From the IMG/VR virus record IMGVR_UViG_2895706988_000001, positions 1 through 36,603 of that record: a stretch of DNA of 36,603 nt; one strand, 5' to 3'. This document shows, one piece after another, positions 1-36,603 of the stretch (within the stretch, counting starts at the first letter, position 1; each line of letters starts with the position of its first letter). A model generated the notes under the pieces. The model did not search any database and had not been told where the DNA came from. It saw only the letters and a program-made list of their open reading frames with translations. This DNA comes from a virus. Position numbers and translations under genes: made by a program.

Positions 1-471
1 TTAGTTTTCTGATATTTTTATTCTAATAAATTGTGTCATTTCAGGCAAGTCATCGTTCTTGATCATACGAATCGTATAAGACTTATCACTTAAATGTTCA
101 CGATTGACCTTTAAGAATAAGTTCCCGAAACTATCTTCCTGCTTCTCGAAATCAACATCTTCCACATTACGATACGGAATAATATCATAGTATTTACGCT
201 TTGACCTCGGTTTGCTATGAATAAGGATGATTCTATCATCTAACAATAGAATTAAACCCGACTGATTTAAGTTAATCTGGCTATATGAAGCAAAGTAGAT
301 CAGTTCATTATTCTTTATATCTTTACAGATGACTTTAATTAACTTTATAAAGAATCTGCGTTCAGATTTTTTTATTCGTTTAAAGATTTTTGAGAACCTT
401 TTATATCTAACTGGATATTTAAGATTCGCAAGAACCTTCCGTGTTGAGAATTTATGTTGCATGATGTCCAC
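1..471 (-). CDS. Hypothetical protein (basic N-terminal half), chromosomal side of the tRNA operon
   Basis: Complete 156-aa ORF with stop at 1-3. No family recognised with confidence. Confidence 0.6.
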   Translation of the reverse strand: MDIMQHKFSTRKVLANLKYPVRYKRFSKIFKRIKKSERRFFIKLIKVICKDIKNNELIYFASYSQINLNQSGLILLLDDRIILIHSKPRSKRKYYDIIPYRNVEDVDFEKQEDSFGNLFLKVNREHLSDKSYTIRMIKNDDLPEMTQFIRIKISEN

Positions 472-533
472 CTTTTATCATTGGTTTATTCATAAATTAT
501 ACATCGATTAGATGCATTTCTCATTAAAATTTT

Positions 534-571
534 AAAGAAAAAAAGAGATTCTTTTCGTAAAAAAGAATCTC
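534..571 (-). terminator. Intrinsic terminator ending the tRNA operon
   Basis: Perfect 11-bp stem gagattctttt/aaaagaatctc (545-571) with a 5-nt loop. It is followed on the minus strand by a U-rich run (plus-strand A-run 534-544). Confidence 0.8.
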
Positions 572-577
572 GGTTAG

Positions 578-666
578 CGGAAGGTAAGGGATTTGAACCC
601 TTGAAACGCGGTTAGCGTTTACACACTTTCCAGGCGTGCTCCTTCGGCCAGCTCGGACAACCTTCC
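578..666 (-). tRNA. tRNA-Ser (anticodon GGA), long variable arm, no encoded CCA
   Basis: The reverse complement folds as a cloverleaf: acceptor GGAAGGT/ACCTTCC, anticodon loop CUGGAAA, T-arm AGGGTTCAAATCCCT. Confidence 0.9.
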
Positions 667-671
667 TAATT

Positions 672-704
672 AAAAAAATCAGAAGCGATATTTCACTTCT
701 GATT
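672..704 (-). terminator. Terminator-like hairpin between tRNA-Glu and tRNA-Ser
   Basis: 9-bp stem aatcagaag/cttctgatt (677-704), followed on the minus strand by UUUUUUA (plus-strand A-run 672-678). Confidence 0.6.
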
Positions 705-707
705 ATA

Positions 708-779
708 TGACCCCTACGGGATTCGAACCCGTGTTACCGCCGTGAAAGGGCGGTGTCTTAACCGCTTGACCAAGGGGCC
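708..779 (-). tRNA. tRNA-Glu (anticodon UUC)
   Basis: Reverse complement GGCCCCTTGGTCAAGCGG...; anticodon loop CUUUCAC; T-arm GGGTTCGAATCCC. Confidence 0.93.
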
Positions 780-783
780 TAAA

Positions 784-858
784 TGGCTCCACAGGTAGGA
801 CTCGAACCTACGACCGATCGGTTAACAGCCGATAGCTCTACCACTGAGCTACTGTGGA
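784..858 (-). tRNA. tRNA-Asn (anticodon GUU), CCA encoded
   Basis: Reverse complement TCCACAGTAGCTCAGTGGTAGAGC...; anticodon loop CUGUUAA; ends ...GGAGCCA. Confidence 0.93.
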
Positions 859-864
859 TAATGA

Positions 865-938
865 TGGAGCGGGTGATCGGAATCGAACCGACAACATCAG
901 CTTGGAAGGCTGAGGTTTTACCACTAAACTACACCCGC
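865..938 (-). tRNA. tRNA-Gly (anticodon UCC), CCA encoded
   Basis: Reverse complement GCGGGTGTAGTTTAGTGGTAAAAC...; anticodon loop CUUCCAA. Confidence 0.93.
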
Positions 939-945
939 TAATCAA

Positions 946-1022
946 TGGGGCGACTGATGGGAATCGAACCCACGAGTGTCGGAACCACAATCCGATGCGT
1001 TAACCACTTCGCCACAATCGCC
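946..1022 (-). tRNA. tRNA-His (anticodon GUG) with extra 5' G(-1), CCA encoded
   Basis: Reverse complement G-GCGATTGTGGCGAAGTGG...; anticodon loop UUGUGGU; 3' end ...CAGTCGC-C-CCA. Confidence 0.93.
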
Positions 1023-1037
1023 TTGCATAATAAAAGA

Positions 1038-1110
1038 TGGCTCAGGACGGAATCGAACCGCCGACACAAGGATTTTCAATCCTTTGCTCTACCGACTGAG
1101 CTACTGAGCC
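1038..1110 (-). tRNA. tRNA-Phe (anticodon GAA), CCA encoded
   Basis: Reverse complement GGCTCAGTAGCTCAGTCGGTAGAGC...; anticodon loop UUGAAAA. Confidence 0.93.
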
Positions 1111-1115
1111 AAACA

Positions 1116-1191
1116 TGGCGGTCCCGACGGGAATCGAACCCGCGATCTCCTGCGTGACAGGCAGGCATGTTAACCGCTACACCACGGGACC
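1116..1191 (-). tRNA. tRNA-Asp (anticodon GUC), CCA encoded
   Basis: Reverse complement GGTCCCGTGGTGTAGCGGTTAACA...; anticodon loop CUGUCAC. Confidence 0.93.
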
Positions 1192-1199
1192 ACTAATAA

Positions 1200-1273
<74 letters not shown>

Positions 1274-1311
1274 ATAATATTAAATAATGTCTCAAAAAAG
1301 AGTACTTATAT

Positions 1312-1340
1312 AATATAGCATTTTAATTTTGTGAATGCAA
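1312..1340 (-). promoter_or_regulatory. Sigma-A type promoter of the tRNA operon
   Basis: Minus strand reads TTGCAT (1340-1335), a 17-nt spacer, then TGcTATATT extended -10 (-10 at 1317-1312). An A/T-rich UP-like tract lies upstream. The promoter is about 38 nt upstream of tRNA-fMet. Confidence 0.7.
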
Positions 1341-1440
1341 TATTAAAAAAGTGTAAATAACCTCTTAATACGCATTAATATAACAAAACTTTTATAAACA
1401 ACAATATAAGTTTATGCTTCTTCAATATAATGATTGAGAC

Positions 1441-1474
1441 ATAAAAATAAGAACAAGGTGATTACCTTGTTCTT
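1441..1474 (-). terminator. Intrinsic terminator downstream of the 1637-2302 gene
   Basis: Perfect 11-bp stem aagaacaaggt/accttgttctt (1449-1474) with loop gatt. The minus-strand RNA continues AUUUUUAU. Confidence 0.8.
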
Positions 1475-1505
1475 CATAACGGAGATGGAGTCCGTCACTT
1501 TTACT

Positions 1506-1527
1506 ATAACAATATGCATATTGTTAT
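1506..1527. repeat. Perfect 22-bp palindrome ATAACAATATG|CATATTGTTAT
   Basis: Read directly. It lies in the non-coding stretch between the tRNA promoter and the first foreign gene. Confidence 0.9.
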
Positions 1528-1532
1528 GAAAT

Positions 1533-1562
1533 ATTGACCACGAATTGACCAAAAAATATAAT
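1533..1562 (+). promoter_or_regulatory. Promoter-like element plus direct repeat ATTGACCA x2 (1533-1540, 1544-1551)
   Basis: TTGACC (1534-1539), 17-nt spacer, TATAAT (1557-1562) on the plus strand. It points antisense into the 3' end of the 1637-2302 gene. Confidence 0.4.
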
Positions 1563-1636
1563 TGCACCTAATCAATCATGATAAGGTGCTTTCGGCTATT
1601 TAACCGAATATTAAATAATTCGGGTATATGGCAGGA

Positions 1637-2302
1637 TTATAAATATCTTTTAATGCTTCTATTAACATAGTTATCTACATTAATATCATACATCATCATG
1701 AAAAATAACTCTTCATCTTCTTCTTTATCTTTACGTTTGAAATATACTTGTCTTGCATGAGAATTTAAATCAGGTATCTCTATATAGTATTCATCATTTA
1801 CTTTAAATATATTTTCTTCTACTTCTTTATAGTATTTTGAAAACTCTTCTTTTATTCTTTTTATTTCATCAGCACGTAGAGCTAACTCAAACTTTTCCAT
1901 TTCAAATAATGCTTCTTCAACTGATTCACCTTTATATAAAGTGTCAACTAACGTATCTTTAACTTTATCATGAACATACATTTCAATTTGTTCACTATTC
2001 TCTTTAATAGCTACATTGTATTTGTTATTAATAAATATTTTTAAATACTTTTCTCCTTCAATTAAATTTTCATTATCTTTTTGTCTATAGCTTAACTCTT
2101 CTTTTACCTTATTGAATAATTCCATTTTCTCCATCTCCTTATATAATTTATATAATTGTTCAGCTTTTACTAAAGTGATGTTATCTAAACTTCTCTCACC
2201 TTTTCTAATTCTATGGATTGTCGATTGATCTACACCGCTCAAAGTCGCGATTTTGTTGCTGGATAAATCGCTGTCTAATAATTTTTGAATATTTTCTCTC
2301 AT
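1637..2302 (-). CDS. HTH DNA-binding protein with uncharacterised about 165-aa C-terminal domain (second gene of post-lysin cassette)
   Basis: 221-aa ORF. The N-terminus SNKIATLSGVDQSTIHRIRKGERSLD is a helix-turn-helix motif. The C-terminal part is acidic/lysine-rich with no recognisable family. Two 60-nt blocks (1801-1860 and 1981-2040) contain 11/60 G+C each. Confidence 0.75.
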   Translation of the reverse strand: MRENIQKLLDSDLSSNKIATLSGVDQSTIHRIRKGERSLDNITLVKAEQLYKLYKEMEKMELFNKVKEELSYRQKDNENLIEGEKYLKIFINNKYNVAIKENSEQIEMYVHDKVKDTLVDTLYKGESVEEALFEMEKFELALRADEIKRIKEEFSKYYKEVEENIFKVNDEYYIEIPDLNSHARQVYFKRKDKEEDEELFFMMMYDINVDNYVNRSIKRYL

Positions 2303-2321
2303 GCTAATTCTCTCCTTTTTA

Positions 2322-2717
2322 TTATGCTACTAAAACTGATTTTGGTGACCACATTTCAATATTTCCGTATTCAGTATCGAATGACACTAATACTGCTTTT
2401 TCTGTTTCTCTAATTACTTTTGAACCTGAACATTCATTTAAAACTGCGTATGCTTCATTTTGAGATAAGTTTTTGCGAATGATCCAAGCAGGAATGCCCT
2501 CAACATTTTGGTCTTTTTTAACTTCGACTTTAGGATAAGTTAAACGAGCTGCTGCACTATAGATAGCTTCAGCACCAAAACGCTTTTTATTGTAAGTTTT
2601 AACTTGTCTCCACACTTCTTTTAAAGCAAGTGATAAAGCGATTGCGTAATCTTCTACGAATTCAACGATTTGCTTAGCGATTTTGTGAGCTGATACCATC
2701 ATTTGTTTTTTAGTCAT
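2322..2717 (-). CDS. Hypothetical protein (first gene of post-lysin cassette)
   Basis: ATG at 2717 is preceded by AGGAG. The ORF-track start at 2726 is a TTG. 131 aa, no family recognised. Confidence 0.75.
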   Translation of the reverse strand: MTKKQMMVSAHKIAKQIVEFVEDYAIALSLALKEVWRQVKTYNKKRFGAEAIYSAAARLTYPKVEVKKDQNVEGIPAWIIRKNLSQNEAYAVLNECSGSKVIRETEKAVLVSFDTEYGNIEMWSPKSVLVA

Positions 2718-2765
2718 TTTAACCAATCTCCTTTTTAAATGTTGTTTGCTGTTCCTTATATTTAT

Positions 2766-2794
2766 ATATTACTATGACATTTGTCATAAGTCAA
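2766..2794 (-). promoter_or_regulatory. Strong sigma-A promoter of the post-lysin cassette
   Basis: Minus strand reads TTGACT (2794-2789), a 17-nt spacer, then TAATAT (2771-2766). The spacer is exactly the palindrome TATGACAAATGTCATA. Confidence 0.75.
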
Positions 2795-2817
2795 CACTTT
2801 TTATGACTTTTGTCATA
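2773..2817. promoter_or_regulatory. Two palindromic operators TATGAC-N4-GTCATA (2773-2788 and 2802-2817)
   Basis: tatgacatttgtcata and tatgacttttgtcata are 29 bp apart centre to centre. One fills the promoter spacer and one sits just upstream of the -35. Confidence 0.7.
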
Positions 2818-2830
2818 ATTATTTCAGACA

Positions 2831-2876
2831 AATAAAAAAGACACTGTACCTAGTCTAAAAAGACGTATACAGTGCC
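2831..2876 (-). terminator. Second terminator-like hairpin after the late operon
   Basis: 7-bp stem cactgta/tacagtg (2842-2848 / 2868-2874) with a structured 19-nt loop. The minus-strand RNA continues CUUUUUUAUUU. Confidence 0.5.
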
Positions 2877-2890
2877 TATTTCTAAAAGAT

Positions 2891-2991
2891 TCATAGCGCT
2901 AAAACTAAGACTACTACAAAAAAGTAAGCCTTAAAAATTCGCTTCATTCTAAATAAATCATAATGCTAAAACTAATACCACTACAAAAAAG
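2891..2991. repeat. Two 34-bp direct repeats (2891-2924, 2958-2991), 30/34 identical, 67-bp period
   Basis: tcatagcgctaaaactaagactactacaaaaaag versus tcataatgctaaaactaataccactacaaaaaag. Non-coding, between two terminators. Confidence 0.85.
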
Positions 2992-3030
2992 CTACTTATA
3001 ATTTATCATATGATTTATTTTTCTGCAAAT

Positions 3031-3068
3031 AATAAAAGCCCCACACTCATTAATTTGAGTGCAGGGCT
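3031..3068 (-). terminator. Intrinsic terminator of the late/lysis operon
   Basis: 13-bp stem with a 2-nt internal mismatch (3037-3068), immediately after the endolysin stop. The minus-strand RNA continues UUUUAUUAUUU. Confidence 0.75.
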
Positions 3069-3073
3069 ACAAT

Positions 3074-3838
3074 TTACTTAAATACTTTATTCACTTTCAT
3101 TCTTCCTAGCCATATCCAATCGTTTGAGCCTTTTCCTGTAAGATTACCTGTATAAATTCTTCCCCAACCATTGTGGATTTCAAAGATATATACTACATCT
3201 CCAGGCTTTAGTTCATATCCAGCTTTACGATTCCAATTGAAACCTTTAATACGATTACCAGAACGCTTTCTTACTTCTGCTCCTAGGTTATCAATCGTAC
3301 CTGTAACATAAGCAGTTAATGAGCGACCTCTATTGACCGCAGAATTAAATGGTAATGTGACTGTTGAATACTTCGTACTTTTTTGTGGTGCTTTCTTCTT
3401 AATAGAAGTAAATAGCGTTTCGTTTTTATAATTTGGTCTAATAAAGTGGCTGATCCCTGAGCAATCATCCCATCTTAAAGTTGCTGGTGTTCTCGCCTGT
3501 CCGTCCCAATTCTGCTCTAGCACCATACATCCATTTAAATTACCGCTATTGTACACTAAAGCGATATGTCCAAATCTATTATCAAATGCGCCACGAGTAA
3601 AGACTGCTATATCTCCACGTTGTTGTTGGAATGATGGTGTATTTTCATACACTGTAAACTGACCTTTGAAATCGTTATTGATGGCATCGCGCGCATTACC
3701 CCACATTCTAATTCCTGTAAGCCAGTAGACGTAATCTACAGTTAAATCCATGCACTGCATTCCGTATACACCATCGAAGTTTATATATTTGCCAACGTAC
3801 CAATCTATACGATTACTAGCTTCTGAATAAGTTTTCAT
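3074..3838 (-). CDS. Endolysin, N-terminal CHAP peptidase + C-terminal SH3b-like wall-binding domain
   Basis: CHAP signature (Cys in GMQCMDL, His in FGHIALV) and an SH3b-like C-terminus (GDVVYIFEIHNGWGRIY). It lies directly downstream of the holin. Confidence 0.9.
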   Translation of the reverse strand: MKTYSEASNRIDWYVGKYINFDGVYGMQCMDLTVDYVYWLTGIRMWGNARDAINNDFKGQFTVYENTPSFQQQRGDIAVFTRGAFDNRFGHIALVYNSGNLNGCMVLEQNWDGQARTPATLRWDDCSGISHFIRPNYKNETLFTSIKKKAPQKSTKYSTVTLPFNSAVNRGRSLTAYVTGTIDNLGAEVRKRSGNRIKGFNWNRKAGYELKPGDVVYIFEIHNGWGRIYTGNLTGKGSNDWIWLGRMKVNKVFK

Positions 3839-3840
3839 AC

Positions 3841-4092
3841 CTACTTCATCCCTTCATCTTTTAATACTTCTTCTTGTTTTCGTGCTTTTTTTGTGATGAT
3901 ATAGCTGTTCTTATACACTCCATATGCGACTAATCCGAATGGCACTAGCGTGTTTAAAAATACGACTAGCGCATTCACACGATCTGGATTTATCCATTCA
4001 ACTGATAGCCCGTAGCTGTAAAGTAATGTATATAAAGCACCTAACATTCCTCCGAATAAAGCGATGTATTGTTTCAATTTATCTTGTGTCAC
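3841..4092 (-). CDS. Holin
   Basis: 83 aa with two hydrophobic helices and a charged C-terminal tail (KKARKQEEVLKDEGMK). It abuts the endolysin. Confidence 0.85.
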   Translation of the reverse strand: MTQDKLKQYIALFGGMLGALYTLLYSYGLSVEWINPDRVNALVVFLNTLVPFGLVAYGVYKNSYIITKKARKQEEVLKDEGMK

Positions 4093-4134
4093 TTAAATCC
4101 CTCCAATAAAATAGGACACCTCATTGAGATGTCC

Positions 4135-4455
4135 TTAGTTTTCTAATTTCTTTTCTATTTTTTCTAAAGTCTTTGAAATATGTTTGTTTTCGGTCGTTAA
4201 CGTATGCAACAACTTTAAATCTTCTCCGATTTTTTTAATATCTTCTGATATTTCAGCTTTGTAAGAAGTGAATTCAGTTTTTAAATCTGAAATATCTTCT
4301 TTGTTACTTTTCACTTCTGCTTCAATCAAAACCATTCTGCCTTCATGCTTCTGTTTATCGTTACTTGTTTTTTGATAAACACCAAAAACAGTAAGTGATA
4401 AAGGCACTACCACTGTGATAAGCCATAACATTAAATCTCCTTGATCTAATTGCAT
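4135..4455 (-). CDS. Membrane-anchored coiled-coil protein of the lysis region
   Basis: 106 aa with an N-terminal TM helix (LMLWLITVVVPLSLTVFGVY) followed by a charged coiled-coil. Confidence 0.65.
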   Translation of the reverse strand: MQLDQGDLMLWLITVVVPLSLTVFGVYQKTSNDKQKHEGRMVLIEAEVKSNKEDISDLKTEFTSYKAEISEDIKKIGEDLKLLHTLTTENKHISKTLEKIEKKLEN

Positions 4456-4471
4456 GTCCCACTCTCCTTTT

Positions 4472-4795
4472 TTATACGTTTTCTAACTCTGCTAACCTTT
4501 TAAGTAACTCTTCTTTCTCAATCTCTACTGCTGATTTTTGCGGTACTTCAATCGTCATGCCATCTTTTACGATTAATAGACCATCTTTAAACAGCAATTT
4601 ATCTATTTGTTCTGGTATATACTTATCAACGATTAGCAGGGTTCCAGGCTCTGTTACTGTGAAAGCAAGACCACCGGAAAATTCTAATATATTACTCTCT
4701 TCATCTGTTTTCTTAATAAATAGTTTTGTCCTGGAAGTAATAACATCTCCAGATTCGTCATACAGAGATTCATACTGATTAATCAATCCACTCAC
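4472..4795 (-). CDS. Hypothetical tail/lysis-region protein
   Basis: 107-aa ORF translationally overlapping the upstream tail gene. No family recognised. Confidence 0.65.
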   Translation of the reverse strand: MSGLINQYESLYDESGDVITSRTKLFIKKTDEESNILEFSGGLAFTVTEPGTLLIVDKYIPEQIDKLLFKDGLLIVKDGMTIEVPQKSAVEIEKEELLKRLAELENV

Positions 4796-6680
4796 CTCGA
4801 TTCAGTCTGAATGAAGTCTTTAGTCCGTTACTTTGAACTAATTTAATTTTTACATACCAATCAAATCTCCTGTAATCAACAATCGCATTGAATATACTCT
4901 TCATGTCAATCATCATCTTAAAGCTGTAGTCTTCAGGATCACTTGAATTCGTTACTCTTTCTCGCTTATAAAAATAAGGCTCTGGATTATCTAATCCAAA
5001 CCTTGTAACTGCAATGTCTATATAGTTAGCATCTGTACTATCAGCACCTACTAAACGAGCAGTACCAGTTAATTCTAAGAAGTTCCCTCTAAACCTATCT
5101 CGAATGACATATACGCTTTTATATTCTGTTTTATCAGTATAGACGTTAACGCCATCGAAAGTAGTATCGAATATCTGGATGTTGGCCATCAATTCGTTCC
5201 TCATGCGTCCATCTACAAATAATTCTCTACCATCGTAACCAGTTAAAGTAAATGCACCTTTATTAGAATGGATTCTACCTTTTGAAATCATTGTATATAT
5301 TTCAGGATCACTAGCATCCCAAACTTTTAAATAATCTCCGGTGATCTCAATTCTATTTGTACCTTTATCACCATAAATGGTGACATTGTTAGCATTTATA
5401 GTACCTGCCGTAATTGCGTTGGCCACTATTCCTAAATACGTCATGGCGGTTTGATAATTCTGGCCACCATCTTGACTAAAACCGATTCCATTTGCATTAT
5501 ATCGAGTAACTCCGAGTGGATTTTCAGTATTGTAACCATAGATGCCATCCTCTCTATAATAGAATTGAGTGGTACTTCCAGCGTTAATGATTGCAGTTGC
5601 TTCACGGACCACTTTAGGTAGAATAGAAAATGGTATAGGTTTTTTACCGCGCATCATGTCAGCTACATCTCTAATCGCTTCGTATTGCATCTTGCTAAAT
5701 GCTGCAGCAATATTTTCATTACCGAAAGTGTATTGAATATCAATTAAATCAAGATCGTCATCAAACTGTTCTTTCAAATCCACAACACGTACATAAGTAT
5801 TGATGTTATACGATGGTGCTATGAATCGAACATAATCCCCTTCATTAAAAGGATTACCAATTATATTCGTTTTGATACTATATGAAATTTTATAAGAACT
5901 CTCCTGCTTCTCTTTACATGCTGCTTTGATTGCTTCCAGATTATTAAATCTTTCATCATAGATAGGCTCTCCCCAAATGACACCGTACTTTTCAGCCATA
6001 GGACTGATGTATGGATATTCTTGTGTCGGTACCAGCTCTTCTCCGTCCTTTGCATCTTTAGGCTTTTGAAAGTTGTAATAACCTTTAATAGCAGTACAGA
6101 ATGATGAACTATCTATATCTATACTTAAATCTTCTAGATTATCATCTTCGTGGATAATGACATCATTTCTTGTAACACCAATCTTATTTCTAAGTTGTAC
6201 GGTCTTTGTTCCAATCGGAATATTATATTCAGCATTAAAGCGATCTACAAAGTAACTGAATCTCTCTGTAGTATTTTGCTGCTTACCGTATGACATCGTA
6301 TTAGCGTAGAAATTATGAATAATCTGTAGTACATAGTCTTTACCATCAAATAAAGGTAACATCGCATCTTGTACTGTCATAGATTTATTCTCTACTTCAT
6401 CCATATGCCAGAATCCATTCATGTAAAAATAGAAATCTAACACACCACTGAATGACTTATTACCATTAACATCTGTCTTTTCATTAAAAAGGTGATACCA
6501 ATCGCCCTGAAAGTTTAACTTCCATCCAGTTTCAATATCTTTAATAAATTCATTATTGATTTCATTGCATAAAAAAGAGAGCGATATATCACGCTCTCCG
6601 TTAATCCTTCTCACACGCTCGACCTGAGCAGATGCTGTAAATATTTCGCCGCTTAAAGATTTGACTACAAGTTGAGTCAT
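4779..6680 (-). CDS. Tail-associated protein (Tal-like; phage minor structural protein N-terminal region)
   Basis: 633 aa. The N-terminus (SLSGEIFTASAQVERVRRINGERDISLSF) resembles the siphovirus Tal / prophage tail endopeptidase-family N-domain. Its position in the baseplate module fits. Confidence 0.7.
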   Translation of the reverse strand: MTQLVVKSLSGEIFTASAQVERVRRINGERDISLSFLCNEINNEFIKDIETGWKLNFQGDWYHLFNEKTDVNGNKSFSGVLDFYFYMNGFWHMDEVENKSMTVQDAMLPLFDGKDYVLQIIHNFYANTMSYGKQQNTTERFSYFVDRFNAEYNIPIGTKTVQLRNKIGVTRNDVIIHEDDNLEDLSIDIDSSSFCTAIKGYYNFQKPKDAKDGEELVPTQEYPYISPMAEKYGVIWGEPIYDERFNNLEAIKAACKEKQESSYKISYSIKTNIIGNPFNEGDYVRFIAPSYNINTYVRVVDLKEQFDDDLDLIDIQYTFGNENIAAAFSKMQYEAIRDVADMMRGKKPIPFSILPKVVREATAIINAGSTTQFYYREDGIYGYNTENPLGVTRYNANGIGFSQDGGQNYQTAMTYLGIVANAITAGTINANNVTIYGDKGTNRIEITGDYLKVWDASDPEIYTMISKGRIHSNKGAFTLTGYDGRELFVDGRMRNELMANIQIFDTTFDGVNVYTDKTEYKSVYVIRDRFRGNFLELTGTARLVGADSTDANYIDIAVTRFGLDNPEPYFYKRERVTNSSDPEDYSFKMMIDMKSIFNAIVDYRRFDWYVKIKLVQSNGLKTSFRLNRGEWID

Positions 6681-6690
6681 TTAATCACTC

Positions 6691-8829
6691 CTAGTTACTA
6701 ATTTGCTTCCAGTCATCTGCACTTGATGTGCCGATCGCGATATACACTGCACCTGTACCTGTCTTAGCCAGTTGCCCGATAAAAAGTGGCTTATTAGTGA
6801 TAACAGGATATAGTCCTACCTGCCCCGAAACCTCAAATCGTGCATGTTTGCCTATATGAAGCCATGTAATCGTTCCTTGTGGATTCATTTCTCCAGAACC
6901 ATGATAGGGTGGTATATCTCCAGATTTACCACTGTTCATTGCTTTATATATATAGTCACTAGCATTAATTAAAGTATCTTTTTCGTAATTAGTTTGGGCT
7001 TTAAAAGGATTTTCATTTGCGTAACCTTCTCTGACACAGCGCCATCTGTCAGGATGTCCGTCATCGATGTTATAGGCGTTGTTGTCGATAATATCTCCTC
7101 GCATATAATATCCGTTTGACGGAATTTGAGATAAAGCGATACGTTTAACGATATTTTGACCTATATTATCAAAATTATAACTCACGCCTTTCGCTAATGA
7201 AATTATAGGTTTGTCAACGATATTATCTTTAATTGTAACATCGACACATGTCTCTTGTGCAAGTACAGAATATGTGGCAAATCTTGATTTGATAAAGTTA
7301 TCAATAACTCGTACATCTTTAACATAGTTAAGCATTATCGCATATAACACGCTTGATGATTTGTTATCAATCCTGTTATCAATTATATCTACGGATTCGA
7401 TGTAGTTATCAGATGTTCCAGACATATAAATAACGTATTCTGATGTTGATTCAGAACCATGTTTAAAATCATTATCTTTAATTGTCAAATCTTTAATTCC
7501 AGGAAAAACTCCAATTTCTGGACCTTCTGCGCCTGAAAACTTATTACTTAAAATAGAAATGTTTCCCTGTCCTGTAATCAACATATTATACGCTTTATGC
7601 TCGCTTACAAGTTCGCCTTTATTATTATTATCCTTAAACACGTTACTGCTGATTACAGCATTTAATCCAGAAAAGCTCATTCCCGTTAATTTGTTATTTC
7701 GTAATATGTTATTACTCACTGTTAAATTTTCAGTAGCAGACTCGAATCCACAAGTACCATTTAACATTGATAAGTTACCTATGAATTTTCCGTCACGCGT
7801 ACCACCCATAAAATTAAATCCATTTTCTAAGCAACGAATAGCACTACTATTGATGACTGATATATGTTCAGACCACTTATAATGTCCTTCCACTTCAGGC
7901 ATTGAATTATTAGCATTGACAACGTTACCCATGATACCTTCGCCATGAACTTCTTCAGCATGACAGTTATAACATCCTGTAAATCCTATCGCCTTTGCTC
8001 GAGGGCTTGCATACCTGAATGTGCCTTTACCGTCCCACTCGCCTTTAAATTTAAATCCTCGGATGTAACAATCCTTTGCACCTATGAATGAAAATATTGT
8101 AAAAACATCTCTACCAGATGACGAACGATCGTCAATTGTTTCAAGATAATCTTTAGTGAGGCCTTTCATATTTACTAATGGAAGCCCCACACCTTCAATA
8201 ACAATATTTTGACCTGTAATAAGTACACGATAAGGGTCATCTATCGTTGTGCCTGCTGGCATTACCCAGTCATACCCATTTTCAATAGGAGCAACAACTA
8301 ATTTACCTCCACCAAGCGCTTGCAAGTAATCAATTGCACGCTGAAACCTATTTCTATCATCAGTTTCACCATCTAATCGCGGAAAGTCCTTGATTGTTAC
8401 TCCTACACCGTCAGCAAGCACGTTTAATGACTTTCTCACGTCACTTAATCCGTCTGCATTAATAGTCCCAAACTCAATCCATTTCGAGCCATCATAAATA
8501 TACTGTTTGTTCTCGTCAACGACTAATCTCAATTCTTTGAGTTCGGCTGTTACAGGTAATTCACTAAATGTTGCAACTGCGTCAGTAGGTTTAAATTCAT
8601 TTTCCGCGAGCCAATTTTGCACAATCTCGCTTGCAATAATTTCTTCGCCACGATCATCAATCACTTTTTGCACATCAGCCACATTATTGTTGAGCAACGT
8701 CAGATTACTTTTATGATTAGCAACATCGTTTTTAAGCTGTTTAGTATCTTCACCGAGTACACCAAAGTTATTATTAATAATATTCCTTGTATCATCGTTG
8801 TTGTTTACTCCGATAGGTAATATTGTCAT
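6691..8829 (-). CDS. Tail fibre/appendage protein with right-handed beta-helix (pectate-lyase-like, putative polysaccharide depolymerase)
   Basis: 712 aa. DDRNRFQRAIDYLQALGGGKLVV is typical of pectate-lyase-3/tailspike starts. Many PbH1-like repeats follow (NNILRNNKLTGMSFSG, SSNVFKDNNN, IKDNDFKHG, IIDNRIDN, VIDNFIKS). Confidence 0.75.
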   Translation of the reverse strand: MTILPIGVNNNDDTRNIINNNFGVLGEDTKQLKNDVANHKSNLTLLNNNVADVQKVIDDRGEEIIASEIVQNWLAENEFKPTDAVATFSELPVTAELKELRLVVDENKQYIYDGSKWIEFGTINADGLSDVRKSLNVLADGVGVTIKDFPRLDGETDDRNRFQRAIDYLQALGGGKLVVAPIENGYDWVMPAGTTIDDPYRVLITGQNIVIEGVGLPLVNMKGLTKDYLETIDDRSSSGRDVFTIFSFIGAKDCYIRGFKFKGEWDGKGTFRYASPRAKAIGFTGCYNCHAEEVHGEGIMGNVVNANNSMPEVEGHYKWSEHISVINSSAIRCLENGFNFMGGTRDGKFIGNLSMLNGTCGFESATENLTVSNNILRNNKLTGMSFSGLNAVISSNVFKDNNNKGELVSEHKAYNMLITGQGNISILSNKFSGAEGPEIGVFPGIKDLTIKDNDFKHGSESTSEYVIYMSGTSDNYIESVDIIDNRIDNKSSSVLYAIMLNYVKDVRVIDNFIKSRFATYSVLAQETCVDVTIKDNIVDKPIISLAKGVSYNFDNIGQNIVKRIALSQIPSNGYYMRGDIIDNNAYNIDDGHPDRWRCVREGYANENPFKAQTNYEKDTLINASDYIYKAMNSGKSGDIPPYHGSGEMNPQGTITWLHIGKHARFEVSGQVGLYPVITNKPLFIGQLAKTGTGAVYIAIGTSSADDWKQISN

Positions 8830-8850
8830 TCATCCATCCTCCTTATATGT

Positions 8851-9687
8851 TTAATCGTACAAAAATTTAATTCTTACATATAATCTAAACTTTGCTGGGC
8901 CTCTTACTTCCCAATTATTCCAACCTTCAGATACTTCTAAAAAAGTAAAATTCGTATCACCAAGTGCGTTGATTCCATTTAACGTGACATCGCTACCTTT
9001 AATCAAAAGAATATCTCCGGCCTTTACAGCTTTGTTATATCTAAATGTATTCTTGCCATCATAAATTTCAACAAATTGTGCGTCCTGATCAATCAATAAA
9101 TGGATATAAAAATCTTTTTCCCTTATCAATTTTATTGACGTATCACCAATATTTAAAAAGCGAGGTTGTTCATTTGTAAAGCGATATTTCCGGGTGCTTG
9201 CATCTGTAAGAATTCCCATGCCAGCAGACCATTTACCAGTGAACTGAGCGCCTTCATCGTTAAGAGTCAATGATGTATATAATGATCGTTTGAATGGTGT
9301 ATCTAGTACTTTTAAAGGTATCTCTGATAATCCCCATCGTGTGATAGGTCTGTCTACGTTGTAGTTACCGTCAACTATTACTTTCAGCAGCTTATGTGGT
9401 TGATACTGTTCAGCGATATAGAACGCACCTAAACGTCTGAAAAATTTATACACTGTATCGCGTTTGAGTCGCCAATCTTCTGTATCTTTTGCAGTAGCAA
9501 GTATATTAATTGATACTTCCCTGTCTTTCGCAATTACTTTATATAGTTGGTCTGTTCGTGTCGTTTGAGTATAAATGTTTTCATGTTTGATAGGACCGAT
9601 ATTAATATCCAATCCTTTAATTCCATAACCTAATTGATCTAAAGGAAGGGGGACTTCCTTAAAGTTCAAATCATATATTTTAAACAT
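8851..9687 (-). CDS. Distal tail protein (Dit, siphovirus tail family)
   Basis: 278 aa, immediately after the tape measure and overlapping its stop. The sequence is typical of Sipho_tail proteins. Confidence 0.8.
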   Translation of the reverse strand: MFKIYDLNFKEVPLPLDQLGYGIKGLDINIGPIKHENIYTQTTRTDQLYKVIAKDREVSINILATAKDTEDWRLKRDTVYKFFRRLGAFYIAEQYQPHKLLKVIVDGNYNVDRPITRWGLSEIPLKVLDTPFKRSLYTSLTLNDEGAQFTGKWSAGMGILTDASTRKYRFTNEQPRFLNIGDTSIKLIREKDFYIHLLIDQDAQFVEIYDGKNTFRYNKAVKAGDILLIKGSDVTLNGINALGDTNFTFLEVSEGWNNWEVRGPAKFRLYVRIKFLYD

Positions 9688-12600
9688 AGTTTAATCTCCC
9701 CCTTTTAATATTATTCATAGATGCATTTTTAGCATTGTATTTGTCATTCGCTCTACCAATATCATCAGTAGATAATATCGGTTTAGCTTCAATACCTGTT
9801 AACTTTTGAAGCATTTCCATCAATATACCATTCTGCTGAAGTACTGCATTTAACAGTTCATCATTAGATGAATTAGGCATATTTAATTGATTAGGTCGCT
9901 TATTACCTATCGTTGCATTACCTTGTATTTGATTAGCAGCCATAGCAATCATCTGCATTGCTTCACTTCGTCTAGCTGGATCTGTTGGAATTACCCATTC
10001 AGGATAACCACCTTCAGCAATGTTATACCAACCGCTTCTTTTAATTAAGCCACCTGTAGCAAATCGTCTACTTCCAGTTGGCCCCCATCCACTTCTACCG
10101 CCTGGATTATCTCTTCTCCAATTTGAGTTATTGAAGAATGCGAGCAATTGGTCATAACCACTTCTAATATTGGTATGTCCTTTAACTGCATACGCTCTAA
10201 ACGTCTGTGGAATGTATTGTAATAAACCTTGCGCAGGATTTCCGCTTGCAGTGTTCACATCCCAGACTGCAGAAGATTGAACAATATTCTGATTACCACT
10301 CGATTCACGCATGATTTGAGCGTTAATTGCACTTACGTCTGCTTCTGTGATAGATACTTTCATCTGTCTTGCAGCACGTCTGATTTCAGATGACCACTTC
10401 TTACCTACTGTATCCTTACCACCAACACCCGATAAGAATTTCTCTGGATCGATTGTGTTTGCATTTGTGATAGAAGGTGATGCACCTTTTTCTACTTGGT
10501 AATGTAAGTGAGGACCTGTCGTCCATGCTCCACTGTTACCTGTCTTAGCGAATGCTTCGCCTTTTTTAACAGGACCTGTTTTCAATACTTCAGATAAATG
10601 TAGGAAGAACTGAGTAAACTTTCCACTTAATAACTTAGCAACTAATCCTCCACCATGATTGTGTTGTCGAGCTACTGTACCTGCTGTTGGTGCTTTAAGT
10701 ACTGTTCCAACAGGTGTCGCATAGTCAATACCAAAGTGCTTACCACCGTTAAATGATGATGGATAGCCCGGTACTGCTCCGTTTGGACTGTATGGCGTTG
10801 TTTTCGTAAACTTAGTGAACGATGAGCCATCGCCACCCCCACCACCGTCATCAAGCCATGTTGTAAATAAGGCTTTGACGCTACCTTTCAACTTCTTATA
10901 CATACCTTTCATTAAGCCACCTAAAATGTCGCCTTTTACAAAACTAAAGTCAACACCGAACGCTTTAAGGACTTTATCGACTAACTTACCAGGATTCGTT
11001 GCAAAATCGTAAACATCGCCAATTGCATCAAGTGCCTGTTTACCAATTGCTTTAGCACCCTTAATCGTTTTGCCTGCAAAGTCTTTCGTTGCATCTACAC
11101 CACTATTCCAAGTCTTTCCTACAGCATCTCCTAACTGATTGTAGAATGGTTTTTTATCTGTTCCGTTAGCAAAACGTGGCGAGTTGAGATAGTTATAAGT
11201 GTCTTGACCATTGATAACTTGTGAACCTTTAGGCAGGAATGCTTTAGTATCTCTATTAGGTGTGAGTACTGTTTTCCCATTTGGATAACGTATCATTTCA
11301 TGTCTAAAGCCATTAGGACCGTTGCCACGACCTTTATCGCCAACAGTAGCAAATGTATCACGCGTAAGTTTACCGTTGCGTGTGAGTGAGCCTGTGCCTG
11401 TACTCAACTTCATAGATGGTATCTTATCCATACCAAGTTTAGCACCAACCCAATTGACGCCACCGATTAACTTGTTAAGTCCTTTTTTTACACCTTTAGT
11501 CATACCACCGATGTGATCTTTGATTTTATCGATGTGTTTTTTAATCCCATCTTTCATGCCACTGAATATGCCTGTAACCTTTTTCTTCATCGCTTCTGCT
11601 TTACCAACAGTGTTCTCTTTAATAGTGTTCCACAGATTGCTCATCGTGTTCTTTAACTTTGTGAACGTATCTCTACCAAAGTTGAATATTCTACTGAAAC
11701 TATTTTTAACACCACTCCAAATTCTTCCGAGCGATGCACTAAATACGTTTTTGATTCCGTTCCAAATTGCCGAGAAGAAATTTTTTAATGCGTTGAATAT
11801 ACTCTTACCGATATTGAAGATGTTGGTAAATGCTCGCTTAGAAGTGTTGAACACTAATGATAATGCTGTACTGAATATCTTCTTAACAGCGTTCCATATT
11901 CCGTTGAATAATCCCTTAAATAATCCACCGAAGGCTTTCACAGTTTTTAGTATCTTGCCAACGAACCACAAGTTGATTAAATTCCAAACTAGCTGTACTG
12001 CACCTTTAACAACTTGCTTAATACCTTCCCACATGCCTTTCCAATTTCCTGTGAAAAGACTAGAGAACACTTTAATAACACCCATAATTATTTTTAAAGC
12101 GCCTTGAATAACACCTTTAATGTTATTCCATGTAGATACGACTAACGCTTTAACAAGTTTCCACACAACGCTCATAACGGTTTGTATAACCTTCATACCA
12201 ACTTTTATTACAGGTAATATCAGCGTATTAAATACAGTACTGATAACAGTATATATCGCCATGAATATCGTCTTAAATACATTGAATATATTTGTGAGTG
12301 CTTGCTTGATTTCAGCGCCATTCTTATTCCAGAATTCACTGATTTGATTACCGATTTGAGTTGCGAATCCTGATATTGCACCGACAATCGATTTAAACGT
12401 ATTCACGATGCCATCAGTGAAAGGTTTGATGAAGTTTAAGAATTTTTGGAATGTCTGTTTAACTGTGTTTACTACACCGTTCACAATGTTCCTAAATGTT
12501 TCAGACTTCTTATAAGCAATGACAAACGCTACACCGAGTGCTGCAATCGCTGCGACTGCTATTCCGATTGGACCGGTTAAGACTGCGAACGCTGCCTTTA

Positions 12601-14284
12601 ATATTGGTAACTTAGTGAGTATAGGTGCTAACTTAGTACTTAAAAACCCGAACATTCCACCTGCTGCATTGACTGCACCAATCATAGGACCTAATGTAGT
12701 CATCGCACTACCTATCACAGATATAAAAGCGCCCATTCCGAAAGCGATTGGTCCTATTGCAGCTGCGAGAACTCCGAACGCAACAGTGACAACCTGTAAC
12801 CAGTGAGGCATTGCACCTAATTTATCAACGACACCAGCCATCATATCAGCGAGCCATCGCATAGCTGGTGATAATATGGAACCTATCTGAATACCTAAAG
12901 ATTCAATCGCTCCGCCTAACTGTTCTAATGAACCTTTTAAATTATTCTTCATCTGATCAGCAGCTTTTTTACTCGCACCATCAGATTCTTCTAAACCTTT
13001 AGTCATTTTTCGTATTTTATCAGGTCCTTGTTCCATTAATACGAGCATACCTGATACCGCTTCTTTACCAACAAGTTGAGATATATTTGCAGCTTTTTGA
13101 GTATCTGTCATACCTTCCATTGAAGCAGATAAATTTTCGACAAGCTGCGCTAACCCAACGAAGTTTCCTTCTGCGTCAGTTATTTCTATTCCCATCTTAT
13201 CCATCAGTTTTGAGTTCTCTTCTGACGGGTCTAATAAACCTAGTAATGCACCACGCAATGTAGTACCTGCTTGTTCACCTTTTAACCCTGCATCAACCAT
13301 CATACCGATTCCAGCTGATGTTTCTTCTAATGACATCCCTAGTGCTTTAGCAGGTGCTGCAGCGTATTTCAGTGCATACTCCATATCTGTAATGTCTGCC
13401 GCTGATTGGTTAGCAGTCTGAGCGAGAATATCTGCTATGTGAGTTGACTCACTCGCTTCTAATCCGAAAGCGTTCATCGCACTTGCCATTACTTTAGAAG
13501 TTTGCGCCATGTCTGCACCAGACGCTTCAGCAGCAGCAATTACTCCAGGCATCGCACCCATAATCTCTTTAGAATTAAAGCCCATTGCTGCAAGCTCTTC
13601 CATTCCAATCGCTACTTCTTGTGCACTCTTACTCGTGTTAGCACCTAGTTCAACCGCTTGATCTGACATAGCTTTCAGGTCACTTTTACTCGATTGAGAT
13701 ATTGCGCCAACTCTCGCCATCTGTGCTTCAAAATCTGCTGCAGTCTTAACTGATAAACCAAATCCTGCAGCGATTGGTGCAGTCACGTACATAGACATAG
13801 ACTGACCAATGTTTTTCATTTGGTCTCCTATCCCTGTTAATCGTGGCCCCATTTCATCAAACTTCTTCGAAAGACTTCCTAATCTTGTATTTGCAAGCGA
13901 CTGTTCTTTGTTAAATGCTACAAACTCATTCTTAGTATTTTCATACTGTCTTTCTAAGGCATTCAATGCATCTGCCTGTCTGTTATATTCCTGTCGAATT
14001 TGCGAAGCTTCTCTAGTATGCGATTTACCTGCATTAGTCAGCTCATCTAATTTCTTTTTAAGTCCATCAACGTTTTTACGTTGACCCTGCATTGTTTTAT
14101 CTAAGTCACGAATAGCATTTTTGTAACTGTCTACGCTTTTTTCTGTGAATTTGAAGTTATTAAGATTTGTTTTCAAAGAACTGTTTAAATCTCTGAATGA
14201 GCGTTTAATTGCTCCTAGTGATCTATCTATTCCTGTTGAATCCAAATCTAATCCAATACTTAAACCTCTAATTCTTTCTGCCAT
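9680..14284 (-). CDS. Tape measure protein with C-terminal M23 peptidase and lytic transglycosylase domains
   Basis: 1534 aa from ATG 14284 (RBS AGGTGGAG). The ORF-track start 14308 is an upstream TTG. M23 motifs GKHFGIDY...GPHLHYQV map to about nt 10480-10750. SLT motifs IMRESSGNQ...GLLQYIP map to about nt 10150-10350. Confidence 0.92.
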   Translation of the reverse strand: MAERIRGLSIGLDLDSTGIDRSLGAIKRSFRDLNSSLKTNLNNFKFTEKSVDSYKNAIRDLDKTMQGQRKNVDGLKKKLDELTNAGKSHTREASQIRQEYNRQADALNALERQYENTKNEFVAFNKEQSLANTRLGSLSKKFDEMGPRLTGIGDQMKNIGQSMSMYVTAPIAAGFGLSVKTAADFEAQMARVGAISQSSKSDLKAMSDQAVELGANTSKSAQEVAIGMEELAAMGFNSKEIMGAMPGVIAAAEASGADMAQTSKVMASAMNAFGLEASESTHIADILAQTANQSAADITDMEYALKYAAAPAKALGMSLEETSAGIGMMVDAGLKGEQAGTTLRGALLGLLDPSEENSKLMDKMGIEITDAEGNFVGLAQLVENLSASMEGMTDTQKAANISQLVGKEAVSGMLVLMEQGPDKIRKMTKGLEESDGASKKAADQMKNNLKGSLEQLGGAIESLGIQIGSILSPAMRWLADMMAGVVDKLGAMPHWLQVVTVAFGVLAAAIGPIAFGMGAFISVIGSAMTTLGPMIGAVNAAGGMFGFLSTKLAPILTKLPILKAAFAVLTGPIGIAVAAIAALGVAFVIAYKKSETFRNIVNGVVNTVKQTFQKFLNFIKPFTDGIVNTFKSIVGAISGFATQIGNQISEFWNKNGAEIKQALTNIFNVFKTIFMAIYTVISTVFNTLILPVIKVGMKVIQTVMSVVWKLVKALVVSTWNNIKGVIQGALKIIMGVIKVFSSLFTGNWKGMWEGIKQVVKGAVQLVWNLINLWFVGKILKTVKAFGGLFKGLFNGIWNAVKKIFSTALSLVFNTSKRAFTNIFNIGKSIFNALKNFFSAIWNGIKNVFSASLGRIWSGVKNSFSRIFNFGRDTFTKLKNTMSNLWNTIKENTVGKAEAMKKKVTGIFSGMKDGIKKHIDKIKDHIGGMTKGVKKGLNKLIGGVNWVGAKLGMDKIPSMKLSTGTGSLTRNGKLTRDTFATVGDKGRGNGPNGFRHEMIRYPNGKTVLTPNRDTKAFLPKGSQVINGQDTYNYLNSPRFANGTDKKPFYNQLGDAVGKTWNSGVDATKDFAGKTIKGAKAIGKQALDAIGDVYDFATNPGKLVDKVLKAFGVDFSFVKGDILGGLMKGMYKKLKGSVKALFTTWLDDGGGGGDGSSFTKFTKTTPYSPNGAVPGYPSSFNGGKHFGIDYATPVGTVLKAPTAGTVARQHNHGGGLVAKLLSGKFTQFFLHLSEVLKTGPVKKGEAFAKTGNSGAWTTGPHLHYQVEKGASPSITNANTIDPEKFLSGVGGKDTVGKKWSSEIRRAARQMKVSITEADVSAINAQIMRESSGNQNIVQSSAVWDVNTASGNPAQGLLQYIPQTFRAYAVKGHTNIRSGYDQLLAFFNNSNWRRDNPGGRSGWGPTGSRRFATGGLIKRSGWYNIAEGGYPEWVIPTDPARRSEAMQMIAMAANQIQGNATIGNKRPNQLNMPNSSNDELLNAVLQQNGILMEMLQKLTGIEAKPILSTDDIGRANDKYNAKNASMNNIKRGRLNYV

Positions 14285-14317
14285 TTCTCCACCTACCTTT
14301 TCAAACAAAAAAAGCCG

Positions 14318-14853
14318 TTAACCGCCGAACGCGGCAATTAACGACTTTACTTGTTTAGGTTTATTTTTTTCTTCGATGACCTCCAAGAAAAAATGGAATG
14401 GCATATCTAGAATTTCATTGATATCTTTATCAGAATCCTGCATTAAATCATATATCAACTTCTTTAAGTTAGATTTATGCTGTTCTAATGTAATCGGTTC
14501 TAGATCATCTTCGCTAATTCCTTTTTTCTCGCTTCATCCATTTTCCCTTGTACTACCCATTCCATCTGTTCCATTAATTCAACACCGGCATCTGGTGAAT
14601 GTAGTCCTTCTAGCAACTCATTTTTAGTGAACTGTTTTCCATAAATATCAACAACCATATCTAACATCATATCCATTTGTTCTCTTTCTGTTAGATTGTT
14701 ATTGTTTTCTAATTCGTTCTGTATGTCAGTTGCATCATAAATTTTTCTTAATGGAATAAATGATGGTGTAACGAAAGTTTTGAATTTCGGTTCTGCGTTC
14801 TTTTCTACTACTTCTTGTACATTTTCTACTAATTTAATAAAGTTTCTTTTCAT
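14318..14853 (-). CDS. Tail assembly chaperone frameshift product (gpGT-like, -1 PRF)
   Basis: After a -1 slip at A_AAA_AAG the frame stays open for 68 more codons (GISEDDLEPITLEQHKSNL...SLIAAFGG) to the stop at 14318-14320. Confidence 0.8.
14500..14853 (-). CDS. Tail assembly chaperone (gpG-like)
   Basis: 117 aa, acidic, between the major tail and tape measure genes. Confidence 0.85.
   Translation of the reverse strand: MKRNFIKLVENVQEVVEKNAEPKFKTFVTPSFIPLRKIYDATDIQNELENNNNLTEREQMDMMLDMVVDIYGKQFTKNELLEGLHSPDAGVELMEQMEWVVQGKMDEARKKELAKMI
14521..14527 (-). promoter_or_regulatory. Slippery heptamer A_AAA_AAG for -1 programmed ribosomal frameshift
   Basis: Minus strand reads gcg aga aaa aag gaa, 7 codons before the zero-frame stop. 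Confidence 0.8.
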
Positions 14854-14878
14854 GTTTATATACCTGCCTTTTTATATT

Positions 14879-15073
14879 TTATAAATTAAATGTTTCTTTT
14901 AATGTTTTCTTGAAATCATCTGCACTTGTATCAACGTTATTGATCACTGCATAAGCATTTACTAAACTATCTAAGTTATCTCGCTCTAGTACTGCTCCTT
15001 TGTGCTGCACTAAGATACTCGCATTGTTATAAATACCTTCGAGTAACTTCTTGTTTACTTTCTGTTTATCCAT
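14879..15073 (-). CDS. Hypothetical small tail-region protein
   Basis: 64-aa ORF between the major tail and chaperone genes. Confidence 0.6.
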   Translation of the reverse strand: MDKQKVNKKLLEGIYNNASILVQHKGAVLERDNLDSLVNAYAVINNVDTSADDFKKTLKETFNL

Positions 15074-15107
15074 GTATATGTCTCCTTAATTTTGCAAAAT
15101 TATCAAT

Positions 15108-15142
15108 CAAAAGATTGAAGGTACTCAAATTAATGAGTACCT
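15108..15142 (-). terminator. Attenuator-like hairpin just after the major tail gene
   Basis: Perfect 9-bp stem aggtactca/tgagtacct (15119-15142), followed on the minus strand by UCAAUCUUUUG. Confidence 0.5.
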
Positions 15143-15148
15143 AGTGTG

Positions 15149-15763
15149 TTACGCGCCTGGTAAAGCTTCTGTTTCAGTTGGATATGCTACACCGAAGATT
15201 GCTAAGAAAATCGCATCACGTGCAGTTGTTGAACCTTTTTCATCTTTACCGAAAATAACAGATTTTTCTTCTGTAAATCCTGTAACTTTACGGTCCATGA
15301 ATTCAGCTTTCATGTTGTCGCTAGTGAATTCTACGCCATCTTCTTTTGTTTTAGAGCTTTGTTCAGGCTTCGTAAATTTACCTTTAGGAAGTCCAACCCA
15401 CTCTTTTGAGCCATCTTCATGTGTTTTAGCAAATACCGCCCCAACGTATGGTGGATTATCAGTGTTACCGAAAGCGTAAAGCCCTGCTTCGTTCTTCTCT
15501 AAACCAAATAATACAATCTTATCTTCAACCGGCAACTTATGGAATTGTGATTCAACTTCAACCGGTCCATTAGATGTCGCCATTTCAGCCACTTTGTTAT
15601 CTCCATATGCTTTTTCGATAGATTGCTCTTGTGATACCGTAATTTCCTGTAAAAACTTAATGCGTTCTGGTGCAGTACCAACGATTTTTGTTTCATCAGT
15701 AGTATCTAATACACCATAGTAAAACTCATCAATACCAGTGGTTGCATGGTAATTTTTAGCCAT
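15149..15763 (-). CDS. Major tail protein
   Basis: 204 aa. Position and N-terminus (AKNYHATTGIDEFYYGVL) fit phi13-type major tail proteins. Confidence 0.8.
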   Translation of the reverse strand: MAKNYHATTGIDEFYYGVLDTTDETKIVGTAPERIKFLQEITVSQEQSIEKAYGDNKVAEMATSNGPVEVESQFHKLPVEDKIVLFGLEKNEAGLYAFGNTDNPPYVGAVFAKTHEDGSKEWVGLPKGKFTKPEQSSKTKEDGVEFTSDNMKAEFMDRKVTGFTEEKSVIFGKDEKGSTTARDAIFLAIFGVAYPTETEALPGA

Positions 15764-15776
15764 ATATAAATTCCTC

Positions 15777-16193
15777 CTAATTGTTCATTAAATTTTTTCT
15801 ATAAAAAATACCCTCGTACCTTTTAGCACGACGGTATATTTTTAGTTCCTTATCATATTCAGGTTGTGAATTTGATACGTTTTCCATTTCTAATTGCTTT
15901 TTGATCAGTCTCGAAATGTAATAACTTAAATCCTTACAGACTTCTCTCGCATTGTAACTTGTTGAAAGTGGTGCATATACGTCTACCTGGATAAGATAAC
16001 TTAATGCAAGATTATCGTTATCTGCGTATTCTCTAGGTAACGTATCATCTACTTCACTCATTACAATGTAAGGTCTCGTTTGTTGTGATGGTTCTGGATA
16101 GTTATCAATCTTAATACTTTTGTTATCGACTAAAGATTTAACATAGGTATCTGCTGAAAGTAATATATATAATTCCATTAATATATCTCTCAT
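15777..16193 (-). CDS. Tail completion / head-tail joining protein (position-based)
   Basis: 138 aa. Its ATG overlaps the upstream stop (ATGA coupling). Confidence 0.55.
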   Translation of the reverse strand: MRDILMELYILLSADTYVKSLVDNKSIKIDNYPEPSQQTRPYIVMSEVDDTLPREYADNDNLALSYLIQVDVYAPLSTSYNAREVCKDLSYYISRLIKKQLEMENVSNSQPEYDKELKIYRRAKRYEGIFYRKNLMNN

Positions 16194-16585
16194 CGCACAT
16201 ACCTACTTATTTCTTTATTTAATACATCGTAGTATTCATTTTGTGCTGCACGTAACGCTCTTTCTACAGCACCTTTCCCTTTTGGATTAGGATTCTTAAT
16301 AGTACCGAATTCATTCAAGTGAATAATTCTGAAACGATTATGAGGACCGCGCCAATGAATCTTTATCGTACGCTTACCGTTTAACCACATTGGATTACTT
16401 GCAGTGATTTCATCACGTGAATAACCTGTATCAGCGAATTCATCAAAGTTATCTCTTAAGTACTTGATGAATACTTTAGATCCAGATATCAAAGCCTTAT
16501 CAATCCATCGTGTAGTATGCGCCCTGCCAAATTTTGAATTCAATTGTGACTCGAGTTCAGACAGTCCATTTACTTTAACCGACAT
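16190..16585 (-). CDS. HK97 gp10-family tail component
   Basis: 131 aa. The N-terminus MSVKVNGLSELESQL is typical of the gp10 family. Confidence 0.7.
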   Translation of the reverse strand: MSVKVNGLSELESQLNSKFGRAHTTRWIDKALISGSKVFIKYLRDNFDEFADTGYSRDEITASNPMWLNGKRTIKIHWRGPHNRFRIIHLNEFGTIKNPNPKGKGAVERALRAAQNEYYDVLNKEISRYVR

Positions 16586-16952
16586 ATGCTACACCTACAA
16601 TCTTCATAAACTCGTTTGATTCTCCTGTTAGTGAGAAGTGTTCAATATTAAACTTGATTCCTTCATACATCTCATCTAAAATTTCAAACACATCTGAACT
16701 ATCTACTTGATAATCTTTACGTGGGTTTCTGAAATTTAAGCTAATAATATGTTTTGAATCTGTACCTTTTAAACGTTCTAAATCTTTAATACTCGATTCA
16801 TATACGTCTGCTAATGTCATGAACACTTCTTGTTCACTAACAGTTGGATATGGTCCATCATCTGTTACAGTACGATAAAACTTAACTGGTACATTTAAGT
16901 CTCCATTAGATACTTTCGGACGGTTGTATTTCTGGATCATAATCTTTGTCAT
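16575..16952 (-). CDS. Head closure / head-tail adaptor protein
   Basis: ATG at 16952 is preceded by GGAGGAGG. The ORF-track start 16958 is a TTG. 125 aa. Confidence 0.7.
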   Translation of the reverse strand: MTKIMIQKYNRPKVSNGDLNVPVKFYRTVTDDGPYPTVSEQEVFMTLADVYESSIKDLERLKGTDSKHIISLNFRNPRKDYQVDSSDVFEILDEMYEGIKFNIEHFSLTGESNEFMKIVGVAYVG

Positions 16953-17220
16953 AATCAACCTCCTCCAGGTTATCTAAGGCAAATGAAGTAATACGATGTA
17001 AAAAATTATCATCGAAGTACTCTAGTGCATCATTATAAGCATATCTTGTACGCTCATATACAAGTGAAGCACCTTGCGTATTGGTCATATCAAAAGGTTT
17101 GCATTTATTAACGATATCGTTATACGACTCTTCTAATAAAAATTTGATATGTTTATCTTCGAATGTATGAAATATCTTTAATCGACCTTTCATTATCGCT
17201 ACATGTTCATCAGTAATCAT
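16906..17220 (-). CDS. gp6-like head-tail connector protein
   Basis: 104 aa. Sequence and position are typical of the Phage_connect_1 family. Confidence 0.7.
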   Translation of the reverse strand: MITDEHVAIMKGRLKIFHTFEDKHIKFLLEESYNDIVNKCKPFDMTNTQGASLVYERTRYAYNDALEYFDDNFLHRITSFALDNLEEVDYDKDYDPEIQPSESI

Positions 17221-17228
17221 TCAATCAC

Positions 17229-17390
17229 CTACTTCTTATCATCTTTACGAATCAAAGCAGTACCGTATTCTTTTAACGTTTCATTAATTTCGTTTGCACG
17301 TTTTACAGTACGCTCAACTTCTTTACCTTTTCTAAGTACTACATTTTCTTCGTAATCTTCAAAGTCAAAACCAACTTCAAATAATGCCAT
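17229..17390 (-). CDS. Small hypothetical head-module protein (53 aa, below ORF-track cutoff)
   Basis: ATG 17390 is preceded by GGTGGTGA. It translates to MALFEVGFDFEDYEENVVLRKGKEVERTVKRANEINETLKEYGTALIRKDDKK and fills the capsid-connector gap. Confidence 0.6.
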   Translation of the reverse strand: MALFEVGFDFEDYEENVVLRKGKEVERTVKRANEINETLKEYGTALIRKDDKK

Positions 17391-17415
17391 CCTATTCACC
17401 ACCTTTAAATTGAAT

Positions 17416-17443
17416 TAAAAAAGGAGCGTTATATTACGCTCCT
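17416..17443 (-). terminator. Attenuator/terminator hairpin overlapping the capsid gene stop
   Basis: Perfect 8-bp stem aggagcgt/acgctcct (17422-17443), followed on the minus strand by UUUUUUAAUU. Confidence 0.65.
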
Positions 17444-18648
17444 GGAAGTGTTTCACCTGCTGCTTCTTCTGGTGCTGGTGGCATACCTTCGATATTTAAC
17501 GTATAAACGTTTGCTACATTGTTATCCTCAGGTAAACCGTGTGCAAATTGCTTAGCAATAAATACATCACAATCTTCTAAAGCTAATGTTTGATCATAAG
17601 ACTTAATTGACACTGCACCCGTTTGGACAGCGTAGTAGCGTCGTCCAACAAACGCGATTGCTTTACCATAAGGTACAAATTCAGATGGTACTACGTCGAT
17701 TTGATATGGTAATGAAGTTACCCATTCCCCATTTGTATTACGCATTGTATATTGGGCTTGTACAAAGAATACAGCTGCAGGATGTACTGCTAATGTGATT
17801 GAGCCTAATACATTTAAGGGCTTATTGTTTTCATCAAATGAAAGTTTAGTCGCTAAAGTTGCTAATTCAGTAACAGTTGTTTTATCATCTGCAAATGTTA
17901 ATGATCCTGCAGGAGTCTTTTCTTCAGTTCCAGTAATAGCTCCATTTTCATCTTTAGTGATTTTTTGATTTAAACCAAAAGGTTGATTAGCACCTGAACC
18001 TTTACCAAGTACAACACCTTCTTCAATTTTAATCGCCATTGCTTCAGCTAACTGTTCACGTACATAACGCTCAACCCATTCAGGACCAAACTCGAGTAAA
18101 TCTTTAGGTACAATAGCGAATGCAGTTAATTTATTTTGAGAGAATGAGTATTCAGTAAAGTTAGCGAGAATTTGTCCTTGAATTTTACCGAAGATTTCTC
18201 CCCAAACTGCAGCACCTTCTGGTTTTCCAACAATGATACGTGTACGTAATCCACCAACTTTAAAATTGATTTTAGATAAAAGTGGACGTTCTCTTTTGAT
18301 ATCCTCAAAAATACGTAATACAGTTGTTTCTGGTAAAATCTTTTCTTCTTTGAAAGAATCGTAGTTTGCATCATCTTCAACTAAGCTTGTAAAGAATTTA
18401 CGTTCTTTTGAATTTAATACGTTCAATCCACGTTTTAAAGCAATTTCTCCATCAAGTGTTGAATTCGCTACTTCTTGACGTGCTTCAGCTAAAATACTTG
18501 CTGATAAATCTTCAGTATATGCTGCCATATACTCATTATACGCTTCTTCTACTACTTCTGGTTCTGCTCCATTTCGAGCTGCTTCAAAGTATGCATCTTT
18601 TAAATTTTGGATATTGTTCTTTGTTTCATCTTTAAATGTAATTGTCAT
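17434..18648 (-). CDS. Major capsid protein, HK97 family
   Basis: 404 aa, after the ClpP-like protease, with an N-terminal delta-like coiled region. Confidence 0.9.
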   Translation of the reverse strand: MTITFKDETKNNIQNLKDAYFEAARNGAEPEVVEEAYNEYMAAYTEDLSASILAEARQEVANSTLDGEIALKRGLNVLNSKERKFFTSLVEDDANYDSFKEEKILPETTVLRIFEDIKRERPLLSKINFKVGGLRTRIIVGKPEGAAVWGEIFGKIQGQILANFTEYSFSQNKLTAFAIVPKDLLEFGPEWVERYVREQLAEAMAIKIEEGVVLGKGSGANQPFGLNQKITKDENGAITGTEEKTPAGSLTFADDKTTVTELATLATKLSFDENNKPLNVLGSITLAVHPAAVFFVQAQYTMRNTNGEWVTSLPYQIDVVPSEFVPYGKAIAFVGRRYYAVQTGAVSIKSYDQTLALEDCDVFIAKQFAHGLPEDNNVANVYTLNIEGMPPAPEEAAGETLPGA

Positions 18649-18659
18649 TTAAATTCCTC

Positions 18660-19514
18660 CTATAAATAAAGTCTCTTCACTTTGTTTTTGATTCTGTTTT
18701 CTACTTTCTCAGGTAAATCGTACTTCTCTAATTCTTCCTGCACTACTTCTGTAACAATTTCTCTTACATTTTCTAAAGTAATTAAGTCCTCATCTGTAGT
18801 CTCAGTTTCTTCAGGTGTTTCAACCATTTTAATTTGACGATCTACTAAAGATCCATCTCCATAATAATTAACAAGTTTCACTTCTCCGATAGAACCAACT
18901 AATTTATCAGGAGTTTTATTAAACTTATCTAACTGTTCTTTACTGACACATGCAACCAACTTCTTCGAGGTGATAACTTCGTCAATTAATCCATAAGAAA
19001 AAGCCTCTTCTGCAGTCATCCATGTTTCCGCATCAAGTAAGGCCTTCAATGAATCAATATTTAATTTATCTGTCTTTGCTAAGTATGTTTCCATCAATGT
19101 CCCTGTAACTTTATCTAATAGTTCTGCAATTTCTCGCATATCATTAGCGTTACCAAACATACCACCCATAGCGTTGTGAATCATCATCATGCTGTTAGAT
19201 GGCATTTTAACAACATCTCCAGCCATTGCGATTACTGACGCAATACTTGCAGCCAAACCATCAATATTTACGATTACTTTCGCTTTATGACGTTTTAACA
19301 TGTTATGAATTGTGATACCTTCAAATACATCTCCCCCTGGTGAATTAATGTTAACAATGATTTCATCAACATCTCCCATTTTAGTTAATGTATCTTTAAA
19401 GTGGTACGCGCTCTCTTCACCTGACCATCGCCATGATTCTGGAACGATTTCACCATAAATATCAATCTGGCCAACATTTTCAGTCTTTGAAACATTTAAG
19501 ATTCTTCCTGTCAT
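18660..19514 (-). CDS. ClpP-family prohead (head maturation) protease
   Basis: Motifs NINSPGGDVFEG, GLAASIASVIAMAGD and MMMIHNAMGG match serine protease family S14. Confidence 0.9.
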   Translation of the reverse strand: MTGRILNVSKTENVGQIDIYGEIVPESWRWSGEESAYHFKDTLTKMGDVDEIIVNINSPGGDVFEGITIHNMLKRHKAKVIVNIDGLAASIASVIAMAGDVVKMPSNSMMMIHNAMGGMFGNANDMREIAELLDKVTGTLMETYLAKTDKLNIDSLKALLDAETWMTAEEAFSYGLIDEVITSKKLVACVSKEQLDKFNKTPDKLVGSIGEVKLVNYYGDGSLVDRQIKMVETPEETETTDEDLITLENVREIVTEVVQEELEKYDLPEKVENRIKNKVKRLYL

Positions 19515-20653
19515 TCGTTATCACCCCCTTTCGATGCTTCATTATCCTGTTCATAGTTCTTAGTACGTAAGAATATATCTAATCCATCGAGTTGTTCGAA
19601 TCCAAATAAGTCACGTACTTCGTTGATTGTTGCAAAGTTTGAAGATATCAACTTATCAATTGCTGTTGAATTCTTAACTGGATCTAATCTATTCAATCCA
19701 ACTAATTGGATACGTTTACCTTTCAAAAAATCATCTTTAGTAAAGAACTTGCTGTTTAACTCATTTTCGATTTTCTTAACTAACGGTTTAATACAGAAAT
19801 CTAGATATGCATCCATTGCATTTTCAAGATCTGCCATATCGCCATGTAAAAGTGATGGAGGTATACCAATTATTTTAGCGACATCATCGATAAATGCTTT
19901 TTTTACCTTACTGATGTTCTCAGCATTACTATTACTAGATGATTGACCTTTGGTTAATTCTTCATAATCAAATCCAGGCAATCCAGGAATGATAGCCACA
20001 CTACTTTTAGTGAATGACTGATATAGCTTATCAGCGTATTTCTGTAATCTCGACATGTTTTTATCATCAAGTTTACCGCCACCTTGACTAACCTTTAAAA
20101 TACCTCTAATTTGATTATTCTTTAACTCTTGCTGCATCATCCTTCCGAACAACTCACCATAATCACCAAACAGACCTTCTACATACTTTTGAAGTTTTTC
20201 ATTGTTGTAATTTAAATAAATCACATCAGCCATTTTATATGATCGTTGAAATTTATAATCTTTAACAATAACATTTCTGAAGGTGTCATCATATAAAGCA
20301 AGCTCCACTCTTTCAAAGTCATCTGCAACAACTAAATCATCTGTATCAGTCTTGATAATTAGTACTTCATTATCATATATAAGTTTGTAGATTACTTTCT
20401 GCCAAAAATCTGATGCACTGCTATCTGTATTAGGTCTAACATTCAGTTTATAATAAAGCGTATTTTTAATGCTTTTATCTCCATCTTTTATCCAAAATTC
20501 CGTTTGGCTTATTGTCCTGGCAATAAAGTTGATACATGTATCTAAAGCTATTCGTTTTAAATATGATCTACTCGCTGAGTCTTCGTATAAATCTAAGTCA
20601 AGCATATCCCTAATTTCTAAATTACGTTTAAATACACCATCAAATAGTCCCAT
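19511..20653 (-). CDS. Portal protein, HK97 family
   Basis: 380 aa, between TerL and the protease. Confidence 0.88.
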   Translation of the reverse strand: MGLFDGVFKRNLEIRDMLDLDLYEDSASRSYLKRIALDTCINFIARTISQTEFWIKDGDKSIKNTLYYKLNVRPNTDSSASDFWQKVIYKLIYDNEVLIIKTDTDDLVVADDFERVELALYDDTFRNVIVKDYKFQRSYKMADVIYLNYNNEKLQKYVEGLFGDYGELFGRMMQQELKNNQIRGILKVSQGGGKLDDKNMSRLQKYADKLYQSFTKSSVAIIPGLPGFDYEELTKGQSSSNSNAENISKVKKAFIDDVAKIIGIPPSLLHGDMADLENAMDAYLDFCIKPLVKKIENELNSKFFTKDDFLKGKRIQLVGLNRLDPVKNSTAIDKLISSNFATINEVRDLFGFEQLDGLDIFLRTKNYEQDNEASKGGDNE

Positions 20654-20663
20654 AATTCACCTC

Positions 20664-22322
20664 CTAAAAGTATTTATCGATTAAGTCGAATGTTTCTTCT
20701 AAATTAATGTCTACAATATCATCCGCTCTATATAAAGCATGTACAAACGCCATAAAACCGTCTGTTTTACGTCTAACTTCATCTTTTTTGATATATTCTT
20801 TGTTTCCGTTAGGTGTTATTTTTACAGCTACGTTATTCGTAAACCACCTCATCAAAGCGTTGTCTCCATATATAACGTTATGCTTTGCAAAAGCTGTATC
20901 AATACGTGGCGCTAATAATCCGTGGATAGCTTTAGGATTGCGAATAACTTCTAACTCAATTCCTGCATCTTTAAATGCTTTTCTTACGATGTCTGTTCGA
21001 TAGTTATCTGCTATGACTTTTTCTAGTCCATATTTTTCTCGCATACTTTCAAACCAACGGACAATATAGTCAATCTCAATAACATCATCATCAACTATTG
21101 TAAGCAACCCTTCTTTCTCCCATTCTGGAATAGGAGCCTCTAATTTCACTGTGTCTAAGAACCCTTGTCTTACAAACGAATGACTTATCCAAATATAATC
21201 ATCTCCATTCCTGAACAGCAATCCTACACTAGCGAAATCTCGAATATTAGCAAAATCTAATCCACCTACACAAGGTCTGCCACGTAAATCTGGTATAGGT
21301 CTGTTTGTCGCTAATATTTCTTCCCATGGCGCTATAACTTTTTCAAGGTCTACTTCTGGCAAATTCATTCTTTTAGTCATAAATTCAGGACGATTCGAAC
21401 GATTAAAAGGTAAATCATAATATTCTTCTTCAATCGTACTTTTCAATGTCTTTGCATAGTCACTTAATGGCTTATGTAACATAGGATTAGCTTTTTCCCA
21501 TTTCGTCATATCATCTACTTCTTGTGGATTATCTAATTTACAGTAAAAAGGAAATAACCTACTATTTTTGACCTTGCCAGCTAAGACGCTTTTTATTTTA
21601 TCTTTCATAGAATCCATATAACCTTCACGTATAAAGCCATCGGTGCTGATATAGAATGTTCTACGATTCTTTTTCTTACCTAGACCACCACGTTTTACGT
21701 TTACCATTTCGGGACCCATGAAATAATGAATTTCATCAAAAATAACACATCCTTCACGACCACCGTCTTTTGTTTTCGTGTTTGATGTGTTATATCTTAT
21801 TATCGACTTCGTAGACCTATTGAGTATTTCAGTCTTGCTAACCTCATATGGTGCGTTCATTGTTTTCCCGGTCTTATTTCTATTATTTTCAATAAGTATA
21901 TTTCTTATCTCGTCAAATGATGTTTTTGCTTGTTCTTCACTATTTGCCACGATTGATATATGGTATTCTTTAATGCCATGCAATGGTGTACTTAAAAAGT
22001 CACTTATGGCACTTATTAATCCGTTCTTACCACCGCCACGGCCCATGAATATCGCCAGTTCTGTAAAGAATGCTTCATTCGTCGTTTTATCAATTAAGAA
22101 AACATTAGATATAATAAAGCGTTGAAAAGGCAATGTAAGGAAGTACCACCGTTCTATGAACTTGATACAGTTATCAATCATTTCCTCATCAAAGAAGACG
22201 TCATCTCTACTGTAAATGTATGTTTGAAGATAATTAAATAAATCAATACGTTCTTGATTTAAAATTATCTTTCCGTCCTTCCATTGATTTATATAGTAAT
22301 CAACGTGCTTGTTTGTAATCAT
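20664..22322 (-). CDS. terL: Terminase large subunit
   Basis: 552 aa with Walker A-like FMGRGGGKNG and a downstream nuclease-half signature. Overlaps the TerS stop. Confidence 0.92.
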   Translation of the reverse strand: MITNKHVDYYINQWKDGKIILNQERIDLFNYLQTYIYSRDDVFFDEEMIDNCIKFIERWYFLTLPFQRFIISNVFLIDKTTNEAFFTELAIFMGRGGGKNGLISAISDFLSTPLHGIKEYHISIVANSEEQAKTSFDEIRNILIENNRNKTGKTMNAPYEVSKTEILNRSTKSIIRYNTSNTKTKDGGREGCVIFDEIHYFMGPEMVNVKRGGLGKKKNRRTFYISTDGFIREGYMDSMKDKIKSVLAGKVKNSRLFPFYCKLDNPQEVDDMTKWEKANPMLHKPLSDYAKTLKSTIEEEYYDLPFNRSNRPEFMTKRMNLPEVDLEKVIAPWEEILATNRPIPDLRGRPCVGGLDFANIRDFASVGLLFRNGDDYIWISHSFVRQGFLDTVKLEAPIPEWEKEGLLTIVDDDVIEIDYIVRWFESMREKYGLEKVIADNYRTDIVRKAFKDAGIELEVIRNPKAIHGLLAPRIDTAFAKHNVIYGDNALMRWFTNNVAVKITPNGNKEYIKKDEVRRKTDGFMAFVHALYRADDIVDINLEETFDLIDKYF

Positions 22323-22663
22323 ACATAATCATCAGACGGCGTGCTTAAATCCTCTTTTTCCTCTGGTAATAAATCAGAAAGTTGTTTGATAATCTTTTGG
22401 TATGCACCATCGCGAGCATTGAAAAGTTTTGCAACTGGACGTTCACGATCATAAGGCTCAACATTAGCGCTTTGTTGAAATTTCTCTACATCGCCATTTT
22501 CTCTTATATCCTCCCACATAAAATCTAGCAACACTCTTAATCGTGCAGCTTGTGTAATGAGACCATCCACAACTTTTAGTTTTTCTTGAGGGATATCTTT
22601 ATATATTGCTTTTAAGCGATTCTTTTCCTGTACCACCAAAGATTCATCAATTTTCATTTTCAT
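22319..22663 (-). CDS. terS: Terminase small subunit, P27 family
   Basis: ATG 22663 is preceded by GAAGGTGAT. The ORF-track start 22687 lacks an RBS. 114 aa, typical partner of the HNH gene in cos-type phages. Confidence 0.85.
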   Translation of the reverse strand: MKMKIDESLVVQEKNRLKAIYKDIPQEKLKVVDGLITQAARLRVLLDFMWEDIRENGDVEKFQQSANVEPYDRERPVAKLFNARDGAYQKIIKQLSDLLPEEKEDLSTPSDDYV

Positions 22664-22687
22664 ATTTATCACCTTCTTTCTGTCCAT

Positions 22688-22813
22688 GGGGGGTGGGGTT
22701 ATACGCGAGATACTGAAATTTCTTCGAAATCGAGCCCTGCACCGTTTCCCACGACTTCATTTGAGGCCGAAAGTTTTTTGACGGGGGGTATGTTTTGATT
22801 TCTTGAAATTTCT
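22688..22813. other. Candidate cos / terminase recognition region
   Basis: Locally GC-rich in an AT-rich genome. GGGGGGT occurs twice (22688, 22783) and the palindrome-containing GAAATTTCT occurs twice (22715, 22805). T-tracts follow at 22814-22870. Confidence 0.5.
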
Positions 22814-22984
22814 CTTTTTGTTTTTATGTTTATTTTTTGTTTAAAAACTTTTTTGTTTTGTTTTTTACTTCATCTTTTTTCAAAATATTTTCTTCAAGTG
22901 ATTCAATACGTGTAATTCTTTGTATCTTTCGTTCCAGGTTCAATGTCATCTGATTGATCATAGGCTTTAATGGATGTTCTTTTA

Positions 22985-23302
22985 TTACCATCGTTCGTCG
23001 TTCCATTGTTTCACCCTCTTCTGATATCTATCATGTTTCTTGTTATGACATTTAATACATAACGTGATTAAGTTACTGTCTACTAATGCAAGTTCGGGTC
23101 TGTCTTGCAGCTCTTCGATATGGTCAACGTCTAAGTACTTATGCTTAGTGCCTTGATTAAATCTATTCAAGTCAACTGTCACCTTTCCCTGCTTCTTGCA
23201 CTCTTGACATTCATAGTTGTCGCGCTTCAGTATCTCGTCTCGCTTACGTCTCCACGGTCTACTCTTATAAAACTTTATTCTTTCCTTCACCGTCTCATAC
23301 AT
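22985..23302 (-). CDS. HNH endonuclease (packaging-associated)
   Basis: ATG 23302 is preceded by AAGGAG. 105 aa with CQECKK...DHIEEL...CIKCHNKKH (HNH/zinc motifs). Confidence 0.88.
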   Translation of the reverse strand: MYETVKERIKFYKSRPWRRKRDEILKRDNYECQECKKQGKVTVDLNRFNQGTKHKYLDVDHIEELQDRPELALVDSNLITLCIKCHNKKHDRYQKRVKQWNDERW

Positions 23303-23363
23303 AAGAGTTAAGCTCCTTAATCTAGATACATAATGGATCACAATCCTTCCTGCTTATATCAAG

Positions 23364-23397
23364 CCAAAAGAAAAGACACCAACATGAGTTGATGTCT
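23364..23397 (-). terminator. Strong intrinsic terminator between accessory cassette and HNH gene
   Basis: 10-bp stem (23374-23397) that is perfect in minus-strand RNA, including one G-U pair. Followed by UUUCUUUUGG. Confidence 0.8.
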
Positions 23398-23435
23398 GTT
23401 TATAATTATCTACAATATAATATTACTACGTTTTA

Positions 23436-23486
23436 ATTATAAAAGTGTTCGTTATTTGTTCGGAAAAAGTTCGTGAAAAGTTCGTG
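23436..23486 (-). promoter_or_regulatory. Four helically phased GTTCG repeats abutting a TATAAT box (candidate activator-dependent late promoter)
   Basis: GTTCG starts at 23447, 23458, 23469 and 23480, an exact 11-bp period. The last two units are identical 11-mers AAAAGTTCGTG. The minus-strand TATAAT is at 23441-23436 with no -35 consensus. Confidence 0.45.
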
Positions 23487-23498
23487 TTAAACAACTTA

Positions 23499-24245
23499 TC
23501 AATTACTTTTTACCTTAAAATCTGTCATCAATTCAAACTCCATAATGTCATAATGTTTTCCATTTATCCATTCAGTATATCTTCTTATATAGCCTACTAT
23601 AAGTTTTAAGTTGGTGATTTTATTTCTTCCATAAATATTATTACTTTTTATCTCTATATTTAATATTGGCGGTCTTGAAATCACTCCAATTTTATATAAG
23701 TTTAATTGAATAATAAATTGTTCAGGTATATCTATTGGTATCACGAAATCTTTTGGAATACTTTCGTAATAATATAACTGTCTAGATGAATTGGGTATCT
23801 CAAAGGAAACTGATCTATCAGAAGATCTATACTTGAAAAGAGTCATATCATCTGATTTCTTTATCATATCTCTTTCTTCATCAATATTTAAATTTACTAT
23901 TGAATCGAATCTTACAGTTATAGATACGTTTGTTGCAATGGACTCCCCTATATTTCTAATATATATTAATGGCAGATCATTATCATCATATAATAATGGT
24001 ATATTTGGTCTCATCCAAATAGGCACTTCGCCCTTTGATTCAGAATATCTCTCCCAATCTTCTAAAGAGTTCCACCCTAGTAATGGTGAATTATGATAGA
24101 TGTGTCCAATTTCTGAATAAGTTTTATACTTATAAATATCAATAAAAAAATAATTTTCATACTTTTTTCTGCTGTCATTAATAGTAACAATCAAACTCAA
24201 TATAGCTATCAGCCACGGAATACTATTCTCGAAAAAATTTAACAT
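23499..24245 (-). CDS. Hypothetical membrane-anchored protein (accessory cassette gene 2)
   Basis: 248 aa with a single N-terminal TM helix (IPWLIAILSLIVTI). The rest is beta-rich and no family was recognised. RBS GAAAGGAAA. 60-nt blocks 23521-23580 and 23641-23700 have 17 and 15 G+C. Confidence 0.8.
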   Translation of the reverse strand: MLNFFENSIPWLIAILSLIVTINDSRKKYENYFFIDIYKYKTYSEIGHIYHNSPLLGWNSLEDWERYSESKGEVPIWMRPNIPLLYDDNDLPLIYIRNIGESIATNVSITVRFDSIVNLNIDEERDMIKKSDDMTLFKYRSSDRSVSFEIPNSSRQLYYYESIPKDFVIPIDIPEQFIIQLNLYKIGVISRPPILNIEIKSNNIYGRNKITNLKLIVGYIRRYTEWINGKHYDIMEFELMTDFKVKSN

Positions 24246-24275
24246 CTTAGTTTCCTTTCAACGTTAAATAAATTC

Positions 24276-24725
24276 TTACAATTTATCAAGAATAGCTTCA
24301 TAGTGTTTTACAACCTCATCTTCAAGTATGAAATCCGTTCCATCACTCATTCTTACTCTTTCTTTTTCATCTACGATATATTCAATACATACAACTTCAT
24401 CAGATTTAGAAGAACTAATATTAGCTGTTACAATTCCATTCTTCTCATTAGAATCCGATTGTTTGTACATAAGTTTGACCCATTTACTGATTGGATAGTC
24501 TTTTACAATAATCCAAGGGTGTAGATCCGTTTGATTTATATTTATTTCGAATTTCTTTTGATATAATTCCCTACTCATTTTTGGTAGATAACTACTAAAT
24601 TTATTTATTAATTGTCTTTCTGCCTGGATTAATTTTGCAGTTCTTAAAGTCTCTCTCTCTTGATTTTCTTTTTCTTTTTCTTTTCTTAAATCATATTTTC
24701 TATTTGCATCATCAAATAATCCCAT
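24276..24725 (-). CDS. Hypothetical protein with charged coiled-coil N-terminus (accessory cassette gene 1)
   Basis: ATG 24725 is preceded by AGGAGTGG. The ORF-track start 24734 is a GTG. 149 aa, no family recognised. Confidence 0.8.
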   Translation of the reverse strand: MGLFDDANRKYDLRKEKEKENQERETLRTAKLIQAERQLINKFSSYLPKMSRELYQKKFEININQTDLHPWIIVKDYPISKWVKLMYKQSDSNEKNGIVTANISSSKSDEVVCIEYIVDEKERVRMSDGTDFILEDEVVKHYEAILDKL

Positions 24726-24751
24726 ATTAACCACTCCTAATAAATTTAGTT

Positions 24752-24783
24752 GAGTTATTCATATCTAATATTGTGTATAACTC
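24752..24783. repeat. Site L: quasi-palindrome 13-6-13 (GAGTTATTCATAT ctaata TTGTGTATAACTC)
   Basis: The half-sites are inverted copies of GAGTTAT(T/A)CA. The site lies 27 nt upstream of the cassette start codon. Confidence 0.85.
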
Positions 24784-24837
24784 ACTATTACATTATAACC
24801 CTATATGTATCAATACTTCTAGAAGTTATCTGAAAAT

Positions 24838-24868
24838 TAGTTATACATAGCTTAAATATGAATAACTC
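24838..24868. repeat. Site R: quasi-palindrome 13-5-13 (TAGTTATACATAG cttaa ATATGAATAACTC), inverted relative to site L
   Basis: The outer 13-mers of L and R are perfect reverse complements (24752-24764 vs 24856-24868). The inner 9-mers are also perfect reverse complements (24774-24782 vs 24839-24847). Confidence 0.85.
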
Positions 24869-24918
24869 TTTATGTGACTAAAGTATTTTTATGTTTAAAT
24901 CTTTAGATTCATATGCAT

Positions 24919-24946
24919 AAAAAAAGACCTGAATATTATTCAAGTC
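24919..24946 (-). terminator. Intrinsic terminator ending the early/middle operon
   Basis: 8-bp stem (24926-24946) that is perfect in minus-strand RNA with one G-U pair, followed by seven U. Confidence 0.85.
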
Positions 24947-24947
24947 C

Positions 24948-25118
24948 TCATTTCCATCTCCTAGAATTATTTTTAAGTAGCTCTAATACTAAAATAAAAT
25001 CTTCTCTATTCATTCTCGGATAACGATCTGCAAGCTTATCTACAATCTGTTTAACATCTCTAATACTTTTTATATTATTACCATATAAACCGACATCATG
25101 AAAATCTCTAACATCCAT
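24948..25118 (-). CDS. Small hypothetical protein (56 aa)
   Basis: ATG 25118 is preceded by AGGAGG at 6-nt spacing. The ORF-track start is upstream and lacks an RBS. Confidence 0.65.
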   Translation of the reverse strand: MDVRDFHDVGLYGNNIKSIRDVKQIVDKLADRYPRMNREDFILVLELLKNNSRRWK

Positions 25119-25128
25119 TTTAGTCCTC

Positions 25129-25677
25129 CTAATATACAAATTCAAAGTTAGTCATAGCTTCGTCTATGCTATCCTGTGTTATACCAATGTATTTTAATGT
25201 TATAGCTTCACTACTATGATTAAATATCTTCTGCAGTGTAGCAACGTCTTTCGTTCCTTTGTAATAATGATATCCAAATGTTTTACGCATGCTGTGTGTT
25301 CCAATGGATTCCAGGTCAAAGTAATCTGTTAGCTCTCTTAATATCTTATATGACATGTCTCTGCTAATAGGCTTGTTAAATCCTTGTCTAGATTTAATTA
25401 TAAATTCTTCTGGCGGCTTACCTTTAATAAAATCATTGAGCGGTCCTTTTAAGTTCTTATGGATCACTATCTTACGTTGCTTACCTGTCTTTTGTTCTCG
25501 TAAACGAATCGTGTTGCCCTGCACTGATGAAACTCTTAACTGTAGAATATCAGATATTCTTAGACCACAATATATTCCAATCAAAAATAGAATATAATTA
25601 CGCTCATTCTTTTCTTTCAGATGTCTTTCAATGGCTATTATCATATCTGGATTACGAATAGGCTCTACAAAGTTCAT
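25129..25677 (-). CDS. Tyrosine recombinase-like protein, catalytic domain only (not the lysogeny integrase)
   Basis: 182 aa. Candidate catalytic residues are R40 (GLRISD), K63/K66 (EQKTGK), H128-x-x-R131 (HSMRKTFG), H154 (NHSS) and Y163 (LKYIG). There is no N-terminal core-binding domain. The start overlaps the ArpU stop (TAATG). Confidence 0.8.
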   Translation of the reverse strand: MNFVEPIRNPDMIIAIERHLKEKNERNYILFLIGIYCGLRISDILQLRVSSVQGNTIRLREQKTGKQRKIVIHKNLKGPLNDFIKGKPPEEFIIKSRQGFNKPISRDMSYKILRELTDYFDLESIGTHSMRKTFGYHYYKGTKDVATLQKIFNHSSEAITLKYIGITQDSIDEAMTNFEFVY

Positions 25678-26126
25678 TACTCAGCCACCTCCGAATACTC
25701 TTCTAATCCCAGGTAGAAAGCAAGTCGTATAATAGCATCATTCTTAATCTCATAGTACTTCGTCTTCCCTACACCTAATTCTGTATAAATATCAACATCT
25801 ATACCTCGTTCTTCCTGAAGATACTTATTAACGATAATATACTTTTCGTCAGGCTTTAAGTTGTCGATAGCATTATGCAGCTTATCCATTAGTTGCTGCC
25901 TTTCTATCATCATTTGCTCACGTTCAATATTCTTTGCTACACTCGACTCAATCTTATTCAGATCCATCACAGTTGTTGGTGGTTCTAAACTAAATGACTG
26001 AGTGACAGATGGATAACTTCTGATTGGCATAAGGCTTAATAGTCTGTTGTACTTGTTAAAAAGGTTATATACATTCTTTCTTGTTTGAATAAAATCCAGG
26101 TTCTTAATCTCTAATAATAAAGTCAT
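25677..26126 (-). CDS. ArpU-family late-gene transcriptional regulator
   Basis: 149 aa. The C-terminal HTH-like ELGVGKTKYYEIKNDAIIRLAFYLGL and overall pattern match ArpU/RinA-type phage late activators. Confidence 0.8.
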   Translation of the reverse strand: MTLLLEIKNLDFIQTRKNVYNLFNKYNRLLSLMPIRSYPSVTQSFSLEPPTTVMDLNKIESSVAKNIEREQMMIERQQLMDKLHNAIDNLKPDEKYIIVNKYLQEERGIDVDIYTELGVGKTKYYEIKNDAIIRLAFYLGLEEYSEVAE

Positions 26127-26198
26127 TTAGTAACCTCCATGATTCTGATATAATATAGGTGTCGAGTATATTACCTCAGAGCCATGAAGGCTCTTTTT

Positions 26199-26411
26199 TT
26201 ATGACCGCTTCAAGTGTTTGTTATCCCTAAACGCTACTCTCAATTTACTAACTGCTTCACCAATTTTATTAAATGCTTTGTTAGCCATGAAGCTTATGGC
26301 TTTCACAATATTAAACCTAGCTTCTAATTCATCATAAGATCGTGTTACTTTATGCTTTTTCTTCTGTCCTGTATAAGCCCAATAAATTGCTCTATGTCTT
26401 CTGCTCTTCAT
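26199..26411 (-). CDS. Hypothetical basic protein
   Basis: 70-aa ORF overlapping the upstream stop. Confidence 0.55.
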   Translation of the reverse strand: MKSRRHRAIYWAYTGQKKKHKVTRSYDELEARFNIVKAISFMANKAFNKIGEAVSKLRVAFRDNKHLKRS

Positions 26412-26665
26412 TCCTCATTCTCCTTTTTTTCAGGTTCCCAGGGCATCACTTCATCGATTGTTATATAGTTTGGATGTTCGTCTTTATTCACTTCTTCAAC
26501 ATCTACTATTTCTTTCGTGATTTTTACGTTATCAGGGTGACTATTCATTACCTGCATAGCTCTTTCTTTTGCATGTCCTATGTCTTGTGCTTCAACAATG
26601 CAGAATGGATGAAAGAAGAACACACCTTTTATAATCTCGAATGTTACTTTGTATATTTTAGTCAC
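26408..26665 (-). CDS. Hypothetical protein
   Basis: 85-aa ORF. RBS GAGGAGAGAGGG lies upstream. Confidence 0.65.
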   Translation of the reverse strand: MTKIYKVTFEIIKGVFFFHPFCIVEAQDIGHAKERAMQVMNSHPDNVKITKEIVDVEEVNKDEHPNYITIDEVMPWEPEKKENEE

Positions 26666-26700
26666 AATCCCTCTCTCCTCTCGTGAGAAACAATCTTTTT

Positions 26701-26973
26701 TTAAAACATATCTGATTGAATTTCTTCTACTTTCTCTTTCATCTTTTTAATCAATTCTTCATTGTTATTTGCCTGACCATATCCTCGCTCGTAGGCATAC
26801 CTTGTAAACCATCGAGCAAATACTCCCATGTGTTCTTCACATAAATCAATAGGACAACTCATCTCCGCGTAAACTTCTCCGTTTAAATGTGTCACTTCAT
26901 ACCAACTTCCGTCTGCATACCCTCCGCACACATCACATACATATTCTTCTACCTGTTTCGTCTTAATTGCCAT
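26701..26973 (-). CDS. Hypothetical Cys-containing protein (CDVCGG motif)
   Basis: 90-aa ORF with RBS AAGGAGGAAA. Confidence 0.65.
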   Translation of the reverse strand: MAIKTKQVEEYVCDVCGGYADGSWYEVTHLNGEVYAEMSCPIDLCEEHMGVFARWFTRYAYERGYGQANNNEELIKKMKEKVEEIQSDMF

Positions 26974-27036
26974 CTCTCATTTCCTCCTTGTGATTTTCAA
27001 CTTAGGTTATTCAAGTTATGTGATAAAAGTTTAATT

Positions 27037-27240
27037 TTATTCTGTAATCTTACTTGCATAATATATAGGACTTAATCCTAAAGTTACTTTGATTTCTTTT
27101 TCACAACTAGGACATTCTGTTACACATTCATCTCCATCATCATTTAACGGAAGTTCCCAACAATCCTCATCTTTATAATTGCAATAAGGACATATCAGTT
27201 TACTACCACTTGTTTCAAAACCATTGAACATAAATTTCAT
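27037..27240 (-). CDS. Small zinc-ribbon protein
   Basis: 67 aa with CPYC...CPSC (two CxxC pairs). Confidence 0.65.
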   Translation of the reverse strand: MKFMFNGFETSGSKLICPYCNYKDEDCWELPLNDDGDECVTECPSCEKEIKVTLGLSPIYYASKITE

Positions 27241-27244
27241 CCCC

Positions 27245-27484
27245 CTAAATTAAATTCAACTGTTCGTTATTTCCGTAGTGATTGTAGACTTCATCTTCTG
27301 TCTTAAATATTCCGATGATTATGTTCTCTCTCACTTCCAGGCTGATAATGAGTCCTGCATCGTTGAATGCATACAGGACTTTATTCATATGTTCTTCTTT
27401 CGGCTTTCTGCGCTTTACAATGTACTTGTTGTAAATCTCTTTAAACTCTTCTGTATTGAGTTTGATTATTTCAGTTACCATCAC
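27245..27484 (-). CDS. Hypothetical protein
   Basis: 79-aa ORF with RBS AAAGGAGTAAG. Confidence 0.65.
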   Translation of the reverse strand: MMVTEIIKLNTEEFKEIYNKYIVKRRKPKEEHMNKVLYAFNDAGLIISLEVRENIIIGIFKTEDEVYNHYGNNEQLNLI

Positions 27485-27493
27485 TTACTCCTT

Positions 27494-27736
27494 TCAATCA
27501 AATAATGATGTCTGTAATCCAGGCACATAATTGACCTTCGTTTCATAAAACTTTTCCAGATCGCCGATTGTATTAAATTGCTCAACGTATACTTCACCAT
27601 CATTAACATCAAGTACGATATAGGTATCATCTTCTACTGTGAACATGATGTTGTTATTGTCGTTAGTCTCCCAATTGCTAAATCTGTATTTATTAAATAA
27701 TCGAATCCACTTTCTATATTCTAAGAATTTAATCAT
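27494..27736 (-). CDS. Hypothetical protein (start trimmed to internal ATG)
   Basis: The ORF-track N-terminus (to 27823) overlaps a better-supported small ORF in another frame. ATG 27736 gives 80 aa. Confidence 0.55.
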   Translation of the reverse strand: MIKFLEYRKWIRLFNKYRFSNWETNDNNNIMFTVEDDTYIVLDVNDGEVYVEQFNTIGDLEKFYETKVNYVPGLQTSLFD

Positions 27737-27746
27737 CTTGCACCCA

Positions 27747-27899
27747 CTATACGATTGTAAAATCATCACTAAATGCTGTCTTAGGAATCCCGCCTGATAT
27801 GCCCCAACCTTTAAAGTAAACATGTGATTTGCTGCATCCAGTTATCACGTATAAATTACCTGTATTTTTACATTTAATATACTTACCTTTCTTAAACAT
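27747..27899 (-). CDS. Small hypothetical protein (50 aa, below ORF-track cutoff)
   Basis: ATG 27899 is preceded by AGGAGTGA. It translates to MFKKGKYIKCKNTGNLYVITGCSKSHVYFKGWGISGGIPKTAFSDDFTIV. Confidence 0.55.
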   Translation of the reverse strand: MFKKGKYIKCKNTGNLYVITGCSKSHVYFKGWGISGGIPKTAFSDDFTIV

Positions 27900-27909
27900 A
27901 TGATCACTC

Positions 27910-28422
27910 CTATATGTTTGTGTCCTTAGCGTTCAAGTAATCAAAATAATAACCATTCTGTGTCTTAATAACTTCTTTGTTCTGTTTAAACCACTGATAT
28001 GGAATACTCTTACGTTCTAATGATTCTTTTAACGTCATATATTCGTCTATATGGATTTGATATAATTCGTTAAAGTTGCGAAAGAATATAAGGATAAACG
28101 CTATGCCATTCAACTGCTTCACATCGCTTAAATATTCTTCCTGATGCTGCTTAACATTTTTGAAAGGAAAGCTCGACTGCTGACATTCCTTTGTATCAAA
28201 TGCTATAAATTGTCCTGTATGATATATGCCTACAAAGTCAACGATTGACTTCTCTGTATATTTCGCTCCTATAAGCTTGTCACCTTTTCTCGTTACTGCT
28301 GTTGGTGTTGGAACTTTAGTCACTAGTGCTATATTTCTATGCCTGTACATGTTATTCGTCTGTGTAATCCTATTCTCTAACCATCTGCCTCTAAAGCCTT
28401 GTTTATTATAATGTGCTACCAT
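27910..28422 (-). CDS. recU: RecU-type Holliday junction resolvase
   Basis: 170 aa. Motifs GRWLENRITQTNNMY, ALVTKVPTP, DFVGIY and FDTKE resemble Bacillus RecU. Confidence 0.85.
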   Translation of the reverse strand: MVAHYNKQGFRGRWLENRITQTNNMYRHRNIALVTKVPTPTAVTRKGDKLIGAKYTEKSIVDFVGIYHTGQFIAFDTKECQQSSFPFKNVKQHQEEYLSDVKQLNGIAFILIFFRNFNELYQIHIDEYMTLKESLERKSIPYQWFKQNKEVIKTQNGYYFDYLNAKDTNI

Positions 28423-28448
28423 TTAACACCTCTTATTGATAAATGAAA

Positions 28449-28476
28449 GATTAGAAGCGGCTAACCGCTTCTAATC
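28449..28476 (-). terminator. Perfect 12-bp hairpin upstream of recU (terminator/attenuator or processing site)
   Basis: gattagaagcgg ctaa ccgcttctaatc, with moderately U-rich sequence on both sides. Confidence 0.5.
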
Positions 28477-28617
28477 ATTTATTCAGTAGTTCTCTTACTC
28501 GTTCTAATATGTCTTTCTTTTCTTTATCGTTATTCTTGTTCATCTTCATTTCTTCTTTCGATTAATTTAACTGATTGCTTAACTGTCCTCTGAAACTGTT
28601 TCAAATACTTCTTAGAC

Positions 28618-29151
28618 TTAATCGTTGTTTTCGAGATCTGATGCTTTAACGAATGTTCCATCTTTCATCTCGCCCTTTCTATCTTTGATTTCGTTATATG
28701 CCATTTCAATACATTCAATAAAATCTAAGTTTTTAACCTGACAGACCGTAAATAAATCTTCTAGTACCCATGTCACTTGTAAGCGAGTATTATTGTTGTT
28801 ATCACTGTATATAGTGTCAGCTGCTAACATTCCAATTTTCTGCATTAACTTTACACTGTATAGAGTTGAGTCATTGTCATTATCTTCATAACTTCTTTGA
28901 GTAACATTAAAAGCTTCTAGTACTTCATTAATTTCTATTCCTTTTTGTTGGCAATAAATGATTATTACAACAAATACATCACCAACTGCATCCTTCACTA
29001 AATCAATCTTCTTTTTAGCGATACCAGCAAATAGTTCTCCTGCTTCTTCTCCGAGTTTCAATATCTGCTTACGTGGATCTTTATCATGTAGTCCTCGTTC
29101 TGTAGACCATTCTCTTATAAGTTCTGCATATTTTATTAATTCATTTGTCAT
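28618..29151 (-). CDS. MazG-like nucleotide pyrophosphohydrolase
   Basis: 177 aa with the EEAGELFAGIAKKK ... DAVGDVFVVIIIY pattern of all-alpha NTP-PPases. Confidence 0.7.
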   Translation of the reverse strand: MTNELIKYAELIREWSTERGLHDKDPRKQILKLGEEAGELFAGIAKKKIDLVKDAVGDVFVVIIIYCQQKGIEINEVLEAFNVTQRSYEDNDNDSTLYSVKLMQKIGMLAADTIYSDNNNNTRLQVTWVLEDLFTVCQVKNLDFIECIEMAYNEIKDRKGEMKDGTFVKASDLENND

Positions 29152-29164
29152 TGTTCATTCTCCT

Positions 29165-29407
29165 TTAGTTATAGATTGGTTGAAGTGGCCAGACATAGAC
29201 CTCTTTAAATTCTTTTGTATTCATAAATCCATTTATTTCATAGGCTACTGCGTTCCAGGTATGACCTCTAAAGCACTTTCTGCTTTCTCTACCGCTTTTA
29301 TCTCTAATCACACAGCGTAACTCTTTTGTCTTCTCGTCTTCTGTCACCACTTTGCTATCAATCAACCCTGTAAATTGACTGATTATAGCTTTTGCGTATC
29401 TGTCCAT
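29165..29407 (-). CDS. Hypothetical protein (start trimmed)
   Basis: ATG 29407 is preceded by AAAGGAG. The longer ORF-track version overlaps the upstream gene by 89 nt. Confidence 0.6.
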   Translation of the reverse strand: MDRYAKAIISQFTGLIDSKVVTEDEKTKELRCVIRDKSGRESRKCFRGHTWNAVAYEINGFMNTKEFKEVYVWPLQPIYN

Positions 29408-29420
29408 ATATTTTTCTCCT

Positions 29421-29672
29421 TTACATAAAATCGAATAATGTCGCTTGTCTTTCAGGTCTAACGTTCTTGTATTCAACTTGTAGATCCTCATCCAAGAAAA
29501 AACCTTCAATTGCTAGTAACTTTCCTTTATCGTCATAAGCGTTATACATATCAAATGGACCAAAAGTACCACCATCTTCACTTTGTCTAAACTCAATGAC
29601 TGCAACGTTATTTACTCCAACTTCTAAACTTTTGTTATTTGTTGATACTTTGCTAATTACTTTATTCATCAC
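29421..29672 (-). CDS. Hypothetical protein
   Basis: 83-aa ORF with RBS GAGGTGTAAG. Confidence 0.65.
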   Translation of the reverse strand: MMNKVISKVSTNNKSLEVGVNNVAVIEFRQSEDGGTFGPFDMYNAYDDKGKLLAIEGFFLDEDLQVEYKNVRPERQATLFDFM

Positions 29673-29679
29673 TTACACC

Positions 29680-30021
29680 TCAATATCCAGCTGAAATATA
29701 TGTTTTATTTAAGATGCCTTTAATTTGGTCTGTGTATCCAAATATTTCGACCATATTTTGATAGAATTCTTGATTTTGATTTAAATATTCGAGATATTCT
29801 TTTTTCATCGGCATGTTATATCTAAAATAATTTCTGATATCCGCTTCTTTCTCGTCTCTCTTTTGTGGTACTGAACCATCCCATTGAATTGCTGCATTTT
29901 CATGTGTATGCCCAGACCTTAACCTTTGTCTGTATTTATACTCTTTAATCCCATTTTCATTAGCTACTTTTAAGTATTTGAAATATTGTCTGTCATAAGT
30001 TATTTGGTATACTTTTGACAA
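29680..30021 (-). CDS. Hypothetical protein
   Basis: 113-aa ORF with RBS AGAGGTGG. Confidence 0.65.
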   Translation of the reverse strand: MSKVYQITYDRQYFKYLKVANENGIKEYKYRQRLRSGHTHENAAIQWDGSVPQKRDEKEADIRNYFRYNMPMKKEYLEYLNQNQEFYQNMVEIFGYTDQIKGILNKTYISAGY

Positions 30022-30034
30022 TTAAACCACCTCT

Positions 30035-30517
30035 TTAAAACGGTAAATCATCATCGCTAATATCAATTGGCCCTTCAGCATTTGAAAAAGGATTATTAGT
30101 AGGCATTGTTTCCTGAGCTTTCTTATCACGTGCTGTATAATCGTTAGTTTGTTGCGCTTGTGGATATTCATTGTATTGATCTGCACCATTTCTTGAATTT
30201 TTAGGCTCTAGGAATTGAACTGACTCACATACAACTTCAGTAACAAATACACGTCTGCCTTCTTGATTGTCATAGCTACGTGATTGTAATCTGCCATCGA
30301 CACCAGCTAAGCTCCCTTTATGCAAGTAAGTATTTACGTTTTCTGCTTGCTTTCTGAATACGATGCAGTTTATAAAGTCTGCTTGTCGTTCTCCCTGCGC
30401 ATTAGTGAATATGCGATTAACTGCTAATGTGAACGATGCTATAGCTACTCCAGACTGAGTAACTCGATATTCAGGATCCTTTGTTAAACGTCCTACAAGG
30501 ACTACTCTATTTATCAT
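30035..30517 (-). CDS. ssb: Single-stranded DNA-binding protein
   Basis: OB-fold N-terminus [16 protein letters not shown] and an acidic tail ending DDDLPF. Confidence 0.95.
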
Positions 30518-30900
30518 TTTTTGTAATACTCCTTTAAATATTCTGATTCATAACCATGTCTCTCGATATCTAACACCGCTTCTAATTTGCTAGTAGGGAT
30601 ATTGATAAATCTGTAATCATAATTTTCAAGTATTAAATCAGGATTCAAACTGTTTACAGCATCTTGTCCCCACTTCTTTCTAATTGCTTTATCAAGATTT
30701 TTCATATCTTCATACCAATTTTTAAAGGTTTCTTCATCAGCAGGTTTTGAATCGTTCTCCCAAACCATATACGCCCTTTCAATATCTTTAAGTTCTACAT
30801 CTCCATATTCATCGTCGTAGTTTGGCCACTCGTGATAATTGGAACACATGTAACGTTCTTTTTTATTTTTACGTTCGAATACCATTACTTTGATTGTCAT
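30514..30900 (-). CDS. Hypothetical acidic protein
   Basis: 128-aa ORF overlapping the ssb start. Confidence 0.65.
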
Positions 30901-30955
30901 CCAGGTGATCTCCTTTTCTATTTATAGTTTTGTTATCTTTTGTAACTTTTTACTG

Positions 30956-30994
30956 TATAATTTTCTTAATCTGATTAAGAAAGGTGGTGAAATC
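30956..30994 (+). promoter_or_regulatory. Conserved promoter/hairpin/RBS block, copy B
   Basis: TATAAT (30956-30961), inverted repeat TTCTTAA-N5-TTAAGAA (30963-30981), RBS AAGGTGGTGA. Two identical runs of 16 and 17 nt are shared with 33672-33710. Confidence 0.65.
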
Positions 30995-31282
30995 ATGTAC
31001 GAAAAAATGACTAAAAATTATCCTTTTGAATTGTTCTTTGATAAAAGAACTGGTCAAGAAATAAAATTCAATTTGGAAACACCATGGGTAGATGAAGATA
31101 AGTTTTGGGAACAATCTAATACTGAAGTTCTTTTGGATTTTAATGGCTCTAAAGTTATTAAGTCTGACTATGATAACGGCTTTAAGGTAATCTTTATCGA
31201 AACTCCTGATTGTTATTGCATTAAAACCAATTGGGAATTAGATAGTATGCCTGGTGGCAATTATTTACCTAGAATCCAATAG
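30995..31282 (+). CDS. Hypothetical protein, antisense-oriented moron B
   Basis: ATG 30995 follows AAGGTGGTGA. The ORF-track start 30890 has no RBS. 95 aa, no family recognised. Confidence 0.7.
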   Translation: MYEKMTKNYPFELFFDKRTGQEIKFNLETPWVDEDKFWEQSNTEVLLDFNGSKVIKSDYDNGFKVIFIETPDCYCIKTNWELDSMPGGNYLPRIQ

Positions 31283-31421
31283 TTCTATTTTCTTTTAAGA
31301 TATCTTCTAAAGTTTTACTCCCTAGTTTGATGGTAGGCTTTTTTCTGTATATAGCTCTCTTAATCTCCTCCGCCAAGATGACGATTAAGAGAGCTATTTT
31401 TAATGCTTGTAAATTTCTCAT
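31269..31421 (-). CDS. Small protein (50 aa, below cutoff) convergent with moron B
   Basis: ATG 31421 is preceded by AGGAGG at 7 nt. It translates to MRNLQALKIALLIVILAEEIKRAIYRKKPTIKLGSKTLEDILKENRTIGF and overlaps the plus-strand gene by 14 nt. Confidence 0.55.
   Translation of the reverse strand: MRNLQALKIALLIVILAEEIKRAIYRKKPTIKLGSKTLEDILKENRTIGF
31351..31401 (+). terminator. Unidirectional intrinsic terminator of moron B
   Basis: Perfect 14-bp stem atagctctcttaat/attaagagagctat, followed by TTTT on the plus strand only. Confidence 0.7.
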
Positions 31422-31422
31422 C

Positions 31423-31740
31423 TCACATCCTCCTTTCGCTGATTTTATTAACCGCTATACTCAACGTCTGACCTTCATACTTCTTCTTTACTTCTTCCAC
31501 TGCTTCCTCAACAGATTCAGCTTTAACAATCTGACTTAAGTTTGTAATTACTGTGTTCTTTCTCTTACTTAGTAAGTCATAATACACTTTGAAATACTTT
31601 GTGGACCTGGAGGACTCATCAATCATGAAGCGGTTCATTACGCCATCTACATCTCTTTTTTCGATAGCCTTACCGTCCAATATGTCTAGTAACTGCTTTT
31701 TGGTGAATGTCACTTCTTTATGCATGACGTTTGATACCAC
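31423..31740 (-). CDS. Hypothetical protein
   Basis: 105-aa ORF from GTG 31740. An alternative ATG at 31725 lies downstream of GAAGGTGG. Confidence 0.65.
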   Translation of the reverse strand: MVSNVMHKEVTFTKKQLLDILDGKAIEKRDVDGVMNRFMIDESSRSTKYFKVYYDLLSKRKNTVITNLSQIVKAESVEEAVEEVKKKYEGQTLSIAVNKISERRM

Positions 31741-32719
31741 CTTCGCTCTCGAACTCTCTTGCGCTTTCTTCGAGCTCTTTTCTTAACTTCTCACGTTCCT
31801 TTTCAAGATCATCATCGCTTAGTTCATTAGAATTTTGACGATTAGCTTCAGCCGGCTTACTTTCATGTTCAAGCCATTTAGGAGTTATCTCTCTTGATTG
31901 ATTGTTTTTATATTTAAGACGGTTCATCGCTTTTTCTTGAGCTTTCAATTCTGCTTGTTCTGCAGTTTTAATATTCTCAGCTCTGCATCTTTTCAAAATC
32001 GTATCAACATATCCATATCGAGTGGCCTTATTATTCGCTGCAATATCCATTACATACATCATCAGATCATAACCAAATTCTTTTAAGTCATCTGACATTG
32101 ATCGGATTATTGAGTTATTAGGAGTCTGATCTATGTTTTCTGTATAGAACTTATAAACTGATGCGAATTCTTTCTCCTCCACCGCCACCTGCTCTTCTTT
32201 GGTGGTGGTCTCTGGTATAGTCTCTGTAGTAGTCTCTGTGTAGTCTATGGTATTGGTTTGGTCAATCTGAACTTCTCCATTAGACCAATCTGACTCTTTC
32301 CTTTGGTCAATCTGAACTTCTCCATTGGGTCGTTTTGAACTACTCGTTTGGTCATTTTGACCTAATCGATTGTTCACTCGTTCTAACTCATCTAATTTTT
32401 CATAATCGATTGAGTACCAAAGCGTTTTATCAAACTTTGCTTTGTTATAATTGCCGATTAACACTAGCTCTTTTTTTGTTAGATTATTAATCGCTCTCTT
32501 GATTGTTGATTCACTCCAAAATGGAAACTGTTCTGCCCATCCTTTAACTGTGTTATAAATCCATATTCGTCCATCATGTTTATGATTACTTTTAGACAAC
32601 CAGTAATGCATCTGCTGTAATATGATTGCTTCATTTAGTCCTATATGCGATGCCAGAGTAGGCATCACTTGTATAGGATGTTCATCCATCAATAATTTAG
32701 ACATTAAATCCACCTTCAA
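31718..32719 (-). CDS. Replisome organizer / DnaD-like replication initiator
   Basis: 333 aa. The N-terminus (DEHPIQVMPTLASHIGLNEAIILQQMHYW) is a phage replisome-organizer domain. The C-terminal part (YGYVDTILKRCRAENIKT) is DnaD-like. Iterons lie inside the gene. Confidence 0.85.
   Translation of the reverse strand: MKVDLMSKLLMDEHPIQVMPTLASHIGLNEAIILQQMHYWLSKSNHKHDGRIWIYNTVKGWAEQFPFWSESTIKRAINNLTKKELVLIGNYNKAKFDKTLWYSIDYEKLDELERVNNRLGQNDQTSSSKRPNGEVQIDQRKESDWSNGEVQIDQTNTIDYTETTTETIPETTTKEEQVAVEEKEFASVYKFYTENIDQTPNNSIIRSMSDDLKEFGYDLMMYVMDIAANNKATRYGYVDTILKRCRAENIKTAEQAELKAQEKAMNRLKYKNNQSREITPKWLEHESKPAEANRQNSNELSDDDLEKEREKLRKELEESAREFESEGGIKRHA
32208..32360. repeat. Candidate origin of replication: two iteron sets inside the organizer gene
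   Basis: Five TTTGGTCAATCTGAAC-like iterons start at 32260, 32283, 32305, 32328 and 32350 (22-23 bp period). Two 25-mers are identical (32257-32281, 32302-32326). Four GTCT(C/A)TG repeats lie at 32208, 32220, 32232 and 32243. Confidence 0.7.
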
Positions 32720-32957
32720 TCTTTCTGGAATAATTCAATAAGCTTTGTAAATCATCGAATTTCTTATGAATTGTCATTTTCGTCTTACCAACACCATCAA
32801 CACCATACTTAACGACTTGCAATTTCCAATGTGATTCCTTTAAGAAAACAAAGAATTTACAATCTGGACATGTCTTAATCCATTCCAGGTTGTAACTCGT
32901 TGTTTCTTCAAAACCTGCTTCTTTTAGTAAGTCTGCATCTCCGAATCTAGCAACCAT
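32697..32957 (-). CDS. Hypothetical protein
   Basis: 86-aa ORF overlapping both neighbours. Confidence 0.6.
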   Translation of the reverse strand: MVARFGDADLLKEAGFEETTSYNLEWIKTCPDCKFFVFLKESHWKLQVVKYGVDGVGKTKMTIHKKFDDLQSLLNYSRKIEGGFNV

Positions 32958-33651
32958 TCACTTCACCTCTCAAATCCACTTCAATCTGATAAGCTACTTC
33001 GCTTTGTAATTGCCATGTCTCGATGAAACGAATTGCATCCTGGTACTTGCCACGCGGTATACTTTGATAATTAGGTACGTTAAATGCTGTATATAAACTT
33101 CTGTATAATGCTGAATATACTTTTCTACTAATTTTGCTAATCGGTATACCGTTGAATTGATTTTTCATTACTTCTGTTGCTTTTCTCTTAACAGTTTGAT
33201 GAATATGTTTTGATTCACCCGGAAAAACTGGTATAGATGTTTCTATAGCTTCAACACGTTCTACAAGTTCATTATTTCCCTGTGCGATTAATTGGATCTG
33301 CTCTTGTGTAGTTAAAGGCTTAACCTGGTATGAGCCTGTTTTTCTTAAAGTTGGTAGAACATCATCGAATACCCACTCTTCAAATTGTTGTGATGTTTCC
33401 AATTTAGAATTACTTATTAACCTATAAAGATTGCCTTCACTGATAAACTTCTTATTTTGGTTACCTCCAGCAGAAAGGACCTCGTGAAACACGACCCCCT
33501 TTTCATTTGCATGTCTTTTAATTGCATCATGTGGATTTGAATATCCTAATTTAAGTGCAACGTCTGTTGCTGGGAAAAACACCTTTCCCTCTCTCTCTAA
33601 AATCTGTAATGATCCAAATTGCTCATTATCAAATATTTTTAATTCGCTCAT
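32947..33651 (-). CDS. Antirepressor, N-terminal Bro-N domain
   Basis: 234 aa. IFDNEQFGSLQILEREGKVFFPATDVALKLGYSNPHDAIKRH is a typical Bro-N/KilA-type N-terminus. Confidence 0.85.
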   Translation of the reverse strand: MSELKIFDNEQFGSLQILEREGKVFFPATDVALKLGYSNPHDAIKRHANEKGVVFHEVLSAGGNQNKKFISEGNLYRLISNSKLETSQQFEEWVFDDVLPTLRKTGSYQVKPLTTQEQIQLIAQGNNELVERVEAIETSIPVFPGESKHIHQTVKRKATEVMKNQFNGIPISKISRKVYSALYRSLYTAFNVPNYQSIPRGKYQDAIRFIETWQLQSEVAYQIEVDLRGEVNGC

Positions 33652-33671
33652 ACTATCGCTCCTTTATTTGC

Positions 33672-33710
33672 TATAATTTTCTTAATCATTTAAGAAAGGT
33701 GGTGAAATAA
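33672..33710 (+). promoter_or_regulatory. Conserved promoter/hairpin/RBS block, copy A
   Basis: TGcTATAAT extended -10 (33669-33677), inverted repeat TTCTTAA-N4-TTAAGAA (33679-33696), RBS AAGGTGGTGA. Confidence 0.65.
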
Positions 33711-33920
33711 ATGAATTTAAAAGTTATATTGAAATCTGGAAAGTCTGCAATTATCAACAACTTTCAAGAAGTATCATATCCAAATTATGATGAAACAAAA
33801 ATAATCACTGATAGTAATTTGTCTGATATTTCTCTTGTTTCTAACGCTACTTACATCTTTAAAGGTAACCAAAGTGTAGTAGTTAAAGGTGAAGACATTG
33901 AATTGCTTACTTTCGAATAG
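33711..33920 (+). CDS. Hypothetical protein, antisense-oriented moron A
   Basis: 69-aa ORF with a strong RBS. No family recognised. Confidence 0.7.
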   Translation: MNLKVILKSGKSAIINNFQEVSYPNYDETKIITDSNLSDISLVSNATYIFKGNQSVVVKGEDIELLTFE

Positions 33921-34062
33921 TTCCTTTCAATAACTCTGCAGCTACTGCTACTAGCTCAGAGTTATTTGTTTTGTCGTGAAATTTTATTTGATTTAACAAG
34001 TATTCTTTAGCTGCTACTTCTAACTTTCTATTTAATTTCAAATTCTTTATTAAATTTTTCAT
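33907..34062 (-). CDS. Small protein (51 aa, below cutoff) convergent with moron A
   Basis: ATG 34062 is preceded by GGAGGTGAGTGG. It translates to MKNLIKNLKLNRKLEVAAKEYLLNQIKFHDKTNNSELVAVAAELLKGTIRK and overlaps the plus-strand gene by 14 nt. Confidence 0.5.
   Translation of the reverse strand: MKNLIKNLKLNRKLEVAAKEYLLNQIKFHDKTNNSELVAVAAELLKGTIRK
33929..33973 (+). terminator. Unidirectional intrinsic terminator of moron A
   Basis: 10-bp stem aataactctg/cagagttatt with a structured loop, followed by TGTTTTG on the plus strand. Confidence 0.65.
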
Positions 34063-34150
34063 TTATCCACTCACCTCCATGTGATATACTTTAGATATCA
34101 GATATTTTTAATTCGCTTATACCGCTTCTATCGCTCATAGATGCGGTTTT

Positions 34151-34339
34151 TTATTTGTCTTGAAGTAACTTTCCTACATCAGTGCCTCCATAAATGACTA
34201 GCATTAAGAAAAACATGATTGTAACCGTTAAAGCTAATGGATCTATTGATGAGTTGACAGCCATACAATAAATTAAGCTGATTGCTAGCGCTACTAAAGT
34301 CAGTAGCGCTTGTATTAAGATTGCTGCTAAATATTTCAT
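34151..34339 (-). CDS. Small two-TM membrane protein
   Basis: 62 aa with two hydrophobic helices. Overlaps the upstream stop. Confidence 0.65.
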   Translation of the reverse strand: MKYLAAILIQALLTLVALAISLIYCMAVNSSIDPLALTVTIMFFLMLVIYGGTDVGKLLQDK

Positions 34340-34644
34340 TCTACTCTCTCCTTAATCAAGTCAAAGTTTTCATCGATAAACTTATTTAAGCGCCTTGCAT
34401 CAAACCTATAGTGACCTCCTGGTGGCGGGAATAATGTCATAGTTGCTATTTGCTGTCCTATGACATCATCCTTAATAAGATGCTTCATTATCCATTTTCG
34501 TTCTCTTTGAAGCTTTTTTTCTAAATCCTCCATCGTCCACCATTTAGGAGATTTATCTACTGCAACCAATAATTCTTCATATTCTTTTTTTGGTACTACA
34601 ACCAAATCTGATGGAATGTTTATAGTCACATTTAAAGATTGCAT
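34336..34644 (-). CDS. DUF771-like protein (possible excisionase/DNA-binding role)
   Basis: 102 aa. The pattern WWTMEDLEKKL...FPPPGGHYRFDARRLNKFIDENF resembles the DUF771 family, which is common right after cro in Firmicute phages. Confidence 0.65.
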   Translation of the reverse strand: MQSLNVTINIPSDLVVVPKKEYEELLVAVDKSPKWWTMEDLEKKLQRERKWIMKHLIKDDVIGQQIATMTLFPPPGGHYRFDARRLNKFIDENFDLIKERVE

Positions 34645-34653
34645 GTAATCAAC

Positions 34654-34899
34654 TCATTTCTTTTTCTTTTTTAAATTCCGAATATATTCGGATTCTAAGC
34701 CGAAAAAAATATTGTTTGACGGAATTTTATAAAGATTTTCTATCTTTTCAATTACATTTCGAGATAAATTAGAATTATCTTTTTCGTATCTCCAAAGAGT
34801 ATCTTTATTGATACCAAGCTGTTTTGCAGCTTCAAATTGCGATAAACCTGCATTAACCCTAGCAGCCCTCATTGTAATTACCAATGAATCTCCACTCAT
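34654..34899 (-). CDS. Cro-like XRE-family HTH regulator
   Basis: 81 aa with HTH motif LSQFEAAKQLGINKDTLWRYEK. Divergent from the repressor gene. Confidence 0.85.
   Translation of the reverse strand: MSGDSLVITMRAARVNAGLSQFEAAKQLGINKDTLWRYEKDNSNLSRNVIEKIENLYKIPSNNIFFGLESEYIRNLKKKKK
34687..34702. promoter_or_regulatory. Distal operator TCCGA-N6-TCGGA inside the 3' end of cro
   Basis: Perfect 16-bp palindrome tccgaatatattcgga, 250 bp from the operator in the cro promoter. Confidence 0.6.
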
Positions 34900-34930
34900 T
34901 CAATCCCCTCCTTATTCAATTATTAATATT

Positions 34931-34959
34931 ATATTATCCGATTTTTTTCGGACTGTCAA
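34931..34959 (-). promoter_or_regulatory. Early lytic promoter (P-cro) with operator in its spacer
   Basis: Minus strand reads TTGACA (34959-34954), a 17-nt spacer, then TAATAT (34936-34931). The spacer contains TCCGA-N6-TCGGA (34937-34952). Confidence 0.8.
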
Positions 34960-34974
34960 ACGAATTAGTTCGGA
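34959..34974. promoter_or_regulatory. Imperfect operator AACGA-N6-TCGGA
   Basis: 8/10 match to the half-site consensus. Its centre is 22 bp from the centre of the P-cro operator. Confidence 0.45.
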
Positions 34975-35012
34975 AGTTAATATAATAATTCCGTTTTTTT
35001 CCGTATTTTATA

Positions 35013-35041
35013 TTGTTATTATTCACTTTTTTTATTATACT
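35013..35041 (+). promoter_or_regulatory. Repressor (lysogeny) promoter
   Basis: TTGTTA (35013-35018), a 17-nt spacer, then TATACT (35036-35041). It lies about 35 nt upstream of the repressor ATG. Confidence 0.6.
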
Positions 35042-35075
35042 TAAGAAAAAATAATACTTAGAAAGGTGAATATCC

Positions 35076-35477
35076 ATGGTTGATAGAGACATGCCTTTAA
35101 AAAAGAAGATATCCTTTAATATTGAAAAGTACAGAAAAGAATTCGGTTGGACCCAGAAAGAATTAGCAGATAAAGCACAAATACCGAAGAGTACTATGTC
35201 CGACTATATTAACTGCAAAACTTTAATTAATGCTGGAAATGTTGAAAAACTAGCTAAAACTTTTAAAGTACAGAAATCTGATATAGATCCTTCTTTTGGA
35301 GATAAAGAAGAAAATAGATACGATATGGTACGTGAACTCGAACAAAAAGGGATTATCATTAATTTCTCAGATTATGAAGGTTTTGAGAGATTATCTGATG
35401 ATGAGAAGATAGAATTCCAAAAGAAAATTGAAGAAGCGGTTCAATTCGAACTTTTTAAGCGCAACAATCAAAAGTAG
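35076..35477 (+). CDS. CI-like XRE-family repressor without S24 autopeptidase domain
   Basis: 133 aa with HTH motif WTQKELADKAQIPKSTMSDYIN. The C-terminus is short and acidic with no Ser/Lys peptidase motif. Confidence 0.85.
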   Translation: MVDRDMPLKKKISFNIEKYRKEFGWTQKELADKAQIPKSTMSDYINCKTLINAGNVEKLAKTFKVQKSDIDPSFGDKEENRYDMVRELEQKGIIINFSDYEGFERLSDDEKIEFQKKIEEAVQFELFKRNNQK

Positions 35478-35492
35478 TAAGGAGATAATCTT

Positions 35493-35918
35493 ATGAGTGT
35501 TAAAGAGATATATTATAATCGAGGGATAAAAAATATAGAAGATTTGAATATTGATAATGTTGCAATGGCCTTTAACATCTCACTTCTCAAAGATTATCCA
35601 TTAGATGTCAGAGTAACATCAAATGATATAGATATTATTATGCTACAAACAAAAGATCCTATATCTATGACAGAGACTTTTTTTCACGAACTAGCTCATG
35701 TTTTGCGGCATGGACATACTCATATAAGTGAGAGTTACAGAAAGTACTGTGAAGGCCAGGCTAATAGACTTATGTATGAATTAGCTATACCTGATTTTAT
35801 GATCGATGAAAACGATATAGATTATAAGCATTTATGTACAAAATTCAAAGTAACCGAAGAATTTGCCCTAAAGAGAGTAGAACAACTAATACATAAAAAT
35901 TTATGGAATTCTGCATAG
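35493..35918 (+). CDS. ImmA/IrrE-family zinc metallopeptidase
   Basis: 141 aa with the HExxH motif FFHELAHVLRH. It lies immediately downstream of the XRE repressor, as in ImmR/ImmA pairs. Confidence 0.85.
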   Translation: MSVKEIYYNRGIKNIEDLNIDNVAMAFNISLLKDYPLDVRVTSNDIDIIMLQTKDPISMTETFFHELAHVLRHGHTHISESYRKYCEGQANRLMYELAIPDFMIDENDIDYKHLCTKFKVTEEFALKRVEQLIHKNLWNSA

Positions 35919-35970
35919 ATACTCGGCTTAATGCCTTTATCATATAAATATAAAAAGGGAGATGTAATAA

Positions 35971-36603
35971 ATGAATTACAAATTACTTACCGGCACTTTA
36001 TTAGCTTCAAGTTTAATTCTTACTGCATGCGGAAGTTCTGAAGAAAATAAAGACGAAAAAAGTGAAGTGAAAAAAGAAAAATCTACAACTGAAAAGGCAA
36101 CTACAGAAAAACCTACAACCGAGAAACCTACTACAGAAAAGCCTACTACAGAGGATCCTACTACAGAAATACCAACAACTGAGCTGCCTACTACAGAAAT
36201 GCCATCAACAGAAGCACCAGTTACTTTTAATGTGAACAACGTGACGTCCAGACAGCAACTAGAAAGTATAATATATAATAATTCAATATCTGAAATGGAT
36301 AAAGCTACTGCTTATAATAGCGCAGTTGACAATGGTGTTATCCCTCAGGGAAATGTTATGGAAGGACCTGCAATAGCTGCTTACGAGAGTTCTTTGAGAG
36401 TTGAATCTGGTGCTGAAAAATCTGTTTATGAATCTAATCCAGATCCAGGTAATCCAAACACAGAAAAATATAATGATTTATTTGAAAATGAGCCTTCTTC
36501 TAATGAACAAGAATCATATCCTTATCCAACTGGTGAATATGATACAAATAGTCCAACATATGAAGAAGATGAAAACGGAAATTGGGTTGAGGTTACAGAA
36601 TAG
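35971..36603 (+). CDS. Prophage lipoprotein with Thr/Glu/Pro-rich tandem repeats
   Basis: 210 aa. A signal peptide with lipobox LTAC (Cys20) is followed by nine 5-aa repeats (TTEKP-like). The stop is the last codon of the window. Confidence 0.85.
   Translation: MNYKLLTGTLLASSLILTACGSSEENKDEKSEVKKEKSTTEKATTEKPTTEKPTTEKPTTEDPTTEIPTTELPTTEMPSTEAPVTFNVNNVTSRQQLESIIYNNSISEMDKATAYNSAVDNGVIPQGNVMEGPAIAAYESSLRVESGAEKSVYESNPDPGNPNTEKYNDLFENEPSSNEQESYPYPTGEYDTNSPTYEEDENGNWVEVTE
36082..36216 (+). repeat. Nine tandem 15-nt repeats (cctactacagaaaag-like) inside the lipoprotein gene
   Basis: Read directly. The units encode STTEK ATTEK PTTEK PTTEK PTTED PTTEI PTTEL PTTEM PSTEA. Confidence 0.9.

Follow-up and report, generated by a model that had tools for sequence, protein, structure and literature searches.

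A probable anti-CRISPR operon of the AcrIIA13/14/15 type with an unrelated C-terminal domain, next to crRNA-like units, in a Macrococcus prophage

Among described systems, the closest to the locus analysed here are the anti-CRISPR (acr) operons of Staphylococcus that encode AcrIIA13, AcrIIA14 and AcrIIA15 (Watters et al. 2020, PMC7104187; Deng et al. 2024, PMC10901769; PDB 8jfo, 8jfr, 8jfu). Their proteins carry an N-terminal helix-turn-helix (HTH) domain and an acidic, variable second domain; an upstream partner of the GF5 gene 1 family accompanies them, and the operons reside on prophages or mobile elements. GF5 gene 1, located upstream of AcrIIA13, was the guilt-by-association marker that led to AcrIIA14 and AcrIIA15. 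The N-terminal domains of all three Acrs bind the inverted repeats (IRs) of these loci, and for AcrIIA15 IR1 has been placed upstream of the -35 element and IR2 between -35 and -10 (PMC10901769). A precedent for such a two-part protein is AcrIIA1 of Listeria, whose N-terminal HTH represses the acr promoter via a palindrome while its C-terminal domain acts on Cas9 (PMC7104187; PMC10901769).

We have analysed a window of 36,603 nucleotides, positions 1–36,603 of the IMG/VR virus record IMGVR_UViG_2895706988_000001; the phage is contained in the assembly behind run SRR8868664. Two open reading frames stand on its minus strand, namely gene 1 (131 aa, 2322–2717) and gene 2 (221 aa, 1637–2302), with a gap of 19 nt between them, exactly where a sequence-only reading of this DNA had placed them. 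That reading also took the pair for a self-contained accessory module, bicistronic and with a promoter of its own, in the slot behind the endolysin gene, and this description holds: a CHAP+SH3b lysin is encoded at 3074–3838, and the module lies inside the prophage between the lysin and the attachment site. The staphylococcal prophage assumed at that time is, on the other hand, not what we have found. The unit is inside a Macrococcus siphovirus prophage, at its lysin-proximal end, and the Listeria AcrIIA1 locus is prophage-borne as well.

The integration site of the prophage is the 3' end of tRNA-Ser(GCT), and 146 bp separate gene 2 from the prophage end. When the window is aligned with the empty sites of M. 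psychrotolerans and M. caseolyticus, both prophage-free, homology begins at window position 1490, and the attachment-site core CTCCATCTCCG falls at 1480–1490 (minus strand); this core is the 3' end of the tRNA gene and marks the junction of prophage and host. Downstream of the tRNA, a terminator hairpin at 1449–1474 (minus strand) is kept in both prophage-free species. It had been claimed, as 1441–1474, to be the module's own terminator; it turns out to be host DNA, which would also halt read-through from the acr operon. The gene 1/gene 2 pair was not found at the tRNA locus in ten prophage-free Macrococcus species. In the two species for which the spacer ORFs were listed (L018 and L020), the longer spacer between tRNA-Ser and tRNA-Met holds not the pair but a 306-aa chromosomal ORF, which from its sequence appears to encode a ketopantoate-reductase-like enzyme. 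Megablast returned no near-identical DNA in known phages. The same cassette stands behind the lysin in the Lactobacillus phages Lrm1, phig1e, LFP01 and TMW 1.706 P2.

The likeness to the staphylococcal acr operons is clear at the promoter, which together with two operators occupies 2766–2818 (minus strand). Its -35 element TTGACT (2794–2789) and -10 element TAATAT (2771–2766) are spaced by 17 nt; IR1, TTATGACAAAAGTCATAA (2818–2801), lies upstream of -35, and IR2, TATGACAAATGTCATA (2788–2773), lies within the -35/-10 spacer, so that both operators take the positions known from AcrIIA15. When the promoter sequence of the window, ATAATTATGACAAAAGTCATAAAAAGTGTTGACTTATGACAAATGTCATAGTAATATA, is set against the published EMSA substrate of the AcrIIA15 promoter, ATAATTATGACAAATGTCATAGAAAAGCGTTGACTTATGACGAACGTCATAATATA, the TATGAC...GTCATA half-sites match. 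Overall, the operator half-sites and their positions relative to -35 and -10 are those of the AcrIIA13/14/15 operons. A near-consensus promoter had been read from the letters before; the promoter is indeed there, but as it scores 9/12, it is near consensus only at -35.

We have compared this arrangement with that of other loci carrying the same HTH, i.e., the related phage L025, the locus L026, a plasmid-like replicon of M. canis (L004), two loci of S. saprophyticus (L005/6) and the AcrIIA13 loci of S. schleiferi (L039-41). All of them, like the window, keep the promoter layout and the spacer palindrome TATGAC...GTCATA regardless of the upstream gene, and most also keep a copy of the palindrome upstream of -35. 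A different spacer palindrome is seen in L023, whose gene 1 is 94% identical to that of the window and which has no HTH gene, and yet another in L008, which has a divergent RHH gene. That is, the operator sequence co-varies with the type of regulator across loci.

The domain that should recognise these operators is the N-terminal part of gene 2 (residues 1–61; 2120–2302, minus strand), an HTH of the AcrIIA13–15 type. Its presence had been noted from the sequence, and profile and phmmer matches confirm it. The accompanying statement that the two genes match no family has to be withdrawn, as gene 1 is a member of the family of GF5 gene 1 and the HTH is the AcrIIA13–15 domain. The HTH matches AcrIIA15 in the PDB (8jfr_B) with an E of 9e-13 by phmmer and of 3e-18 by the family profile, the next-best match being Aca11. 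Its AF2 model (pLDDT ~90) superposes on the N-terminal domain of DNA-bound AcrIIA15 (8jfr) with a Foldseek TM of 0.93–0.95 and an rmsd of 0.5 Å at 51% identity, and the identity to AcrIIA13 is 47% over 60 residues; the domain and its fold are shared with these proteins at 47–51% identity. Among the residues named in PMC10901769, which were aligned by eye, R2 and L44 of the dimerisation interface and the DNA-contacting Q26 and T43 are kept, while K31 is replaced by R. AcrIIA1 shows the same bifunctional logic as we propose for gene 2 but differs in HTH family and in operators, and PDB searches gave no match between it and gene 2. Judged from its sequence, the HTH of gene 2 probably serves as an autorepressor (Aca function).

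Gene 1 (minus strand) starts with ATG, preceded by GGAG at 2728–2731. Over its full length it falls into phrog_12732 (the 'Rorf148-like' or 'GF5 gene 1' family; E=7e-33). It has 69 homologues at 42–93% identity, and it matches GF5 gene 1 itself (WP_050337584.1) with a BLASTP E of 1e-14 and an hhalign probability of 98.7%. In the protein (pI 9.3), a basic N-terminal domain of three helices is followed by a C-terminal alpha/beta domain, which bears the motif IPAWI..KN...RETEKA.L....W.PKSVL. Its AF2 model (pLDDT 88.5) has no significant structural match in the PDB, a sequence profile search of the PDB was also empty, and in BFVD the only match is to a prohead protease that carries a fused gene-1-like domain. 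With GF5 gene 1, phrog_12732 and Rorf148 of phig1e it shares the N-terminal helical motif, the IPAWI...RETEKA...W.PKSVL domain and the place right after the promoter and before a variable gene. It differs from the S. schleiferi member in being a 131-aa form without the HeH-like tail.

The gene behind gene 1 varies from locus to locus. Copies of gene 1 that are 92–94% identical to that of the window precede three unrelated genes, i.e., the 221-aa gene 2 here, a 150-aa gene in L025 and a non-HTH gene of 212 aa in L023/24; the same HTH is also found behind unrelated genes of 72–74 aa. These exchanges bear on the idea that the pair is a toxin-antitoxin or abortive-infection system, in which gene 1 would act as the toxin and gene 2, an HTH protein, as its antitoxin and as autorepressor, protecting the lysogen or stabilising the prophage. 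HigBA-type type II systems likewise have a small first gene, an HTH-encoding second gene and an autoregulated palindromic operator, and the toxin-first order, the 19-nt spacing, a basic gene 1 product beside an acidic gene 2 tail (pI 4.9) and weak matches to Xre-antitoxin and C-protein HTHs would all suit such a system. However, the partners here are freely swapped between loci, and therefore the co-variation expected of a cognate toxin and antitoxin is missing. In addition, no significant toxin, antitoxin or defence match was obtained from Pfam, NCBIfam or PADLOC (sub-threshold HTH matches only), and the HTH is specifically the AcrIIA13–15 domain, so we regard this explanation as very improbable.

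Since the HTH is the AcrIIA13–15 domain with its cognate operators and gene 1 is acr-associated, the unit should be a phage counter-defence operon of the anti-CRISPR type, and we consider it quite probable that it is an acr operon of the AcrIIA13/14/15 type specifically. The comparisons thus point away from the toxin or defence cargo and from the Stl-type, abortive-infection or toxin-antitoxin functions that the sequence-only reading had brought up. In the operation we propose, a sigma-70-type promoter would drive gene 1 and gene 2 on one transcript, and the gene 2 protein would dimerise through its N-terminal HTH and bind the palindromic operators IR1 and IR2. This binding would turn the promoter off after an initial burst and, in the lysogen, keep its activity low under autoregulation. 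The acidic C-terminal domain stands in place of the Cas9-inhibiting domains of AcrIIA13/14/15 and would, as a new inhibitor, act on an immune effector of the host; the likeliest target would be the type II Cas9 of Macrococcus or of related Staphylococcaceae. As for gene 1, whose widespread family accompanies such Acrs, DNA binding or a second anti-defence role is conceivable.

The C-terminal domain is the part in which this locus departs from its relatives. It comprises residues 62–221 (1637–2119 with the stop codon, minus strand) and is 160 aa long, acidic and K/E-rich, with a pI of 4.86 as computed for residues 61–221. The G+C content of its coding part is 23.5% and that of gene 2 as a whole 25.5%, below both the window (34.5%) and the lysin gene (37.4%), so the AT-richness noted earlier for gene 2 is real. 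No homologue was found among 1.84e9 representative proteins or in a search of 5.8e9 sequences, and there is no similarity to the other C-terminal domains of the family. These include the inhibitor domains of the three known Acrs, to which the domain is unrelated and next to which it stands as a candidate inhibitor only, in a different host genus. The AF2 model is largely helical and of low confidence. In a small sample, no fewer than seven acidic C-terminal domains, unrelated to one another, were seen behind this HTH; the arrangement foreseen from the sequence, a conserved HTH joined to a second domain that varies, is correct. An AcrIIA15-type C-terminal domain also exists in free-standing form: in S. 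pseudintermedius, a gene of 111 aa behind a homologue of gene 1 encodes such a domain. By analogy with its relatives, the C-terminal domain of gene 2 is a candidate for a new Cas9 inhibitor, and it could also be simply an oligomerisation or sensing domain.

If the latter were true, gene 2 might be a regulator only, an Aca whose tail serves dimerisation or ligand sensing, and the effector would be gene 1 or an RNA from upstream; a related option is that the C-terminal domain hits a defence other than CRISPR, e.g., restriction-modification. We hold this to be unlikely, though several observations speak for it. Classical acr-aca operons have the effector gene ahead of the HTH gene, and at the Javan584 locus the active inhibitor is an RNA and not the neighbouring Acr-like protein. 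Some members of the family, from phages of S. aureus and S. epidermidis, carry only a very short tail of 47–48 aa, which indicates that the HTH can exist as a plain regulator, and the C-terminal domain here is an orphan with a low-confidence model. On the other hand, the three characterised relatives inhibit Cas9 via their variable C-terminal domains, with the N-terminal domain dispensable for inhibition. Of the gene 1 family, GF5 gene 1 was tested and was negative for inhibition of SauCas9, and the ~60% identity of gene 1 across genera (lactobacillus versus staphylococcal-family phages) is unusual for an inhibitor in an arms race.

Another use of a sensing tail would be that of an Stl-like sensor-repressor, whose C-terminal domain binds a protein of an incoming phage and thereby derepresses gene 1 as an effector that protects the lysogen. 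A conserved HTH with swapped C-terminal domains does resemble the logic of SaPI Stl, and the cassette is in the lysogenic-conversion slot. Nevertheless, the C-terminal domain of AcrIIA15 binds Cas9-sgRNA rather than phage proteins, with the N-terminal domain still on DNA (PMC10901769); the same cassette is carried by a plasmid-like replicon; and C-terminal domain genes without an HTH exist. The probability of this explanation is accordingly minute, and the acr operon remains the reading that we prefer.

We then turn to the DNA between the endolysin gene and the acr promoter. Terminator T1 (3037–3068, minus strand; a 13-pair stem with 7 G-C pairs, then TTTTATTATTT) closes the late (lysis) operon behind the endolysin gene and is kept in the related phage L025. 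A second hairpin, T2 (GGCACTGTA...TACAGTGTC, followed by a T-run; 2826–2881, minus strand), is formed by an inverted repeat at 2835–2881 and appears in the RNA fold. Two tandem terminators had been read here from the letters. The strong hairpin and the second one with its T-run are both present, but what lies in between is not a mere spacer: it contains two units resembling CRISPR repeats. In L025, a single terminator leads straight to IR1 without any repeat units. The insert with the units (2826–3028) ends 8 bp upstream of IR1, adjoining the acr promoter.

Unit A of the insert (2936–2991, minus strand) consists of a 19-nt guide-like segment, CTTTTTTGTAGTGGTATTA (2991–2973), and a 37-nt segment resembling a CRISPR repeat, GTTTTAGCATTATGATTTATTTAGAATGAAGCGAATT (2972–2936). 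Against the type II repeat of M. bohemicus it reaches a local alignment score of 24, compared with 14 for the best other site in the window and maxima of 13–18 for 30 shuffles; against the II-A repeat of S. delphini / S. intermedius, about 30 of 36 positions match by hand count. For its pairing with the M. bohemicus anti-repeat, a duplex of -32.4 kcal/mol is predicted (native repeat, -39.7; shuffle minimum, -22.9). Next come a 30-nt spacer-like segment (2935–2906) and unit B, which together span 2880–2935 (minus strand). The last 19 nt of the spacer-like segment, CTTTTTTGTAGTAGTCTTA, duplicate the guide of unit A, and the two guides can be written together as (A/G)CTTTTTTGTAGT(G/A)GT(A/C)TTA. 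Unit B is the 5' part of the repeat, GTTTTAGCGCTATGAATCTTTTAGAA (2905–2880), with a degenerate 3' part that merges into T2; it scores 19 against the M. bohemicus repeat (background no more than 18), and its predicted duplex with the anti-repeat is -23.8 kcal/mol (shuffle minimum, -18.0). Units A and B form a 45-nt direct repeat of 84% identity with a period of 67 nt. A spacing of 37+30 nt is what a type II array would show, and the insert may be read as a phage-borne mini-CRISPR array.

This likeness is to the published repeats of M. bohemicus and S. delphini, while the repeats of S. aureus, S. pyogenes, Listeria, Enterococcus and S. thermophilus score at chance level against the insert. Among five macrococcal genomes, M. 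bohemicus alone has a type II system (PMC6008420). An Rfam scan gave no match to a tracrRNA, CRISPR-DR or other family. Pattern scans for the repeat element gave no match in viral sequences or one unrelated iteron array (L064), and four chance single matches only in metagenomes. The scans being nearly empty, the element should be rare; none of them yielded a natural array with an identical repeat. The 30-nt spacer and 19-nt guide have no significant target in 50,697 phage records or in the window, and none in five Staphylococcus cas9 loci, which were obtained with a SauCas9 query and all carry S. aureus-type repeats. A tracrRNA-like reading of the plus strand was also considered and rejected because that strand has no nexus, 3' hairpins or terminator.

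Transcription of the insert may start from a promoter-like site at 3000–3028 (minus strand), read directly from the sequence: TTGCAG (3028–3023), a 17 nt spacer and TG-n-TAAATT (3008–3000), an extended -10 with a TRTG motif. We call the site weak because the consensus promoter scan missed it; read-through from the late operon is an alternative source. In either case T2 would terminate the transcript.

Comparable elements are the viral scaRNAs and vsgRNAs (Feussner et al. 2026 preprint, 10.64898/2026.06.01.729453), rAcrIIA1 (10.64898/2026.06.03.729762), Racr (PMC10651486) and Cracr/crlRNA (10.1101/2024.10.29.618823). A hallmark of the viral scaRNAs is a guide that matches the cas9 promoter or the guide of the host scaRNA/tracr-L. 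The insert likewise joins guides to repeat-like segments that look like the type II repeats found in related hosts, lies in a prophage beside an Acr/Aca gene and is predicted to pair with the tracrRNA anti-repeat. It differs in having two tandem units, and as it contains no tracrRNA-like half, it is not an sgRNA mimic. The RNA-based mechanism of Cas9 subversion has so far been reported in 2026 preprints only, and the Staphylococcaceae are absent from the main text of the papers on viral scaRNA, vsgRNA and Racr-type elements. From its sequence, the insert is a candidate RNA anti-CRISPR, and such crRNA look-alikes may also disarm Cas9. A putative Cas9-related RNA mimic directly upstream fits an anti-Cas9 locus.

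Taking the insert and the operon together, one may think of a layered anti-Cas9 locus, composed of two tandem crRNA mimics, a bifunctional Acr with an inhibitor domain of a new family, and gene 1 as a hitherto unrecognised, widely distributed anti-defence or acr-accessory factor. The crRNA mimics would pair with the host tracrRNA and so sequester tracrRNA/Cas9; alternatively, the shared 19-nt guide could redirect Cas9, e.g., onto the cas9 promoter. We put this forward only tentatively and rather doubt it in its full form. If it is true, the insert would give the Staphylococcaceae their first viral scaRNA/Racr-type element, and if the crRNA-like tandem is active, it would be an early case of RNA-based Cas9 subversion beside a protein Acr. 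Should the C-terminal domain of gene 2 inhibit Cas9, it would found a new anti-CRISPR family for compact, SauCas9-like genome-editing nucleases and extend the AcrIIA13–15 platform to Macrococcus. Apart from this, the pair of HTH and operator, together with gene 1, offers a search handle for further variable domains in Staphylococcus, Macrococcus and lactobacilli.

The phage DNA from gene 2 to the prophage end (1491–1636, no strand assigned) holds a perfect palindrome, ATAACAATATG/CATATTGTTAT, at 1506–1527, and a duplicated ATTGACCA at 1533–1553. To judge from their sequence, these elements may be binding sites of the recombinase or the RDF.

All late genes of the window lie on the minus strand, where the endolysin (3074-3838), with CHAP and SH3b domain matches, is followed by the strong terminator T1 (3037-3068). 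The two ORFs that the sequence-only reading had claimed after the endolysin are present: gene 1 (2322-2717, 131 aa) has an ATG start with GGAG ahead, and gene 2 (1637-2302, 221 aa) lies 19 nt 3' of it. The AT-richness attributed to gene 2 is also borne out, as its G+C content is 25.5% as a whole and 23.5% past codon 60, versus 34.1% for gene 1 and 34.5% for the window. Overall, what had been noticed is largely real, though partly mis-described. In place of cargo benefiting the lysogen, a toxin-antitoxin pair or an Stl-type regulator, the two genes probably constitute an anti-CRISPR (acr) operon, i.e., a phage counter-defence operon of known kind.

The relatives of gene 2 are limited to residues 1-60, and this region is an AcrIIA15-type anti-CRISPR N-terminal domain. 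It matches AcrIIA15 (8jfr_B) with E=9e-13 in phmmer and E=3e-18 at profile level, Aca11 being the second-best match, and shows 47% identity to AcrIIA13. Its model overlays the N-terminal domain of DNA-bound AcrIIA15 at a TM of 0.93-0.95 and an rmsd of 0.5 A. Gene 2 had been read as an HTH joined to a domain, both without family; the architecture stands, while the lack of family applies to the tail (~164 residues), which gave zero matches among 1.84 billion representative proteins, and not to the HTH. The N-terminal domain common to AcrIIA13, 14 and 15 binds promoter inverted repeats, and the inhibition of SauCas9 resides in their divergent C-terminal domains (Watters et al., PMC7104187). For AcrIIA15, the N-terminal domain dimerises, represses the promoter in vivo and binds two sites there, IR1 ahead of the -35 and IR2 in the -35/-10 spacer, and on Cas9 the C-terminal domain acts as a mimic of PAM DNA (Deng et al., PMC10901769). 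For the orphan C-terminal domain of gene 2, the chances of being itself a Cas9 inhibitor are roughly even.

The acr promoter of the window (2766-2818, minus strand), ATAATTATGACAAAAGTCATAAAAAGTGTTGACTTATGACAAATGTCATAGTAATATA, and the published EMSA oligonucleotide of the AcrIIA15 promoter, ATAATTATGACAAATGTCATAGAAAAGCGTTGACTTATGACGAACGTCATAATATA, have identical half-sites, -35 and geometry. Comparison across loci shows that the palindrome goes with the regulator, not with the cargo. That is, it is seen wherever the HTH gene occurs, including loci with an unrelated first ORF of 72-74 aa, such as prophages of S. saprophyticus and a plasmid-like contig of M. canis that encodes Rep3 and ParA. Loci with a non-HTH gene behind gene 1 (L023), or with a divergent RHH gene in control of it (L008), have other palindromes instead. 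Because the palindrome tracks the regulator in this way, the gene 2 protein should autoregulate the operon via IR1 and IR2. The M. canis contig (JAGUUC010000008.1, 4412-6741), which also has iterons, carries the same promoter, the IR pair and an HTH gene with an AcrIIA15-like tail behind a 74-aa first ORF, so this platform is not confined to prophages. Short-tailed HTH homologues occur in S. aureus phage phi2 (3055-3824) and S. epidermidis phage BE20 (3108-3827), preceded by tiny ORFs, one of which encodes a hydrophobic peptide of 32 aa, MKINIRKSTKKEFVTGLIAWTVIIVLILVVFK, and overlaps the start of the HTH; the BE20 spacer has a different palindrome, TATGCCGAAAGGCATA, and for phi2 our scan detected none in the spacer.

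Gene 1, for which no family had been recognised, is a full-length match to phrog_12732 (E=7e-33), and 69 homologues, 42-93% identical, come from Macrococcus, Staphylococcus, Lacticaseibacillus and other genera. In the phages and prophages examined (Lrm1, phig1e, TMW 1.706 P2 and those of S. pseudintermedius), the family sits after the lysin and before the attachment site or integrase, with a second gene of 110-240 aa downstream of it. In the AF2 model (pLDDT 88.5), three helices make up a basic N-terminal domain and the C-terminal domain is alpha/beta, and structure and profile searches revealed no significant resemblance among solved structures or viral models. The C-terminal domain, IPAWI..KN..RETEKA.L..W.PKSVL, is found in many phage proteins, often joined to HeH/SAP-like tails or prohead protease. 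A gene 1 relative already retrieved by the viral scan (4013-4486 of the S. schleiferi AcrIIA13 locus L041) is GF5 gene 1, whose C-terminal domain is 51% identical in BLASTP (E=1e-14) and whose profile comparison gives a probability of 98.7% covering both domains. GF5 gene 1 (WP_050337584.1), upstream of AcrIIA13, does not inhibit SauCas9, but is so widely distributed that it served as the seed for finding AcrIIA14 and AcrIIA15 (bioRxiv supplement, Watters et al., PMC7104187). Given this homology, the pair corresponds, in Macrococcus, to the "GF5 gene 1 - AcrIIA13" operon.

Among the loci sampled, at least seven unrelated, mostly acidic tails follow the HTH: the AcrIIA13 type, AcrIIA14, the AcrIIA15 type, the S. 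saprophyticus and lactobacillus types, the L025/P0002 type (L025 being a related phage), and the window's own. An AcrIIA15-type tail is also encoded on its own in S. pseudintermedius, behind a homologue of gene 1, and gene 1 copies of 92-94% identity adjoin three different downstream genes. Such exchangeable partners argue against a cognate toxin-antitoxin pair, and fit an acr locus that trades inhibitor modules while its regulatory platform stays constant.

If this acr operon works like its homologues, the promoter would fire upon infection, and the accumulating gene 2 protein would shut it via IR1 and IR2. Its C-terminal domain, judging from position, would inhibit an effector of the host, with a type II Cas9 as the likeliest target, and low autoregulated expression in the lysogen would shield the prophage from self-targeting. 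The operon thus has a new putative effector domain and, adjoining it, a candidate RNA anti-CRISPR.

The latter is an insert (2826-3028, minus strand) between T1 and the acr promoter, with a second terminator, T2 (2835-2881), at its promoter-proximal end. The insert is absent in phage L025, where a single terminator leads straight to IR1. Between T1 and T2 runs a direct repeat of 45 nt (period 67 nt), in which two tandem crRNA-like units, A (2936-2991) and B (2880-2935 region), share a first segment of 19 nt, CTTTTTTGTAGTRGTMTTA, followed by the repeat-like segments GTTTTAGCATTATGATTTATTTAGAATGAAGCGAAT and GTTTTAGCGCTATGAATCTTTTAGAA, respectively (all minus strand). At 45 nt (19 + 26), the conserved part comes near the length of a mature type II crRNA, and the 37+30 geometry is that of type II arrays. 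Well-known type II repeats score at chance level against the insert, and an Rfam search of it gave no match. By hand count, the published type II repeat of M. bohemicus (reverse complement GTTTTAGAACTATGATCTTTTAGAATGAAGTGAAAC; PMC6008420) and the published II-A repeat of S. delphini / S. intermedius, GTTTTAGCACTATGTTTATTTAGAAAGAAGTAAAAC, are each identical to unit A at ~30 positions with one gap. In local alignment with the M. bohemicus repeat, units A and B are the two top sites on both strands of the whole window, scoring 24 and 19, versus 14 for the best other site and 13-18 for the maxima of 30 shuffles. The predicted pairing with the published M. bohemicus anti-repeat is -39.7 kcal/mol for the native repeat, -32.4 for unit A, -23.8 for unit B, -18.9 for the S. 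delphini repeat and -15.5 for the S. aureus repeat, while shuffles of A and B average about -9 with minima of -22.9 and -18.0, respectively.

Viral scaRNAs are guide-plus-repeat mimics beside Acr/Aca genes in prophages; by pairing with tracrRNA, these mimics either sequester Cas9 or turn it onto its own promoter (2026 preprint, 10.64898/2026.06.01.729453). The insert resembles them in its guide and repeat-like units, its place beside an Acr/Aca-type gene and its predicted tracrRNA pairing, and more generally resembles Racr (PMC10651486) and Cracr (10.1101/2024.10.29.618823) RNAs. No phage target of the guide was found in the phage collection searched, nor a further copy of the element in viral and metagenome pattern scans. 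We regard the insert as a tentative, rather doubtful candidate for an RNA anti-CRISPR.

The setting had been assumed to be staphylococcal, but in the flank the bPH-domain gene (1-471) shares 92% identity with its Macrococcus psychrotolerans counterpart and 88% with that of M. caseolyticus, so the host is a Macrococcus. The empty site of both species reads tRNA-Asn, tRNA-Ser(GCT), ~208 nt and tRNA-Met, and the window aligns collinearly with it from tRNA-Met to position 1490, the divergence falling in the final 11 nt of tRNA-Ser (CTCCATCTCCG, 1480-1490). This break indicates that the prophage has integrated in the 3' end of tRNA-Ser(GCT), that the pair lies 146 bp inside phage DNA, and that the hairpin at 1449-1474, previously taken as the unit's own terminator, is that of the host tRNA-Ser. 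The pair is missing from this tRNA locus in the two longer-spacer Macrococcus species with ORFs listed (L018 and L020), whose spacer is occupied by a 306-aa chromosomal ORF that we take, from its sequence, to be ketopantoate-reductase-like.

In the lysin-att slot of several genera, very acidic small proteins of a further family, with a motif like SYDYE.L..EL.ADI.EG, lie beside gene 1 homologues (L023/L024, 3602-3871; L026, 5157-5719; L033-L035, ~3450-3890; L037, 5008-5295) and are possibly additional anti-defence cargo. Other cargo behind gene 1 in some phages (L023/L024, 4419-6620; L035, 4422-7832) comprises, in order, a ~200-aa protein, a small protein with an ETEKA/W.PKS-like motif and a P-loop (GTGKT) helicase-like protein, with a PAPS-reductase-like protein added at the end in L035. 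Beside the attachment core, the phage DNA (1491-1636) has two features that may be arm sites for integrase or excisionase: a perfect palindrome of 22 bp, ATAACAATATGCATATTGTTAT (1506-1527), and a duplication of ATTGACCA (1533-1553). On the host side, the promoter of an eight-tRNA operon (1275-1345, minus strand; TTGCAT-17-TATATT with an A/T-rich region upstream) is kept in M. psychrotolerans and M. caseolyticus, and read-through from the prophage end would reach it unless halted by the 1449-1474 hairpin. At the opposite end of the window, the lysogeny module (35076-36603, plus strand) encodes a CI-like repressor, a metalloprotease resembling ImmA and a 210-aa lipoprotein-like product that may act in superinfection exclusion; the integrase has to be encoded past the end of the window.

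Follow-up and report, generated by a model that had tools for sequence, protein, structure and literature searches.

Genes A and B occupy a hypervariable accessory-gene slot between the late activator and packaging genes of a Macrococcoides prophage

Introduction

What are two small, very AT-rich genes of no recognizable family doing between the late activator and the packaging genes of a siphoviral prophage? The question arises from IMG/VR record IMGVR_UViG_2895706988_000001 (36,603 nt, the whole of which was analyzed and is called the window below), where two such genes, A and B, follow one another on the minus strand. An original prediction, made from the letters alone, described them as a recently acquired, independently transcribed unit with its own terminator, encoding a membrane-anchored effector and a soluble partner, and suggested an abortive-infection or exclusion system. 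The locus was compared here with about 25 related prophage loci carrying the same conserved scaffold (denoted by L and a number where they must be told apart). A and B are the present occupants of a hypervariable accessory-gene slot in the ArpU-type siphoviral prophage backbone of Macrococcoides (M. canis / M. caseolyticum).

Gene order around the locus

The genes of the region are as follows:

25677..26126, minus strand: ArpU-family late transcriptional activator gene (TIGR01637 phage_arpU, 99.6 bits, cut-off 43.1; phrog_248, E 1.2e-28)
25129..25677, minus strand: tyrosine recombinase gene, 182 aa, overlapping the ArpU stop codon (PF00589, E 5.6e-22; phrog_216, E 2.2e-64)
24948..25145, minus strand: small open reading frame in variable slot 1, 65 aa (TTG start) or 56 aa (ATG start)
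24276-24725, minus strand: gene A, 149 aa, open reading frame with an AGGA-type ribosome-binding site
23499-24245, minus strand: gene B, 248 aa, open reading frame with an AGGA-type ribosome-binding site
22985..23341, minus strand: HNH endonuclease gene, first of the packaging/late operon (PF01844, E 8e-11; phrog_119, E 3e-26)

The two-gene unit is real, with both ORFs present, 30 nt apart, and each provided with a ribosome-binding site. It does lie between ArpU and the packaging genes as proposed, but ArpU is not its immediate neighbor: the recombinase gene and the 56/65-aa ORF intervene. The ArpU protein is 90–93% identical across related loci, and its gene is where the early/middle operon backbone ends. 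The recombinase is an optional backbone gene, 97–98% identical in 13 related loci and missing from L001–L005, L011, and L023; in phages of Bacillus and Streptococcus, its homologs adjoin genes of the ArpU type.

The small ORF of slot 1 matches no family in Pfam, PHROGs, PADLOC, or NCBIfam. In relatives this slot holds a 72-aa gene, a 96-aa gene together with a reverse-strand 251-aa gene, a 310-aa B-like gene, or a PDC-M24 pair. The last of these, a candidate defense system of two components (PDLC04539, E 1.9e-68; PDLC04538, E 2e-19), is found in L014, L015, and L019. PDC-M24 is a candidate system only, and it sits in slot 1, beside the slot occupied by A and B (slot 2).

Limits and contents of slot 2

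The part of the window that is exchanged among relatives is:

23485..24752, minus strand: variable cargo of slot 2, comprising a ribosome-binding site and genes A and B with the 30-nt spacer between them; the sole part unlike close relatives

Its limits are set by the nearest relative, L044. In BLASTN comparison the two are homologous over 22715–23484 (94.7%) and 24753–24896 (89.6%), with no homology in between, and the window differs from L044 in 23485–24752 only. The 20-mers flanking the cargo on either side were found in 17 and 15 IMG/VR stretches, and in genome, metagenome, and Logan loci; a second scan of IMG/VR with the scaffold pattern produced no further loci. Depending on the locus, the conserved flanks are 530–1371 bp apart and enclose at least 12 different gene sets in relatives. 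All loci have ArpU (with or without the recombinase) upstream and HNH-terS-terL downstream. The proposed hotspot, past the late activator and ahead of packaging, was strongly borne out by this survey of related prophages.

The contents of the slot can also be lost altogether. L027 is 100% identical to L012 save for an exact 788-bp cargo deletion, which takes out the promoter -10, palindrome 2 (both described below), and 236 cargo codons. Taken together, this deletion, the many alternative gene sets, and the A-like and B-like genes that stand alone in relatives make A and B dispensable accessory cargo.

Composition and recent exchange

The G+C content of positions 23401–24899 is 26.75%, the lowest of all 1.5-kb intervals (mean 34.5%, sd 2.8); by gene it is 28.2% for A and 27.3% for B. 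The cassette is therefore as AT-rich as first described, but the contrast drawn with blocks of 24–25 G+C per 60 nt was overstated, because the capsid gene overall has 35.8% and ssb 38.1%. Between M. canis and M. caseolyticum prophages the cargo block is 97.3–97.5% identical, while the backbone near it is only 85–93% identical in the same comparison (ArpU region 92.6%, replication genes 85–89%). That the cargo is more alike between species than the neighboring backbone fits recent exchange, in agreement with the recent acquisition first suggested from composition. The A+B pair itself is intact, at 96–99.6% identity, in prophages of two species with differing packaging modules. Swapping of cargo among phages would presumably proceed by homologous recombination in the conserved flanks.

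The conserved scaffold upstream of the cargo

The backbone into which the cargo is set would run, in order, from the early-operon terminator through a promoter region (TATAAT and two palindromes), the cargo position, and ACGAAC repeats with a -10, to a hairpin terminator before HNH-terS-terL. Its upstream elements are:

24915..24949, minus strand: intrinsic terminator closing the early/middle operon (hairpin 24949-24923 with a 12-bp stem and U-run; dG -12.7 kcal/mol, z -4.7)
24839..24867, minus strand: palindrome 1, AGTTATTCATA-N7-TATGTATAACT, conserved scaffold, upstream of the cargo promoter
24824..24838, minus strand: CodY-box-like element AATTTTCAGATAACT, conserved scaffold, between palindrome 1 and the -10
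24792..24797, minus strand: candidate cargo-promoter -10, TATAAT, invariant in all loci, without a good -35 at 16-18 nt
24753..24782, minus strand: palindrome 2, AGTTATACACA-N8-TATGAATAACT, just downstream of the -10 and the last conserved element ahead of the cargo

In the alignment, a hairpin with a T-run stands at the place of the early-operon terminator in most related loci. Together with a downstream hairpin at 23397–23374 it frames the cassette with strong terminators on both sides, each with a U-run, as predicted. The idea of a unit carrying its own promoter and terminator did not survive the comparison: the downstream hairpin, like the promoter region, is conserved phage scaffold outside the exchanged part. 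The exchanged unit of the window, 23485–24752, would thus be promoterless, with A and then B co-transcribed. The scaffold promoter would make cargo transcription independent of both the early and the late operon, and the two terminators would block feed-in from the early operon and leakage into the late genes. Such an insulated layout with an independent promoter makes most sense for a prophage-expressed gene.

Homology to L044 restarts exactly at the edge of palindrome 2, at 24753. The sequence AGTTATNCAYA occurs four times in the window (0.42 expected), each time within 24753–24867; in every related locus its occurrences are these four, identically placed, with no others. The palindrome motif was not found in the repressor/cro region or the remaining prophage. 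From the invariant TATAAT at 24792..24797 we infer promoter activity there; a generic promoter scan gave no enrichment over shuffles. The sequence AATTTTCWGAAAATT, at up to two mismatches, has one match in the window, at 24824..24838, and most related loci have it with one mismatch; at up to three mismatches its matches are not enriched, and the CodY-box-like element is offered as a lead only. Palindrome 2, if transcribed, could fold as a 5' stem-loop (dG -8.5, z -3.1). No RNA family was found by Rfam over 22900–25300. The palindromes were also considered as core sites of the 182-aa tyrosine recombinase, in inversion or integron-like capture. Their spacers are unrelated, no second site flanks the cargo, and they are kept in recombinase-less phages; on these grounds the idea is unlikely.

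Being operator-like, the palindromes could keep the promoter repressed in the lysogen, so that it fires only after induction, and this would favor a lytic-cycle role such as counter-defense. In its full form this alternative has a repressor on the palindromes silencing the promoter in the lysogen, with firing after induction or infection, and A and B inhibiting host defenses or disturbing phage-inducible islands that target late transcription, in the manner of anti-CRISPR loci. The two 29–30-bp palindromes around the -10, position-invariant and unique to the cargo promoter, speak for it, and so does a slot at the junction of late activator and late promoter, since staphylococcal islands interfere with late transcription at this junction. 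Hypervariable small orphan genes are equally typical of anti-defense and defense loci. Anti-CRISPR (acr-aca) loci have a strong promoter flanked by inverted repeats and variable small orphan genes, and the present locus is like them in its conserved promoter, two inverted-repeat elements, highly variable small orphan genes, and fixed position in the phage. It is unlike them in that its cargo includes membrane-anchored proteins, and such anchoring is unusual in inhibitors of cytoplasmic defenses. No HTH or Aca-like regulator gene accompanies the cargo, in or beside the A/B operon, and the restriction of the palindrome motif to this region, with none at repressor/cro or in the remaining prophage, is a further difficulty. 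Double terminators would be needless if the gene could ride on the early operon, and slot 1 holds a candidate defense pair, not an anti-defense gene. This lytic-cycle alternative as a whole seems rather unlikely.

The probable late promoter and the downstream terminator

Beyond the cargo, the scaffold continues with:

23447..23485, minus strand: four direct repeats (A/C)CGAAC, starting at 23485, 23474, 23463, and 23452 in exact 11-bp phasing, conserved scaffold
23436..23441, minus strand: candidate late-promoter -10, TATAAT, 5 nt past the last repeat
23364..23397, minus strand: terminator for cargo transcription, in the late (HNH-terS-terL) operon leader (hairpin 23397-23374 with U-run; dG -13.5, z -6.3)

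Three to six copies of the repeat follow the cargo in every locus type. At the position aligned with the putative -10, loci with the same downstream flank have TATAAT, TATTAT, or TATGAT, and L019 and L040 have a different promoter-like sequence past the repeats, TTGACT-18-TATAAG. Ltr/ArpU proteins bind two to four direct repeats upstream of the terS promoter, and activation of terS by ArpU, RinA, and LtrC requires direct repeats (PMC3753634). The ACGAAC repeats, as candidate sites, are probably the ArpU-binding late promoter, which would place slot 2 between the activator gene and its target. They were also considered as a cos or TerS-binding site, a reading rejected because the repeats are common to phages with unrelated terS, terL, and HNH modules and a shared ArpU.

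As in the characterized Ltr (RinA/LtrC/ArpU) phages, the first packaging gene is preceded by direct repeats, and a terminator parts the activator gene from the late genes (PMC3753634). In those phages the repeats are immediately distal to the ltr gene (PMC3753634), whereas here the optional recombinase, slot-1, and slot-2 genes put as much as about 2.2 kb between ArpU and the repeats, and a terminator-like hairpin comes after the putative late promoter, not before it. The downstream hairpin and T-run are kept at the equivalent position in four sequence-unrelated versions. With the putative late promoter always ahead of this hairpin, ArpU-dependent transcription would have to read through a terminator. 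Terminator read-through is, to our knowledge, undescribed for Ltr activators.

Since late transcripts must cross the hairpin anyway, and the cargo is directly upstream of the packaging genes, A and B might be imagined to lead the late operon, to be transcribed late together with HNH-terS-terL, and to serve morphogenesis or packaging. The candidate ArpU repeats are downstream of the cargo, however, not upstream. Phages that are otherwise nearly identical have unrelated cargo or a deletion in this position, the identical cargo type is joined to two unrelated packaging modules (HNH118/terS122/terL552 and HNH293/Terminase_4/terL564), and no PHROG structural or packaging match was obtained for the cargo. 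A late-leader function is accordingly very unlikely.

Proteins A and B

Neither A, B, nor ten other cargo proteins gave anything significant in Pfam, PHROGs, PADLOC, or NCBIfam. The slot-2 cargo proteins match no PADLOC defense model or Pfam family, and A and B match none of the Sie or Ltp superinfection-exclusion families in PHROGs or Pfam. A sequence-profile search of the PDB with the B alignment had no match at E <= 10, and 50,697 phage records had none to A or B (TBLASTN) or to the region (megablast). The description of both as proteins of no recognizable family thus stands across family databases, PDB profiles, and phage genomes. The structure models were too poor to use: the AF2 models of A and B have pLDDT 48 and 52, and a Foldseek search of the PDB with the B model was uninformative, its generic beta-sandwich matches (TM <= 0.28) being discarded as meaningless.

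Relatives of both proteins are confined to Macrococcoides prophages. Protein A is soluble, with a charged helical N-terminal region and a beta-containing C-terminal part ending in a final helix. Its database relatives are hypothetical proteins of M. canis and M. caseolyticum only, and a word-indexed search of 5.8 billion proteins found self matches and one close variant, in Macrococcoides only. A more distant homolog (48% identity) is the sole gene in the slot of L047. Across cargo groups, HHalign gave a single usable link, that of gene A (group A1) to group A2, with a probability of 66.8% and E 5.3e-5; it scored 33.7, and none of 30 shuffles exceeded 21.9.

Protein B has a single borderline hydrophobic anchor at about residues 8–23, followed by RKK, and is beta-rich beyond it. 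The predicted N-terminal transmembrane helix was thus half right: the hydrophobic segment is there, but its strength is marginal, with a best 19-residue Kyte-Doolittle mean of 1.77 (1.34 in the distant homolog P0004). The NCBI annotation of B is a 231-aa form without the anchor. No lipobox was found in B. With RKK/RRR right after the segment and no K or R before it, the C-terminal domain would, by the positive-inside rule, face the cytoplasm, contrary to what is expected of a blocker exposed at the surface, and the remainder of B is probably on the cytoplasmic side. Among 1.84 billion representatives searched exhaustively with HMMER, B had a single relative, P0004 (E 7e-50), which aligns over the full length at 42–43% identity, and a B-superfamily profile of five sequences found two distant B-like proteins, from Macrococcoides, among 5.8 billion. 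B is also weakly linked, through an RNIGxSxA motif, to 282–310-aa proteins of the same hotspot; this putative B1–B2 link draws on the short RNIG motif and weak BLAST chains.

As orphans that are poorly modeled and taxonomically very restricted, A and B could also be decaying or non-functional ORFs in AT-rich intergenic filler. Against such decay, both genes keep an intact frame with a good ribosome-binding site, full-length homologs at 42–48% identity are free of frameshifts, and codon differences in B between species are mainly synonymous (3–4 synonymous against 1–3 non-synonymous). Real decay looks otherwise, as in the clean deletion of L027, and for A and B it is highly improbable.

A pair or separate modules?

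If A and B are functional, they may act together or singly. In a two-component abortive-infection or exclusion system of Rex-like logic, A would sense or regulate in the cytoplasm and B would be the effector, anchored in the membrane. Lambda RexA/RexB and other two-gene abortive-infection systems with a membrane component resemble A and B in that one prophage carries neighboring genes for a soluble and a membrane-associated protein. The two genes would indeed be co-transcribed from one promoter, being 30 nt apart, and the pair is kept intact across two species and different packaging modules, as described above. In L010, A-like and B-like genes occur together, though in reversed order and in separate slots, so the two may yet be functionally linked.

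In other relatives the components separate. The L047 homolog of A has the slot to itself, and genes of groups A2 and A3 are solo in L013, L017, L019, L023, and L040; homologs of B are sole slot occupants in L006, L033, and L044, and B-type genes are also solo in L012 and L015. A and B therefore probably do not form an obligate pair, and the proposed model of a membrane effector with its soluble partner is weakened accordingly. There is, moreover, no sequence likeness to RexA, RexB, or any PADLOC model, and B has at most one marginal transmembrane segment and no multi-pass channel, unlike the several transmembrane helices of the Rex membrane component. The two-component reading is unlikely on these counts.

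Our preferred reading is that A and B are exchangeable scaffold-slot cargo, prophage-expressed, two stacked single-gene accessory functions that would take part in conflicts between the prophage and other phages or mobile elements; the chances that it is correct in full are about even. That role would be exclusion or abortive infection, and B would work at the cytoplasmic membrane face through its N-terminal anchor. A defense or exclusion role for A and B is plausible, by association only, three sibling prophages having the candidate PDC-M24 pair in the slot next door.

Comparison with known systems and implications

Morons are extra genes of temperate phages, with their own promoter and terminator, set amid backbone genes; they were first described in lambdoid phages. 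A and B are like them in being present, absent, or replaced at one position among close relatives, in being dispensable, in lying between a promoter-like region and a terminator, and in their deviating G+C (26.75% against 34.5%). Here, however, the promoter region and terminator belong to the backbone and the coding part alone is exchanged, making the locus a fixed expression platform and not a self-contained insert.

Hypervariable prophage hotspots are already well known. P2-like prophages and P4-like satellites have defense hotspots in which conserved core genes enclose variable cargo, and the present locus shares with them its conserved flanks, its many mutually exclusive cargos, and the occurrence of PDC-M24 in the adjacent slot of three loci. 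It differs in belonging to Macrococcoides siphoviruses, in where the slot lies, with the late activator gene on one side and that activator's probable promoter on the other, and in slot-2 cargos that are single small genes instead of multi-gene systems, with no match to a known defense family.

Since such hotspots are familiar, the families limited to one genus, and the functions only candidates, the practical value of the locus is moderate. If the cargo acts in phage–phage or phage–host conflict, it would supply a dozen or so compact orphan genes, most of them singletons, as defense or counter-defense candidates, from Staphylococcaceae and with native promoter and terminator already defined. 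In a more ambitious and, for now, doubtful form of this idea, the slot would be a dedicated, regulated expression platform, in which one control region, made up of the two palindromes and the CodY-box-like element set around the invariant -10, and one regulator serve a dozen or more unrelated orphan genes, and the A and B families would be new single-gene anti-phage or anti-satellite effectors restricted to Macrococcus phages. The design itself, a fixed promoter/terminator scaffold with exchangeable coding cargo, set between a late activator gene and the promoter it would act on, can be searched for in other Gram-positive phages.

Prophage Context and Gene Order

Judging from its protein names, a host tRNA cluster, the holin and endolysin, and the repressor and ImmA-type peptidase, the window covers most of a Macrococcoides (Macrococcus) canis prophage. 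Its phage genes are on the minus strand, except for the lysogeny-control genes at the right end. From right to left, the main features are:

35076-35918, HTH repressor and ImmA-type peptidase
25677-26126, minus strand, ArpU (TIGR01637, 99.6 bits)
25129-25677, minus strand, tyrosine recombinase, 182 aa
between the recombinase and the first hairpin in transcription order, a 56/65-aa ORF
24949-24915, minus strand, hairpin and U-run, upstream of the cargo
24725-24276, minus strand, gene A, 149 aa
24245-23499, minus strand, gene B, 248 aa
23397-23364, minus strand, second hairpin and U-run
after the second hairpin in transcription order, HNH, terS, and terL
3074-4092, holin and CHAP/SH3b endolysin
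577-1274, minus strand, host tRNA cluster of eight genes (Ser, Glu, Asn, Gly, His, Phe, Asp, Met), adjoining the prophage end

The tRNA cluster probably marks the integration region. Between it and the endolysin is a second AT-rich accessory region at the prophage end (1637-2726, minus strand), with ORFs of 221 aa (25.5% G+C, weak N-terminal HTH matches) and 134 aa (without a family). The recombinase, which overlaps the ArpU stop codon, is minimal, with the catalytic R, H-x-x-R, H, and Y visible in its sequence. It is 97-98% identical among Macrococcus prophages whose ArpU proteins are only 91-95% identical, and is absent from some. Bacillus phages phi105 and phIS3501, and the Javan and MissC phages of Streptococcus, have homologs (55-59% identity) that lie beside ArpU-type regulators and precede HNH/terS.

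A Slot with Exchangeable Cargo

The original prediction described A and B as an insulated, AT-rich two-gene cassette, and this observation is confirmed. In folding against shuffled controls, both terminator hairpins beat the shuffles (upstream, dG -12.7, z -4.7; downstream, dG -13.5, z -6.3), and the G+C content of 23401-24899, at 26.75%, is the lowest among all 1.5-kb windows (mean 34.5%, sd 2.8). The pair is also found in five M. caseolyticum prophages (L001-L005), where by BLASTN the same interval is a sharp block of homology with 97.3-97.5% identity to the window; identity is lower in the ArpU region (92.6%) and in the replication genes (85-89%), and packaging and structural genes have next to no DNA similarity.

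The proposed hotspot location is also borne out, since the flanks recur across loci with different cargo between them. Probes of one 20-mer per side of the cargo match 17 and 15 IMG/VR stretches, as well as loci from genomes, metagenomes, and Logan, with a spacing of 530-1371 bp. The cargo includes A-like soluble proteins (135, 146, 149, 151, 160, and 168 aa), N-terminally anchored B-like proteins (179, 254, 282, 284, and 300 aa), and other types of 145 aa, 242 aa, and 263 aa, the last with two TM segments. None of the cargo proteins of the related loci has a Pfam or PADLOC match. In L006 the upstream and downstream regions are as in the window, and between them there is only a B homolog (P0004), without gene A.

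The limits of the slot are best seen in L044, the nearest relative on both flanks, which shares its HNH, terS, terL, and capsid types with the window and has a single 282-aa B-like gene as cargo. Homology between the two covers 22715-23484 and 24753-24896, resuming at 25129, so on this comparison the exchanged unit is 23485-24752, comprising the ribosome-binding site, A, and B only. The promoter region and terminator, originally assigned to the cassette itself, are instead conserved backbone.

A natural knockout of the slot is found in L027, which is 100% identical to L012 except for an exact 788-bp deletion (L027 oriented ~2940-2960; L012 10336-11124) that takes out the -10, the second palindrome (see below), and the first 236 of 300 cargo codons. 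By this comparison, therefore, the cargo is dispensable for prophage carriage. The cargo position is conserved, with a terminator on each side, and the cargo itself is hypervariable, AT-rich, dispensable, and recently exchanged between species.

B was also proposed to be a membrane effector and A its soluble partner. They do share a cassette, but an A homolog (48% identity) is the sole gene between the flanks in L047, members of the A2 group of A-like cargo proteins are likewise found alone, and B-type genes are alone in L006, L012, L015, L033, and L044. Apart from the window-type cassette, A-like and B-like genes occur together only in L010, in separate slots. These solo occurrences weaken the effector-plus-partner model, which we consider unlikely.

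Conserved Sequences Flanking the Cargo

Upstream of the cargo, a TATAAT (24797-24792) without a good -35 is invariant in all loci. It lies between two palindromes with AGTTATNCAYA arms (24867-24839 and 24782-24753), also common to all. The window has four copies of the arm motif, all at the putative cargo promoter, against 0.42 expected, and every related locus has it at the same four positions and nowhere else. Binding of these palindromes by the 182-aa recombinase is unlikely, as they are kept in phages without it and the spacers differ. The palindromes of the repressor/cro intergenic region (34900-35075; TCCGA-N7-TCGGA and CGAA-N4-TTCG) are unlike those at the cargo promoter, and are probably the immunity operators. 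A CodY-box-like sequence, AATTTTCAGA(A/T)AACT, is found in all loci between the first palindrome and the -10 (24824-24838, minus strand), with one mismatch to AATTTTCWGAAAATT in most loci and two in the window. It is the best match in the window, where looser matches are not enriched; as a hint that a host regulator may impose nutritional control, it is only a lead.

In all loci the cargo is followed by direct repeats, (A/G/C)CGAAC(T)TTT, in three to six copies; the window has four, at exact 11-bp intervals (23485-23447). After them come a -10-like hexamer and then a hairpin and U-run immediately before the HNH ribosome-binding site. RinA, LtrC, and ArpU activate the late operon by binding short direct repeats, two to four in number, that precede terS (Quiles-Puchalt et al., PMC3753634). 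The repeats here are most likely ArpU sites, being conserved with ArpU across phages with unrelated packaging modules. If so, the slot separates the activator gene from its own promoter, whereas in characterized phages and Streptococcus phage MissC the activator gene and repeat promoter are adjacent. The hairpin and U-run after the putative late promoter are found in four sequence-unrelated versions of the junction, with position kept and sequence different:

window, 23364-23485, minus strand
L001, 11240-11376
L040, 3395-3560
L033, 2432-2580

In the L001-type junction only 12 nt separate the end of the U-run from the HNH start codon. To reach the first late gene, transcripts from the candidate promoter would have to cross the hairpin, a hint that ArpU-dependent transcription may resist termination or that the hairpin serves another purpose.

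Proteins A and B

As originally noted, neither protein is recognizable: A and B have no significant match in Pfam, PHROGs, PADLOC, or NCBIfam, nor among PDB sequences and 50,697 phage genomes. A structural or packaging role is highly improbable. A search of 5.8 billion clustered proteins gives just two clusters for A, each of Macrococcoides hypothetical proteins, and for B only its own; an exhaustive HMMER search of 1.84 billion representatives added P0004 as the single distant homolog of B (43% identity, E 7e-50). AlphaFold2 modeled both proteins poorly (pLDDT 52 for B and 48 for A), and Foldseek with the B model returned only generic beta-sandwich noise. The N-terminal profile of A matches the A2 group (HHalign probability 66.8%, E 5.3e-5), with a score of 33.7 against a maximum of 21.9 in 30 shuffles.

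That the two ORFs are junk is very unlikely. Both appear to be real genes, since their homologs are full-length and frameshift-free and the differences in B between species, though small in number, are mostly synonymous.

Near its N-terminus B has a single borderline hydrophobic segment, with RKK after it and no basic residue ahead of it. Should this segment anchor B in the membrane, the beta-rich rest of the protein would be expected on the cytoplasmic side. The M. canis B in NCBI is 231 aa (WP_133433638.1), starting after the hydrophobic segment (24195-24245, minus strand), so the choice of start codon decides whether B is anchored. The 248-aa form is more likely, because B and P0004 show conservation over residues 1-17 and a good ribosome-binding site precedes the ATG.

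Possible Roles of the Cargo

From the layout, the scaffold promoter would transcribe A and then B on one short mRNA ending at the 23397-23374 hairpin, with the upstream terminator uncoupling it from the early operon and the downstream hairpin keeping it out of the late genes. Such an arrangement would best suit a gene expressed from an otherwise silent prophage. The palindromes could instead be operators holding the promoter off in the lysogen, with the cargo serving counter-defense or anti-satellite functions during lytic growth; this is the main alternative, and possible, if doubtful.

The original interpretation, an abortive-infection or exclusion system, is supported in part. Three loci have the PADLOC candidate pair PDC-M24 in the adjacent slot 1, between the recombinase and the cargo promoter and on the opposite strand (oriented coordinates):

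L014, 11460-12721
L015, 1383-2644
L019, 965-2241

The pair encodes a 148-153-aa DUF6978 protein and a 269-aa DUF1828+DUF1829 protein; the window has just the 56/65-aa ORF there. By association, given this neighbor, the hypervariability of the cargo, and its membrane-anchored proteins, the likeliest role of the cargo, at about even odds, is in conflicts with other phages or with mobile elements.

The cargo families are genus-restricted and wholly uncharacterized. A and B are best described as occupants of an accessory-gene slot, newly delineated in Macrococcoides prophages, which belongs to the known class of prophage morons and hotspots and stands out for its fixed promoter-and-terminator scaffold.

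Follow-up and report, generated by a model that had tools for sequence, protein, structure and literature searches.

A conserved pair of inverted recombinase-type sites beside a small RecV-like recombinase gene is probably a fixed control element in phages of Gram-positive hosts

We analyzed a stretch of 36,603 nucleotides (36.6 kb, referred to here as the window) from a prophage of Macrococcoides caseolyticum. The region of interest contains a late activator gene, a short recombinase gene, a terminator, a pair of recombinase-type sites, and a two-gene cassette. These features are listed below in the direction of transcription.

25677..26126, minus strand: gene for a late transcriptional activator (packaging/lysis) of the ArpU family; its stop codon and the recombinase start codon overlap
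25129..25677, minus strand: gene for the short tyrosine recombinase Int (182 aa), RecV-like, with no N-terminal core-binding domain
24948..25118, minus strand: 56-aa ORF (a gene call) between the recombinase gene and the terminator
24923..24949, minus strand: predicted intrinsic terminator just upstream of R, with a 12-bp stem and a T-run
24838..24868, minus strand: R, the recombinase-proximal 13-5-13 site, with conserved arms and a variable center; putative accessory site
24784..24837, minus strand: core between L and R, 54 bp, promoter-like, with a putative promoter role
24752..24783, minus strand: L, the gene-proximal and recombinase-distal 13-6-13 site; putative core (crossover-competent) site
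24276..24725, minus strand: first cassette gene, coding for 149 aa from an ATG or 152 aa from a GTG at 24734
23499..24245, minus strand: second cassette gene, coding for 231-248 aa with a hydrophobic N-terminus

The activator was assigned to the ArpU family by NCBIfam TIGR01637 (99.6 bits against a cut-off of 43.1) and PHROG 248. The predicted terminator (24949-24923; RNA fold of -12.7 kcal/mol, z -4.7) closes the operon made up of the activator gene, the recombinase gene, and the 56-aa ORF. Neither the 56-aa ORF nor the two cassette proteins matched a Pfam, PHROGs, or NCBIfam family, and PADLOC returned nothing for these three proteins or for Int. A tblastn search for the 56-aa ORF in 24 pattern-fetched loci (L001-L024) found no homolog. 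We therefore rejected the 56-aa protein as a site-binding partner, and by this comparison the ORF is not a conserved partner of the element. The first cassette gene, which directly follows L, was found in few relatives. In the window, the cassette and a second regulatory region stand between L and an HNH gene; in locus L022, the HNH-terminase genes begin 15 bp past L. A promoter that depends on the late activator is expected to follow the activator gene and precede the packaging genes (PMC3753634), and the position of the element fits this expectation. The order of activator, element, and packaging genes also holds in Bacillus, Clostridioides, and Streptococcus phages. Lytic-cycle transcription in phage JD032 covers an Int homolog along with HNH and terminase genes (PMC7205517).

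Profile matches, catalytic residues, and a predicted fold all place Int in the tyrosine recombinase superfamily. Int scored 78.7 bits against Pfam Phage_integrase (PF00589; gathering score 27.1, E 5.6e-22, residues 21-164) and matched the PHROG 216 integrase at E 2e-64. The catalytic residues R40, K63, H128, R131, H154, and Y163 are all intact. They are invariant in the family, in 19 of 19 and 122 of 122 aligned sequences, and the set of 122 includes RecV. An AlphaFold2 model of Int (mean pLDDT 81.9) gave XerA as its best Foldseek match (E 3e-9, TM 0.77), and XerH, Tn1549 Int, Cre, and lambda Int were also recovered. Int shares 32% identity over 157 aa with RecV from Clostridioides difficile (188 aa; E 3e-23, hhalign probability 99.5%), a value far under the 55-65% seen inside the phage family. 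The NCBIfam models for "tyrosine-type DNA invertase" gave weak matches to Int (E 6e-5 and 1e-4) that fall far below their cut-offs. A first-pass annotation of this DNA had placed a catalytic-domain-only tyrosine recombinase near the sites, and this was confirmed: the Int ORF ends 261 bp from R, with the element downstream of the gene. In total, we found at least 7,940 Int-related proteins.

The element spans 117 bp (24752-24868) and is intact in an integrated prophage on a 1.11-Mb chromosomal contig, so its identity as attP was rejected. Four GAGTTATnCA half-sites form two 13-(5/6)-13 sites separated by 54 bp (24784-24837). L reads GAGTTATTCATAT-CTAATA-TTGTGTATAACTC (13-6-13), which is GAGTTATACACAA-TATTAG-ATATGAATAACTC in the direction of transcription. 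R reads TAGTTATACATAG-CTTAA-ATATGAATAACTC (13-5-13), or GAGTTATTCATAT-TTAAG-CTATGTATAACTA in the direction of transcription. The pair had been described as two lox/dif-like sites whose outer 13-mers are reverse complements. As to form, both descriptions hold: the sites are of the tyrosine recombinase type, with 13-bp arms flanking a 5-6-bp spacer, and the outer 13-mers match exactly (an inverted-repeat search gave 17 nt at 94%). The inner arms of L and R have AGTTATACA in common. Four copies of GAGTTAT(T/A)CA had also been reported; there are four half-sites, but one of them carries one mismatch.

The three exact copies of GAGTTATWCA and the single-mismatch copy form the sole such cluster in the 36.6 kb. 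Allowing up to one mismatch, the window contains 13 matches against 7.75 expected, and those outside the element are scattered singles. The expected rate gives an estimate of about 0.025 half-site matches per 117 bp, so the chance of finding four in palindromic register is negligible. The strongest proof that the element is real comes from other genomes: the full 117 bp aligns in 18 other viral contigs that have different flanks. A relaxed scan of the 36.6-kb window for further 13-N-13 sites found no credible partner. An integron-like platform was rejected because each locus has at most one site pair and the window holds no other credible site.

The context of the core suggests that it acts as a promoter: a terminator lies upstream, and a ribosome-binding site and a start codon follow at a distance of 13-30 bp. 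The annotated minus-strand TATAAT was found at 24797-24792, and a TTGATA lies at 24813-24808, with a separation of just 10 bp. This TATAAT is conserved among Macrococcus-type elements and has no properly spaced -35 box. A second proposed pair, TTGATA-17-TAATAG, is present (our scanner reported TTGATA-18-AATAGT, 9/12), but its second box is not conserved in relatives. The description of a promoter-like core ahead of the cassette proved apt for the window phage, where the core heads the variable two-gene cassette. A ATTTTCAGA block adjoins R within the core, and a TGATA..AGGG block is shared with the B. cereus-type core. No sigma-A -10 box was found in the B. cereus-type core, and the promoter is thus itself putative. 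A candidate sigma-A -10 box inside the center of L was dropped on inspection, as its final base is not T and a -35 box is absent. We also rejected a small ORF that runs from the core through L in B. cereus-type elements (e.g. MKSMIPRD..THNIRYG): 48 of 132 elements have no start codon for it, and in others it is truncated. This ORF had been appealing because it would turn the T/A difference in the L spacer into a synonymous one. Its frame contains three stop codons in Macrococcus.

Genome comparisons indicate that the element is conserved and accompanies a small RecV-like recombinase gene in hundreds of phages that infect Gram-positive bacteria. The module recurs in Macrococcus and Bacillus cereus-group phages, and related versions are present in Paenibacillus-like, Clostridioides, and Streptococcus phages. 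Of 80 loci fetched solely by Int similarity, 50 contained the element; the starts of the two sites lie 84 bp apart in 47 of these loci and 85 bp apart in the other 3. Every Macrococcus-type locus that bears Int has the element downstream of it. The sites of most relatives measure 32 bp. In the main lineages, the start-to-start separation is fixed at 84-86 bp, and the core spans 52-54 bp; in two lineages the sites lie about 110 bp apart, center to center, which is out of helical phase with 84-86 bp. A megablast search of GenBank phages with the region gave no match, and distant blastn recovered the recombinase gene alone. In the literature searched, we found no description of the site pair and no function assigned to the phage short integrase.

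The sequence of the arms differs between lineages. Arms read GAGTTATnCA in Macrococcus, CAGTTACnCA in the B. cereus group, GAATATAACA in L047-type loci, GAGTTTAACA in phiCD6356, and AATnAGACA and AATnTnACA in Streptococcus phages. These sequences covary with the Int lineage while the activator family differs. The activator beside the element is of the ArpU family in Macrococcus and B. cereus phages and of the phi31 type in 315.1, and unrelated proteins of 133-185 aa occupy the activator position in L001, L022, and L047. The suggested link between the sites and the neighboring recombinase is supported: both are found together in one lineage after another, and the arms change with the lineage. 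The center of L, AATAT(T/A)AGATAT, is kept across genera in Macrococcus, B. cereus-group, Paenibacillus-like, and Streptococcus phages. The center of R is variable among close relatives, with an information content of 1.22 bits compared to 1.68 for L. In 4 of 16 Macrococcus loci, Int has an in-frame deletion and the element is intact, and in one locus Int and R are present and the core and L are absent.

The first-pass annotation had interpreted the segment as an inverton that makes expression phase-variable. The comparative evidence argues against this interpretation. Among 60 distinct elements, there was no case in which the L spacer equaled the R spacer or its reverse complement, and the spacer lengths are sometimes unequal. 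The spacers in the window are CTAATA (L) and CTTAA (R). In 49 of 50 loci, the L-type conserved center occupied the recombinase-distal site; in none was it at the recombinase-proximal site. Since spacer exchange would swap or homogenize the spacers, the fact that the L-type center is never proximal disfavors inversion. We sought both orientations in the assemblies of relatives and found the core in the same orientation relative to the recombinase gene at every locus examined. BtCS33, the linear record of which ends near the HNH gene, shows this orientation as well. A pattern diagnostic of the flipped state had no matches in assembled genomes, compared to at least 120 for the normal state. The proposed RecV site has a 13-6-13 form with AGTW near the outer end and requires identical spacers, and unequal or shortened spacers (5 vs 6 bp) were reported to greatly reduce inversion (PMC12282940). 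The caveats that accompanied the inverton proposal, namely the unequal spacers and the location of the recombinase in the lytic operon, stand up better than the proposal itself. We conclude that the element is probably a fixed binding and control site and not a flip-flop switch.

We propose that the element is the cognate target of the adjacent Int and that it serves as a fixed composite site, similar to res or IRS, that would act as a clamp on the promoter. We give this reading a probability of about 0.42, and the function it assigns is tentative. The resemblance to Tn3 res and Tn4430 IRS was drawn because several recombinase-binding sites overlap a promoter. L and R bracket a conserved core, right after the terminator of the activator-Int operon and right before the next gene. 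Int dimers on L and R would pair in cis to form a tetramer that loops the 52-54-bp core. With heterologous spacers, the L-R synapse would be unable to complete strand exchange and so could act as a nucleoprotein clamp. R would sit at about -45 to -80 and L in the early transcribed region. Once Int has been made from the lytic middle operon, such a clamp may set the timing of cassette transcription or restrain it, and in other phages it may do the same for the packaging genes. An alternative offered alongside the inverton, a pair of dimer sites that loop out the promoter, fares better than the inverton, although we infer the looping itself.

The two sites would have different roles in the proposed composite site. 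L has conserved arms and a conserved asymmetric center and would be the only crossover-competent site. L copies on sister genomes would be identical, and L may recombine solely with an identical L on another genome copy, leading to multimer/monomer interconversion or module exchange. R would be an accessory site that fixes the architecture. Several points count against the composite site. Occupancy of the sites by Int, and not by another factor, is itself putative. A pure clamp would not need catalytic residues, yet these are invariant. The benefit of L x L recombination is not obvious for an integrated cos-type phage. The persistence of the element in the Int-deleted Macrococcus loci indicates that Int is dispensable for its maintenance there, and the site separation of about 110 bp in two lineages is off the helical phase. 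The promoter on which the clamp would act is also putative, as the B. cereus-type core has no sigma-A -10 box.

An alternative that we consider unlikely is that L, and independently R, is simply a lox/dif-like site for Int-mediated recombination between genome copies. Recombination would then serve multimer formation or resolution before packaging, or module exchange, with no role in transcription. The invariant catalytic residues agree with this explanation, as does the L spacer, which is asymmetric and conserved like that of a real crossover site. Also in its favor are Int proteins that are 98% identical between phages whose TerL share just 22-28% identity, and by a junction between conserved upstream and variable downstream sequence within or at the edge of L. 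Linkage analysis tied the left arm of L to the core (z 9-10) and its outer 3 nt to the flank (z 3-7.5), which placed the mosaic junction between arm position 11 and position 30 of L. However, the junction enters the right arm of L in L154 and L231, which resembles imprecise mosaicism and not a precise crossover in the spacer. A pure recombination site would also leave the second site at a fixed 84-86 bp unexplained, along with the conserved core and the constant position between the terminator and the next gene, and multimer resolution has no obvious gain for cos phages.

A more speculative idea, which we regard as a long shot, is that active Int works on a deliberately mismatched site pair. 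A non-recombining synapse would form across the promoter that heads the cassette or packaging genes, and transient cleavage at the center of L would provide a catalysis-dependent switch. Cleavage of L might license late transcription or trigger a change from circle-to-circle to rolling-circle replication. Thousands of Firmicute siphophages would share the device, and RecV would have been domesticated from it as an offshoot.

It is improbable that the sites are operators for another protein, such as an ArpU-type late activator, the 56-aa protein, or a host factor, and that the adjacency of the recombinase is incidental. The element does lie where late-activator-dependent promoters are expected (PMC3753634), and it is intact in the four Int-deleted prophages. 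However, the same architecture with related arms appears alongside activators of different families, and the 56-aa ORF had no homolog in the 24 pattern-fetched loci. The arms are 21-22 bp apart, center to center, around a 5-6-bp spacer. This geometry fits a tyrosine recombinase dimer and not a helix-turn-helix dimer, and the arms resemble the proposed RecV site.

We find it very improbable that recombination between L and R by Int inverts the 54-bp promoter segment as a phase-variable or developmental switch for the cassette. The layout is suggestive: two full sites stand in inverted orientation, with the outer arms matching each other and the inner arms likewise. The adjacent enzyme is homologous to the proven invertase RecV and has a domain-poor build like that of FimB and FimE. 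The distance of 84-86 bp is also close to the smallest loop that a tyrosine recombinase synapse tolerates, as known from work on Cre. Against this stand the spacers, which are identical in none of the 60 elements in either orientation though the RecV model needs identity, and the conserved spacer, which keeps the same site and direction. A single orientation was seen at all loci with flank information, the BtCS33 phage genome record included, and the flipped-state pattern was missing from the assemblies. Finally, lysogens would not make Int, as its gene belongs to the lytic operon.

An RNA-level role, with L as a 5'-leader hairpin that stabilizes the transcript or masks the ribosome-binding site and R as part of the upstream terminator region, is the least credible explanation: L would be transcribed if the start follows TATAAT and its fold with flanks is modest (-8.5 kcal/mol, z -2.0), but the hairpins are weak (-4.3 and -5.8 kcal/mol, z -1.5 and -2.3), the four arms shift jointly between lineages (T to C at arm position 7) and not pairwise per hairpin, the best-conserved part of L is its unpaired center, and the element has no Rfam match at E up to 1.

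Among temperate phages of Bacillus, Clostridioides, Streptococcus, Macrococcus, and their relatives, many encode a "second integrase" of about 180 aa between the late-activator and packaging genes, and its role has been stated as unclear (PMC3335513). Three results would make this role directly testable. The element provides a precise, conserved putative DNA target for the protein. The target brackets a putative promoter at the middle-to-late boundary. The family is linked to RecV, the master invertase of C. difficile virulence switches, and the window element offers an approach to how an invertase-type enzyme is used on a site pair that is unable to invert. The element also bears on annotation. 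Inverted recombinase sites with an adjacent recombinase gene are insufficient for an inverton call, and such annotation must check spacer identity and orientation polymorphism.

We compared the element and Int to known recombinase systems. RecV, which acts on the cwpV, flgB, and other switches of C. difficile, resembles Int in its length (~185 aa) and in its catalytic residues, and like Int it has no N-terminal DNA-binding domain, as described in PMC12282940. The sites share a form in which a ~6-bp spacer separates two ~13-bp motifs. The proposed RecV site has AGTW close to its outer end; the flgB repeat of RecV reads AAGTTACTAT... compared to CAGTTACTCAT in the window element. In both systems, the sites are paired in inversion around regulatory DNA. 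Int is thus homologous to an experimentally proven promoter/leader invertase with proposed 13-6-13 sites. A RecV switch carries the same spacer at both ends, in inverted repeat, whereas the two spacers of a phage element never match (0/60). RecV segments measure 154-195 bp and occur in both orientations in cultures, whereas the phage segment measures 52-54 bp and was seen in one orientation. Finally, recV is chromosomal and far from its sites, whereas the phage Int gene is adjacent and in a lytic operon.

FimB and FimE of E. coli are also short (~200 aa) tyrosine recombinases, and they are encoded beside a promoter flanked by inverted sites (fimS). Their sequence relationship to Int is at the superfamily level only. 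The 314-bp fimS element, whose 9-bp inverted repeats are identical, occurs in both orientations and depends on IHF and Lrp. The res sites of Tn3 and gamma-delta and the TnpI IRS of Tn4430 and Tn5401 from Bacillus thuringiensis span about 115-120 bp and adjoin the recombinase gene. They contain several recombinase-binding motifs, one pair of which is the crossover site while the rest are accessory, and because promoters overlap these sites, transcription too is regulated by the recombinase. Unlike Int, the resolvase of Tn3 belongs to the serine recombinases. TnpI has an N-terminal domain and direct-repeat accessory motifs, unlike Int and its inverted sites. Sites of the res and IRS type resolve cointegrates, whereas no resolution substrate is evident for the window phage.

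Cre-loxP of phage P1 likewise pairs a phage tyrosine recombinase with a site that has 13-bp arms and lies beside the gene, near the packaging region, and Cre was among the Foldseek matches of the Int model. Cre-loxP differs in its lone site, whose spacer is 8 bp long, and in that Cre carries a DNA-binding domain at its N-terminus; the system serves cyclization and plasmid dimer resolution. The master repressor MrpR (YopR) of the Bacillus phage SPbeta, another structural match of the Int model, represents a tyrosine recombinase fold that is used as a DNA-binding transcription regulator at repeated sites (PMC10516654). MrpR has lost recombinase function, whereas Int keeps every catalytic residue and lies in the lytic operon.

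The window corresponds to a prophage carried by a chromosomal contig of 1.11 Mb (assembly GCA_004359835.1), and nearly all of its genes lie on the minus strand. Those around the candidate element are, in transcription order:

25677-26126, minus: ArpU-family late activator (NCBIfam TIGR01637, 99.6 bits)
25129-25677, minus: tyrosine recombinase, 182 aa (Pfam PF00589)
24948-25118, minus: 56-aa ORF, 3' of the recombinase gene
24949-24923, minus: strong intrinsic terminator, between the 56-aa ORF and the element
24868-24752, minus: the element (R, core, L), after the terminator and before the cassette genes
24725-24276, minus: first cassette gene, after L; function unassigned, 149/152 aa
24245-23499, minus: second cassette gene, 3' of the first; function unassigned, 231/248 aa, hydrophobic N-terminus
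23366-23484, minus: second regulatory region, 3' of the cassette stop codon and 5' of the HNH gene
22985-23341, minus: HNH endonuclease gene, followed by the terminase genes
22319-22687, minus: small terminase gene, 3' of the HNH gene
20664-22322, minus: large terminase gene, with the portal gene next in order

The recombinase start codon overlaps the ArpU stop codon. The early region encodes a RecU-type Holliday-junction resolvase (27910-28422), and the right end carries a plus-strand lysogeny module (35076-35918) with Cro/CI-type HTH repressor and ImmA/IrrE-type metallopeptidase genes.

Re-reading the window returned the same sequences for sites L (24752-24783) and R (24838-24868) as the first-pass annotation. 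Exact copies of GAGTTATWCA are confined to the element across the whole window, where we found no further credible 13-N-13 site. In the core, a minus-strand TATAAT and a TTGATA are present, but their spacing is only 10 bp. The TTGATA-17-TAATAG pair also exists, but it is specific to this phage.

We examined how widely this arrangement occurs. A site-pattern scan of viral contigs gave 24 loci, and the full 117-bp element aligns in 18 of them, with both flanks differing. In loci with flank information, the element has a constant orientation and lies 3' of a recombinase homologue (97%, or 46-52% identity) or an ArpU gene. A second set of 80 loci was fetched by recombinase similarity alone; 50 have the site pair downstream of the recombinase gene, and the starts of the two sites are 84 bp apart in 47 of these and 85 bp apart in the other 3. 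Bacillus phage BtCS33, Clostridium phage phiCD6356, and Streptococcus phages 315.1 and Javan310 share the layout, as does Bacillus phage PHBA67-J, in which it has been shifted by an IS element together with a cargo gene. Arm sequences vary by lineage (GAGTTATnCA, CAGTTACnCA, GAATATAACA, GAGTTTAACA, AATnAGACA) while the geometry is constant. The upstream activator family also changes between lineages. Mainly because the recombinase is the constant partner, we infer from this co-occurrence that L and R are its putative sites.

The closest homologue of the recombinase is from Macrococcoides caseolyticum (98% identity). At least 7,940 proteins match the family at E values up to 1e-5; nearly all are about 180 aa long, with 55-65% identity across Bacillaceae, and every catalytic residue is invariant across the aligned recombinases. 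An AlphaFold2 model (pLDDT 81.9) shows a tyrosine-recombinase catalytic domain preceded by a single short helix, and the structures it most closely resembles are those of XerA, XerH, Tn1549 Int, Cre, and lambda Int. We located the Clostridioides difficile RecV gene through published cloning primers. RecV (188 aa) and the window recombinase are 32% identical (E 3e-23, hhalign 99.5%) and alike in architecture; a 2025 study reported that RecV lacks an N-terminal DNA-binding domain (PMC12282940). The RecV flgB repeat AAGTT(A/G)CTAT... (PMC5386303) is similar to the CAGTTACTCAT arm of the phage sites. RecV (L111:5936-6508, C. difficile chromosome) contains the family motifs GLRISDIL, E-KTGK, NHSS..T.RYI, and a C-terminal Q..I.EA..NF, and has an additional insertion of about 20 aa following the first helix. 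RecV may have descended from this family of short phage integrases.

The first-pass annotation proposed that L-R recombination flips the core as an inverton. The proposed RecV site has a 6-bp spacer between two 13-bp motifs (AWAGTWNCCNTTW), both ends of RecV switches are argued to carry identical spacers, and a 5-versus-6-bp spacer is proposed to reduce RecV inversion efficiency (PMC12282940). None of 60 elements has identical L and R spacers in either orientation, and in the window the two are unequal in length too. Crossover would swap or homogenize the spacers, and the conserved spacer keeps its side and direction, so spacer exchange is disfavored. In every Macrococcus-type locus, in each of the 40 strictly matched pairs, and in 114 (plus 4) further B. 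cereus-type loci, the core faces the same way with respect to the recombinase gene. The BtCS33 genome, a linear record ending near the HNH gene, has the same orientation. Finally, we searched for the R outer arm fused to the reverse complement of the L inner arm, a pattern that arises only from R-L spacer crossover. It had no match in 2.9 million viral contigs, where the normal-state pattern matched at least 120 times. Judged by sequence across the assembled loci, an inverton is a very unlikely reading of the element.

L and R also differ in character. On the transcription-direction strand, the L centre is A-A-T-A-T-(T/A)-A-G-A-T-A-T and is kept from Macrococcus through Bacillus to Streptococcus; the R centre varies even between close relatives. 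Across 60 distinct elements, the information content of the centre reaches 1.68 bits in L, against 1.22 bits in R. Of 50 loci, 49 have the L-type centre in the recombinase-distal site; none has it in the proximal site. The L spacer reads TATTAT instead of TATTAG in two loci with a deleted recombinase (L123 and L124) and one that retains it (L119). Among 103 distinct B. cereus-type elements, the 52-bp core is strongly conserved (consensus AAAAGAGAAAGT...TCAATGATAnCAAGGG...) and lacks a sigma-A -10 box. The Macrococcus core has a TGATA..AGGG block in common with it, plus the TATAAT box.

What follows L differs in nearly every phage, so this position behaves as a cargo hotspot; in many phages cargo genes are inserted immediately past L. 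In the window, the element heads the two-gene cassette, and a separate conserved region then precedes the HNH gene. The cassette proteins had no match in Pfam, PHROG, NCBIfam, or PADLOC and are confined to a few relatives (95-99% identity in loci L002 and L011, 48% in L008). HNH-terminase genes begin 15 bp past L in the related locus L022, and the packaging region directly follows the element in phiCD6356, 315.1, and Javan310. In locus L114 (2905-3200) the recombinase gene and R are intact, but similarity ends 10 bp past R; the core, L, and cassette are absent, and a CGAAC-repeat region and the HNH gene come directly next. These layouts place the element, in general, where the activator-recombinase operon meets the next genes.

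Mosaicism around this boundary is extreme. Four related loci (L003, L007, L009, and L023) have recombinases 97-98% and ArpU proteins about 91% identical to those of the window, with only 22-24% identity in the large terminase and about 38% in HNH, and their module boundary coincides with the element. With a 98%-identical recombinase, terminases are 22-28% identical. Linkage analysis placed the conserved-upstream/variable-downstream junction within L or at its outer edge.

Past the cassette stop codon and ahead of the HNH ribosome-binding site is the second regulatory region. It has four CGAAC direct repeats, one every 11 bp (relatives have three to six), then TAATATTATATTGTAGATAA, then a terminator-like hairpin with a T-run (23397-23374) whose structure, but not sequence, is kept in relatives. 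This region could be a late promoter bound by the activator, with an attenuator in its leader. A B. cereus-type phage has a terminator-like hairpin about 60 nt past L, ahead of the next ORF (L083:3247-3265), a promoter-leader-terminator layout reminiscent of antitermination-controlled late operons.

An in-frame deletion leaving M-TNFEFIY has removed the recombinase in 4 of 16 Macrococcus loci. Across the Macrococcus prophage contigs L002, L023, and L123-L126, the start codon is fused to the last seven recombinase codons (M-TNFEFIY*). The deletion, which probably arose via repeated ATGA..AATTTTGA microhomology, is common to prophages with different downstream cargo. All of them retain an intact L-R element, so the recombinase is not essential for the element's persistence. 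These deletions argue against an indispensable co-activator role for the recombinase.

We compared these findings with published work. According to the phIS3501 paper, it is unclear what the second integrase does (PMC3335513), and work on the late-activator superfamily makes no reference to it (PMC3753634). A homologue in phage JD032 is transcribed in the lytic cycle alongside the HNH and terminase genes (PMC7205517). Tyrosine-recombinase-fold regulators that have lost catalysis, MrpR/YopR, are known in Bacillus phages (PMC10516654). Our full-text literature search found no published description of the L-R site pair.

We propose that recombinase dimers would bind L and R and pair in cis, looping out the core; this pairing is suggested by the constant 84-86 bp separation of the sites and by the pseudo-dyad that their outer and inner arms form. 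Because the heterologous spacers would prevent strand exchange, the cis synapse could act as a regulatory clamp on the putative promoter. The invariance of the active site argues for catalysis that is still in use. The sole competent partner of L would be a second L, carried by a sister genome or a co-infecting one. L x L exchange and ordinary mosaicism fit the junction at L and the terminase divergence equally well. We file the element as a RecV-type enzyme with putative cognate lox-like sites at a putative phage promoter, in a switch-like layout with one fixed orientation. The geometry of the proposed L-R loop is like that of the lac O1-O3 and gal OE-OI repression loops, and the element resembles the multi-subsite recombination sites that overlap promoters, such as Tn3 res and the TnpI IRS.

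Follow-up and report, generated by a model that had tools for sequence, protein, structure and literature searches.

What two small modules are doing antisense to the early lytic operon of a phage, and why they should begin alike, is the question raised by the DNA analyzed here (the window, 36,603 nt in full). Our analysis indicated that both are probably lysogen-expressed accessory ('moron') or defence cassettes, which a Macrococcus siphovirus prophage carries antisense within its early lytic operon and which are exchanged through their conserved ends. Their layout is what has been called a noncontiguous operon. Each has a head, a plus-strand gene (the cargo), a convergent minus-strand ORF and a tail hairpin (Table 1).

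Table 1. Features of cassettes B and A and their surroundings in the window
Feature	Position	Strand	Remarks
Head of cassette B	30929..30994	+	Conserved stretch upstream with extended -10-like TGTTATCTT (30931-30939); TATAAT (30956-30961); palindrome TTTCTTAAT-CTG-ATTAAGAAA (30962-30982); SD GGTGGTG (30983-30989)
Cargo gene B, 95 aa	30995..31282	+	From the ORF list
Small early-operon ORF B (B-minus), 50 aa, MRNL start	31269..31421	-	Constant N-terminus MRNLQALKIALLIVILAEEIKRA, variable C-terminus
Tail hairpin of cassette B, plus-strand-only terminator	31351..31401	+	Arms 31351-31365 and 31383-31397, 15/15 complementary, then T-run to 31401; hairpin (31351-31397) -23.9 kcal/mol, z -6.2
27-nt direct repeat, right-hand copy	33627..33653	.	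Repeat family D8, 93% identity
Head of cassette A	33672..33710	+	Candidate extended -10 TGcTATAAT, with TATAAT at 33672-33677; palindrome TTTCTTAA-TCAT-TTAAGAAA (33678-33697); SD GGTGGTG (33698-33704)
Cargo gene A, 69 aa	33711..33920	+	phrog_3505 member
Small early-operon ORF A (A-minus), 51 aa, MKNL start	33907..34062	-	Not hydrophobic; RBS GGAGGTGAGTGG
Tail hairpin of cassette A, plus-strand-only terminator	33929..33974	+	15-bp stem with one bulge, then TTGTTTTG; hairpin (33929-33966) -16.9 kcal/mol, z -3.6
Second plus-oriented terminator ('backstop')	34121..34153	+	ACCGCtTCTA...TAGAtGCGGT then TTTTTT; -11.8 kcal/mol, z -3.6 (terminator scan)

The head block, TATAAT followed by TTTCTTAA-N4/5-TTAAGAAA and GGTGGTG on the plus strand (30956-30993 in B and 33672-33708 in A), is shared by the two modules, as an earlier note on this DNA had stated; it occurs exactly twice in the window, against about zero copies expected by chance. 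Identical runs between the two heads measured 16 nt, as given in that note, and 19 nt rather than 17. Only the two head sites match TTCTTAA-N3-9-TTAAGAAAGG in the window (chance expectation 0.00), and because the 19-nt right part, TTAAGAAAGGTGGTGAAAT, has two matches there at up to three mismatches against 0.02 expected, the block is not the generic RBS context that the note had considered it might be. The plus-strand genes of 95 and 69 aa and the convergent ORFs of about 50 aa with MRNL and MKNL starts were found as described. However, the modules are not paralogous as had been supposed: only the head is common to both, the cargoes and small ORFs having neither protein nor nucleotide similarity, and AATAGTTC, said to be shared at the stops, is a chance 8-mer like many others and occurs in none of the other cassettes. 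The overlap of cargo and small ORF is exactly 14 nt in both pairs, but this is a coincidence rather than a design, as it ranges from 0 to 62 nt in relatives.

The promoters attributed to the plus-strand genes stand as -10 or extended -10 candidates only; a consensus sigma-70 scan called neither, because the -35 is poor. Head A begins 20 nt from the start codon of ant, which is on the other strand. Genes flanking the cassettes lie overwhelmingly on the opposite strand, in line with the proposal that the plus-strand genes are independent units opposing the lytic operon, and cassettes A and B hold the only plus-strand ORFs with a promoter and SD in the lytic part of the window.

Scans of related sequences (loci numbered with L) located the head in 40 cassettes of Macrococcus prophages, carried by 24 viral contigs and 3 Macrococcus genomes, ahead of about 15 unrelated cargo families. 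Head B is 93-97% identical to the heads at L001-L039 over 62-64 nt, with flanks otherwise unalignable, and about 89% identical to variant-head cassettes over 79-80 nt. The cargoes include the Pfam families Abi_alpha, DUF2188, DUF1508, Cas2-like and Zn-ribbon and the PADLOC defence candidates PDC-S47 and PDC-S16. Homology breaks off sharply at the conserved head and tail, and one site can hold different cargoes; at site B, phages with at least seven different cargoes lose homology to the window at approximately 30992-31010 and regain it at 31350-31354. Tandem arrays were found at L004, L011 and L019, and 39 of the 40 cassettes end in the conserved tail, the exception being copy A of the window. 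By sequence comparison, then, the head is a portable cassette boundary, as the earlier note had anticipated, and recombination in the conserved head and tail would swap cassettes between phages.

Site A has a further duplication. The 27-nt repeat copy next to head A forms the true 5' end of ant (MSELKIFD), whereas in the other copy (34096-34122) ATG has become ATA, and the two bracket cassette A. In L019, L022, L037 and L039, which carry an A-type head at the same site with other cargoes, one or two cassettes are bracketed by the same duplication. The backstop terminator, which separates cassette A from the early genes upstream, is kept at the same position in L018, L019, L022 and L037.

Cargo A matches phrog_3505 over its full length (E 5.6e-10) and shares 36% identity with a protein of 69 aa from Listeria phage PSU-VKH-LP019 (E 7e-4 by database search, 1e-11 pairwise). 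The gene for this Listeria protein lies on the opposite strand, between cro and ant, and provided the orf69 promoter example (bioRxiv 10.1101/2025.02.27.640495). By this similarity, cargo A and 'orf69' in the terI locus of the Listeria comK prophage are homologues; a Staphylococcus homologue with 26% identity occupies the same site. Cargo B belongs to a small family of approximately eight clusters, with homologues of 48-99% identity in Macrococcoides caseolyticum and Staphylococcus simulans, delphini and equorum. It had no match in Pfam, PHROG, NCBIfam or PADLOC; it is predicted to be a small all-beta protein (AF2 pLDDT 81.8), and the model had no significant PDB or BFVD match. Searches of profiles, PADLOC and structures gave cargo A neither a known function nor a fold match. 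Since this holds for both cargoes, a defence role for them is extrapolated from the cargoes of other cassettes.

This kind of cassette carries lysogen-expressed anti-phage genes in related Listeria and Staphylococcus phages. In 80alpha, gp19 (Abi_alpha) is the cargo, the tail is the same as here, and the small ORF is present, although unannotated; gp19 is highly expressed in lysogens (PMC6107660), and orf11 and orf19 show a clear transcriptional switch after induction (PMC11087260). The lysogen expression suggested in the earlier note is thus seen in homologous cassettes. The closest characterized case is the Listeria TERi hotspot, at the same site as cassette A directly upstream of ant. In the terI locus there is a conserved promoter, the alternating genes run opposite to the early module, and the overlapping early gene provides self-immunity. 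In A006, gp34 and gp35 converge with a 23-nt overlap directly upstream of ant, again at the cassette A site.

The plus-side-only T-runs of the tail hairpins, which had been read from the sequence, were confirmed, and both hairpins are structurally conserved. The conserved tail element of cassette B spans 31352-31436; in the diverged relative L148, all substitutions in tail A fall in the loop or the bulged base and none in the stem, and Staphylococcus L057 has an equivalent hairpin. The tail element recurs with approximately 88-92% nucleotide identity in 124 Staphylococcus phage records and one Mammaliicoccus record, and together with the overall layout it reaches more than 120 Staphylococcus phage records, including 80alpha. 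In the tail comparison, 91% of cells were paired, against 33-47% in slid controls, and five pairs were changed on both sides, so that the tail hairpin covaries. Wobble cells numbered 32 on the plus RNA and 7 on the minus RNA, which showed that, by this count, the wobble pairs favour plus-strand RNA. The same tail also encodes, on the minus strand, the constant N-terminus of the small protein.

From these parts we propose that a -10 or extended -10 promoter comes with the head, together with a short leader and a strong SD; that the variable middle encodes the cargo on the plus strand and the C-terminal part of the small early-operon protein on the minus strand; and that the tail, within the 5' coding region of that protein, halts plus-strand transcription only by its strong hairpin and T-run. 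In the lysogen, with the lytic operon silent, the cargo would be transcribed from its own promoter and may benefit the host, for example through anti-phage defence. On induction, early transcription would run head-on through the cassette, damping the cargo and expressing the small ORF.

The constant N-terminus of the small ORF, with a strong RBS, was present in 39 of 39 tail-bearing cassettes with the Macrococcus head and in nearly all 111 tail-bearing places of a Staphylococcus/Macrococcus viral-contig scan. The B-type frame never closes before the cargo stop, over gaps of 27-209 nt, and substitutions in the C-terminal part favour the third codon position (5/8/15, 2/3/9 and 0/1/4). B-type small ORFs, whose conservation in relatives the earlier note had made a point of, are conserved and carry a coding signal. 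ORF B-minus starts 1 nt past the stop of an upstream 105-aa gene, with the RBS AGGAGG, and is translationally coupled to it; only its residues 1-36 match phrog_16149, phrog_1902 and phrog_10049. ORF A-minus is called as a 51-aa protein in seven related contigs (86-92% identity), in all of them convergent with the 69-aa cargo, and had no PHROG or Pfam match. Its few substitutions (synonymous/non-synonymous 3/2 and 2/4) show no coding bias, and the 46-aa ORF at its position in L057 resembles it only in the hairpin-encoded ELxxxAELLK. ORF A-minus is a putative coding gene, less certain than ORF B-minus. These features of A-minus, the coincidence of the conserved part with the hairpin and the inconsistent annotation (the ORF is missing, for example, from the 80alpha record) would fit small ORFs that are not functional proteins, with frames held open by the terminator hairpin and ribosome cover of the early transcript. 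We consider this improbable: in every cassette the AT-rich DNA leaves the B-type frame open over 39-99 codons, where stops by chance are estimated at about 0.075 per codon, C-terminal motifs are kept across genera despite nucleotide divergence, the RBS is strong in every case, and the third-position bias lies in the C-termini.

The earlier note had compared the modules to type I toxin-antitoxin systems. On such a reading, a membrane toxin would be encoded by the small minus ORF, and the 3' part of the plus transcript would serve as its antisense antitoxin. Bacillus prophage type I systems are likewise convergent, with 3' overlap. A plus transcript ended at the tail terminator would be complementary to nearly all of the small ORF, B-type small proteins have a hydrophobic N-terminal segment and then a charged tail, and the 'empty' cassettes L100 and L123, in which only head remnants persist, would give rise to a short antisense RNA that covers the small ORF and encodes nothing. 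Nevertheless, what lies antisense is itself a conserved gene that encodes a protein and has a strong SD; the small ORFs are located within the early operon and have no promoter of their own, B being coupled upstream; and the C-termini are long, variable, folded-looking and under selection. The hydrophobic helix claimed for copy B proved to be a hydrophobic core of just 12-14 residues, borderline as a membrane helix (KD 1.57 over 19 residues), and A-minus has none. No Rfam antitoxin or sRNA family matched, nor did any toxin family in PADLOC, Pfam or NCBIfam. A type I system is thus very improbable.

Self-immunity, in which the variable C-terminus would bind and neutralize the cargo on induction while the constant N-terminal helix acts as an anchor, is possible, though we hold it only tentatively. 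The small convergent protein may act in this way, as Ith does on Tha, which it inhibits from a small overlapping antisense gene (PMC11087260), and as anti-TerI2 (LMRG_02984) does on TerI: encoded on the opposite strand and overlapping terI, it binds TerI and restores virion production, and its orthologue A006 gp34 sits at the position of ORF A-minus. Across genera, the families of C-termini follow those of the cargoes, and homologous cargoes pair with homologous C-termini in Macrococcus and Staphylococcus (a Cys-rich cargo of about 70 aa with the C-terminus FK(E/K)EY..L(V/I).S, and a 107-112-aa cargo with a (V/I)N.DT motif); coding selection acts on the C-termini, some of which are Zn-ribbon-like domains. 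However, cargo and C-terminus share one recombination block, and co-inheritance is therefore expected from linkage alone, without a functional link. Homologous cargoes can also pair with unrelated C-termini (window B versus L023, L021 versus L023, and Cas2-like cargoes), some C-terminal tails have just 13-16 residues (L024, L046 and L049), and L091 has a B-type small ORF without any cargo. The invariant N-terminus is better explained by a function independent of the cargo than by a role as dedicated antidote.

The earlier note left the head palindrome as either an operator or a hairpin. As a DNA operator, TTTCTTAAT-N3-ATTAAGAAA would be the site where a repressor of the Macrococcus host or of a phage sits across the transcription start, so that the cargo is expressed only conditionally. 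It directly follows TATAAT, and a start about 7 nt downstream falls in the left arm, the classic operator position; a plus RNA begun there would lack the full hairpin. Most cassettes keep the arms unchanged around a varying centre, and the RNA hairpin is weak (B -5.7 kcal/mol, z -1.5; A -5.3 kcal/mol, z -1.9). We nevertheless regard an operator as doubtful: the spacing of TTTCTTAA and TTAAGAAA is 4, 5 or 6 nt depending on the cassette, a common variant, TTTCTTAATCTCATAGGAAAGG (eight cassettes), ruins the right arm at the DNA level, and Staphylococcus and Listeria heads have no such palindrome. The cI-cro region has no similar site, its operators being of the TTCGGA type, and no candidate regulator was found.

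Somewhat more plausible, though still short of an even chance, is that the palindrome is a single-strand hairpin (a 5'-UTR stem-loop or a PeSL-type recombination stem-loop) or a by-product or homology arm. Against a hairpin, the stem is AU-rich and marginal at about -5 kcal/mol (variant z -0.2), the arms show no compensatory change among the cassettes compared, and site-A heads have no upstream promoter-like element. Canonical heads do have another extended -10-like sequence, TGTTAT..T, farther upstream, and transcripts begun from it would carry the hairpin in their 5' UTR. The stem is constant while the loop varies in size, and the variant retains a 7-bp stem via a U.G pair possible on plus RNA only. 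PeSLs of T4-type phages include a subclass with a stem-loop just downstream of the -10 (PMC2839356). The head palindrome also resembles the tail arms, at 13 of 16 nt on the left and as GATTAAGA.AG on the right.

The two plus-strand mini-modules that lie antisense to the early lytic operon, cassettes A and B, proved to be real features of the prophage, and the design proposed for them in the earlier note was largely right. Each begins with the same block (the head), which consists of a TATAAT hexamer, the inverted repeat TTTCTTAA-N4/5-TTAAGAAA, and the Shine-Dalgarno (SD) sequence GGTGGTG. The head occurs only twice in the window, compared with 0.00-0.02 copies expected by chance; therefore, it does not represent a general ribosome-binding-site (RBS) context of the kind that would recur at many genes. 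An ATG follows each head by 5-6 nt and opens a small plus-strand ORF (the cargo) of 95 aa in cassette B and 69 aa in cassette A. Convergent minus-strand ORFs of 50 and 51 aa (B-minus and A-minus, respectively), each with a strong SD sequence, overlap the cargo by 14 nt in both cassettes. Each of these small ORFs contains a stable hairpin (-23.9 kcal/mol, z -6.2, in cassette B; -16.9 kcal/mol, z -3.6, in cassette A) that is followed by a T-run solely on the plus strand. Apart from the two cargoes, no plus-strand ORF in the lytic part of the window has both a -10-like hexamer and an SD sequence.

Several details of the original description required revision. The identical runs within the blocks had been given as 16 and 17 nt; the first was found as described, but the second is 19 nt long. 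The modules had been called paralogous, and they do have the head in common, but no protein or nucleotide similarity was found between them beyond it. The segment AATAGTTC, common to both stop regions, is a chance 8-mer and was rejected as a boundary motif. The equal 14-nt overlap was likewise rejected as a designed feature: given that overlaps elsewhere span 0 to 62 nt, it is coincidental. The promoters are matches to a -10 or extended -10 element only, and the head promoters were absent from the list of a consensus promoter scan; the terminators are well supported. Neither the window cargoes nor their small ORFs could be assigned to a family in Pfam, NCBIfam, or PADLOC, and the PHROG search returned only PHROGs of unknown function (cargo A is a member of phrog_3505). 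A confident structure prediction for cargo B had no significant counterpart in PDB or BFVD.

The window is a siphovirus prophage whose late genes and early lytic operon are on the minus strand. Macrococcoides caseolyticum and M. canis encode proteins with 99% identity to the cargo proteins, and only three species-representative genomes carry the block, all of them Macrococcus/Macrococcoides. A megablast search with the region revealed no close phage at the DNA level in the GenBank phage collection.

Positions of the cassette elements and neighbouring features in the window
Feature	Position	Strand	Remark
SSB	30517-30035	minus	
Head of cassette B	30956-30993	plus	
B-minus	31269-31421	minus	50 aa
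Tail of cassette B	31352-31436		ca. 85 nt
DnaD-like initiator	32719-31718	minus	
Three direct repeats, 45-nt spacing	32251-32371		within the DnaD-like initiator gene
Bro-N/ORF6C antirepressor (ant)	33651-32947	minus	
Direct repeat of the ant 5' end	33627-33653 / 34096-34122		flanks cassette A
Head of cassette A	33672-33708	plus	
A-minus	33907-34062	minus	51 aa
Terminator past cassette A	34121-34153	plus	
DUF771, then 62-aa membrane protein		minus	early operon, after the Cro-like HTH gene
Cro-like HTH	34899-34654	minus	early operon, first in order
TTCGGA/TCCGAA-type inverted repeats	34930-35000		cI-cro intergenic region
cI side	from 35076	plus	
T-E-K-P-T repeat ORF	35971 to window end	plus	lysogeny side
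Tandem 15-nt units	36060-36224		at least eight units

Two pattern scans of viral contigs and one of genomes yielded 39 loci with 40 cassettes carrying the Macrococcus head, in front of approximately 15 unrelated protein families, in keeping with a portable cassette boundary. The cargo proteins behind the head (59-283 aa) include two Abi_alpha proteins, DUF2188, DUF1508, a Cas2-like fold, and a zinc ribbon, and the PADLOC defence candidates PDC-S47 and PDC-S16 were matched by Abi_alpha and DUF2188 cargoes. At site B (the position of cassette B), at least seven different cargoes were found in phages with flanks 77-94% identical to the window; the homology ends at 30992-31010, at the start codon, and restarts at 31350-31354, at the first base of the hairpin. 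Site A, the position of cassette A, holds at least four cargoes between conserved flanks. Indels and replacements, as seen from the homology breakpoints, are bounded by the motifs of the head and of the terminator hairpin region (the tail). Cassettes occur at several sites, with the neighbouring genes on the opposite strand, and in tandem at three loci (L004, L011, and L019). A distant search with the head gave no match. These comparisons indicate that the conserved ends are portable and that cassettes are replaced at those ends.

Every cassette except window copy A ends with a tail of approximately 85 nt, which is composed of the hairpin CTCTCTTAATC-N17-GATTAAGAGGG and a T-run. Its minus strand encodes M-x-(K/R)-L-x-x-(L/I)-KIALLIVILAEEI(K/R), preceded by a strong RBS; in the window, the ATG of B-minus lies 1 nt past the stop codon of the upstream gene. 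The tail core is approximately 88-92% identical in 124 Staphylococcus phage records and one Mammaliicoccus phage record, and the tail was also found in more than 119 viral contigs. In these records and contigs, the tail faces cargoes that lie behind another conserved head, TATAAT-ttTGTTATCGCTACTGCGTTAGATTGGGGGTG. In an alignment of 28 distinct tails, pairing is kept in 91% of the cells (slid controls, 33-47%), and five pairs show changes in both partners. Wobble pairs numbered 32 on the plus RNA and 7 on the minus RNA, a bias that fits a terminator of the cargo transcript. The tail is a structurally constrained terminator oriented to the plus strand.

The small-ORF frame runs uninterrupted across the variable DNA as far as its overlap with the cargo stop codon (gaps, 27-209 nt; proteins, 39-99 aa). 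C-terminal substitutions in diverged pairs favoured the third codon position (5/8/15, 2/3/9, and 0/1/4 by position), and homologous cargoes of the genera Macrococcus and Staphylococcus are accompanied by recurrent C-terminal motifs. The open frames, the third-position bias, and the recurring motifs indicate that the B-type small ORFs are genes under coding constraint, with a constant N-terminus and a variable C-terminus. The variable C-terminus might serve to neutralize the protein's own cargo. We regard this as possible but rather unlikely, since the N-terminus is invariant, some homologous cargoes are paired with unrelated small-ORF partners, and the small ORF of locus L091 exists without a cargo. 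Many cassette genes of Macrococcus and Staphylococcus phages are unannotated, even in model phages. In phiSLT (L040, AB045978), orf49 is a B-type small ORF that faces an unannotated 93-aa Cas2-like ORF at 1147-1428, and in 80alpha (L147, NC_009526) the cargo gp19 (DUF4393/Abi_alpha) faces an unannotated convergent small ORF of 38 aa at 8409-8525.

Other arrangements were observed in Staphylococcus. In 80alpha, gp10/gp11 constitute another convergent pair, in which the small hydrophobic ORF is a different one. Among prophage contigs, L100 and L123 contain 'empty' cassettes, with a head remnant and a tail and no cargo ORF, that would give a short antisense RNA over the small ORF, and L091 retains the small ORF with neither head nor cargo. 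A third head type, cgtgTATAATCACCTCTAAGGAGGTG, is present in L043, L133, L139, and L144; its 6-bp stem (CACCTC/GAGGTG) would sequester the cargo SD sequence and is a possible translational control hairpin.

The head palindrome adjoins the -10 hexamer, which would place a normal start site within the left arm of the palindrome, and it is weak as an RNA structure. Both properties would suit a DNA operator, a role that we nevertheless consider unlikely: the spacing of the arms varies (4, 5, or 6 nt), a frequent variant retains just a 7-bp stem that includes a U.G pair, the heads of Staphylococcus and Listeria have no palindrome, and the palindrome does not resemble the operators between cI and cro. 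The TTCGGA/TCCGAA-type inverted repeats in that intergenic region (CCGATTTTTTTCGGA, TTAGTTCGGAAG, and TTCCGTTTTTTTCCG) have no relation to the head palindrome and are likely to be the CI/Cro operators. Since these operators are of another type and the region contains only an isolated TTAAGAAAA, regulation of the heads by CI or Cro was discarded. When the palindrome was compared by eye with the boxes of CodY, WalR, Rex, the Fur family, and LexA, the best match was to the left half of the CodY box, with five mismatches overall. The palindrome arms do resemble the arms of the Macrococcus tail (window 30956-30984 versus 31350-31394): the left arms, TATAATTTTCTTAATC and TATAGCTCTCTTAATC, agree at 13/16 positions, and both right arms contain GATTAAGA.AG. 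Staphylococcus tails, whose heads carry no palindrome, use TTCTAATC/GATTAGGA.

Cassette A has the Macrococcus head but its own tail and its own small ORF. The pair of cargo A and A-minus is kept in seven related contigs. In the most diverged relative, cargo A is much altered (codon changes: synonymous, 14; non-synonymous, 30); the tail has hardly changed, with substitutions confined to the loop and the bulge of the hairpin. A-minus had too few substitutions for a coding test and is a putative gene. At the same place, a Staphylococcus prophage carries a cargo A homologue (26% identity) and a convergent ORF of 46 aa, the similarity of which to A-minus is confined to hairpin-encoded residues. Site A of other Macrococcus phages contains one or two cassettes with the ordinary tail.

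The 5' end of ant is duplicated over 25-27 nt on the two sides of the cassettes at site A, and the duplication looks like the scar of the original insertion. In the window, the two copies (27 nt, 93% identical) comprise the first eight ant codons, and the distal copy reads ATA in place of the ATG. One or two cassettes are enclosed by this duplication in L019, L022, L037, and L039; in L022, the distal copy retains its ATG, which starts a 21-codon mini-ORF ending where the small ORF begins. Site A is empty in a relative with a different ant allele (L018, 2100-2160). A short duplication of its own ant 5' end remains around TATATCACATGGAGG, which is the small-ORF RBS segment in the window, suggesting that a cassette was lost or exchanged there. 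The plus-oriented terminator just past cassette A is kept even in phages without a site-A cassette and would halt plus-strand transcription before an antisense run into the cro-proximal early genes.

Azulay et al. described TERi, a hotspot of Listeria comK prophages that consists of TerI, anti-TerI1, and anti-TerI2 (bioRxiv 10.1101/2025.02.27.640495). In the lysogen, TerI is expressed from the strand opposite the early module, and its promoter is kept in 96% of comK prophages, with unrelated genes, orf69 among them, alternating behind it; on induction, TerI is neutralized by the overlapping early gene LMRG_02984 and the flanking gene LMRG_01518 (bioRxiv 10.1101/2025.02.27.640495). Cargo A is 36% identical to the 69-aa protein of Listeria phage PSU-VKH-LP019 (orf69), which is encoded on the opposite strand between cro and ant. 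In phage A006, the convergent genes gp34 (the LMRG_02984 orthologue) and gp35 (TerI-180) overlap by 23 nt and lie next to ant on its upstream side; this geometry and site are those of window cassette A. Both systems have a small gene antisense to the early lytic module with its own promoter (predicted from sequence in the window), a conserved promoter (the head, in 40 cassettes) behind which unrelated genes alternate at one site, and an early-operon gene on the other strand that overlaps the cargo. Cargo A and orf69 are homologous, and both lie upstream of ant and downstream of cro. Inhibition of packaging (terminase) and self-immunity are functions described for TerI and its partners; the Macrococcus cassettes resemble that system in layout and, for cargo A, in the homology to orf69. 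In contrast, the Listeria head has no palindrome, LP019 has neither the conserved dual-coded tail nor a small ORF with the constant N-terminus, and Listeria phages have one site each, whereas the Macrococcus cassettes occupy several sites and form tandem arrays. Cassette B shows none of the homology to the Listeria locus found for cassette A.

In the window, as in noncontiguous operons, a gene of opposite orientation is nested between co-oriented genes. Two reports on 80alpha describe nested antisense genes with their own promoters (orf11, orf19, and ith/tha) and reciprocal expression in lysogeny and lysis (PMC11087260, PMC11034616), and the latter counts four such operons (PMC11034616). The orf11 and orf19 regions were described as noncontiguous operons that switch upon induction, and co-transcription of the flanking genes across the antisense gene was reported for both (PMC11087260). 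Neither window hairpin has a T-run on its minus side, consistent with such co-transcription across the cassettes. The 80alpha gp19 gene, which was 'unexpectedly' highly expressed in the lysogen (PMC6107660), shares with window cassette B both the tail element and the convergent small ORF. In ith/tha, however, the large defence gene is in the cI operon and the small inhibitor is antisense; roles and operons are inverted in the window. We found no description of a conserved head and tail, a small-ORF family, or cassette swapping for orf11/orf19 in these reports (PMC11087260, PMC11034616). As in the homologous systems, the cargo would be expressed during lysogeny, and early transcription after induction would traverse the cassette head-on. 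The cassettes belong to this recently described kind of antisense accessory/defence hotspot in the early lytic operon, alias noncontiguous operons, as a distinct variant characterized by a conserved head, a dual-coded tail, a family of small proteins constant at the N-terminus and variable at the C-terminus, and an occurrence at several sites and in tandem arrays.

Other known systems were also compared with the cassettes. Type I toxin-antitoxins of Bacillales prophages (txpA/RatA and bsrG/SR4) are convergent, with a 3' overlap over a small peptide gene. The cassettes are likewise convergent and prophage-borne, with the 3' overlap covering a peptide gene that is small and partly hydrophobic, and control of this type had been suggested for them. 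However, the antisense RNA here is an mRNA for conserved proteins with a strong SD sequence, and the small ORFs lie inside an operon without their own promoter, that of cassette B being coupled to the upstream stop codon. The hydrophobic segment of B-minus is short and borderline (KD 1.57 over 19 residues), A-minus is not hydrophobic, and the Rfam search gave only two sub-threshold chance matches; these findings argue against the suggestion. Classical morons usually lie between late genes or at prophage ends and, to our knowledge, do not share promoter or terminator sequences with each other or have a convergent partner gene. The cassettes likewise hold extra genes that are absent or replaced in some relatives and would be expressed from the prophage, each between a putative promoter and a terminator. 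A moron is an extra gene with its own promoter and terminator, variably present or replaced among relatives and expected to be expressed in the prophage (PMC3594210). In the PeSLs of T4-type phages, a sigma-70-type promoter, a stem-loop, an SD sequence, and a start codon are repeated before unrelated non-essential ORFs, with insertions, deletions, and replacements between the motifs, and one subclass has the stem-loop just downstream of the -10 element (PMC2839356, PMC4122927). The likeness is a shared motif of promoter, stem-loop (weak here), and SD sequence that would mediate gene shuffling. PeSLs, however, are co-oriented with the surrounding genes in hyperplastic regions of virulent T4-type myoviruses, are associated with excised mini-circles, and combine terminator and promoter in one element, whereas head and tail are separate here and the terminator is in a coding region. 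Since the window phage is a temperate Staphylococcaceae siphovirus with antisense cassettes, the resemblance is one of analogy, not membership. With integron cassettes (a promoterless ORF, a 3' attC, and an adjacent IntI), the structured 3' boundary is the sole shared idea: the window cassettes have a promoter-like head, no integron integrase nearby, and a tail in coding sequence.

The head (approximately 40 nt) and the tail core (approximately 51 nt) provide a sequence handle for finding accessory/defence genes in Macrococcus and Staphylococcus prophages. The cargoes include the Abi_alpha and DUF2188 defence candidates; roughly a dozen further families, which have no known function, are now open to testing for anti-phage or lysogeny-stabilizing roles. 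The conserved ends appear to be a clear case, in a temperate Gram-positive phage, of regulatory sequences doubling as recombination arms. The small proteins are candidate cognate inhibitors which, if true, would generalize the avoidance of prophage autoimmunity by Ith/Tha and anti-TerI/TerI. A far broader proposal, which we consider distinctly improbable as a whole, is that Staphylococcaceae siphoviruses contain an unrecognized general two-gene cassette system. Its constant dual-coded tail (terminator hairpin plus N-terminal helix of an early protein) would be fused to cargo-specific C-terminal domains, making polymorphic self-immunity adaptors that silence the convergent lysogen-expressed defence gene on induction, and the related head and tail palindromes (TCTTAATC/GATTAAGA) would be structured recombination sites moving cassettes between sites and phages.

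Two further repeat arrays were observed in the window. The direct repeats within the DnaD-like initiator gene (TTTGGTCAATCTGAACTTCTCCATT) are probably iterons of the phage origin, like those annotated inside gp20 of 80alpha. The tandem 15-nt units on the lysogeny side encode T-E-K-P-T-type repeats, and the protein may be surface or lipoprotein-like, for lysogenic conversion or exclusion.
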